Part shown: positions 1 through 26,285 of the stretch, one piece after another
Layout of the letters: every line of letters begins with the position of its first letter
Position numbering within the stretch: the stretch's first letter is position 1
Source: a virus
Taxonomy: Duplodnaviria > Caudoviricetes
Length of the DNA: 26,285 bases
Strand: one strand, 5' to 3'
IMG/VR virus record: IMGVR_UViG_3300006922_000151
Location: 1-26,285 of that record
Program-made: the position numbers and the translations under genes
Notes under the pieces: generated by a model
The model's input: the letters and a program-made list of their open reading frames with translations, nothing else
The model's database searches: none
Told to the model about the DNA's origin: nothing

Positions 1-16
1 ATTCAATTTATCCATA

Positions 17-304
17 ATGCATTTATACTATCCATTCCCTGATGAAGCAGCTGCTATTACAGCAAGTGAAGATATCTATGACTTAAATGCTCCTCCAAGA
101 AGTGAGCGTGTAACCTTATATGCTTTTGATTGGTTCCCTAACTCAGGTAACCCAACATATGTTCTTGCTTGGCAAGATGAGCCACAAACATTTAACACAG
201 GGGACATACTAGATGGAATTACAGCACTTACAGAAGAAGAAGCTATTGATGCTGGTTATCTATTAGGTGATGATCATAGTGGGATGCGTAATGCAGGAGG
301 TTAA
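17..304 (+). CDS. hypothetical acidic protein (95 aa)
   Basis: Clean ORF with protein-like composition, same orientation as the downstream cluster; no motif recognised. Confidence 0.7.
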   Translation: MHLYYPFPDEAAAITASEDIYDLNAPPRSERVTLYAFDWFPNSGNPTYVLAWQDEPQTFNTGDILDGITALTEEEAIDAGYLLGDDHSGMRNAGG

Positions 305-355
305 TTACTAGTTGATTTCATAAAAATTTAGTATATTATATGTATAAGATATATT

Positions 356-556
356 ATGCCAGCTAAAAAGACAACAAAGAGAAAGACTAAGTCTAAAGTA
401 AATGAGGCGGGTAATTATACTAAGCCTACAATGCGTAAGAACTTATTTAATAGAATCAAAGCAGGAAGTAAAGGTGGTAAACCTGGACAGTGGTCTGCTA
501 GAAAAGCTCAGATGTTAGCCAAGCAATATAAGGCTAAAGGTGGTGGTTATAAATAA
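356..556 (+). CDS. small Lys-rich basic protein, resembling the N-terminal half of DUF5872-type proteins
   Basis: NYTKP..R...KGGKPGQWSARKAQMLAKQYKAKGGGY matches my recollection of the DUF5872 N-terminal motif; very basic. Confidence 0.75.
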   Translation: MPAKKTTKRKTKSKVNEAGNYTKPTMRKNLFNRIKAGSKGGKPGQWSARKAQMLAKQYKAKGGGYK

Positions 557-561
557 TAGTT

Positions 562-834
562 ATGCCTTTAAAGAAGTCACAAAAGAGTCTTAAGAAATGG
601 GGAGACCAAAAGTGGATGACCTCTGGTACTCATGCCAATAAGAAAAAAGGCAAGAAGAAAGAAGTTAAATCTAAGGGTAAGAAAAGGTATTTACCTAAAG
701 CTGCTTGGGATGCTCTATCTCCATCGGAGAAAAGATCAACTAACCGAGCTAAAGCTAAGGGTAATAAGAAAGGTAAACAGTTTGTATCTCAACCAAAGAA
801 GGTTAAGAAAAAGACTGCAAAGTATAGAAAATAA
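562..834 (+). CDS. small Lys-rich basic protein, resembling the C-terminal half of DUF5872-type proteins
   Basis: SQKSLKKWGDQKW...RYLPKAAWDALS..EK......K..GKQFV resembles the DUF5872 C-terminal part (from recall); starts 5 nt after the previous stop. Confidence 0.75.
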   Translation: MPLKKSQKSLKKWGDQKWMTSGTHANKKKGKKKEVKSKGKKRYLPKAAWDALSPSEKRSTNRAKAKGNKKGKQFVSQPKKVKKKTAKYRK

Positions 835-846
835 AATTTAGAAATT

Positions 847-1080
847 ATGCCAGCTAAAAAAATAACTGCAGCTAAAAAGAAAGGTACAATGCCAAAGAGT
901 GTTGTTAATTATAAGAAAGGTGGATCAACAAGTACAAAGTCTATTAAAGCACCTGCAGGTTTTCATTGGATGAAAAGCGGATCAGGTTTTAAACTAATGA
1001 AACACTCAGGTAAATTTGTACCTCATAAAGGTGCATCTTTAACAGCTAAATTTCCTATTCAAAAGGTACATAAAAAGTAA
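847..1080 (+). CDS. small Lys-rich basic hypothetical protein
   Basis: 77 aa, starts MPAKK, contains no Asp/Glu; TAATG overlap with the next ORF. Confidence 0.75.
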   Translation: MPAKKITAAKKKGTMPKSVVNYKKGGSTSTKSIKAPAGFHWMKSGSGFKLMKHSGKFVPHKGASLTAKFPIQKVHKK

Positions 1081-1370
1081 TGCCTACTAAAAAAGATTCA
1101 AGATTAGCAAAAGCTGGTGTATCAGGTTACAATAAACCCAAGCGTACACCTAGCCATCCTACTAAGTCACATGTAGTTGTAGCTAAGGACGGTGATAAGA
1201 TTAAGACTATACGTTTTGGTCAGCAAGGTGCTAAGACTGCGGGCAAACCTAAAGCAGGTGAATCATCCAGAATGAAAAAGAAACGTTCTAGTTTTAAAGC
1301 TAGGCATGCTAAGAATATCAAGAAAGGTAAGATGTCTGCAGCATACTGGGCTGATAAAGTTAAGTGGTAA
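1080..1370 (+). CDS. small basic viral protein (RFG...RH...AAYW motif; possibly DUF5754-like)
   Basis: KSHVVVAK..KTIRFGQQG...SFKARH...SAAYWADKVKW pattern of small basic viral proteins; family name from memory, unverified. Confidence 0.75.
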   Translation: MPTKKDSRLAKAGVSGYNKPKRTPSHPTKSHVVVAKDGDKIKTIRFGQQGAKTAGKPKAGESSRMKKKRSSFKARHAKNIKKGKMSAAYWADKVKW

Positions 1371-1400
1371 AAAGAAGGGGCTAGTTAAAGCCCCTTTCTT
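1371..1400. terminator. bidirectional intrinsic terminator between convergent gene blocks
   Basis: Stem AAGGGGCT (1375-1382)/AGCCCCTT (1389-1396), 6-nt loop, A-rich left flank and T-rich right flank, located at the +/- junction. Confidence 0.8.
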
Positions 1401-1411
1401 ATTTGGTTTTA

Positions 1412-1492
1412 TCAATTACCACAGTCTTCAGACTTTAACACAAGCCTGACTACAAGTATAGCAGCTAATATAATTAATATCCCTTTAAACAT
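1412..1492 (-). CDS. small hydrophobic peptide (26 aa, MFKGILIILAAILVVRLVLKSEDCGN)
   Basis: Read manually (absent from the ORF track); ATG 2 nt after the upstream TGA; single TM-like segment; fills the gap before the terminator. Confidence 0.5.
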   Translation of the reverse strand: MFKGILIILAAILVVRLVLKSEDCGN

Positions 1493-1494
1493 TA

Positions 1495-2316
1495 TCAAAA
1501 GTCAAAAGAAATTGTTAACTGATTATCCTCCTCCATCTCAAGATCTACAATATCTAATAAAGCATCACTTTTCTTTATGCCCATTTGACCAAGTACATCA
1601 TTAACCATAAACTTATGGAACTTCTGGCTATCACTTAACCAACTACGTGGATGAGTTTTCTTTAGGGCATGTGTAACATGATTATAGAAAGCCCAAGCAT
1701 TATCTTGATCAGCTTGATAATCATAAGAAGGTTTCTTTATCTCCTGCTTAACTATACTTATCTGATTAAGATCTAATATATCTTTATCACAATATAAGCG
1801 TCCAACCAACTCAGACTGTTCTTTAATAGATAGATCAGTTTTTCTAAAAGAATCACGATCAGCTATGATCTGACCAAAGTGCTTATCTACACTACCCAGC
1901 TGTTTATTTATCTGCTCAGTAATATCATAGTCAGCAGATCCTGTATGCTTACGGGCAAAACTCATTTCACCTGCTACCATTCCATTGTTACATACCATAA
2001 CATATGCGCCAACTGCACACTGAAATCTAACAGACTTATCATAAGAGTTTGTCCAGCCAAACATCATCCCTAACTCCTTATCAGTAGTTCCGTCATTTGA
2101 TAAAGGAGATATGTGATAGACACCTTGTGCAACCTTTGCGTCAACGTTTGCTCTATAGAGCTCCCTATCAACTTTTAAACCCAAGTCATTAAATAACTTT
2201 TGGGTTGTATTTATAATGTCACTATGTGACACAACTGTATATGAGCCACCATGATTAGGTAATGGTGCGCTCTCTAAATACGTTCTTGTTGTTTCTTGTG
2301 GTCTTTTATAACCCAT
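1495..2316 (-). CDS. DUF932/DUF3871-like phage protein
   Basis: Y.VVSH..II, G..NSYD.S..F..AVGAYV.VC.NGM and RKHTG motifs typical of DUF932-like proteins. Confidence 0.7.
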   Translation of the reverse strand: MGYKRPQETTRTYLESAPLPNHGGSYTVVSHSDIINTTQKLFNDLGLKVDRELYRANVDAKVAQGVYHISPLSNDGTTDKELGMMFGWTNSYDKSVRFQCAVGAYVMVCNNGMVAGEMSFARKHTGSADYDITEQINKQLGSVDKHFGQIIADRDSFRKTDLSIKEQSELVGRLYCDKDILDLNQISIVKQEIKKPSYDYQADQDNAWAFYNHVTHALKKTHPRSWLSDSQKFHKFMVNDVLGQMGIKKSDALLDIVDLEMEEDNQLTISFDF

Positions 2317-2356
2317 AATAAAATTTTAATAAATATAGTAATAGTTACTGAGTCAG

Positions 2357-3190
2357 TTAAAATATATATCTAATTGTTTCCACAGGGAAATATTTTGTGT
2401 ATATATCTTTGAACTCATTTAGTAATCTAGACTTATGCTGAAGAGGATATCTCATTATCCCTTTGGAGTTTTTAACTTCGCGGGAATACTTCATTATCTC
2501 TCTAGCCTTATCTGTAGTTTTAACCATTTGATTTTTATGATTAGTTAAAGCAATAACCTCGCATTTATTAACACCAACCTGTTCTTTAACCTGCGCAAAC
2601 AAATTATCATACTCTTCTTTCCATCCTGGATAAAAGATTAATGGACTATAATTTATATGCACCTCCCAACCTAGAGTCTTCAGTCTATTTATATCAGGGA
2701 TTCTTTTATGAATCTTCTGCATGCCTGGCTCAAGTATATTAGAATACTCTTGTGGCATTAGACTAACACGCACTCTTGGTGGCTTGTTAAAATGATTTAC
2801 ATCTAGTTTAAGCTGACCTGGGAACTTAGTTGCCATTGTAGCTTTTAACTGTGGGTGATCATCATAACGTTTTATATAATCTATCAAAGGCTCAGGCATA
2901 TACTTCTGCATCCTGACAAGATCTGTGTTACATGCAATGTCTACCATTGTATAAACTGGGTCTTGTTGATCAGGGACTTTAGTAAAAGACTTTTCCCATT
3001 CAACTACAGAATTAAATATATCATCAACGTTCTTGTTGACAAACACTCTAGTGCCATTGTACCTAGACATATAACAATAAGTGTTAACGCACCCTCCAAA
3101 GCAACCATAGATTACATTTGGAGCGATGCAGTTAGCACTATTGTTATTGTCCTTGGTAACTAATGTTTTAGTTTCCTGGACCTTAACCAT
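2357..3190 (-). CDS. splB: spore photoproduct lyase-like radical SAM protein
   Basis: SANCIAPNVIYGCFGGCVNTYCY cluster motif ending in YCY; DIACNTD aligns with the SPL H-donor Cys segment; ATK, RVRVSLMP and VHINYSPLI also SPL-like. Confidence 0.8.
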   Translation of the reverse strand: MVKVQETKTLVTKDNNNSANCIAPNVIYGCFGGCVNTYCYMSRYNGTRVFVNKNVDDIFNSVVEWEKSFTKVPDQQDPVYTMVDIACNTDLVRMQKYMPEPLIDYIKRYDDHPQLKATMATKFPGQLKLDVNHFNKPPRVRVSLMPQEYSNILEPGMQKIHKRIPDINRLKTLGWEVHINYSPLIFYPGWKEEYDNLFAQVKEQVGVNKCEVIALTNHKNQMVKTTDKAREIMKYSREVKNSKGIMRYPLQHKSRLLNEFKDIYTKYFPVETIRYIF

Positions 3191-5187
3191 TAAAATAATT
3201 TTAATTGATTGATTGGCTTAGCAAGAATATTATTTATCTCTTGCTCTATAGCATTAATATAGTAAGCTTCATCAACATCATACTGCTCCCACCTGGGTTT
3301 GATATCAATCTTATTAAAGATGGTTTGCATCCACCTACCGGCTTCAAGCTGAACCTCACGATTATCCTTTTGATTAACCTTGACTATCTTGATGCCACTC
3401 TTAGAGATATAATATCTATTGATCTTCTGCAGTTTGTCTTCTTTATAAAGACCCTTCTCCAAAGACCGAGCCATCTGCATCCAATCACCCTTAGACTTAC
3501 CACCTATACAATAGTCTAAAATATTTCTATTGTTCTTAAGGAAGTCTCTGGGTAATATATTATGCACAAAGTAATGATATATAGCCTTCTTAATAATAAG
3601 CTTAGACTTATTCTTATGGAGCTGTAAATTATGAAAGTCAAATCTACCTTTCATCTTAGCAGGTGCATGCAAGAACTTACCATCCTTTATCTTAAATAGA
3701 TAGTGTGGGTTTTTCTTCTTAATATCCCGCCATGTAGTCATATCAGTTTCTTTATATCCAAGGACACCGATATAATTATTTACATCACCTATTATAAGCT
3801 TCTCATATTGATCATGTTCAAGGTTAAGATTAGTAATCTCTTCCCACTCTTTGCAGATATCCATGTACTCATCAATATACTTACGAGGGATAATAGTCTC
3901 TATACCATCTGTATTCTGCATAAGCGCAGTAGAATTTGGTATACGTTCCATTATCATTTCATAGAGCATCATTAGAGTAAGCTGACCATTAATTGTGATT
4001 TTCATACACAGCTCAGGGTCATAGAAAAAACTATTCTTATCATTACTAAGCCCGAAGGTTGAGTTAAGAATAATCTTATAGACATAGTTCATAGGATTAC
4101 TCTTAGGTATCTTCTTTCTTTCTTTGAAGAACCACTCATACTGATCACAGAATTCATCCTCTGGAAAATGACCTGGAGAAAATCTATTCTTGATGGCTAA
4201 GTTAGGATAGAAGCTTGTAACATCTGAAGACATAATAACATACTCATCATCACTCTCAAATATTCCACTTCTTCTAGCACCATGCACACCACCTAAACCA
4301 AAGTGAGTGACTACATCTTTGTACTCCATTTTATACTTAAGCCCACCCCTAAGATTGTCAGTCATTATCTCAGCAGCCTTAAACCTTTCATGAAGTAACT
4401 TAAATTCAGGTACATTAAACTTAACATATGGAAGTATAATATCTTTGAACTTAACCACTCTTCTAAAGGTCCTAAGCTTTTTAATTTGAGACTTACTCTT
4501 GCCAAGTTTATCTGAAAGATAATAAGCAAATAACTCCTTGCTTATCCTGGGCTCTGAGGCACTAAACAAATTAATACCATAGGTTTTAGTTAGCTCCTTT
4601 CTTAGTGCTATCTGTGACTTTGATCTATTAAATATTTCCTTAGTTGACCTAACATCATTTATACAGTACGTTGTTATCATCTCAATCTGCTCTGGAGTTT
4701 CAATCTGTGTAGAGTGATGGAGAGGCATATCAATCATGTCATCCCAATCCATACTATACTGAATCCACTTTAGACTAGATCTCTTGGCCGGGTTATCCCA
4801 ATGATGCATTTTAAATATATCAATCTGCCCAATCTTAATTTTCCAATGAGGATAATCCAAGAACTGACCCGCATTACTTTTCTGTATGCAAGAGGTAGCA
4901 TACTGATATATCATGCTTGCTATTTGATCTGCATCTTCTATATCCCAAGAAGAACAGTTATCAAGAATATACTGAGTAACCTGAGCATCAAACGCTAAAC
5001 CATTATAGGATATGTGCCATTCCTTATTCTTAATGTTATCACCAAGAAATAATAGGAATGCCTTGAAGTCATTCTGAGATTTATGTACGGTAAATACTTT
5101 TCTCTCAGATGTTTTATAGTGCTCAAACACTGCTATGAAGCAATTGTTGAGCGTCTCATAATCCATTATCCAATGATTCATACGCAT
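3190..5187 (-). CDS. family B DNA polymerase with 3'-5' exonuclease domain
   Basis: Exo motifs DYET, YNGLAFD, YCINDV; polymerase motifs DVTSFYPN (A), KIILNSTFG (B), NTDGI (C). Confidence 0.93.
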   Translation of the reverse strand: MRMNHWIMDYETLNNCFIAVFEHYKTSERKVFTVHKSQNDFKAFLLFLGDNIKNKEWHISYNGLAFDAQVTQYILDNCSSWDIEDADQIASMIYQYATSCIQKSNAGQFLDYPHWKIKIGQIDIFKMHHWDNPAKRSSLKWIQYSMDWDDMIDMPLHHSTQIETPEQIEMITTYCINDVRSTKEIFNRSKSQIALRKELTKTYGINLFSASEPRISKELFAYYLSDKLGKSKSQIKKLRTFRRVVKFKDIILPYVKFNVPEFKLLHERFKAAEIMTDNLRGGLKYKMEYKDVVTHFGLGGVHGARRSGIFESDDEYVIMSSDVTSFYPNLAIKNRFSPGHFPEDEFCDQYEWFFKERKKIPKSNPMNYVYKIILNSTFGLSNDKNSFFYDPELCMKITINGQLTLMMLYEMIMERIPNSTALMQNTDGIETIIPRKYIDEYMDICKEWEEITNLNLEHDQYEKLIIGDVNNYIGVLGYKETDMTTWRDIKKKNPHYLFKIKDGKFLHAPAKMKGRFDFHNLQLHKNKSKLIIKKAIYHYFVHNILPRDFLKNNRNILDYCIGGKSKGDWMQMARSLEKGLYKEDKLQKINRYYISKSGIKIVKVNQKDNREVQLEAGRWMQTIFNKIDIKPRWEQYDVDEAYYINAIEQEINNILAKPINQLKLF

Positions 5188-5193
5188 ATATTT

Positions 5194-5223
5194 AAAAAAA
5201 AAGAGGAGCTAATGCCCCTCTTT
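5194..5223 (-). terminator. intrinsic terminator upstream of the polymerase gene
   Basis: Minus strand GAGGGGC-ATTA-GCTCCTC (one G.U pair) followed by a run of about 9 T. Confidence 0.75.
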
Positions 5224-5245
5224 CTAAACTCATTATATATACATA

Positions 5246-5674
5246 TTAGCCCATAGTAATTATAGGACTCTTTTCGGTAGCTTCTACATCTACCATGTAC
5301 TGTGAGAAGTCAAAGGACTCAGCATTCACAGCAAATATATTGATAAAATCACTTATCTCTTGCTTGTCAGTAAGATAAAACTCAGAGAAAGTATCAACAA
5401 GTCTTCTTTCCTCACGGACAGTCTTGCCTCCTTCTCTTGGTGTACCCTTTACTCTTAATGGATCACCATTGTCATCAAGCTTTGGGATCATGTGATAAGA
5501 TTGCTTCATTACCTTGCTAATAACAGCAAGAATTCCTGAAGAAGGATCATACATAGCTTCAACATACGGAGACTCCGGAGTAGCTGGAACTAAATTAAAA
5601 GATTTTGCTCCTCTAAATGATGAGGAAACTATTAACATATTTTTACCAATTGTCATACTAAATAATTTGTACAC
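5246..5674 (-). CDS. hypothetical protein (start may be the ATG at 5656)
   Basis: Full ORF in operon orientation; the track start is GTG, and the ATG at 5656 has an A/T-rich leader. Confidence 0.75.
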   Translation of the reverse strand: MYKLFSMTIGKNMLIVSSSFRGAKSFNLVPATPESPYVEAMYDPSSGILAVISKVMKQSYHMIPKLDDNGDPLRVKGTPREGGKTVREERRLVDTFSEFYLTDKQEISDFINIFAVNAESFDFSQYMVDVEATEKSPIITMG

Positions 5675-5686
5675 GTAAATATAATA

Positions 5687-6241
5687 CTATTTGACTAAAT
5701 TTAAAGGGAAGGGAATATTTTCTTCACAACATTCCAAACTCATATCAGGTGGTGTACACACCTCATGCGCCTTTTTAATTACATCAATATCAACATCAAG
5801 ATACTCTGCATATTTATCATGGACCTCTTCTGGAAAAAGAAATCCTAATACACACTGAGCTATCTGACCATCATCACCAAAAAAATTAAGAATAATTTCC
5901 ATGGTGTCATCACTAAGTTTAGAGTACTTACCCTGCAAAAACAAATCTATATCATTCTTATAAGAGGATAGATCAAAAGCATACAACATATGCTCCTTAT
6001 CAATCTCATGAAAGTCATGATAATGCTTGTTAGAGAATATAACCCTCTCCTCAAACTTTCTGAACTCCGGTGAGTCCTCTACTATATAAGAACAGATTAA
6101 CTTATAGTCTCCTGTATTATATAAAGTATCCCAACACATATAAGTATTCTCAGGAACAAAGTCTATACCTTTCTTTATTCCCAGTAAAGGATAGATAAAT
6201 ACTTTGCTCTTCTGAAAATACTTTGTGTATACCCCACGCAT
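5687..6241 (-). CDS. hypothetical phage protein
   Basis: 184 aa ORF coupled to the nuclease gene by TAATG overlap; no motif recognised. Confidence 0.75.
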   Translation of the reverse strand: MRGVYTKYFQKSKVFIYPLLGIKKGIDFVPENTYMCWDTLYNTGDYKLICSYIVEDSPEFRKFEERVIFSNKHYHDFHEIDKEHMLYAFDLSSYKNDIDLFLQGKYSKLSDDTMEIILNFFGDDGQIAQCVLGFLFPEEVHDKYAEYLDVDIDVIKKAHEVCTPPDMSLECCEENIPFPLNLVK

Positions 6242-7227
6242 TATAATACTACTTTATCTTCCAGAAACTGATATGGGAGTGAATAGTTTTTGTTAGAGTA
6301 ATGATATTGTGCAATGTTGAGAGTTTCAAATAGGCTTTCCATCCAGTTTGTTATAGTCTTATCAGATACATCAAATACATATACTTGATCATACTTATCA
6401 ATAACTACAAACTTAAAAGTAATTTTATAACTGTCACGGTCTTCAGACAGGTTTTCATAAACAAGTTTACAATACATTGCTGCTTGTAACCAATAATTAT
6501 AGAAGTCTACAGTCTCAGCAAAGTCAGCAATTGTTTTACCCGTGGTCTTGAGATCACAGATAGTAACTTGTTTAGCTTCCTCATCTATAGAGTAATAATC
6601 TACAAAACCTTTAAGTCCAAAGTTTCTATCATGTAACCCGCATTCAAGATATGCTTCTGCATGTGTAGTAATAGAGTCTAACTCAAAGTCTGTTTCTTCT
6701 TTAGTAAATAAAGACATCACATCTTTGTTAGACTTAATCAACTCAACTCTATCCTTACATCTCTGTAGGGTATCCATATCAACAACATCTGCCTTAGTGT
6801 TCTTAATGAACTGCCAATAAGCTTCATTGTCTTCTGTCTGGATCTTAGCCAGCCTTTTCTCATCTTCTTTAAAAGATTGATAAAGGTTTGCAATCTTAAG
6901 TGCATCTAGAATATAAACATTGCTATTTACATTTAGCAGGTCACCTCTTATTTTGTCTTTTAAATAGTACAAAACCTTCTTAATGCTATCTGTAGGTGTC
7001 TTGCCCGGCATAACGCTGAACTTTTCCTCTAAATTTTGTGGTTCAAATAAGAGACAGTGTATAAGCTTACCCTCTACAAGGTGCTTATCTAATCTCTCTT
7101 CTCTGTCCTTTAGTATATAGTCTTTATAAAAAAGACTTGGGGAGAATAATAATTTGTTTAACGATGAGTAACTAAACTTAAACGGTTTAGAATAGAACTC
7201 TTTTTCTTTCTGATTATTTCTTTGCAT
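6241..7227 (-). CDS. PD-(D/E)XK exonuclease (RecE/PDDEXK_1-like)
   Basis: SYSSL, G.LIH, LKGFVD, ICDLKTT and YWLQAAMY motifs. Confidence 0.85.
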   Translation of the reverse strand: MQRNNQKEKEFYSKPFKFSYSSLNKLLFSPSLFYKDYILKDREERLDKHLVEGKLIHCLLFEPQNLEEKFSVMPGKTPTDSIKKVLYYLKDKIRGDLLNVNSNVYILDALKIANLYQSFKEDEKRLAKIQTEDNEAYWQFIKNTKADVVDMDTLQRCKDRVELIKSNKDVMSLFTKEETDFELDSITTHAEAYLECGLHDRNFGLKGFVDYYSIDEEAKQVTICDLKTTGKTIADFAETVDFYNYWLQAAMYCKLVYENLSEDRDSYKITFKFVVIDKYDQVYVFDVSDKTITNWMESLFETLNIAQYHYSNKNYSLPYQFLEDKVVL

Positions 7228-7243
7228 AATAAAAGTTTAAGAT

Positions 7244-7267
7244 GGGGTGCAGCTTTCGCCACACCCC
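7244..7267 (-). terminator. GC-rich hairpin with GAAA tetraloop (weak terminator or processing/stability element)
   Basis: Minus strand GGGGTGTGGC-GAAA-GCTGCACCCC, 10-bp stem with G.U pairs; U-tract is poor. Confidence 0.55.
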
Positions 7268-7283
7268 TACCAATCATAGCATC

Positions 7284-8399
7284 TTAAAATGGAAATTGCA
7301 TTCTTGCATCAAGCATGGCATTACCATACTCAACCATTTCCTTCTCTGTGAACTCCTTTGCATACTTAGGAGCTAACATTAAATCACTTTCCTTAATATG
7401 AAACGGCATTGTATACTTGCCTGTATCTGGATCATCATCAAAGAATCTATTGAGAAATCTTTGGAAGATTAAGTGTCTAACTTTCCTAACAGCAAAGCTA
7501 GTCATTGCACCCTTAGATAATAAGACATCAAAGAATTTATTATAACCATGTGCATAATCATCCAGTTGCATATTAAATGCAGAGAAAGTAGATCTCATTG
7601 CTTTAACACCAACAGAGTTCCAAGCTTTACACCTACACAAAGCACTATGATTTGTCACAAGTAATAAAGCAATCTTATCTATAGACTCAGTATAATTACT
7701 ATTAGCCATAACATTCAATGCCATACTAACATCATCCTCATTTCTTGTACGAATCATCTCCTCTAGATTATCAAACATCTCTTCTGTAATAGTAGGAGAC
7801 TCCCTACTAATTATATTATTAATGTTTTCATCTAGTACAAGATTACCACAGCTAAGTAATGTATATGCATTTTTATTCATGAATGATGAATGGTACCTTT
7901 GTTCTAACATAGGAGTAACTGTTATCTCATAATTTCTATGCCAACCATAACCCTTATACTCAAACAATACAAGCTCATGATCATTTATAGCAGCTCTTAC
8001 ATCAGATAAATCTATAGTCTGCTTATGCATATCAGCTAGCACACTTTCAACCGTATAGACTCTAGGACGATAACCAAGCTGATTTACCTTAGAGTTAATA
8101 TACTTCTGAGACACAACAAGATAGTCAGCTTTATGGTAATCTCTTGTAACAGAGATTCCATAATCTTGTTTAATGCTACTTATTTTATCTCTTGATAGAT
8201 TAATCTTTGGATATCTATATAAGGTTTTACCCTTTAGAGAATTACTATCTAGTTTATTAAAGATTATACCCGTTTCACGGCTAAAACTTTCCATAGAGTT
8301 TCTATCCATATTATAATCAAAAATATAACCATCTGTAATAGATACAACATGACCACCATCTTTCTGACTATCAATCAGTACTTTTAACGCTTTCTTCAT
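7284..8399 (-). CDS. BRCT-like domain protein, paralog of 8371-9456
   Basis: LKGKTLYRYPKINLSRDKI..IKQDYGISVTRDYHKADYLVVS fits the BRCT b1-a1-b2-b3 pattern; shares an ED.V.MA..I/M.N..Y block with the neighbouring ORF. Confidence 0.6.
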   Translation of the reverse strand: MKKALKVLIDSQKDGGHVVSITDGYIFDYNMDRNSMESFSRETGIIFNKLDSNSLKGKTLYRYPKINLSRDKISSIKQDYGISVTRDYHKADYLVVSQKYINSKVNQLGYRPRVYTVESVLADMHKQTIDLSDVRAAINDHELVLFEYKGYGWHRNYEITVTPMLEQRYHSSFMNKNAYTLLSCGNLVLDENINNIISRESPTITEEMFDNLEEMIRTRNEDDVSMALNVMANSNYTESIDKIALLLVTNHSALCRCKAWNSVGVKAMRSTFSAFNMQLDDYAHGYNKFFDVLLSKGAMTSFAVRKVRHLIFQRFLNRFFDDDPDTGKYTMPFHIKESDLMLAPKYAKEFTEKEMVEYGNAMLDARMQFPF

Positions 8400-9456
8400 T
8401 TTTCATATATTTTAAAAACTCTGGTTTAATCTCAACCTTAAACTTGTATATAGGATGTTCTTTAGGTGGAATACCACTGTAGTCACCAGATGATTGAACC
8501 AAGATTCCCTTTCTATAAATAGGTTCTAGATAAGTAAATGATGCATGATCAAGCTTATCTTTTTTCTGTAGATACTCAATCATTTCAAATGAATTCATTC
8601 GTGAGAGCCTAAGAAAATTACTATTATTAATCCATGTCTTTACATCTTTGCTCCTATTGTATCTATAGATTCTACCACTAATTTTATCAGCTAGCTTCCA
8701 TAGATAATGAATGTTAGTTTCATAATCAATGTTAGGTAAGATTGTTCCTGCCATAGCAACATCCTCATCACTCCCCCATACCTGTGAAGATATAGTTTCT
8801 ACTAGCTCCTCATCAAGAGTTAGCTTAGTTACTGGGTTATTAATAATATCCTCAGCATTAACTACACCAAGCCCATTATTAATTGCATCAATAATCTTAA
8901 GACCACCACTGGTGATATACTTCTCATAAATACTATCTGCATTATGAGCATTGTTTGCATATGCGCTAGGTCTATAACCTAGATTTGGATGAAACAAGAC
9001 TGGTTTATCATGATCATTTACCATATCAACAAAGCTATCATCACCCATACGAGAAATACCATAGCCTACATGATATCCTTTTAAATAACCCATAATATTT
9101 CTATTAGAGAATGGTGTCCATCTATCTGTGGTAATATCGAGAGTCTTACCAACTACAACTGCATCAGCTCTTTTAAGACTACCTGTTATTTTAATATCAA
9201 GAGCATCAAGTATACCACGCATTCTATCATTAGTGTACTCTATGCCTGGTACAATATAAACCTTCTTACCTTTTAAAGCAGAAGGATCAGTATCAGATTT
9301 AAAAGTCTCTACAAAATCATAATACTGCGATGTCTTAATAAGATATATGCTATTATTAAAATTCTCCTCAGAGTAAGGCACGGTTATTTCCCGTACCTCA
9401 CTCCCAAGAAGATTTGTAACAATAGTATTATCAATTTCTTGAAATACTTTACTCAT
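8371..9456 (-). CDS. BRCT-like domain protein, paralog of 7284-8399
   Basis: LKGKKVYIVPGIEYTNDRMRGILDALDIKITGSLKRADAVVVG fits the BRCT pattern; TAATG-coupled to the MoxR gene. Confidence 0.6.
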   Translation of the reverse strand: MSKVFQEIDNTIVTNLLGSEVREITVPYSEENFNNSIYLIKTSQYYDFVETFKSDTDPSALKGKKVYIVPGIEYTNDRMRGILDALDIKITGSLKRADAVVVGKTLDITTDRWTPFSNRNIMGYLKGYHVGYGISRMGDDSFVDMVNDHDKPVLFHPNLGYRPSAYANNAHNADSIYEKYITSGGLKIIDAINNGLGVVNAEDIINNPVTKLTLDEELVETISSQVWGSDEDVAMAGTILPNIDYETNIHYLWKLADKISGRIYRYNRSKDVKTWINNSNFLRLSRMNSFEMIEYLQKKDKLDHASFTYLEPIYRKGILVQSSGDYSGIPPKEHPIYKFKVEIKPEFLKYMKNEESVKSTD

Positions 9457-10715
9457 TACGCCATTGTCATTTTAACAATCTGAGGCTTCATCATAAGCTT
9501 ATTAAACTTCTGACGAGCACCATTGTATATTGTTCTTACAACAAGATACTTCAGATCATTTGTGAAATAATCCCCAGTGCAAAGCTTCTCTAGTCTAGTG
9601 ACTATATCAGCAGTTACTGAGTTCTCTTTAGAATAAACTATAGAATAGTTTGCTAGCCTTGTAGCTAGTATAGATGCAATATCTGCACGATAAGAATCAC
9701 CTGTACCAACAGAAGACTTTAGCTTATTAATAATCTTAGACTCATCTTGATCAGTCAATAACTCTTTTGGAGTTACAATCTTATCAAGTCTATTATTAAT
9801 AAACATAGTAAACATAGAAGCAAACTCACTACCAACAGAGCCCTCACCAATCATTTGGATCATAGCTAGGTTGTCTTCAAAGCTATCAAAGCTAGAGATA
9901 GAATTAAAGAACGTAGTGATAGATCTTGCATTAGTCTCTTGTGTTACCAACTCTGGGTTAAGTAATAAGAAGTTAATACATCTAGTATCTATGTTAGCTT
10001 CCTCTGCCCATCTTGCCCATACATCTACATCAAACTTTAGGTTTGCAGTAATATAACGAGTCTTCTGAGCTGAGTCAATACTATTAACCATGTAGTCTCC
10101 ATTGTCTGGATTAGCAGTTAGAATGATGTGCCAGTCCTTTGGTAAAGACCAAGAGATATAAGTCTGTCTATCAATCAACTCCATAACAGCTTGAATGAAT
10201 CTTACATCAGCACGGTTCCAATCATCTAGTAGAAGGATACCACCTTGCTTCTTATCAGAGATCCACTCAGGTGCACAGTAAGACATTCTATTCTTACCGG
10301 TCATCTTGAAACCATTCTTTAGATACTCATTGACTGCGAGTTCATCTACCCATTGACCTACCTTTTTGGTAGTCATGTTTGCAACATCCTTAGATGCAGC
10401 AGCTCTTTGTGCAGCAGTATAGTTAAGTCCATCATTAGATGGTTTAACTTTTACTTCCTTGTACATCTGAAACTGACGTACAGGAAAACCTACTAAGTCA
10501 CCCAGCTCCTCAATCTGTGCTAGATTCAACTTTACAAAGTCTAGATTATTCTCCTTTGCCAACTCTACAATAGTAGAAGTCTTACCAATACCTGATTCAC
10601 CCACAACCTCAATTGCAACTGGTGGTTTACTTTCCTTCTGTAGGAAACGATTGTTTTCTATAATGTGGTTTACAAAACCCTTTAGTTCATCAATATTTAA
10701 ATTAACTTGTGCCAT
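9456..10715 (-). CDS. MoxR-like AAA+ ATPase
   Basis: Walker A GESGIGKT, E.GDL.G.P, Walker B LLLDDWNRA, LTANP, D.AQKTR; adjacent to a vWA gene. Confidence 0.88.
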   Translation of the reverse strand: MAQVNLNIDELKGFVNHIIENNRFLQKESKPPVAIEVVGESGIGKTSTIVELAKENNLDFVKLNLAQIEELGDLVGFPVRQFQMYKEVKVKPSNDGLNYTAAQRAAASKDVANMTTKKVGQWVDELAVNEYLKNGFKMTGKNRMSYCAPEWISDKKQGGILLLDDWNRADVRFIQAVMELIDRQTYISWSLPKDWHIILTANPDNGDYMVNSIDSAQKTRYITANLKFDVDVWARWAEEANIDTRCINFLLLNPELVTQETNARSITTFFNSISSFDSFEDNLAMIQMIGEGSVGSEFASMFTMFINNRLDKIVTPKELLTDQDESKIINKLKSSVGTGDSYRADIASILATRLANYSIVYSKENSVTADIVTRLEKLCTGDYFTNDLKYLVVRTIYNGARQKFNKLMMKPQIVKMTMA

Positions 10716-10717
10716 GA

Positions 10718-11881
10718 TTAGTTTAGTTTAATTACTTTACCTGGTAACGCTTCATTCATATCTGATCTGCTACTAAGAACCCATAGAGTATTCTTAGGAC
10801 AGTCTGTAGGAGAATGAGCTTCACCATCAGTTAAATATACTAGAGCAGTATACTTGCTCTTATTCTGATTAAAATGATCTATAACAGGTTGGAAGTCAGT
10901 ACCTCCACGACCTTTGATATCCCAATCTTTCTTAGGATTAAATTCCTCAACACTTGTTAGCTGTGTATCACACTGTGCTACAGTAATACAATGACCTGTC
11001 TTATGCATATGCACGAGCTCATTCATGAACTCTTTTAACTCATCATTATTTACTGATGCAGAAGTATCTACACCAACAAGAATGTTGTTTTTAAATTTAA
11101 TCTTTAGACCTGGACTACCCGCATATCTTTTATTGAACTTTCTTCTAAGCTTCTTAGTATAACTCTTAGTAGAGTTACCAAAGAACTTTCTTAGATATCC
11201 TTTCCAATCAAACTTAGCAGGTTCAGGATTTGTCAGTCTACGTATTAAATCTGCAAGCTCACTTGGTACGTAACCTTGCTTCTTCTCTACTGCTTCTGCA
11301 GTCTCCTTCAACTGATGTTCTATCTGCTTCTGTATAAGCTTCTTATCAGATTCAGATAAATCATTCATCTCATCCCATGTAGGGTGATCATATTGAGAGC
11401 TACCATCCATTTGGTCTAGTATACTCTCTAGAGAAGGAGATGTACCATCCTGTTGAGCTTTACCCAACTCCTTATAATAATAATCAGTACCTGCTCTTCT
11501 ATCAAGCTTTAACTCTGGAAAGGTATCCATAGTTATACCACCATCAGGCAAGCAACTTCTATCTATATATTGATTGATCTCTAGATCCGCAGCAATATTA
11601 AATAGCTTCTTATCTGGATACTTATCACGTATAAGCAGGTGACCAAAAGATATATGTAAAAGCTCATGCTTAATCAATCCCATTCTATGATCTTCATTAA
11701 GATCCATAAAGAACTTTGGATTGATAGCTAGCTTTACACCTATATCATTCTTACTAACACCTGCAGTAGGAACTCTCTCAGAGTATTCCTTATTTAGTCC
11801 AACTAAAAAGAGCCCGTAAAAAGGCTCTTTAAATAAAAGTTTCTTAGACGATCTAGAAACTTGATTTGCTATATCTTTCAT
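10718..11881 (-). CDS. metallopeptidase-like + vWA domain protein (DUF2201-type)
   Basis: HELLH (HExxH) and NIAADLEIN in the N-terminal half; MIDAS DTSAS, GGTDF and YLTDG in the C-terminal half. Confidence 0.88.
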   Translation of the reverse strand: MKDIANQVSRSSKKLLFKEPFYGLFLVGLNKEYSERVPTAGVSKNDIGVKLAINPKFFMDLNEDHRMGLIKHELLHISFGHLLIRDKYPDKKLFNIAADLEINQYIDRSCLPDGGITMDTFPELKLDRRAGTDYYYKELGKAQQDGTSPSLESILDQMDGSSQYDHPTWDEMNDLSESDKKLIQKQIEHQLKETAEAVEKKQGYVPSELADLIRRLTNPEPAKFDWKGYLRKFFGNSTKSYTKKLRRKFNKRYAGSPGLKIKFKNNILVGVDTSASVNNDELKEFMNELVHMHKTGHCITVAQCDTQLTSVEEFNPKKDWDIKGRGGTDFQPVIDHFNQNKSKYTALVYLTDGEAHSPTDCPKNTLWVLSSRSDMNEALPGKVIKLN

Positions 11882-11884
11882 AAG

Positions 11885-12139
11885 CTATATCATTGATTCA
11901 TAATACTTGCATTGATCATAAAAGTGTTCAGTAGGATATGCATGAAACTCTACTACATCATTATTATTATGTAGTCTAAACATTTCTGATACATACTCTT
12001 CCATAGAATATACTGGATAGTCTATTACACCAGTCTTTCTTATTACCTTAAATCTTACAGTATTAAACAAAAACTCAGGAGAAGACTTTGTAGCATCATT
12101 ATAATCATCTGTTGTTTCAAACGTAAATTTAAACTTCAT
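11885..12139 (-). CDS. hypothetical protein (84 aa)
   Basis: ORF in operon orientation, overlapping the upstream stop and ending 3 nt before the vWA start. Confidence 0.65.
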   Translation of the reverse strand: MKFKFTFETTDDYNDATKSSPEFLFNTVRFKVIRKTGVIDYPVYSMEEYVSEMFRLHNNNDVVEFHAYPTEHFYDQCKYYESMI

Positions 12140-12521
12140 CTTTCAAAATATTATCTTCTAAAATTTCAATTGTAACACCAGGTTCTTCCTTGTTATAATC
12201 ATATTGATAGAACACAGGGAGTAAGATATCAGCATTATCATCTTCTATCCACTCGTGTTTAACCATATCATCCTGTACAGTTTGTAAAGGATTAACATAA
12301 TCAAACTTGTGTCTACTACCTCTATGAAAGGTGAACCCTACCCTTACAGGGTATTTATATTTAGAGAACTCTTCTACAAAGCTATCTTTCATATCTTCAT
12401 ATAAAGACTTTGTAGCTTTTCTATAGTTCATTACGGTTTTGCTGGAGATAAAATATTTACCTGTCCATCTCCTACCATTCTTACTTGACGGGACATTGCC
12501 CGGTATAAACCATTTATTCAT
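12129..12521 (-). CDS. RusA-like Holliday junction resolvase
   Basis: IPGNVPSSKN, KFDYVN, QD, WIEDDN acidic motifs; start revised to MNKWF (12521), which overlaps the primase stop. Confidence 0.75.
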   Translation of the reverse strand: MNKWFIPGNVPSSKNGRRWTGKYFISSKTVMNYRKATKSLYEDMKDSFVEEFSKYKYPVRVGFTFHRGSRHKFDYVNPLQTVQDDMVKHEWIEDDNADILLPVFYQYDYNKEEPGVTIEILEDNILKDEV

Positions 12522-13491
12522 ATATAGTTTTTTTGAGTAAAGGTTTGAGCTCTGTATGCACCTTCTCAAATCCATGGTCTTTTACAGCATCAGATATATC
12601 CTTAGCAATATCTAACGCGCAACCATTAACATCATATAGTTCTTTGTACCTTTCTATTGCTTGATGACCTGCGTCATCAGAGTCAAACAAGGTGATAATC
12701 TTCTTGTATCTTTTCTTAAAGCTTTCAATATATATTGGTTTAATTACACTAGTCTCACTCTCAGGTGCTACTACTTCAATATTATATCCAAATCCTTTTA
12801 GACACATTGCATCTTTCAAAGATGAACATATCACAAGATACGGTTGATTATATTCCAATTGATCTAACCCTTGCAGGTGAGATGCTATTCTAAAGAACTT
12901 GCGCTTTTTACTCTTTGGTTTATATACTTTATAAAGACTATCATCTTTAGTATAATAACCATACATACATGCGCTTTCTATCTTGATCTTATCTACCTTA
13001 CCGTTATCAATCCTAAGCATATTATAATACTCAAGGGGCTTGACATTATACTTATTAAGTAAGCTAGTACCAATTCTAAACTGTAACCAATAATCTGCAT
13101 CATCAGTGTTCCAGGTTCTTGTTTTAATATTATCTATCTCCCACTTAGCTGCGGGGTTAATAGTAATGTCTACAGAACCATTCTTCTTTACATAACTGTT
13201 GTAGTCATCTAGTATTTTACTTACAGCTAGACTATAATCTACAGAGAATATAGTCTTAACAAGATCAATCTTGCTGCCATAGGTCCCAGTAGAAAAGTCT
13301 TTAAACATATATTCATTTCTTGAGCTATCTACATAGATGCACATGCTTGGTGTGCGCTCATTAGCATTGAATATAGATTTAATTTTTACAGCTTGACCGG
13401 TTAGTACTTCAGGTAGATTAAGATAGTATTGAAATACCCAATAGCTGGGTACATCATTGTGAGTGTCAACTAGATTTCTAGTACTGAACAT
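12514..13491 (-). CDS. dnaG: DnaG-like primase (degenerate Zn-finger plus TOPRIM)
   Basis: KSIF..ERTPS...FKDFSTG N-terminal domain; ICSSLKDAM and LFDSDDAG TOPRIM motifs. Confidence 0.78.
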   Translation of the reverse strand: MFSTRNLVDTHNDVPSYWVFQYYLNLPEVLTGQAVKIKSIFNANERTPSMCIYVDSSRNEYMFKDFSTGTYGSKIDLVKTIFSVDYSLAVSKILDDYNSYVKKNGSVDITINPAAKWEIDNIKTRTWNTDDADYWLQFRIGTSLLNKYNVKPLEYYNMLRIDNGKVDKIKIESACMYGYYTKDDSLYKVYKPKSKKRKFFRIASHLQGLDQLEYNQPYLVICSSLKDAMCLKGFGYNIEVVAPESETSVIKPIYIESFKKRYKKIITLFDSDDAGHQAIERYKELYDVNGCALDIAKDISDAVKDHGFEKVHTELKPLLKKTIYE

Positions 13492-13504
13492 CTAACTAAG
13501 TTAT

Positions 13505-13533
13505 AAAAAAAGGGGAGCTTTCACTCCCCCTTT
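13505..13533 (-). terminator. intrinsic terminator
   Basis: Minus strand GGGGAGT-GAAA-GCTCCCC followed by T7. Confidence 0.85.
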
Positions 13534-13540
13534 CTAATTA

Positions 13541-14212
13541 TTAGAGATCAAAGTCATCTCCAACTGAACTCTTAGTTGGTTCAAACTTAGAGGTTTCTGT
13601 AGACTCTTTCTTAACAACTGGCCGGACATGTGTCTCACGATCAAATGTTAATAGTCTAGAGTTCTCTACACCTTCCCGCTCTATTGGAACACCATCCTTA
13701 GAAACTCTTGGTAGATACAAATCATTGTTGATATAACCTTCATTGTTCTCCCATTCCCTAGAGCCTAAACACGCATTAACAAATGAACCCGTGCATATGA
13801 TAGGACCAGCTGAAGAAACAAAGTCTTCAATAGTATCTGCCTCAATCATATCAAGTTCCTCTCTTACACCAAATGCTGAGGCAAGAAAGATCATTGTCTT
13901 AAGAATCTCCTGATCACGGGAAATATCTCTTCCACTAGGTAACGTAGTATCTTTAAAAGGATACTGACTAGCTCTAACTCTTCCTACCTGACCCTCATAA
14001 CGTCCAAGAGCCTCATTATTTCTATCTCTTAGAAAACCCTGGAAGTCACCTCCAATTGGCTTGCTTTCTATATGTAGATAGATGTTATAGGCATCCTTAT
14101 CATAAGGTGTCTGTTGTAGAGTTACATCATTAACTTTAAATGTAACGTTACCTGGGTTCATAAGGGGGCTGATTCTTCCACCTCCTGCTGACATATCTTT
14201 TGTACTTAACAT
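13541..14212 (-). CDS. putative single-stranded DNA-binding protein
   Basis: Directly downstream of a Sak4-like ATPase (the usual SSB position); beta-rich, with acidic/aromatic C-terminus GDDFDL. Function inferred. Confidence 0.5.
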   Translation of the reverse strand: MLSTKDMSAGGGRISPLMNPGNVTFKVNDVTLQQTPYDKDAYNIYLHIESKPIGGDFQGFLRDRNNEALGRYEGQVGRVRASQYPFKDTTLPSGRDISRDQEILKTMIFLASAFGVREELDMIEADTIEDFVSSAGPIICTGSFVNACLGSREWENNEGYINNDLYLPRVSKDGVPIEREGVENSRLLTFDRETHVRPVVKKESTETSKFEPTKSSVGDDFDL

Positions 14213-14216
14213 AGTT

Positions 14217-14900
14217 TTAATTTTCGTAATTATAAATTTTGTCCTTAACTAACTGAAGGTCATTTGGAATAAAAGGCTCTTCAAACATTCCCATTGGAGA
14301 CTTACAAGTATTCTCTCCATTGTTCACAGTTTCAAAACCATAATCCAAAGTACCATCATCTTTCTTTACTACCTTTCCAAATAGTACTATAGAGAACAAT
14401 CCCTCAAGTGTGAGAGTATTGTCTATCATTTTGCCAATAGTCTTGGCTTTCACCCTACGGTGACCATTAACATCTGTTGAATCTTCTGAATGAGTCATAA
14501 AGAAAACATATAAGTCATCTCTCAAATCTTTTGGGGTCTTAGCAACCTGTGCAAGATTTGCAGCAATCTGAGTAAACTTATCATAACCTTTCTCTAATGC
14601 TCTATCAAAATATTCAAAGCTAGACATATACTGCCAGTCATCAATAACTAAGTTCTTGATATGTGGCATCTTTTCATTCACATAATTTATTGCTTTTAAT
14701 ATACCAGTACTGCTAGAGGCATTAGTCATGTTACCCTTTGGGTTATCCTTAGATACCAAGGTGTACTTAGACTTCCAACCTTTAAACGGTAGAGGTTTAT
14801 TAGCAATATTTATAATGAAGGTTTCTTCAGGGTTGAGATTTCTGATAGCAGTGGACTTGCCAGTGCCAGAGTCTGCAATAATTAATACACTTTGTGCCAT
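14217..14900 (-). CDS. AAA_24/Sak4-like ATPase (recombination/annealing)
   Basis: ADSGTGKST Walker A, LVIDD Walker B, KPLPF, KT.GKM.D..LT.EGLF and KSP.GMF motifs. Confidence 0.82.
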   Translation of the reverse strand: MAQSVLIIADSGTGKSTAIRNLNPEETFIINIANKPLPFKGWKSKYTLVSKDNPKGNMTNASSSTGILKAINYVNEKMPHIKNLVIDDWQYMSSFEYFDRALEKGYDKFTQIAANLAQVAKTPKDLRDDLYVFFMTHSEDSTDVNGHRRVKAKTIGKMIDNTLTLEGLFSIVLFGKVVKKDDGTLDYGFETVNNGENTCKSPMGMFEEPFIPNDLQLVKDKIYNYEN

Positions 14901-15715
14901 TAGTTTAATTTTTTATCTAAAATTGTTGCTATCCTATCTAGTTGTTTAGCTATTGTACCCAATGCTTTAAACAAATCCTTTTGACTATCATCAGGATTCT
15001 CTAGAGGAGTATCAAAGGTAATGATTTCTTTGTTACGAGAGGTAACATCATTGATAATTTTTAGCTTAGATACAGGTACAAGATGTCTCTTATATCCCGA
15101 ACTGCTTTCATTTATCTCATAGATGTCTTTCCAATCCTGATCATACTCTAACAGATACAAAGTTCTCTTTGGATCTTCTGAGTCATACTCATAACTTACA
15201 AACTCAGTGTAGATATCTTTACCCTTCTCCAATTCACTTGGAAAAAAGGATACATGCATATCATCTTTACCCTTAGGTCTGTATGCCATCTTAGGTATAT
15301 ATAGAAAGTTATCATCAAGACTATCAAAATAACCTTTGTGCTCAATCCGTAACTCTCTTACTTTATATTTTCTTTCTTCAGGTGTCATATTCTTACCATT
15401 TATTTTACCACGTTCTAGTTTATTTATACTTACTGAATTACCACTACTCTCCGCTCTTACATCAAAGAACTTCTTTGTTTCTTTTTGATAATGAGCATTG
15501 AATTGTTCTTCTGCTGTCAGGTCTAGTATAACAGCATACTGATCTCTACGTAGATGGTGTTTATATATCCAAGACTTTTTAACCCATAGGTTTACACCAA
15601 GGCCATCTTGAACTTTTATAAACTTATCATCCTCATCAGTCTTCTTATTGAATAATACTAATAAACCTTTCCTATCATTTTTTATTTTAATCTTCTTACT
15701 AAATGCATTTGTCAT
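14900..15715 (-). CDS. hypothetical protein (271 aa)
   Basis: ORF coupled at both ends (ATGA and TAATG overlaps); no motif recognised. Confidence 0.72.
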   Translation of the reverse strand: MTNAFSKKIKIKNDRKGLLVLFNKKTDEDDKFIKVQDGLGVNLWVKKSWIYKHHLRRDQYAVILDLTAEEQFNAHYQKETKKFFDVRAESSGNSVSINKLERGKINGKNMTPEERKYKVRELRIEHKGYFDSLDDNFLYIPKMAYRPKGKDDMHVSFFPSELEKGKDIYTEFVSYEYDSEDPKRTLYLLEYDQDWKDIYEINESSSGYKRHLVPVSKLKIINDVTSRNKEIITFDTPLENPDDSQKDLFKALGTIAKQLDRIATILDKKLN

Positions 15716-16668
15716 CTTCTTTCTTGTGTTCCAGGAGTAGCCATCTCTTCAATCTCCATATTCTCAAACTTAGCTTTGAAGAAACTCATACGAGCATCAC
15801 CATTACGAGCTTTGAGGAAATGAAGAACTAGAGTACGATCATTCTCAATTATATATCTATCAGGACCATAGTATCTTATCTTCTGTTTAGCAGGACGATT
15901 GATACCAATCAATGTATCTGCATGTTGAAGCATTGCATCTGATCCAAAGATATCCGATTCAAGAATATAGTTACCGTACTTACCATCAACAGCTCTATCC
16001 GGGTTATCAATATTACGATTCAACTGAGACAGACAGATGAATAAACACGGATAGTCACGCTTACACTGCGTAAAGAACTCACCCAATTCAAATAACATAT
16101 CAAGTCTGTTATTCTGGTAGGGTGCTCTCTTTACGAGGATGGAATGGTCAAGGGTGATAATAGTTTGTTTACCCTTGTGTTCTTCCATATACATGTCAAC
16201 CTGCTCCCGCATTTGGTTTACTGTCATCGGTGTTGAGATTATATCAACGGGATACTTGACACGTTCCTTAGCATATTGGTGACAAGTGTTTAATACATCT
16301 GCTGTCAAAGTAGATCCTGCTGAGCATAGTTCTTTATAGGTCTTACCCGTTAAGGAACTAAACTCTCTAATAGCTGAGGTTCTACCAACCATCTCGAATT
16401 GAAACTCTAACACACGGAAGTCATCCGTGGGATTTAAAACAAAAGATTCTCTTACAATCTGGTCTTTGATTAGAGTCTTACCTGACCCCGGTCTTCCACC
16501 AATAACTGTTAGAGTGTTCCATTCTAAACCATCAGTAGCTGCATCATTAAACTTAGGCCAAGGTGTAAGTACTGACTTCTCCTTGCCTTGTTGTCTATTA
16601 TGCATATACTTTAGTGCTTCGTTAAAAGCAGTATACTGTCCATCCCAAGCCTTCTCTATCTTACTCAT
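15712..16668 (-). CDS. dnaB: DnaB-like (SF4) replicative helicase lacking the N-terminal domain
   Basis: GGRPGSGKT, FQFEM, ITLDH, LSQLNR, SD...Q.AD and KARNG motifs. Confidence 0.9.
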   Translation of the reverse strand: MSKIEKAWDGQYTAFNEALKYMHNRQQGKEKSVLTPWPKFNDAATDGLEWNTLTVIGGRPGSGKTLIKDQIVRESFVLNPTDDFRVLEFQFEMVGRTSAIREFSSLTGKTYKELCSAGSTLTADVLNTCHQYAKERVKYPVDIISTPMTVNQMREQVDMYMEEHKGKQTIITLDHSILVKRAPYQNNRLDMLFELGEFFTQCKRDYPCLFICLSQLNRNIDNPDRAVDGKYGNYILESDIFGSDAMLQHADTLIGINRPAKQKIRYYGPDRYIIENDRTLVLHFLKARNGDARMSFFKAKFENMEIEEMATPGTQERR

Positions 16669-16879
16669 TTAATCCATTTAAATAATCAATTGCACGATAG
16701 TAAAAAGGCTTGCCTGTAACTTCTATCAGTCTTTGACAAGTTATAAGAGCTGCGCGGATTGCCATATCTTTAGGATACTTGTATCCAATAAGACCTTCTT
16801 CAATACCACCTTCACCTCTGTGTTCTCTAATTAAGTCATTACAAAAAGCAATGACTGCACTTTTACTATCTGATTTCAT
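16661..16879 (-). CDS. hypothetical protein (72 aa)
   Basis: Overlap-coupled ORF in operon. Confidence 0.65.
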   Translation of the reverse strand: MKSDSKSAVIAFCNDLIREHRGEGGIEEGLIGYKYPKDMAIRAALITCQRLIEVTGKPFYYRAIDYLNGLNE

Positions 16880-17454
16880 ACTACCTTTTCTGTAAAGTGA
16901 TCGTCTTCTGTGCTCACACCATCAACAATCATATCACAATAGTCTGCTAGTGAAGAGTGTTTGACTTTATGTTTATCCTGTTTACAGACAAAGTACTGAC
17001 TTGTCTGCATGTATAGATAACCATTGTCTCTGTACTCGTTCACATACATACGTGTTGCTTTTATGACTGTATCCCATGTGTGATCAAACGTTTCAAAAAA
17101 CCAACGGAAAGACTCACCAAGAATTTTAATATTATTTCTTGCTGGCTTACCACTGGGTAACTTCTTTGCAGGGAATATCTCCCTGTAAAGTTTGATATTG
17201 TTTGCATAGTCCTTACCCATTAGTTGGATATCTGTTTTCTTCTTAGACTTAACAAAGTAGTTATCAATTTCTATAATGATCTTCTTAGACTTAGCTGTAA
17301 GTTTACCATCTACGATAAACTCTTCATTAAGCAAATAATCAAGATCTTCATCACCTCCAACATTAACCGCTATCTTCTTATGTATACCATAAAGAACTAA
17401 GCATTGGTTGGGTGTGAGTTTATTGGTTAGAATCTTCTGAAATATTTGCCACAT
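16876..17454 (-). CDS. hypothetical protein, possibly DNA-binding or replication accessory
   Basis: 192 aa ORF between the DnaA_C and DnaB genes; function is positional inference only. Confidence 0.7.
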   Translation of the reverse strand: MWQIFQKILTNKLTPNQCLVLYGIHKKIAVNVGGDEDLDYLLNEEFIVDGKLTAKSKKIIIEIDNYFVKSKKKTDIQLMGKDYANNIKLYREIFPAKKLPSGKPARNNIKILGESFRWFFETFDHTWDTVIKATRMYVNEYRDNGYLYMQTSQYFVCKQDKHKVKHSSLADYCDMIVDGVSTEDDHFTEKVV

Positions 17455-17920
17455 TATCTATCTTATTTTTAACTAGCTGGTATCTAGTAATGAAAAAGTT
17501 ATCACTAGCATCAATATGTATATTAGCTTGTCTAAGCTGGTGAATAACACTAGAATGATCATTATCTAAGAACTTACCTATTGATGTAACAGTGTTCCCT
17601 GCTTGTCTAGCAAACATACAAAATATTCTTTTGAAAACTATGTAATCACGATTCCTCCACTTAGCACATAAGTCTTTATATTTTCTTAAATGAGGACTAT
17701 CCTCATGCATAAATTCTATAACAATATTAGCTATTGCTTCCATTGATAAGTGCTCAACAGTCTCAGCCTCTTTAACTTCAACTGGTACTACCCTGTCAGG
17801 TATGTTAGTAGTTCCATCTTGATTAATATAAAATATTTCTACACCATAAACTGTTTTAATATAGTTCTTATACTGATCAAAGTCTCTCTTAAAATCTTTA
17901 TTAATTTTTACTTCTACCAT
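17420..17920 (-). CDS. DnaA C-terminal (domain IV) HTH protein
   Basis: RNRDYIVFKRIFCMFARQAGNTVTSIGKFLDNDHSSVIH matches the Bac_DnaA_C signature (IG..F..RDHTTVIH). Confidence 0.72.
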   Translation of the reverse strand: MVEVKINKDFKRDFDQYKNYIKTVYGVEIFYINQDGTTNIPDRVVPVEVKEAETVEHLSMEAIANIVIEFMHEDSPHLRKYKDLCAKWRNRDYIVFKRIFCMFARQAGNTVTSIGKFLDNDHSSVIHQLRQANIHIDASDNFFITRYQLVKNKIDNVANISEDSNQ

Positions 17921-18603
17921 TCTATCTTCTTTTCTTTCTGCGTAATCAATAAATGATTTGCATGTTTAAATATATTTCCACTACGCCAAGTACCACCACT
18001 ATAAGCAGCAGAAGCTGGATGTGAACATTTTAATATGTGCTGATTGCTTAGATGGTCTTCCCACTTCTCAGCTTTCTTACCCAAGAGTATTGCTACCCTA
18101 TCATTTTTATTAGCATTCAATACTGTAAGCAGATAATCTGTAAAAGGATCCCATATATCATAATGAGAACCAATCTTACCTACCTGTACAGTAAGAGCTG
18201 TGTTAAGCATCAGAACACCTTGAGCTGACCAACGTGCTAGATCTTTATCTTTACCTTCATACTTACCATATAGGTCCTTGAAGATATACTGTAAAGACTT
18301 CTCATACTTATCCTTTCTGCTGCAGCTAAATGATATACCATCTGCCGCACCCTCTTGTGGATAAGGATCTTGTCCTATAAGAATAACCTTAAGATCATCA
18401 TAAGGACAAACCTCAAATGCTCTGAAGATATTCTTAAACTCAGGTTCAAACTTATGACCCTGTTCTCTACGCTCAATTAACTGATTAACAGCTCCTTTAA
18501 ACTCATTCCCATTTATGTATGGTTCAAGTATCCTATCCCAACCTGATGGAAATAACTTTACTAAAAACTTTTCTCTTATTTTATTTATATCTATATTCGC
18601 CAT
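17914..18603 (-). CDS. ung: uracil-DNA glycosylase family 1
   Basis: IFRAF, KVILIGQDPY, ADGISFS, QGVLMLNTALTV and SHPAS motifs. Confidence 0.92.
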   Translation of the reverse strand: MANIDINKIREKFLVKLFPSGWDRILEPYINGNEFKGAVNQLIERREQGHKFEPEFKNIFRAFEVCPYDDLKVILIGQDPYPQEGAADGISFSCSRKDKYEKSLQYIFKDLYGKYEGKDKDLARWSAQGVLMLNTALTVQVGKIGSHYDIWDPFTDYLLTVLNANKNDRVAILLGKKAEKWEDHLSNQHILKCSHPASAAYSGGTWRSGNIFKHANHLLITQKEKKIEW

Positions 18604-18617
18604 AATAACTATTTAAT

Positions 18618-19052
18618 ATGTCACATAAAAAAACTGTATTTGATCCCAAAGGTGTGATTGAGGATATTCAAATATCCACAACATATATATCAGGCTTACA
18701 ATCTATCCTAATGACTATGATGGGTTTCCTAGAGGATAAGACAGCTTTACCTGAGACGCTTGCAAAATTTAAAAAATTAACAGGAGGAGAAACTGATATA
18801 CAATTATCTCCTGCTGAATCACAGTTATACATTATTATCTCATTAATCCAAGAACTTAAGACAAAAGCTATTAAGCAGGGACTATCATCTGAAGTAGAAA
18901 TATCTGATGATGTCAATGCAAAAGTAGAGGAGATGTCTAAAGAGCTTCTTACACTAGATGAGAGTGATGATGAGTCTGTAAAAGAATTTGCTGAGAGATA
19001 CAAGGATATGTATGACCAAGTATACTCTGAGCTAAATAAGAAATCATCTTAA
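18618..19052 (+). CDS. acidic helical hypothetical protein, counter-oriented
   Basis: 144 aa with ATG start and protein-like composition; exactly fills the gap between two minus-strand genes. Confidence 0.72.
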   Translation: MSHKKTVFDPKGVIEDIQISTTYISGLQSILMTMMGFLEDKTALPETLAKFKKLTGGETDIQLSPAESQLYIIISLIQELKTKAIKQGLSSEVEISDDVNAKVEEMSKELLTLDESDDESVKEFAERYKDMYDQVYSELNKKSS

Positions 19053-19427
19053 CTGGATACCATTAAAGTCTCCAATCTCTATGCATGCTTGTATTGCTAG
19101 ATTCAATTCACTAGCATCACAGTCTGCAAATGATTTACAATACTCCACTTTATTACGCATAAAGCATAAACCTGCTTTACGTTTAATTTGTAGCTTCATC
19201 TCCTCAAAAGTATAACCAATCTCGTTGGCTAGTTCCCTACACATTGCATGAATCCTAGCCAACTGAGCATTGGTACCCTTACCATCTGCAATACTAATGA
19301 ACAGTTCTACTCTAGCACCTTCCGGTGCATCCCTTAGAAACCTTTCATATTTAGTCTTGTATGCCTTAACAGGAAAGTGTAACTTTCCATCCTTAATAGA
19401 TAGCTTTAGGTGTATGTTATCTCTCAT
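19044..19427 (-). CDS. NinB/YbcN-like protein
   Basis: T.AQLARIHAM.RELA..IGY..EEMK...K and KS.AD....EL...I patterns. Confidence 0.6.
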   Translation of the reverse strand: MRDNIHLKLSIKDGKLHFPVKAYKTKYERFLRDAPEGARVELFISIADGKGTNAQLARIHAMCRELANEIGYTFEEMKLQIKRKAGLCFMRNKVEYCKSFADCDASELNLAIQACIEIGDFNGIQLR

Positions 19428-19627
19428 CTGAATCTAATCTTATTATCTACTGAAACAAACTCGTGACCACAAGATAAACAAAGTAAATGTTCAGGAGTGG
19501 AAGGAGCAAATACAAGAGTATTTTCCCCACAATTAATACAGTCAGGAACACCTTCTTCAAGATGTTCAAGGAACTCTTGATATTGATAATCATCATCTAG
19601 AAACTTATCGTTTGAAAACTTATTCAT
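19424..19627 (-). CDS. small zinc-ribbon protein
   Basis: CINCG...CLSCG. Confidence 0.7.
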   Translation of the reverse strand: MNKFSNDKFLDDDYQYQEFLEHLEEGVPDCINCGENTLVFAPSTPEHLLCLSCGHEFVSVDNKIRFR

Positions 19628-20735
19628 AGGTTTTATTTAAAGGGTTATAATATTTAATCTTAGAGCTATCAAACTCATTAAGTGCATTGCTAACCCACTT
19701 CTCATCTACAGTATCTTTATAGCAAAGTATATGACAAGTAGCTGTCTCATCTGGGTTAAGTCTTAATAGTCTACCAATTCTCTGAGCAGACTTTCTCTCA
19801 TTGCCATAAGCATGCATTATAATACCTTGCCTTAGATTAGGTATAGTAACACCCTCACTAAGCTGGAGAATGCAAGAGAGAGCATCTATCTGGCCATTCG
19901 CGAACAACTCAAGGTTGTCTTCAGAATTGCTATTGCCTGAATAATAACTATGCGGTGCTATCCTATCTGCTTGTTCTTTAGTATTAGCAAATACAATTAC
20001 CTTATTATCCATGTTCTTAACTAAACCTTTAGCATAATCTTCTTTAGTAGTATAAGATTGCATTGCTTTCATTCTCATTATAGAAGATATCTGCCGTTGC
20101 TTAGGTGTAGTTGCATCATATAGTCTCTTAGATAAGTAACTATAATCATCTACCTCAGACGTAAACCATGTACCACCTGTCTTTTTGTTTTGTTTCCTAC
20201 ACGTTTTAAGTTTAGATAACTGTAACATATGCACAATTATTCTATAATCATTAAGAATATCATTGTCAGTTGCATTATCTACAGTAAATGTATACTTAAC
20301 TGGACAAAACCTATTTAATAAACGGTATTTAACACTACTCTTACGTACTGGGGGTGTACCTGTCAACCCTAGGACTATGCCTTTATAGGCGTTTAAGAAG
20401 GGTAGATGGCTTTCTAGTATGCTATGACACTCATCTAAATAGACAATATCATAGCCTATTGGGTCCATCTTATTTAATGAAAGATATGTCACAAATGTTA
20501 TATGATCTTTTAAACTATTAAGGTTTAACTTCTCTAACTCATCTAACCAGGCTTGTTTAATTGACAACTTTGGTACAACTACAAGTGCTGATACCATAGG
20601 ATTATACCTAGCCTGTAGGTTCTTTACTGCAATCCTAGTTTTACCAACACCCATTGATATACCTAGAGTACATCTATCATTATCTAATGAAACCTTAAGG
20701 GCTTCTTCCTGAACTTGATCTCTGTTAGTCAACAT
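19620..20735 (-). CDS. SF2 DExH helicase (UvsW/XPB/ResIII-like)
   Basis: MGVGKT, DECH, GLTGTP, LSEGVTIP and QRIGRLLR motifs; start revised to MLTNRDQ (20735) because the track's extra 10 codons overlap an upstream ORF. Confidence 0.88.
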   Translation of the reverse strand: MLTNRDQVQEEALKVSLDNDRCTLGISMGVGKTRIAVKNLQARYNPMVSALVVVPKLSIKQAWLDELEKLNLNSLKDHITFVTYLSLNKMDPIGYDIVYLDECHSILESHLPFLNAYKGIVLGLTGTPPVRKSSVKYRLLNRFCPVKYTFTVDNATDNDILNDYRIIVHMLQLSKLKTCRKQNKKTGGTWFTSEVDDYSYLSKRLYDATTPKQRQISSIMRMKAMQSYTTKEDYAKGLVKNMDNKVIVFANTKEQADRIAPHSYYSGNSNSEDNLELFANGQIDALSCILQLSEGVTIPNLRQGIIMHAYGNERKSAQRIGRLLRLNPDETATCHILCYKDTVDEKWVSNALNEFDSSKIKYYNPLNKTYE

Positions 20736-20904
20736 AGTAGAGTGTGTTATCATCTGAGTTATCATTTAATAATTGTACAAACTTCTCTGCCTCATGATAA
20801 ATATCAAAAGTTAATATCTCACTACCTTGTACCAGATACACCGTTACAGAGTAGTCATCTCTAATCTTAATTGTCTTCTTGACTTTGAATGTTTTCTGTT
20901 CCAT
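20725..20904 (-). CDS. hypothetical protein (59 aa, MEQKTFKVKK...TLYYVD)
   Basis: Read manually (absent from the ORF track); fills the 20766-20866 gap and overlaps both neighbours. Confidence 0.6.
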   Translation of the reverse strand: MEQKTFKVKKTIKIRDDYSVTVYLVQGSEILTFDIYHEAEKFVQLLNDNSDDNTLYYVD

Positions 20905-21280
20905 ATTTCTTTTTAATTGTTTCTGCTATAGGAGTGGGATCACCTTGCTCATCTACCCTTACAAACTTAATCTTTGTAGATAGAATAACCTTTTGATTAC
21001 CACTATATACATTATGTGATCTTGCTTCTAAGTAAAGAGTAATAGATGTGTTACCAATCTTTGCTACCTTACCATATATCTTAATTAGTTGACCTTCTTT
21101 AGCAGGACGTATAAATACACATTCATCTATCTTTATAGTCAGCATTCTAGGTGTACTACAACATTCAGTAGCAAAAGCTGCTCCTGCGGCATCCATCCAC
21201 GCAAGCAACTTGCCACCAAATAAATTTGCATGAAACCCTAGATCTGATTTTTTAATCGGATGGGTTGTAATTAAATTCAT
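20867..21280 (-). CDS. acyl-CoA thioesterase (HotDog fold, YciA-like)
   Basis: DLGFHANLFGGKLLAWMD, F..PAK.G, GNTSI and FV.VDE.G.P motifs. Confidence 0.85.
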   Translation of the reverse strand: MNLITTHPIKKSDLGFHANLFGGKLLAWMDAAGAAFATECCSTPRMLTIKIDECVFIRPAKEGQLIKIYGKVAKIGNTSITLYLEARSHNVYSGNQKVILSTKIKFVRVDEQGDPTPIAETIKKKYGTENIQSQEDN

Positions 21281-21966
21281 TAGTATATTACTTCATAATA
21301 GCTATGCTTCTTTCTTATAACAAAGTCAGAAGTATCTGACATAGCATCAAAAAAATCATCTGGATCCATAGACTCACCTAAGAATCTTACCTCAAAGTGT
21401 AAGTGAGGACCAGTAGATCTACCGGTTGAACCAATGATACCTAAGGGTGTACCTGCTGCTATAGTATCCCCTTCTTCTACAAGAAGATTCCAGTGATGAG
21501 CATAGTAAGTCTCTAACCCATTAAAGTGTCTAACAATAACTAGCTTACCATAGCCACCGTTGTAACCTGCTTTAGCATACCTTACTACACCAGCAAAGGT
21601 TGAATAGCTTGTATCCTTATTGTTATAAGCAATGTCTATACCTTCATGCATTCTACCCCAACGCCATCCATATCCGCTAGTACTTCTACCAACCATAACA
21701 GGAGGGTGATATTCACCCCCTATTATAAGTGCACTATCAATAGTTGTATCAGCATTATAGTGCAGGTACCTGGTATCTTTAGTATACATTGTATCTATAA
21801 AAGGTACCTCAATAGTATCTCTTACAGTATCAATCTGAATGATAGGTACTTCTATAATTACCGGTTGTTTTGTTGCTAAGTTATAGCTAGTAATCATGGC
21901 ATTAATTAATACCAATACCATTGTTGCACCTAACATAGTTACAAATACTTTTTCCAAAACCTTCAT
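21280..21966 (-). CDS. M23 family peptidoglycan endopeptidase with N-terminal membrane anchor
   Basis: HEGID, GYGKLVIVRH, YAH and GSTGRSTGPHLHFE motifs; hydrophobic N-terminus. Confidence 0.9.
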   Translation of the reverse strand: MKVLEKVFVTMLGATMVLVLINAMITSYNLATKQPVIIEVPIIQIDTVRDTIEVPFIDTMYTKDTRYLHYNADTTIDSALIIGGEYHPPVMVGRSTSGYGWRWGRMHEGIDIAYNNKDTSYSTFAGVVRYAKAGYNGGYGKLVIVRHFNGLETYYAHHWNLLVEEGDTIAAGTPLGIIGSTGRSTGPHLHFEVRFLGESMDPDDFFDAMSDTSDFVIRKKHSYYEVIY

Positions 21967-21968
21967 AA

Positions 21969-22391
21969 TTAATTATTTAGTGATTCAAAATGATCAGCAT
22001 ATCTAACATTAGGTTCATATCTAGCGGGCTCAGCATAGCCTTTCTCTACAAGAAGAGCATTAAGCATTCTACCATCTGATAGATACACATAGGCTAGTAG
22101 CCTACCATACTTGTCATACATAACATGATCAAACTCTAAGGTAATTTGCTTACCTTCTATTAAGGATCTTGTATATGCAGATGCTTGTTCACCACCTGAT
22201 TCTTTTCTAACGTTTCTATAATTATATGCTTCGGGTGTATCTACACCTATCAATCTAACTTTAGTCTGCTGTCCTCTGTACATGATAACAAATGTATCAC
22301 CATCTATAACCCTACCTACAGTATAGCTTTGAGAACAACCTATTAAGCAGATCGTTGATAATATAAATAGTATAAACTTTTTCATAAACAT
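21969..22391 (-). CDS. thermonuclease (SNase-like), probable lipoprotein
   Basis: VIDGDT, VRLIGVDTPE and DKYGRLLAYVY motifs; MKKFILFILSTICLIGC lipobox-like signal. Confidence 0.88.
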   Translation of the reverse strand: MFMKKFILFILSTICLIGCSQSYTVGRVIDGDTFVIMYRGQQTKVRLIGVDTPEAYNYRNVRKESGGEQASAYTRSLIEGKQITLEFDHVMYDKYGRLLAYVYLSDGRMLNALLVEKGYAEPARYEPNVRYADHFESLNN

Positions 22392-22567
22392 ATGTGCTTT
22401 ACCATCCTTTCATGTAGACCAAAGCTATCAGCAGTTTCTTGCACTGCTTTCTGTTTATCCTTATGATCCAACCATCTGAATGTATAGTCTTTTAAAACTT
22501 CGTACTCTAACTCATATGTATTTAGAGATACTTTCTTTCCATCTAATGTTACTTCAGTCATCATCAT
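22382..22567 (-). CDS. hypothetical protein (61 aa)
   Basis: Overlap-coupled ORF; C-terminus could be HTH-like. Confidence 0.6.
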   Translation of the reverse strand: MMMTEVTLDGKKVSLNTYELEYEVLKDYTFRWLDHKDKQKAVQETADSFGLHERMVKHICL

Positions 22568-22971
22568 CTGTTTAGATTTATAATATCACTAAATATCCAG
22601 CACTTATTAAATTGCTCGGTATAATTATTCCATTCAATACAAACATCTATCTGGTTATTTTCATAATCAATAAATAGCATATCACTAGTATTATCTATTG
22701 AATACATGCTAATACCATCATCATAATCAATATACTGAATGTTATAAGCTAGTCTATAAGCCTGATCAATCTCAACAAGCTCAATAAATCTTTGACTAAG
22801 ATCTATTGATACAGCTTCATAATAAGTTTCAGTAACCTCATAACCGTTCCAAGTATTTTCTACTATCTCCGTTTTATATGATATAAGGTTAGCTGTCTGT
22901 GTATAACCTACGTATGGTAGTAATAATAATAAAAATAAAAATTTACGCATAATAATATTTAAGGTGTCCAT
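22564..22971 (-). CDS. secreted hypothetical protein (likely start MRKFL at 22950)
   Basis: MRKFLFLLLLLPYVGYT-Q signal peptide with Gln at +1. Confidence 0.68.
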   Translation of the reverse strand: MDTLNIIMRKFLFLLLLLPYVGYTQTANLISYKTEIVENTWNGYEVTETYYEAVSIDLSQRFIELVEIDQAYRLAYNIQYIDYDDGISMYSIDNTSDMLFIDYENNQIDVCIEWNNYTEQFNKCWIFSDIINLNR

Positions 22972-23387
22972 GCTAATTGATTCATATAATAACTAACCTT
23001 GTACCAGTAGCTTTTAGTACAATACATAGTATCTCCTCTTGGTCCACCATTCCAACACCGTGCTATCCTCTCATATGAAGCGTACTTATGATAGTACTCA
23101 TGCCATATGAGAAACATCTCAATAGACTTATCATAGTTATACCTATCATTATAAGTATAGCTCCTTTGGATACCTTTCTTTTCTAGTATTCTATTTACTT
23201 CACGGACCATAATAGGGTGTATCTGTAGTATACCCACTGCTCTACCATTATCTCCTACGGCAAAGGTATCTCCTCTTGACTCTGTGTGTATCAGAGCTTC
23301 TATAAAGATATCCATTGGTAGGTTATCTTGACTATATGCTATGCCTGTAAGTGACAGGCTCATAAGAATTATTAATAACTTTTTCAT
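22959..23387 (-). CDS. secreted lysozyme-like/lytic transglycosylase (destabilase-like)
   Basis: Signal peptide ending AYS-Q; IHTESRG (catalytic Glu), AVGILQI and ARCWNGGP motifs. Confidence 0.78.
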   Translation of the reverse strand: MKKLLIILMSLSLTGIAYSQDNLPMDIFIEALIHTESRGDTFAVGDNGRAVGILQIHPIMVREVNRILEKKGIQRSYTYNDRYNYDKSIEMFLIWHEYYHKYASYERIARCWNGGPRGDTMYCTKSYWYKVSYYMNQLAWTP

Positions 23388-23401
23388 AATAAAAATTTTA
23401 G

Positions 23402-23475
23402 TACTCCCATCAGGACTCGAACCTGAAACCTACAGATTAGAAATCTGTTGCTCTATCCAGTTGAGCTATGGGAGC
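23402..23475 (-). tRNA. trnR: tRNA-Arg (anticodon TCT); CCA not encoded
   Basis: Cloverleaf: acceptor GCTCCCA/TGGGAGT, D arm GCTC/GAGC, anticodon arm ACAGA-TTTCTAA-TCTGT, T arm TCAGG-TTCGAGT-CCTGA. Confidence 0.95.
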
Positions 23476-23478
23476 ATG

Positions 23479-23742
23479 CTATACTCTTGAATCTGAGAAT
23501 CCTAACTCAATAGCATCCTCTGGATTCAGTTCAATATATGTGTGACAGTTTCTACATACTGGTAACCAAGTGCTAACGTCTAAATGATACTTACCTCTTC
23601 CACGTTTATGGTGGACTTCAGTTGCTTTTACAGAGCACCTGTCTATACTTGCATGACAGACAGGATGCTCTAATAAAAACTTTCTCCTGAGTTTAGAATA
23701 CTCGGAGTTTATCTTAGACATCTTCTTAGATACTTTTCTCAT
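23479..23742 (-). CDS. HNH-like endonuclease
   Basis: C.....C...ATEVHH..GRG...WLPVCRNCH. Confidence 0.75.
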   Translation of the reverse strand: MRKVSKKMSKINSEYSKLRRKFLLEHPVCHASIDRCSVKATEVHHKRGRGKYHLDVSTWLPVCRNCHTYIELNPEDAIELGFSDSRV

Positions 23743-24164
23743 TTAAGTTGTAGAAAGTTGTGTGGTAATAAACCTGCATGCATAAAGTGCACAATCAAAT
23801 GATCATAGTTTATTCCAAGTTGCTTTAGTGTGAAACGATTAATATATTTTGGATCAACCTCATCTGTGATCATATTCTTAGCCAGTTGGCTATTATTAAA
23901 TATACTAAAAATAGAGTTAGTAAACTCATTAGAGACCTTTTGTTTTAAGGTATTAACCTCACTTTGTCCCCGTCTCCACACCTTTTTGATTCTGTTACGT
24001 TTTGATGGACTCATGGCCCTTACTTCTTCTTCTGCGTATACATTTAAACCATGTAATACACGCTTAAACAAGAAGTGTTGCTTTGGGTTCAGCTTTGTAT
24101 AAGTAAACCTTTGGTCAGCATATAGCTGGTAATCTGATAGTATTCCTTTGTAGTAAGTTCTCAT
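23739..24164 (-). CDS. hypothetical protein (141 aa)
   Basis: Clean ORF in operon orientation. Confidence 0.72.
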   Translation of the reverse strand: MRTYYKGILSDYQLYADQRFTYTKLNPKQHFLFKRVLHGLNVYAEEEVRAMSPSKRNRIKKVWRRGQSEVNTLKQKVSNEFTNSIFSIFNNSQLAKNMITDEVDPKYINRFTLKQLGINYDHLIVHFMHAGLLPHNFLQLK

Positions 24165-24185
24165 GGGTATAAATTAAAAGTATAT

Positions 24186-24213
24186 AAAAAAAGGGGCTAC
24201 CGTAGCAGCCCCT
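24186..24213 (-). terminator. intrinsic terminator with C(UACG)G tetraloop
   Basis: Minus strand GGGGCTGC-TACG-GTAGCCCC followed by T7. Confidence 0.88.
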
Positions 24214-24225
24214 AAACGAAACAAA

Positions 24226-24759
24226 TTAAAGTTCAAAGGTAGTTTCTGATTCAATCTCCTCAGTTACTTCCTCCTCCGTGACTTGTTCTTCTGCCTCTAG
24301 TTCCTCAACAGGTTCAGCAATAGCTTGCTCTGTTGTTATACCATTGGCTTCACGGATTGCATCACCATTAGTGTGTGCTATTAACACATCACTTTCTTCT
24401 GTATTAGTTGTAAAGAAAGTCTTTCTATAGATAGGCTCTCCATATGCACAACAAATAACTCCTGTGCCACCTGCATACTTGAGGTCACGATCAGGGTTGT
24501 TAGGATTAAAAGGTTCAGTTTGTTCTTTAATAACAATCTTACCTGCAATCTCCTGGTTTGCCTGGAAGTTCAAAGACTCTAAGTCTTCCACTCTACCATG
24601 CAATAATGTAGAAACGTTTGTGGACTTTACCCATCCACCGTTTGTAAATTGGACACGTTGTTGTTGTAAACGAATAAAACCATACTCTGGATTTGCTTGT
24701 GATACACGCATAACGCAACCCATGTCATCTGCCAAAACAGTTACTCTGTTTGAACTCAT
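24226..24759 (-). CDS. hypothetical protein with acidic C-terminal tail
   Basis: 177 aa, beta-rich core, Glu-rich tail ending TTFEL; followed by a terminator. Confidence 0.78.
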   Translation of the reverse strand: MSSNRVTVLADDMGCVMRVSQANPEYGFIRLQQQRVQFTNGGWVKSTNVSTLLHGRVEDLESLNFQANQEIAGKIVIKEQTEPFNPNNPDRDLKYAGGTGVICCAYGEPIYRKTFFTTNTEESDVLIAHTNGDAIREANGITTEQAIAEPVEELEAEEQVTEEEVTEEIESETTFEL

Positions 24760-24788
24760 AATAATAAATTAAAAATGTAAAAAAAAGA

Positions 24789-25046
24789 TTAGATATCATC
24801 CCGCTGAAAGTCTTTATCTTTCAGCTTGGTACGACTATCTATCTCAGTGACATCAGGCTCATACTCTTCTTCATCCTGTACAACAGGAGTTGATTTCTCT
24901 GCAAAGGGAGAGTAAAAGGGATTTATGTATTCCTTTGTAAAAGTACCGCTAAGGCCATTGAGATCTCTTAGATCTTGTTCATCAAAATCTAAGTACTGCT
25001 CAAGTGAGCATTCTATGAAACGACCATTGGGTAATTGTATTATCAC
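24789..25046 (-). CDS. hypothetical acidic protein (85 aa, GTG start)
   Basis: ORF in operon orientation. Confidence 0.65.
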   Translation of the reverse strand: MIIQLPNGRFIECSLEQYLDFDEQDLRDLNGLSGTFTKEYINPFYSPFAEKSTPVVQDEEEYEPDVTEIDSRTKLKDKDFQRDDI

Positions 25047-25141
25047 ATAATAAAAATAGATAATACCATACCACTTATGTCGTAATTGTGCAACTAATAT
25101 TTAATTAGTTACTATATATAGTGTAGTAATATAGCTACAGT

Positions 25142-25381
25142 TTAAACTAAAGTAATTACTCTACCAGTTCTTATAATATACTTTTTGTCTTTAAGCTCTC
25201 TTATCAACCTATCTACCTGGCGCTGACTAATGTTATTTAGATCTGCTAGTGTAGATATTGAGGGATAGCATTCCCGTTTATTGTTTGCATATAAAGACAA
25301 TGTACTATACAAACCTTTGGCTTGTATTGAAAGTTCTGGATCTGAGATCACATCATAGTTTACTATACCAAAGCGTTTCAC
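25142..25381 (-). CDS. winged helix-turn-helix protein (HTH_36-like)
   Basis: D.ELS..AKGLY..L..YA.....CYPSISTLA..NISQRQV.R.I.ELK.K.YI. Confidence 0.78.
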   Translation of the reverse strand: MKRFGIVNYDVISDPELSIQAKGLYSTLSLYANNKRECYPSISTLADLNNISQRQVDRLIRELKDKKYIIRTGRVITLV

Positions 25382-25584
25382 TCAACATGATTATTAAAAA
25401 TAATAATGAGTGCATCTGCTAATGGTGTTCCATCAGTAAGCTTAGGATCTTGAAAGTTATATTTCATATTCATAAACTTACCAAACTCTGCAGGGTATAA
25501 ACCTTCCTGCTTGGCTTGATCATAATCTTTTTTCCAAGTGTTAAGCTCAGATCTAAGAAGTTCTTGGGATATTCTAGCTGCCAT
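25378..25584 (-). CDS. hypothetical protein (68 aa)
   Basis: 4-nt overlap with the HTH gene. Confidence 0.65.
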   Translation of the reverse strand: MAARISQELLRSELNTWKKDYDQAKQEGLYPAEFGKFMNMKYNFQDPKLTDGTPLADALIIIFNNHVE

Positions 25585-25586
25585 AG

Positions 25587-25673
25587 TTAAAGGGTTATCA
25601 TTGTTAAGATTCCTAATCCAGTTACTGCAATGATTGCAATAACCATTAATGCTTCAAATGTTCTATAGCTCAT
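25587..25673 (-). CDS. small membrane peptide (28 aa, MSYRTFEALMVIAIIAVTGLGILTMITL)
   Basis: Read manually; ATGA overlap with the upstream ORF; stop 2 nt before the next ATG; one TM segment. Confidence 0.55.
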   Translation of the reverse strand: MSYRTFEALMVIAIIAVTGLGILTMITL

Positions 25674-25792
25674 CGTACTGCTGGGTTATTCTTACAACTC
25701 CTATAAGCACTGCAAGATGTAGATGTCATACCTACAAATAGAACAAGGGCAATCAGATACAAAAACATACGGTGTTTAATTAAATACTTCAT
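25670..25792 (-). CDS. small lipoprotein-like peptide (40 aa, MKYLIKHRMFLYLIALVLFVGMTSTSCSAYRSCKNNPAVR)
   Basis: Read manually; basic n-region, hydrophobic h-region, TS-C lipobox-like site. Confidence 0.55.
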   Translation of the reverse strand: MKYLIKHRMFLYLIALVLFVGMTSTSCSAYRSCKNNPAVR

Positions 25793-25810
25793 GGAAAATA
25801 AATTAGGGTT

Positions 25811-26005
25811 AAAAAAAATAAGCAGTTTATATACATACTCAGGTATTCCTATACGAGTTTTTACGTTTGTTTTATATTATATACACCACCTACAACACAG
25901 GTGTACACCAGATCTTCATATGATCTGTCAGTACCGGTTATCCAATACCTATTACAAACAACGTATAGATATCTACTAAAGCTGGTTGTAACAACTTATG
26001 TAGAT
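25811..26005 (-). ncRNA. putative structured RNA domain ending in an H-type pseudoknot and U8
   Basis: Several short helices (25971-26005, 25909-25927, 25887-25903, 25849-55/25962-68); their single mismatches are G.U only on the minus strand; pseudoknot at 25819-25846. Confidence 0.4.
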
Positions 26006-26012
26006 GCAAGAA

Positions 26013-26196
26013 AGACTACAGTACCCTGAACCAAAAACACTTAAATAAAAAAGGTACTGCAGTCTATAAGGAACTGTAACATTGCACAACATGAACGACC
26101 AAGAAAAGAATTAATGCAATGCTACAGTTATATTAAACTATGACACCCGAGTTAAACAATGTTACATTCACGTATACAAAGCCGGGTGCCATAGTT
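26013..26196 (-). ncRNA. array of three tandem long-stem/large-loop hairpins (putative sRNA array)
   Basis: Stems 26013-25/26053-65 (13 bp), 26072-86/26115-29 (15 bp), 26136-49/26183-96 (14 bp); loops 27/28/33 nt; both linkers 6 nt; each stem has one A-C mismatch on + that is G.U on -. Confidence 0.7.
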
Positions 26197-26201
26197 ATTA
26201 G

Positions 26202-26285
26202 TTAAGAAGATATAGGAAACTTCTCTCTAAGTTCTTTAAGGTATTTAAGAGTTAAATCCATCTCATCTAATTCACGCATTGCCTC
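26202..26285 (-). CDS. 3' end of a CDS truncated by the window edge (...EAMRELDEMDLTLKYLKELREKFPISS)
   Basis: Open frame from the window end to TAA at 26202-26204. Confidence 0.55.
   Translation of the reverse strand, partial: EAMRELDEMDLTLKYLKELREKFPISS

Follow-up and report, generated by a model that had tools for sequence, protein, structure and literature searches.

A lineage-restricted array of tandem hairpins in a putative crAss-like phage, with a predicted antisense partner for its first loop

The C4 antisense RNA of phages P1 and P7 consists, in the part of its description available to us (PMC5320573), of a conserved scaffold with variable loops that pair with mRNA of the phage itself near the translation start. 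It is a single three-stem RNA with two short loops, processed from a longer phage transcript by an RNase P cut, and it occurs in temperate enterobacterial phages. The stem-loop arrays of the TIGR systems are, according to the accessible portion of PMC12045711, also phage-borne and are made up of tandem units joined by short linkers, each unit enclosing a variable sequence in its own palindromic stem. In phage lambda, the base-pairing small RNA PreS/LPR1 tunes a replication-related gene; in the available text (bioRxiv 10.1101/2024.10.31.621285) it is a single RNA of the Hfq network, directed against host mRNA, and not an array of closed hairpins. The crAss-like phage phi14:2 produces early long non-coding RNAs from the early strand of its early region (available part of bioRxiv 10.1101/2020.03.07.982082), and the early polycistronic RNA of T7 carries intergenic helices as RNase III sites (accessible sections of PMC6938266). 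The VIPR vrRNA (bioRxiv 10.64898/2026.04.26.720920) and the viral sgRNAs (10.64898/2026.06.01.729453) are presented, in the parts of these preprints open to us, as phage RNAs that guide repression to DNA targets, promoters among them. The available part of PMC8375218 contains nothing on phage non-coding RNA.

The window, the whole stretch of 26,285 nucleotides analysed here, contains a tandem array of hairpins. This array is a real structured element, uncatalogued and confined to one lineage, for which a single antisense partner has statistical support. No description of it was found in the literature covered, outside which lie most subscription journals and preprint supplements, including the phi14:2 transcript tables that possibly bear on known early RNAs. 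The array is formed by three inverted repeats with stems of 13, 15 and 14 bp (positions 26013-26196); the arms are spaced by 27, 28 and 33 nt and the AU-rich linkers measure 6 nt each. These repeats, arm gaps and linkers had been described in a first-pass annotation and are all present as described. The units are:

26136-26149/26183-26196, minus strand: hairpin unit 1, the first on the RNA strand; 14-bp stem, 15 bp with G.U; loop 26150-26182; absent from L013, L093 and L095
26072-26086/26115-26129, minus strand: hairpin unit 2; 15-bp stem, 16 bp with G.U; loop 26087-26114, with three loop alleles among strains
26013-26025/26053-26065, minus strand: hairpin unit 3; 13-bp stem, 15 bp with G.U; loop 26026-26052, whose 3' half is invariant

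Each stem contains one A.C mismatch on the plus strand, which becomes G.U on the minus strand, just as annotated, and when G.U pairs are allowed the minus-strand stems lengthen to 15, 16 and 15 bp. The bias towards the minus strand that had been proposed is borne out by folding both strands: the minus strand folds at -67.5 kcal/mol (z -7.2) and the plus strand at -49.3 kcal/mol (z -5.5), with 0 of 200 shuffles as low in either case. The 5' arms of the three stems differ from one another by transitions only, and here too the annotation was correct. The loops, which had been called unrelated, do differ in sequence, but they share a U-rich make-up (U accounts for 14 of 33, 16 of 28 and 17 of 27 residues, or 42-63%), contain few C and have short UGUU-type motifs in common. 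Some internal structure is predicted in the loop of unit 1. One RNA run (0.05 share) leaves the array uncovered, which says nothing for or against its transcription.

The array has the extent given to it in the first-pass annotation, but the element as a whole is larger, with a second structured domain directly behind the array:

25835-26010, minus strand: downstream structured domain, a small hairpin plus a multi-branch junction

Compensatory change is seen in 4 of the 43 pairs of this domain (five sequences). Scored alone, it has a z of -2.3; one of its arms is present in two of the five aligned sequences, and in L086 most of the domain is deleted. A model of the domain (R2), run against 100 sources, found it in this lineage only.

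The array is present in 10 of 128 related loci, counting those whose sequence reaches 2 kb or more upstream of the anchor gene. Several of the ten belong to the same phage, and they represent seven distinct alleles with two or three units each; three loci (L013, L093 and L095) contain units 2 and 3 only. Across the seven alleles, pairing in the three-helix structure is kept in 287 of 287 cells, and both sides have changed in 3 of the 43 array pairs, a degree of covariation reached by 17 of 500 shuffles. When the three unit types are aligned with each other, all 192 cells are paired, and both partners have changed in 7 of the 12 pairs; the rows of this alignment are related and not independent, and they demonstrate homology of the stems, not separate events. 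Variable columns number 10 of 82 in the stems, by transitions throughout, versus 33 of 93 in the loops, 20 of these by transversion or gap. Most of the stem variation of the array is found in unit 3, where every change preserves pairing. The pairing record and the column counts support the earlier description of a minus-strand scaffold that is conserved and covaries, while its loops are more variable. As for the loops being variable inserts, they vary and units have been gained or lost between strains, but they are not hypervariable spacers: each array position retains its own loop family across strains. With each position keeping its own family (33 of 93 columns vary), the array is not a CRISPR-like acquisition array, a candidate that was rejected because the loops are orthologous across strains and bound to their position; no direct-repeat family was found over the array, and no Cas family match in the proteins scanned.

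Similarity between array loci starts at the first stem, where four different, strain-dependent upstream gene contexts join. The stop codon annotated 5 nt before the array is real in the window, but the gap depends on the strain: L001, L013 and L086 have the 5 nt, L132 has 1 nt and L084 ~76 nt.

Beyond the lineage, the search with a covariance model of the unit (R1), which had been suggested at the outset, gave no match in 81 + 52 sources (~2.15 Mb of related-phage DNA), nor in five more virus records and positions 1-10 kb of phi14:2; it recovers homologous covarying stems in relatives, but delimits a narrow family in a single lineage. A blastn comparison with cultured phages returned six short matches (E 0.3-0.9). 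A degenerate unit pattern found 28 loci in viral contigs, of which three are the arrays and the remainder chance, and a unit-2 pattern found none in species genomes. Comparison with Rfam, also suggested, gave no family match: at the gathering score the tRNA alone is found in the whole window, and at E up to 5 in L001 4300-8000 three sub-threshold chance matches appear, none of them credible. In G008, a complete relative, two tandem long hairpins with 23-36-nt loops are located at ~98860-99028 on the minus strand, both of which are missed by R1, and clusters of two stems occur in the early regions of L015, L034, L050 and L066. The large-loop hairpins of the three complete relatives have no own-genome partner scoring above 35.

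When the array is set beside the known systems, it would work most like C4, yet it is not a member of that family: there is no Rfam model match and no three-stem fold with a' and b' loops. Unlike C4, it is composed of tandem single-stem units with 27-33-nt loops, has one long G.U-rich match and resides in a phage that we read as crAss-like; processing from a longer transcript would be a likeness. With the TIGR-Tas systems it shares the tandem units in palindromic stems. However, Pfam scans covering 30 + 27 proteins of the window and its neighbourhood found no Nop-domain gene, the pair of box C and box D with two 8-12-nt spacers is absent from the loop alignments as judged by eye, and the best 9+9 split match of each loop in the 58 kb of own sequence has two mismatches, which equals the result of 12 shuffles per loop. 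Moreover, loop 1 of the array pairs continuously with one strand, and there are only two or three units. The hallmarks of VIPR given in the available part of its description are also missing, with no alternating GGY/NN repeats in the array and no RAMP family in the proteins scanned, as is the guide followed by a repeat:anti-repeat duplex that marks the viral sgRNAs in the text open to us. No homologous unit and no tandem large-loop hairpins were found in phi14:2 (model search of positions 1-10,000; repeat search of 1200-4700). Of the three loops, only loop 1 shows, within the 58 kb of own sequence, what base-pairing antisense small RNAs have, namely unpaired sequence that complements a regulatory part of an mRNA.

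The own sequence of the phage comprises the window, L001 and G002, which are of the same phage, and totals 58 kb. On the minus strand of the window, itself an entire virus contig of 26 kb, lies a replication module with DNA polymerase, primase, Sak4, DnaB and a helicase. The portal, terminase, capsid and primase of phi14:2 match own contigs (E 1e-6 to 4e-17), while the phi14:2 virion RNA polymerase has weak matches in G004 and G008 (E 4e-7 and 2e-5), two of the three complete relatives of ~113 kb, and none in the 58 kb of own sequence. Judging by such protein matches, the carrier is probably a crAss-like phage, about half of whose genome would lie outside the 58 kb. The best relative of a left-end protein is 84-85% identical. 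We infer a Flavobacteriia host from the promoter type described below; genome-bin matches, Flavobacteriales in one of five, add little support for this host. The array shares its strand with the early genes and follows the first early ORF of L001 at a distance of ~1.8 kb; its surroundings and other features of the window are:

26202-26285, minus strand: 3' end of the 71-aa ORF upstream of the array, cut by the window end; complete in L001 (6343-6558)
25670-25792, minus strand: 40-aa ORF directly downstream of the array region, within the co-inherited block
25378-25584, minus strand: 68-aa ORF, a candidate partner by linkage only, in 10 of 10 array-bearing loci
25142-25381, minus strand: 79-aa HTH gene, with no match in the array-bearing L013, L086, L093, L095 and L132
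23402-23475, minus strand: single tRNA gene (Rfam RF00005)
18618-19052, plus strand: 144-codon ORF within the minus-strand block, where it overlaps a minus-strand ORF of 111 codons
2357-3190, minus strand: spore photoproduct lyase-like gene adjoining the DNA polymerase gene (Pfam PF20903, E 1.5e-17)

The 68-aa ORF is 88-100% identical in all ten array loci versus at most 40% in 80 other loci with a match, and its identity holds even where the genes beyond are 53-74% identical. Since this gene is conserved despite diverged neighbours, the array and the two small genes move as a block; the missing match for the HTH gene in five array loci, together with downstream genes that are 53-74% identical, indicates that two genome backgrounds share this block.

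Other elements of the genome were seen in passing. A short perfect inverted repeat precedes the first gene of the second early block (L001 5508-5540), and an 8-mer of this repeat recurs at window positions 25073-25080 and 25994-26001, on the early strand. In L192 (G002), an AT-rich motif is common to the regions upstream of several late genes, the ORFs at 11956, 18253, 19859 and 21186; it does not fit TAnnTTTG and is a candidate late promoter. The early region of the complete relative G005 contains a second copy of the 177-aa SSB-like gene (25340-25735), 38% identical.

Going beyond what the first-pass annotation had claimed, loop 1 has a significant antisense partner in its own genome. The pairing stretch and the region it matches are:

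26150-26180, minus strand: the 31 nt of loop 1 that can pair, as antisense, with window 5666-5696 (minus strand)
5666-5696, minus strand: predicted loop-1 target, comprising the end of a 184-aa ORF with its stop codon, then the -7 promoter box and the leader, which the site covers to within 10 nt of the start codon
5676-5683, minus strand: -7 promoter box TATATTTA, the last base deviating from the consensus
5246-5656, minus strand: conserved 136-aa gene behind the target site, its start set by eleven close homologs of equal length
5198-5225, minus strand: terminator-like hairpin that follows the 136-aa gene and precedes the DNA polymerase gene (3190-5187)

The duplex between loop 1 and 5666-5696 is gapless over 31 nt, with 24 Watson-Crick pairs, five G.U pairs and two mismatches, and has an energy of -28.4 kcal/mol; the segment with the target ranks first of 1730 at -28.1 kcal/mol, with the runner-up at -23.8. 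Its score of 49 compares with a null mean of 31-32 and with 34 at most in the opposite polarity, and is reached by 0 of 300 shuffles over 32.7 kb and by 1 of 2000 over 58 kb (Gumbel p 4e-4). A comparison of the 3.75-kb early region with all remaining own sequence yields no other match of at least 44, and this one spans the loop almost exactly. Among all related loci searched with G.U allowed, the best antisense partner of loop 1 is in the window itself: the match tops 202 loci (2.54 Mb), where the next score is 38, and in a further 95 loci the highest score, 45, falls at L291:13601, again on a TAnnTTTG box and in the same register. If G.U pairs are left out, the loop-1 match loses its significance, with 129 of 2000 shuffles doing as well. 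Three relatives that lack the array, scanned in the same way, yielded 16 matches of at least 44, two of them at 49; from these relatives we estimate the chance for any of the three loops at ~0.005, a figure that ignores the fit to the loop boundaries and the landing on a promoter. Four other loop-1 alleles, paired against the target of the window and not against those of their own genomes, reach -20.7 to -23.5 kcal/mol, and their duplexes are bulged or mismatched where they face the -7 box; in the source genomes of two of these alleles, the neighbouring genes share 97-100% identity with those of the window.

The target site has the features of a promoter. TAnnTTTG is the -7 element of the Bacteroidota primary sigma factor, and its last G is nearly invariant, according to the available part of PMC6847099, which also links the A at position -12 to initiation and is our source for the lack of Shine-Dalgarno pairing in the hosts of crAss-like phages. 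The element occurs at the target site in 17 of 18 related loci, representing nine of ten distinct upstream sequences, and the box before the 136-aa gene of the window has an A where related sequences keep the final G. The loop-1 match spans the promoter from about -25 to +6, and an RNA started at this internal promoter would hold only ~6 nt of the site. The 136-aa gene has its own promoter site and a terminator-like hairpin within the replication module; because this hairpin parts it from the DNA polymerase gene, the site concerns the 136-aa gene most directly. The 136-aa protein has no Pfam or NCBIfam match and no PDB match below E 0.5, and its Atlas clusters are labelled hypothetical, with a minority ATP11 label. 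Blocking 5666-5696 in silico causes no consistent shift in the predicted accessibility of the start codon, and activation by unmasking of the start codon is unsupported by this prediction.

For loops 2 and 3, no significant partner was found in the 58 kb of own sequence (the window plus the G001-G003 stretches searched) or in the 202 + 95 related loci (~4 Mb). An exact pattern for loop-2 and loop-3 targets found seven loci in viral contigs, namely the three arrays and four sets of internal codons in an unrelated gene. The idea that the loop complements resemble start-codon contexts was rejected, as a weight matrix ranks 18-35% of internal ATGs higher.

Tentatively, and with not quite an even chance of being right, we read the array as a modular antisense-RNA cassette of a crAss-like phage. 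The observations that bear on this reading are the structure and its strand asymmetry, the covariation, the modular gain and loss of units, the complementarity of loop 1 and the conserved promoter box at its target site. The abundance and long life of the early intergenic RNAs of phi14:2 (available part of bioRxiv 2020.03.07.982082) are counted in its favour, and against it that only one of the three loops has a significant partner. In such a cassette, the array, lying on the early-gene strand, would be carried in an early RNA, in which the closing stems may shield the unit ends and keep the loops open. Cuts in the 6-nt AU-rich linkers or in the stems would free the units, each of which would present its loop as antisense sequence. 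Loop 1 is predicted to pair with the read-through mRNA over the stretch from -40 to -10 relative to the AUG, in which the -12 A lies, and the resulting duplex would probably lower translation of the 136-aa gene. RNA from the internal promoter, with ~6 nt of the site, would escape loop 1, and a timing switch between read-through and promoter-driven expression may result. Targets of loops 2 and 3 might lie in the remaining half or so of the genome, or in the host.

A different explanation, which we consider unlikely, is that the stems are processing or stability signals of the RNase III type in an early polycistronic mRNA, that the loops are targetless and that the loop-1 match arose by chance or is the relic of a captured promoter fragment. 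The array does have an intergenic position in the early transcript, right behind stop codons, its 13-16-bp helices are less variable than its loops, and two loops are without a target. The RNase III sites of T7 stand singly between genes, and no antisense role is known for their loops. RNase III cutting of polycistronic transcripts is described for T7 in the accessible sections of PMC6938266, but three tandem units with position-specific, conserved loop halves go beyond the requirements of cleavage, loop 1 is filled by its match, which lands on a conserved promoter, and the element is absent from 118 of 128 related loci.

Coverage of the promoter, in register with the -7 boxes at both top matches, could also mean that the units are guide RNAs of a protein, perhaps the 68-aa protein, and that loop 1 pairs with the non-template DNA of the promoter, switching transcription by the host polymerase off, or on where the box has lost its G. 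We regard this as improbable. The mRNA initiated at the promoter lacks most of the site, the box of the window departs from a consensus kept in nine of ten distinct relatives, the 68-aa gene is inherited together with the array in ten of ten loci and the architecture resembles the TIGR stem-loop arrays (accessible portion of PMC12045711). Against it, no Nop, RAMP, Cas or TnpB family was found among the proteins scanned, there is no box C/D pattern and split-strand targeting does no better than shuffles, the five G.U or G.T wobbles and the bulges of the other alleles would suit RNA-RNA pairing better than invasion of DNA, and the 68-aa protein has no usable Atlas match. It would be a similarly long shot to see here a new protein-assisted, RNA-guided system, in which ~30-nt closed-hairpin guides in an exchangeable array, together with the 68-aa protein, would read Bacteroidota sigma promoters as DNA, loop 1 addressing a promoter of the phage itself, one whose -7 box lacks the near-invariant G, and loops 2 and 3 other phage or host genes.

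With their 42-63% U and few C, their common UGUU-type motifs and their tolerance of indels, the loops might instead be held open by the stems as decoys for a host RNA-binding or defence protein early in infection. We give this little credence: the loops are not copies of one motif, there is no likeness to Rfam families, CRISPR repeats and ToxI included, and the loop-1 match would be left unexplained.

Equally little credence is given to loops aimed mainly at host mRNAs, for instance to loop 2 of some strains blocking the start codon of the asparaginyl-tRNA synthetase gene (asnS). The loop-2 alleles of L084/L132/L083 and of L086 lie exactly across the asnS start in G123 and G131, two related small Flavobacteriales genomes of 1.2 Mb (sites L370 1501-1524 in G123 and L369 in G131), at -25 to -27 kcal/mol. 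This was, however, a post hoc find in ~1 Gb, in which loop-2 alleles match 4 and 5 of 401 Flavobacteriales genomes versus 5 and 1 control matches, the asnS find coming from the search with 4 matches and 5 controls. As close relatives, G123 and G131 amount to one event, the loop-2 allele of the window itself reaches only -11 to -13 kcal/mol at asnS, the remaining nine of the eleven asnS starts in the family pair weakly, none of seven other pattern matches checked is at a gene start, and loops 1 and 3 are at chance level in both genomes. The asnS match is at chance level and is a lead only. Loop 3 matches 41 of the 401 genomes, mostly very AT-rich small ones, and neither loop 2 nor loop 3 has a significant target among the 401.

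That the hairpins belong to a replication origin or a virion-polymerase promoter and form in single-stranded DNA is very improbable: the G.T wobble favours the minus strand in DNA too (-31.5 vs -26.2 kcal/mol for the plus strand) and HTH and SSB-like genes lie near the array, but the array is absent from 118 of 128 related loci and varies in unit number, and the turn in cumulative GC skew, at 2-kb resolution, goes with the switch of coding strand ~2 kb beyond it.

Gene timing in crAss-like phages is poorly known. In phi14:2, the early non-coding RNAs are abundant and of unknown function, and no early-promoter motif was found, as far as the available part of its description goes (bioRxiv 2020.03.07.982082). 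The reach of our findings extends to seven alleles of one lineage and, for a partner, to one loop. Within it, loop 1 and the conserved phage promoter and leader form a defined RNA-target pair that is testable in Flavobacterium johnsoniae. Should the units act on promoter DNA together with a protein, they would constitute a new RNA-guided system. If, on our preferred antisense reading, the loops are swappable antisense modules, the array would be an uncatalogued design of phage gene control and possibly a scaffold for programmable knock-down in Bacteroidota.

Follow-up and report, generated by a model that had tools for sequence, protein, structure and literature searches.

What three consecutive hairpins are doing in a non-coding gap of an uncultured marine phage, and which messages their loops might act upon, is the question raised by positions 26013 to 26196 of the window, which is the whole 26,285-base virus record analysed here. 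The first-pass annotation had read these loops as the reverse complement of Bacteroidota-type translation initiation regions, and had proposed that they pair across start codons of the host or of other phages, silencing several messages at once. We re-examined the locus in its genomic setting, through its variants in related phages, and by searching for sequences with which each loop could pair.

On its minus strand the window carries a replication module that includes a polymerase, a primase, helicases, an ATPase and a DUF2201 protein; the array sits amid small variable ORFs near the start of this module. Terminase, portal and capsid genes, whose relatives are distant and crAss-like, come from a near-identical overlapping record, which brings the total to 58,226 bases, about half of the phage when compared to the complete genomes of its relatives (113-118 kb). 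PHROG matches were obtained for the large terminase, portal and major head proteins. With about half of the genome covered, the capsid is closest to those of Lbo-JY46, phi4:1/phi17:2 and cr106_1 (24-28%), and phi14:2 is among the closest relatives of the polymerase. The host is probably a member of the Bacteroidota, because the start regions are A-rich (A at -3, -12 and -13) and because TAnnTTTG boxes are present. Both traits agree with the available part of a study of this phylum, in which translation starts without Shine-Dalgarno pairing and upstream adenines, including A-12 and A-13, are needed (PMC6847099). The A-rich, Bacteroidota-type start regions with A at -3 that the first-pass annotation had invoked were indeed seen among the starts of the phage group.

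A conserved structure on the minus strand

The loop sequences and coordinates that had been quoted for the array were correct, and its parts and immediate surroundings are as follows.

26136..26196, minus strand: hairpin 3, the 5'-most and an optional module, with a 15-bp stem (2 G.U pairs) and a 31-nt loop
26151..26181, minus strand: loop 3, antisense to 5666-5695, with invariant ends and a variable middle of 8-9 nt
26072..26129, minus strand: hairpin 2, with a 16-bp stem and a U-rich loop of 26-28 nt; no target found
26087-26114: loop 2, which reads M-N-D-Q-E-K-N-stop on the plus strand
26013..26065, minus strand: hairpin 1, with a 13-15-bp stem and a U/G-rich loop of 23-27 nt; no target established
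26026-26052: loop 1
25811..26004, minus strand: conserved 3' domain, made of a short hairpin, a multibranch domain, a final small hairpin and a U-run
26202..26285, minus strand: a 71-aa ORF (its 3' end); which gene precedes the array varies among strains (5 contexts)
25670..25792, minus strand: small ORF after the element, 40 aa in L001

Alignment of eight variants revealed a conserved minus-strand structure of ~385 nt, running from 26196 to about 25811, whose 5' half is formed by the three hairpins. Pairing was kept in 99.5% of 655 stem cells, and 8 of the 93 pairs carried changes on both sides, six of these eight falling in the 3' domain; none of 500 shuffles scored as high and slid controls were 26-43% paired, in a comparison that ignores relatedness and draws on eight close variants. 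The same kinds of stem change were seen in Logan contigs. In hairpin 1, five one-sided changes and one two-sided change left the stem 100% paired, and one stem pair of hairpin 3 was found as CG, UA and UG among the variants. One-sided changes yield G.U pairs when read on the minus strand, an outcome that settles the strand as minus and is suggestive of an RNA; the A.C mismatches of the plus-strand stems are G.U pairs on the minus strand. The minus strand folds with a z score of -5.99, equalled by none of 200 shuffles, and the plus strand more weakly (-3.98).

Pattern scans found the array in three IMG/VR and ten metagenome contigs, all from one narrow crAss-like clade; the metagenome search pattern demanded the hairpin-2 stem, so that hairpin 2 is present in those contigs by construction. 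Hairpin 3 is present in nine of the 13 and absent from the other four, and the loop types differ by substitutions as well as indels; the two-hairpin form also occurs on a 103-kb contig (the record of L211). Five distinct upstream contexts border one identical 5' array edge. Within the DNA examined around each of 80 homologous loci, the array was found at two, in the near-identical phage and in L014. When 79 loci were scanned with a model of the 3' domain (R1), L014 alone gave a full match and L068 and L070 matched in the terminal motif; the genomes of 11 more distant relatives gave no convincing full match. A generic screen of hairpin loops against their own genomes in seven relatives was too noisy for any signal, and cultured phages shared only short chance matches with the array region. 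A single RNA-derived contig was recovered, 199 nt long and from an oligo-dT library (one RNA run among 24 runs); it spans 25727-25921, outside the hairpins.

Several smaller features of the element were also observed. A motif of ~25 nt (25821-25846, minus strand) forms the small hairpin ahead of the U-run and recurs in distant relatives, at ~6593 in L068 and L070 and twice in G007 (112236 and 112477); it may be a terminator, a processing site or a promoter. In distant relatives, hairpin-rich non-coding stretches of other sequence and with small loops lie upstream of this motif (G007:112500-113000, minus strand; L068:6170-6600). Within the 3' domain, a 12-nt U/G-rich loop (25884-25895, minus strand) is invariant in all seven variants that cover it, and its best match in 58 kb, of 12 nt, lies on a non-coding strand. 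Positions 26157-26167 of loop 3 form a 9-10-nt complement of the 3' arm of hairpin 2 (26075-26084), kept through G.U pairs in the variants, a likeness in which a duplication origin or an alternative fold might possibly be read. A peptidase-like gene, putatively M23, lies directly before the array in the two-hairpin strains (L014:8232-8932) and a similar one 4 kb downstream of the array in the window (21280-21966). Gene direction flips at L001:4380-4700; the sequence there is GC-rich and repeat-like, contains C, G and TG runs, and is a candidate genome end or origin region.

Loop 3 and the leader of the 136-aa gene

No target had been reported within the window by the first-pass annotation. This turned out to be wrong, as loop 3 is complementary to 5666-5695, a site 20 kb from the array in the replication module. 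The features concerned are listed below.

5666..5695, minus strand: predicted loop-3 target, comprising the end of the 184-aa gene (final codons and TAG), a TATATTTA box (5683-5676) and leader
5246..5656, minus strand: 136-aa gene, the predicted regulated gene, conserved and directly upstream of the DNA polymerase gene (3190-5187)
5687..6241, minus strand: 184-aa gene, whose stop codon falls within the loop-3 target

Against the minus strand at 5695-5666, loop 3 forms a 30-nt duplex with 23 Watson-Crick pairs, five G.U pairs and two mismatches, its two invariant ends pairing in a single register with that one strand. Relative to the ATG at 5656 the site covers -39 to -10, so that the duplex ends 10 nt before the AUG; this ATG was taken as the start because the closest homologues, of 879 found, are 136 aa long. 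The CAU of loop 3 faces a GUA near the upstream stop codon and not a start codon, and the start reading M-L-H-S-R-I-Q that had been proposed for this loop is therefore unused by the match.

The strength of the match was assessed in several ways. In an ungapped, G.U-aware scan of both strands of the 58,226 bases, the target scored 47 and the next best site 30. Dinucleotide shuffles of loop 3 never reached 47 (0 of 500 and 0 of 3000, with a maximum of 44), and the site was still the best match in 6.1 Mb of the phage and its relatives, where 20 shuffles peaked at 40. Among 2970 natural 31-mers six reached 47, none of these at a start region; start regions make up about 3% of the loop-3 search space. 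One of about 340 sliding 30-mers of phi14:2 reached 46, and therefore scores this high do arise by chance. The duplex energy of -26.5 kcal/mol ranks first of 3447 start regions, and opening costs of 5.4 + 4.9 kcal/mol leave a net of about -16 kcal/mol, with topology ignored. The two other loop-3 types place the same site 7th and 4th of 3447, ranks that are not independent because they follow from homology; with the leader of the window, the L210 and L212 types of loop 3 reach -19.9 and -22.4 kcal/mol; genome-wide, these variant types do no better than shuffles.

Loop and target differ at seven positions. All seven are transitions and five are compatible with G.U pairing, a count that neutral change could equally well give (p about 0.23); such a set of differences would also fit the drift of an old captured copy. 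A read-through origin of loop 3 was considered and was not supported. In the cluster of the 184-aa protein, the 14 full-length members end in PLNLVK and the 15th listed member is a 107-aa fragment; a scan of the genome collection with this protein yielded zero confirmed matches.

The 136-aa protein has no Pfam or PHROG family, and its model (pLDDT 82) gave no Foldseek match at E<=0.001; the best VIA Z was 4.5, and the ATP11 label carried by 22% of its nearest Atlas cluster is a lead only. The centre of the target reads TAnnTTTG in 34 of 36 non-identical relatives; in the other two, as in the window, it reads TAnnTTTA. The distance from the -7 box to the transcription start is given as 4-5 nt in the accessible portion of PMC6847099. 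A transcript from the putative -7 box of the 136-aa gene would, speculatively, begin at about 5671 and include no more than 5-6 of the 30 target bases, in which case full pairing would require a read-through mRNA.

Loops as possible antisense to start codons

Seen on the plus strand, loops 2 and 3 each contain an ATG, and the A at -3 that had been noted for both was confirmed. When each loop was base-shuffled 20,000 times, A..ATG arose in 17.9% of cases for loop 3, 13.2% for loop 2 and 6.0% for loop 1, and its presence in two of three loops has a chance probability of about 4%. Scored with a matrix derived from 630 start regions in the phage group, for which real starts average 2.5 +/- 2.9 over -8..+12, the two loop contexts reached -0.35 and -1.6 (shuffle p 0.16 and 0.22). 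The resemblance to translation starts thus stands as far as the ATG with its A at -3 is concerned, but it is barely above chance and its contexts score below the mean start.

These loops could nevertheless pair across start codons of the host or of foreign phages, as multiplexed silencers, the match of loop 3 to its own phage being secondary (for instance through homology with a competitor's leader). Such a scheme would account for the CAU, with U opposite -3, that is kept in all three loop-2 types and all three loop-3 types despite indels; of the four loop-1 types, two have CAU and the others UAU, which is able to wobble-pair with AUG. Against it, the contexts of the loop ATGs are not start-like, and the matches of the host searches described below are scattered, unrelated and at about control level. 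We consider it unlikely.

Within the 58 kb of the phage, 168 of 500 shuffles matched or beat loop 1 and 455 of 500 did so for loop 2, and in 6.1 Mb of phage and relatives, plus three more relatives, neither loop rose above shuffles. On the host side, the genomes sampled (125 and 121) came from two small groups of Bacteroidota centred on one genome and may not include the host. A loop-2 pattern gave 76 scattered genome matches, seven of them Bacteroidota by title and one of these seven at a likely start. In one Bacteroidota family it was found in 11 of 125 genomes, with 12 matches (one preselected) in unrelated genes, compared to eight for controls; in viral records it gave three matches, none informative. 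A loop-1 pattern was found in 0 of 121 Bacteroidota genomes. A pattern derived from loop 1 matched 51 times in three Bacteroidota genomes, as opposed to 28 with the reversed control, which favours start-codon pairing at first sight; an excess of this kind is expected because the pattern contains ATG.

One observation in favour of foreign targets comes from another, small phage family, where loop 1 of the window forms an unbroken 24-bp duplex (-25.5 kcal/mol) across the AUG of a 213-aa gene of the head region, and other loop-1 types reach -21.4 to -23.0 kcal/mol at the same start. This match came from a loop-built pattern run without a matched control over all of IMG/VR; four of 19 matches fell there, the distinct events numbered about 10, and the pairing may be due to chance. 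Loops 2 and 3 gave nothing above shuffles in the contigs of these phages. The 213-aa gene precedes a capsid-like gene (L410, L418, L423 and L428; match at 1501-1520), and the capsid-like protein of this family is nearest to that of Nonlabens phage P12024.

Two further candidate targets were set aside. When all three loops were compared with 32 leaders of the 136-aa gene family, the family means were near background except for loop 3; one loop-1 type placed the G007 leader 4th of 3447, a rank that several tries could yield by chance. The scores of loop 1 at the 3' end of a conserved 192-aa gene (43-44 in L039, L062 and L050) were within those of shuffles (mean 41, maximum 45). The stretches resembling loop 1 lie at L039:16319, L062:7916 (just before a helicase start) and L050:10700, and the 192-aa protein ends differently in close relatives.

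The check for enrichment at start codons had a split outcome: loop 3 beats shuffles at a leader of the phage itself, and loops 1 and 2 do not beat them in the phage and relatives searched. Of the multiplexed silencing that had been proposed, what holds is a structured minus-strand element with U-rich loops, one of them antisense to an initiation region. Pairing across host or foreign start codons has so far not been borne out, as the sole significant target is the phage's own gene and its start codon is not faced.

Proposed mechanism, known systems and other readings

The reading that we favour, and to which we give about an even chance, is that the hairpin row is a phage-made RNA in which loop 3 damps translation of the 136-aa gene and loops 1 and 2 act likewise elsewhere. 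The element would be transcribed together with the early genes and the RNA then released or stabilised. In phi14:2, as far as the seen part of the preprint describes it, the virion polymerase makes the early transcripts, and the early intergenic RNAs are abundant and stable, with their function undetermined (bioRxiv 10.1101/2020.03.07.982082). The long stems of the array would protect its U-rich loops, and in the cell loop 3 would pair with read-through mRNA of the 136-aa gene, covering the A-rich upstream region. Translation of this gene would be damped by the pairing, and loops 1 and 2 would act in the same way on other, predicted targets. On a more speculative note, loop 3 could silence read-through messages while sparing promoter-driven ones.

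A broader version, in which each hairpin displays one guide of ~25-30 nt against a start region (in the phage's own genes, in co-infecting phages or in the host) and needs no protein, is tentative and in our view rather improbable. If true, the locus would be a guide array whose units are gained, lost and retuned between strains, a multiplexed silencing cassette at the RNA level with no described phage counterpart; in the accessible literature on crAss-like phages, searched by titles and the beginnings of abstracts, no antisense RNA or such array was described. The narrower prediction concerns one RNA and one named leader and could be tested with a reporter, with no need for phage culture. Because the 30-nt duplex lies over -39 to -10, it would also show cheaply and directly if a gene can be silenced by blocking nothing but its upstream leader. 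Stackable hairpin guides might in turn provide a knock-down tool for Flavobacteria and their phages.

The closest functional parallel is the c4 RNA of phages P1 and P7, which uses its loops to pair with a phage mRNA at the ribosome-binding region (PMC12197685, seen in part). As with c4, the RNA would be phage-encoded, with imperfect loop pairing to the initiation region of a phage mRNA, the duplex of the array being a predicted one that falls 10 nt short of the AUG. Unlike c4 as presented there, the array has three long independent hairpins with loops of 23-31 nt, one of them optional between strains, and its target lies 20 kb off in a crAss-like replication module rather than in an antirepressor message. 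Membership of the c4 family was rejected, as an Rfam scan of 24000-26285 down to E 5 returned three weak, unrelated matches far under the gathering score.

Stem-loop TIGR arrays, in the part of their description that was available (bioRxiv 10.64898/2026.09.09.750476), likewise consist of short tandem hairpins with non-identical stems and variable loops of about 30 nt, and occur in phages. The array was rejected as one of these: under a perfect-motif rule (box C/D intervals within 15 nt inside each stem), no box C - 9 nt - box D pair was found on either strand of five variants, and only two lone intervals were seen. The Nop domain PF01798 was found in none of five records, three of them fragments of this phage; coverage of the phage is about half, and Tas may escape the Pfam model. 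Moreover, a TIGR guide has two 9-nt spacers matching opposite DNA strands, whereas loop 3 pairs contiguously, to one strand and with G.U pairs. The early intergenic RNAs of phi14:2 resemble the array in that they too are long and non-coding and occupy the beginning of an early module in a crAss-like phage, with no detectable homology between the two (R1 best E 1.0 over bases 1-9000; blastn short matches only).

A CRISPR array was rejected too, as the three stems differ and the 20 largest repeat families include none formed by them. Integron attC sites have RYYYAAC and GTTRRRY cores at their ends, together with extrahelical bases. Here a single RYYYAAC was found, inside loop 3, GTTRRRY was absent from that strand in five variants, and the stems are unbulged. 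The best reading of these comparisons is that the array would work like c4 of P1 yet belong to none of c4, TIGR, CRISPR and attC.

One possible alternative to guide loops is a structured RNA with another job, such as a processing or stabilising signal, attenuation or a protein sponge, the loop-3 match being a relic or due to chance. The long regular stems and the conserved multibranch 3' domain, with its terminal hairpin and U-run, are consistent with it, as are the two loops for which no targets were found, the loop/target differences that are all transitions, and the abundance of early intergenic RNAs reported for phi14:2 in the preprint (bioRxiv 10.1101/2020.03.07.982082), as far as it was seen. 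It leaves unexplained that loop 3 matches a start region on its sense strand, which none of the 2970 natural 31-mers combined with so high a score, and that the changes of loop 3 cluster in mid-loop while both pairing ends are invariant. We regard this as fairly improbable.

It is much less likely still that the loops guide a phage protein on DNA, with loop 3 switching transcription of the 136-aa gene by pairing, in its opened promoter, with the non-template strand. The target is centred where most relatives (34 of 36) carry TAnnTTTG, and a nuclease-dead TIGR-Tas with stem-loop guides represses transcription according to the part of bioRxiv 10.64898/2026.09.09.750476 that was available. The absence of box C/D pairs on either strand of the five variants and of a Nop domain in the five records speaks against such a guide, as does the fact that the variable part of loop 3 overlies the -7 box; the array is also without a large conserved protein gene at its flanks.

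The remaining reading concerns the plus strand and one further feature.

25862..25869, plus strand: TAnnTTTG, a perfect Bacteroidota -7 box that faces the hairpins and could drive an opposite-strand transcript

That the plus strand is the functional one, its loops being micro-peptide starts or its transcript an antisense RNA against the early mRNA, seems highly implausible even though this box points into the hairpins and the strand does fold (z -3.98): stem variants that pair as G.U on the minus strand would turn into A.C mismatches on the plus strand, the reading frames after the ATGs are not conserved among variants, and of the seven variants covering the box five keep it, the two without it being L210 and L217.

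The favoured reading of the array as a translational damper draws on the early RNAs of phi14:2 for its comparison, and in that genome an RNA gene was also observed. A tmRNA gene lies just before g006 of Cellulophaga phage phi14:2 (KC821624.1; L448:4031-4502), apparently within one of the two early intergenic RNAs as these appear in the seen part of bioRxiv 10.1101/2020.03.07.982082. No RNA gene is among the features shown for either record. ARAGORN gives its tag as GSSVQKLAMVA, and the Rfam model RF00023 scores 46 bits, compared to a gathering score of 47 (E 4.5e-16). A tRNA-Arg(TCT) gene was also seen at L221:1679-1753 (near-identical record G002).
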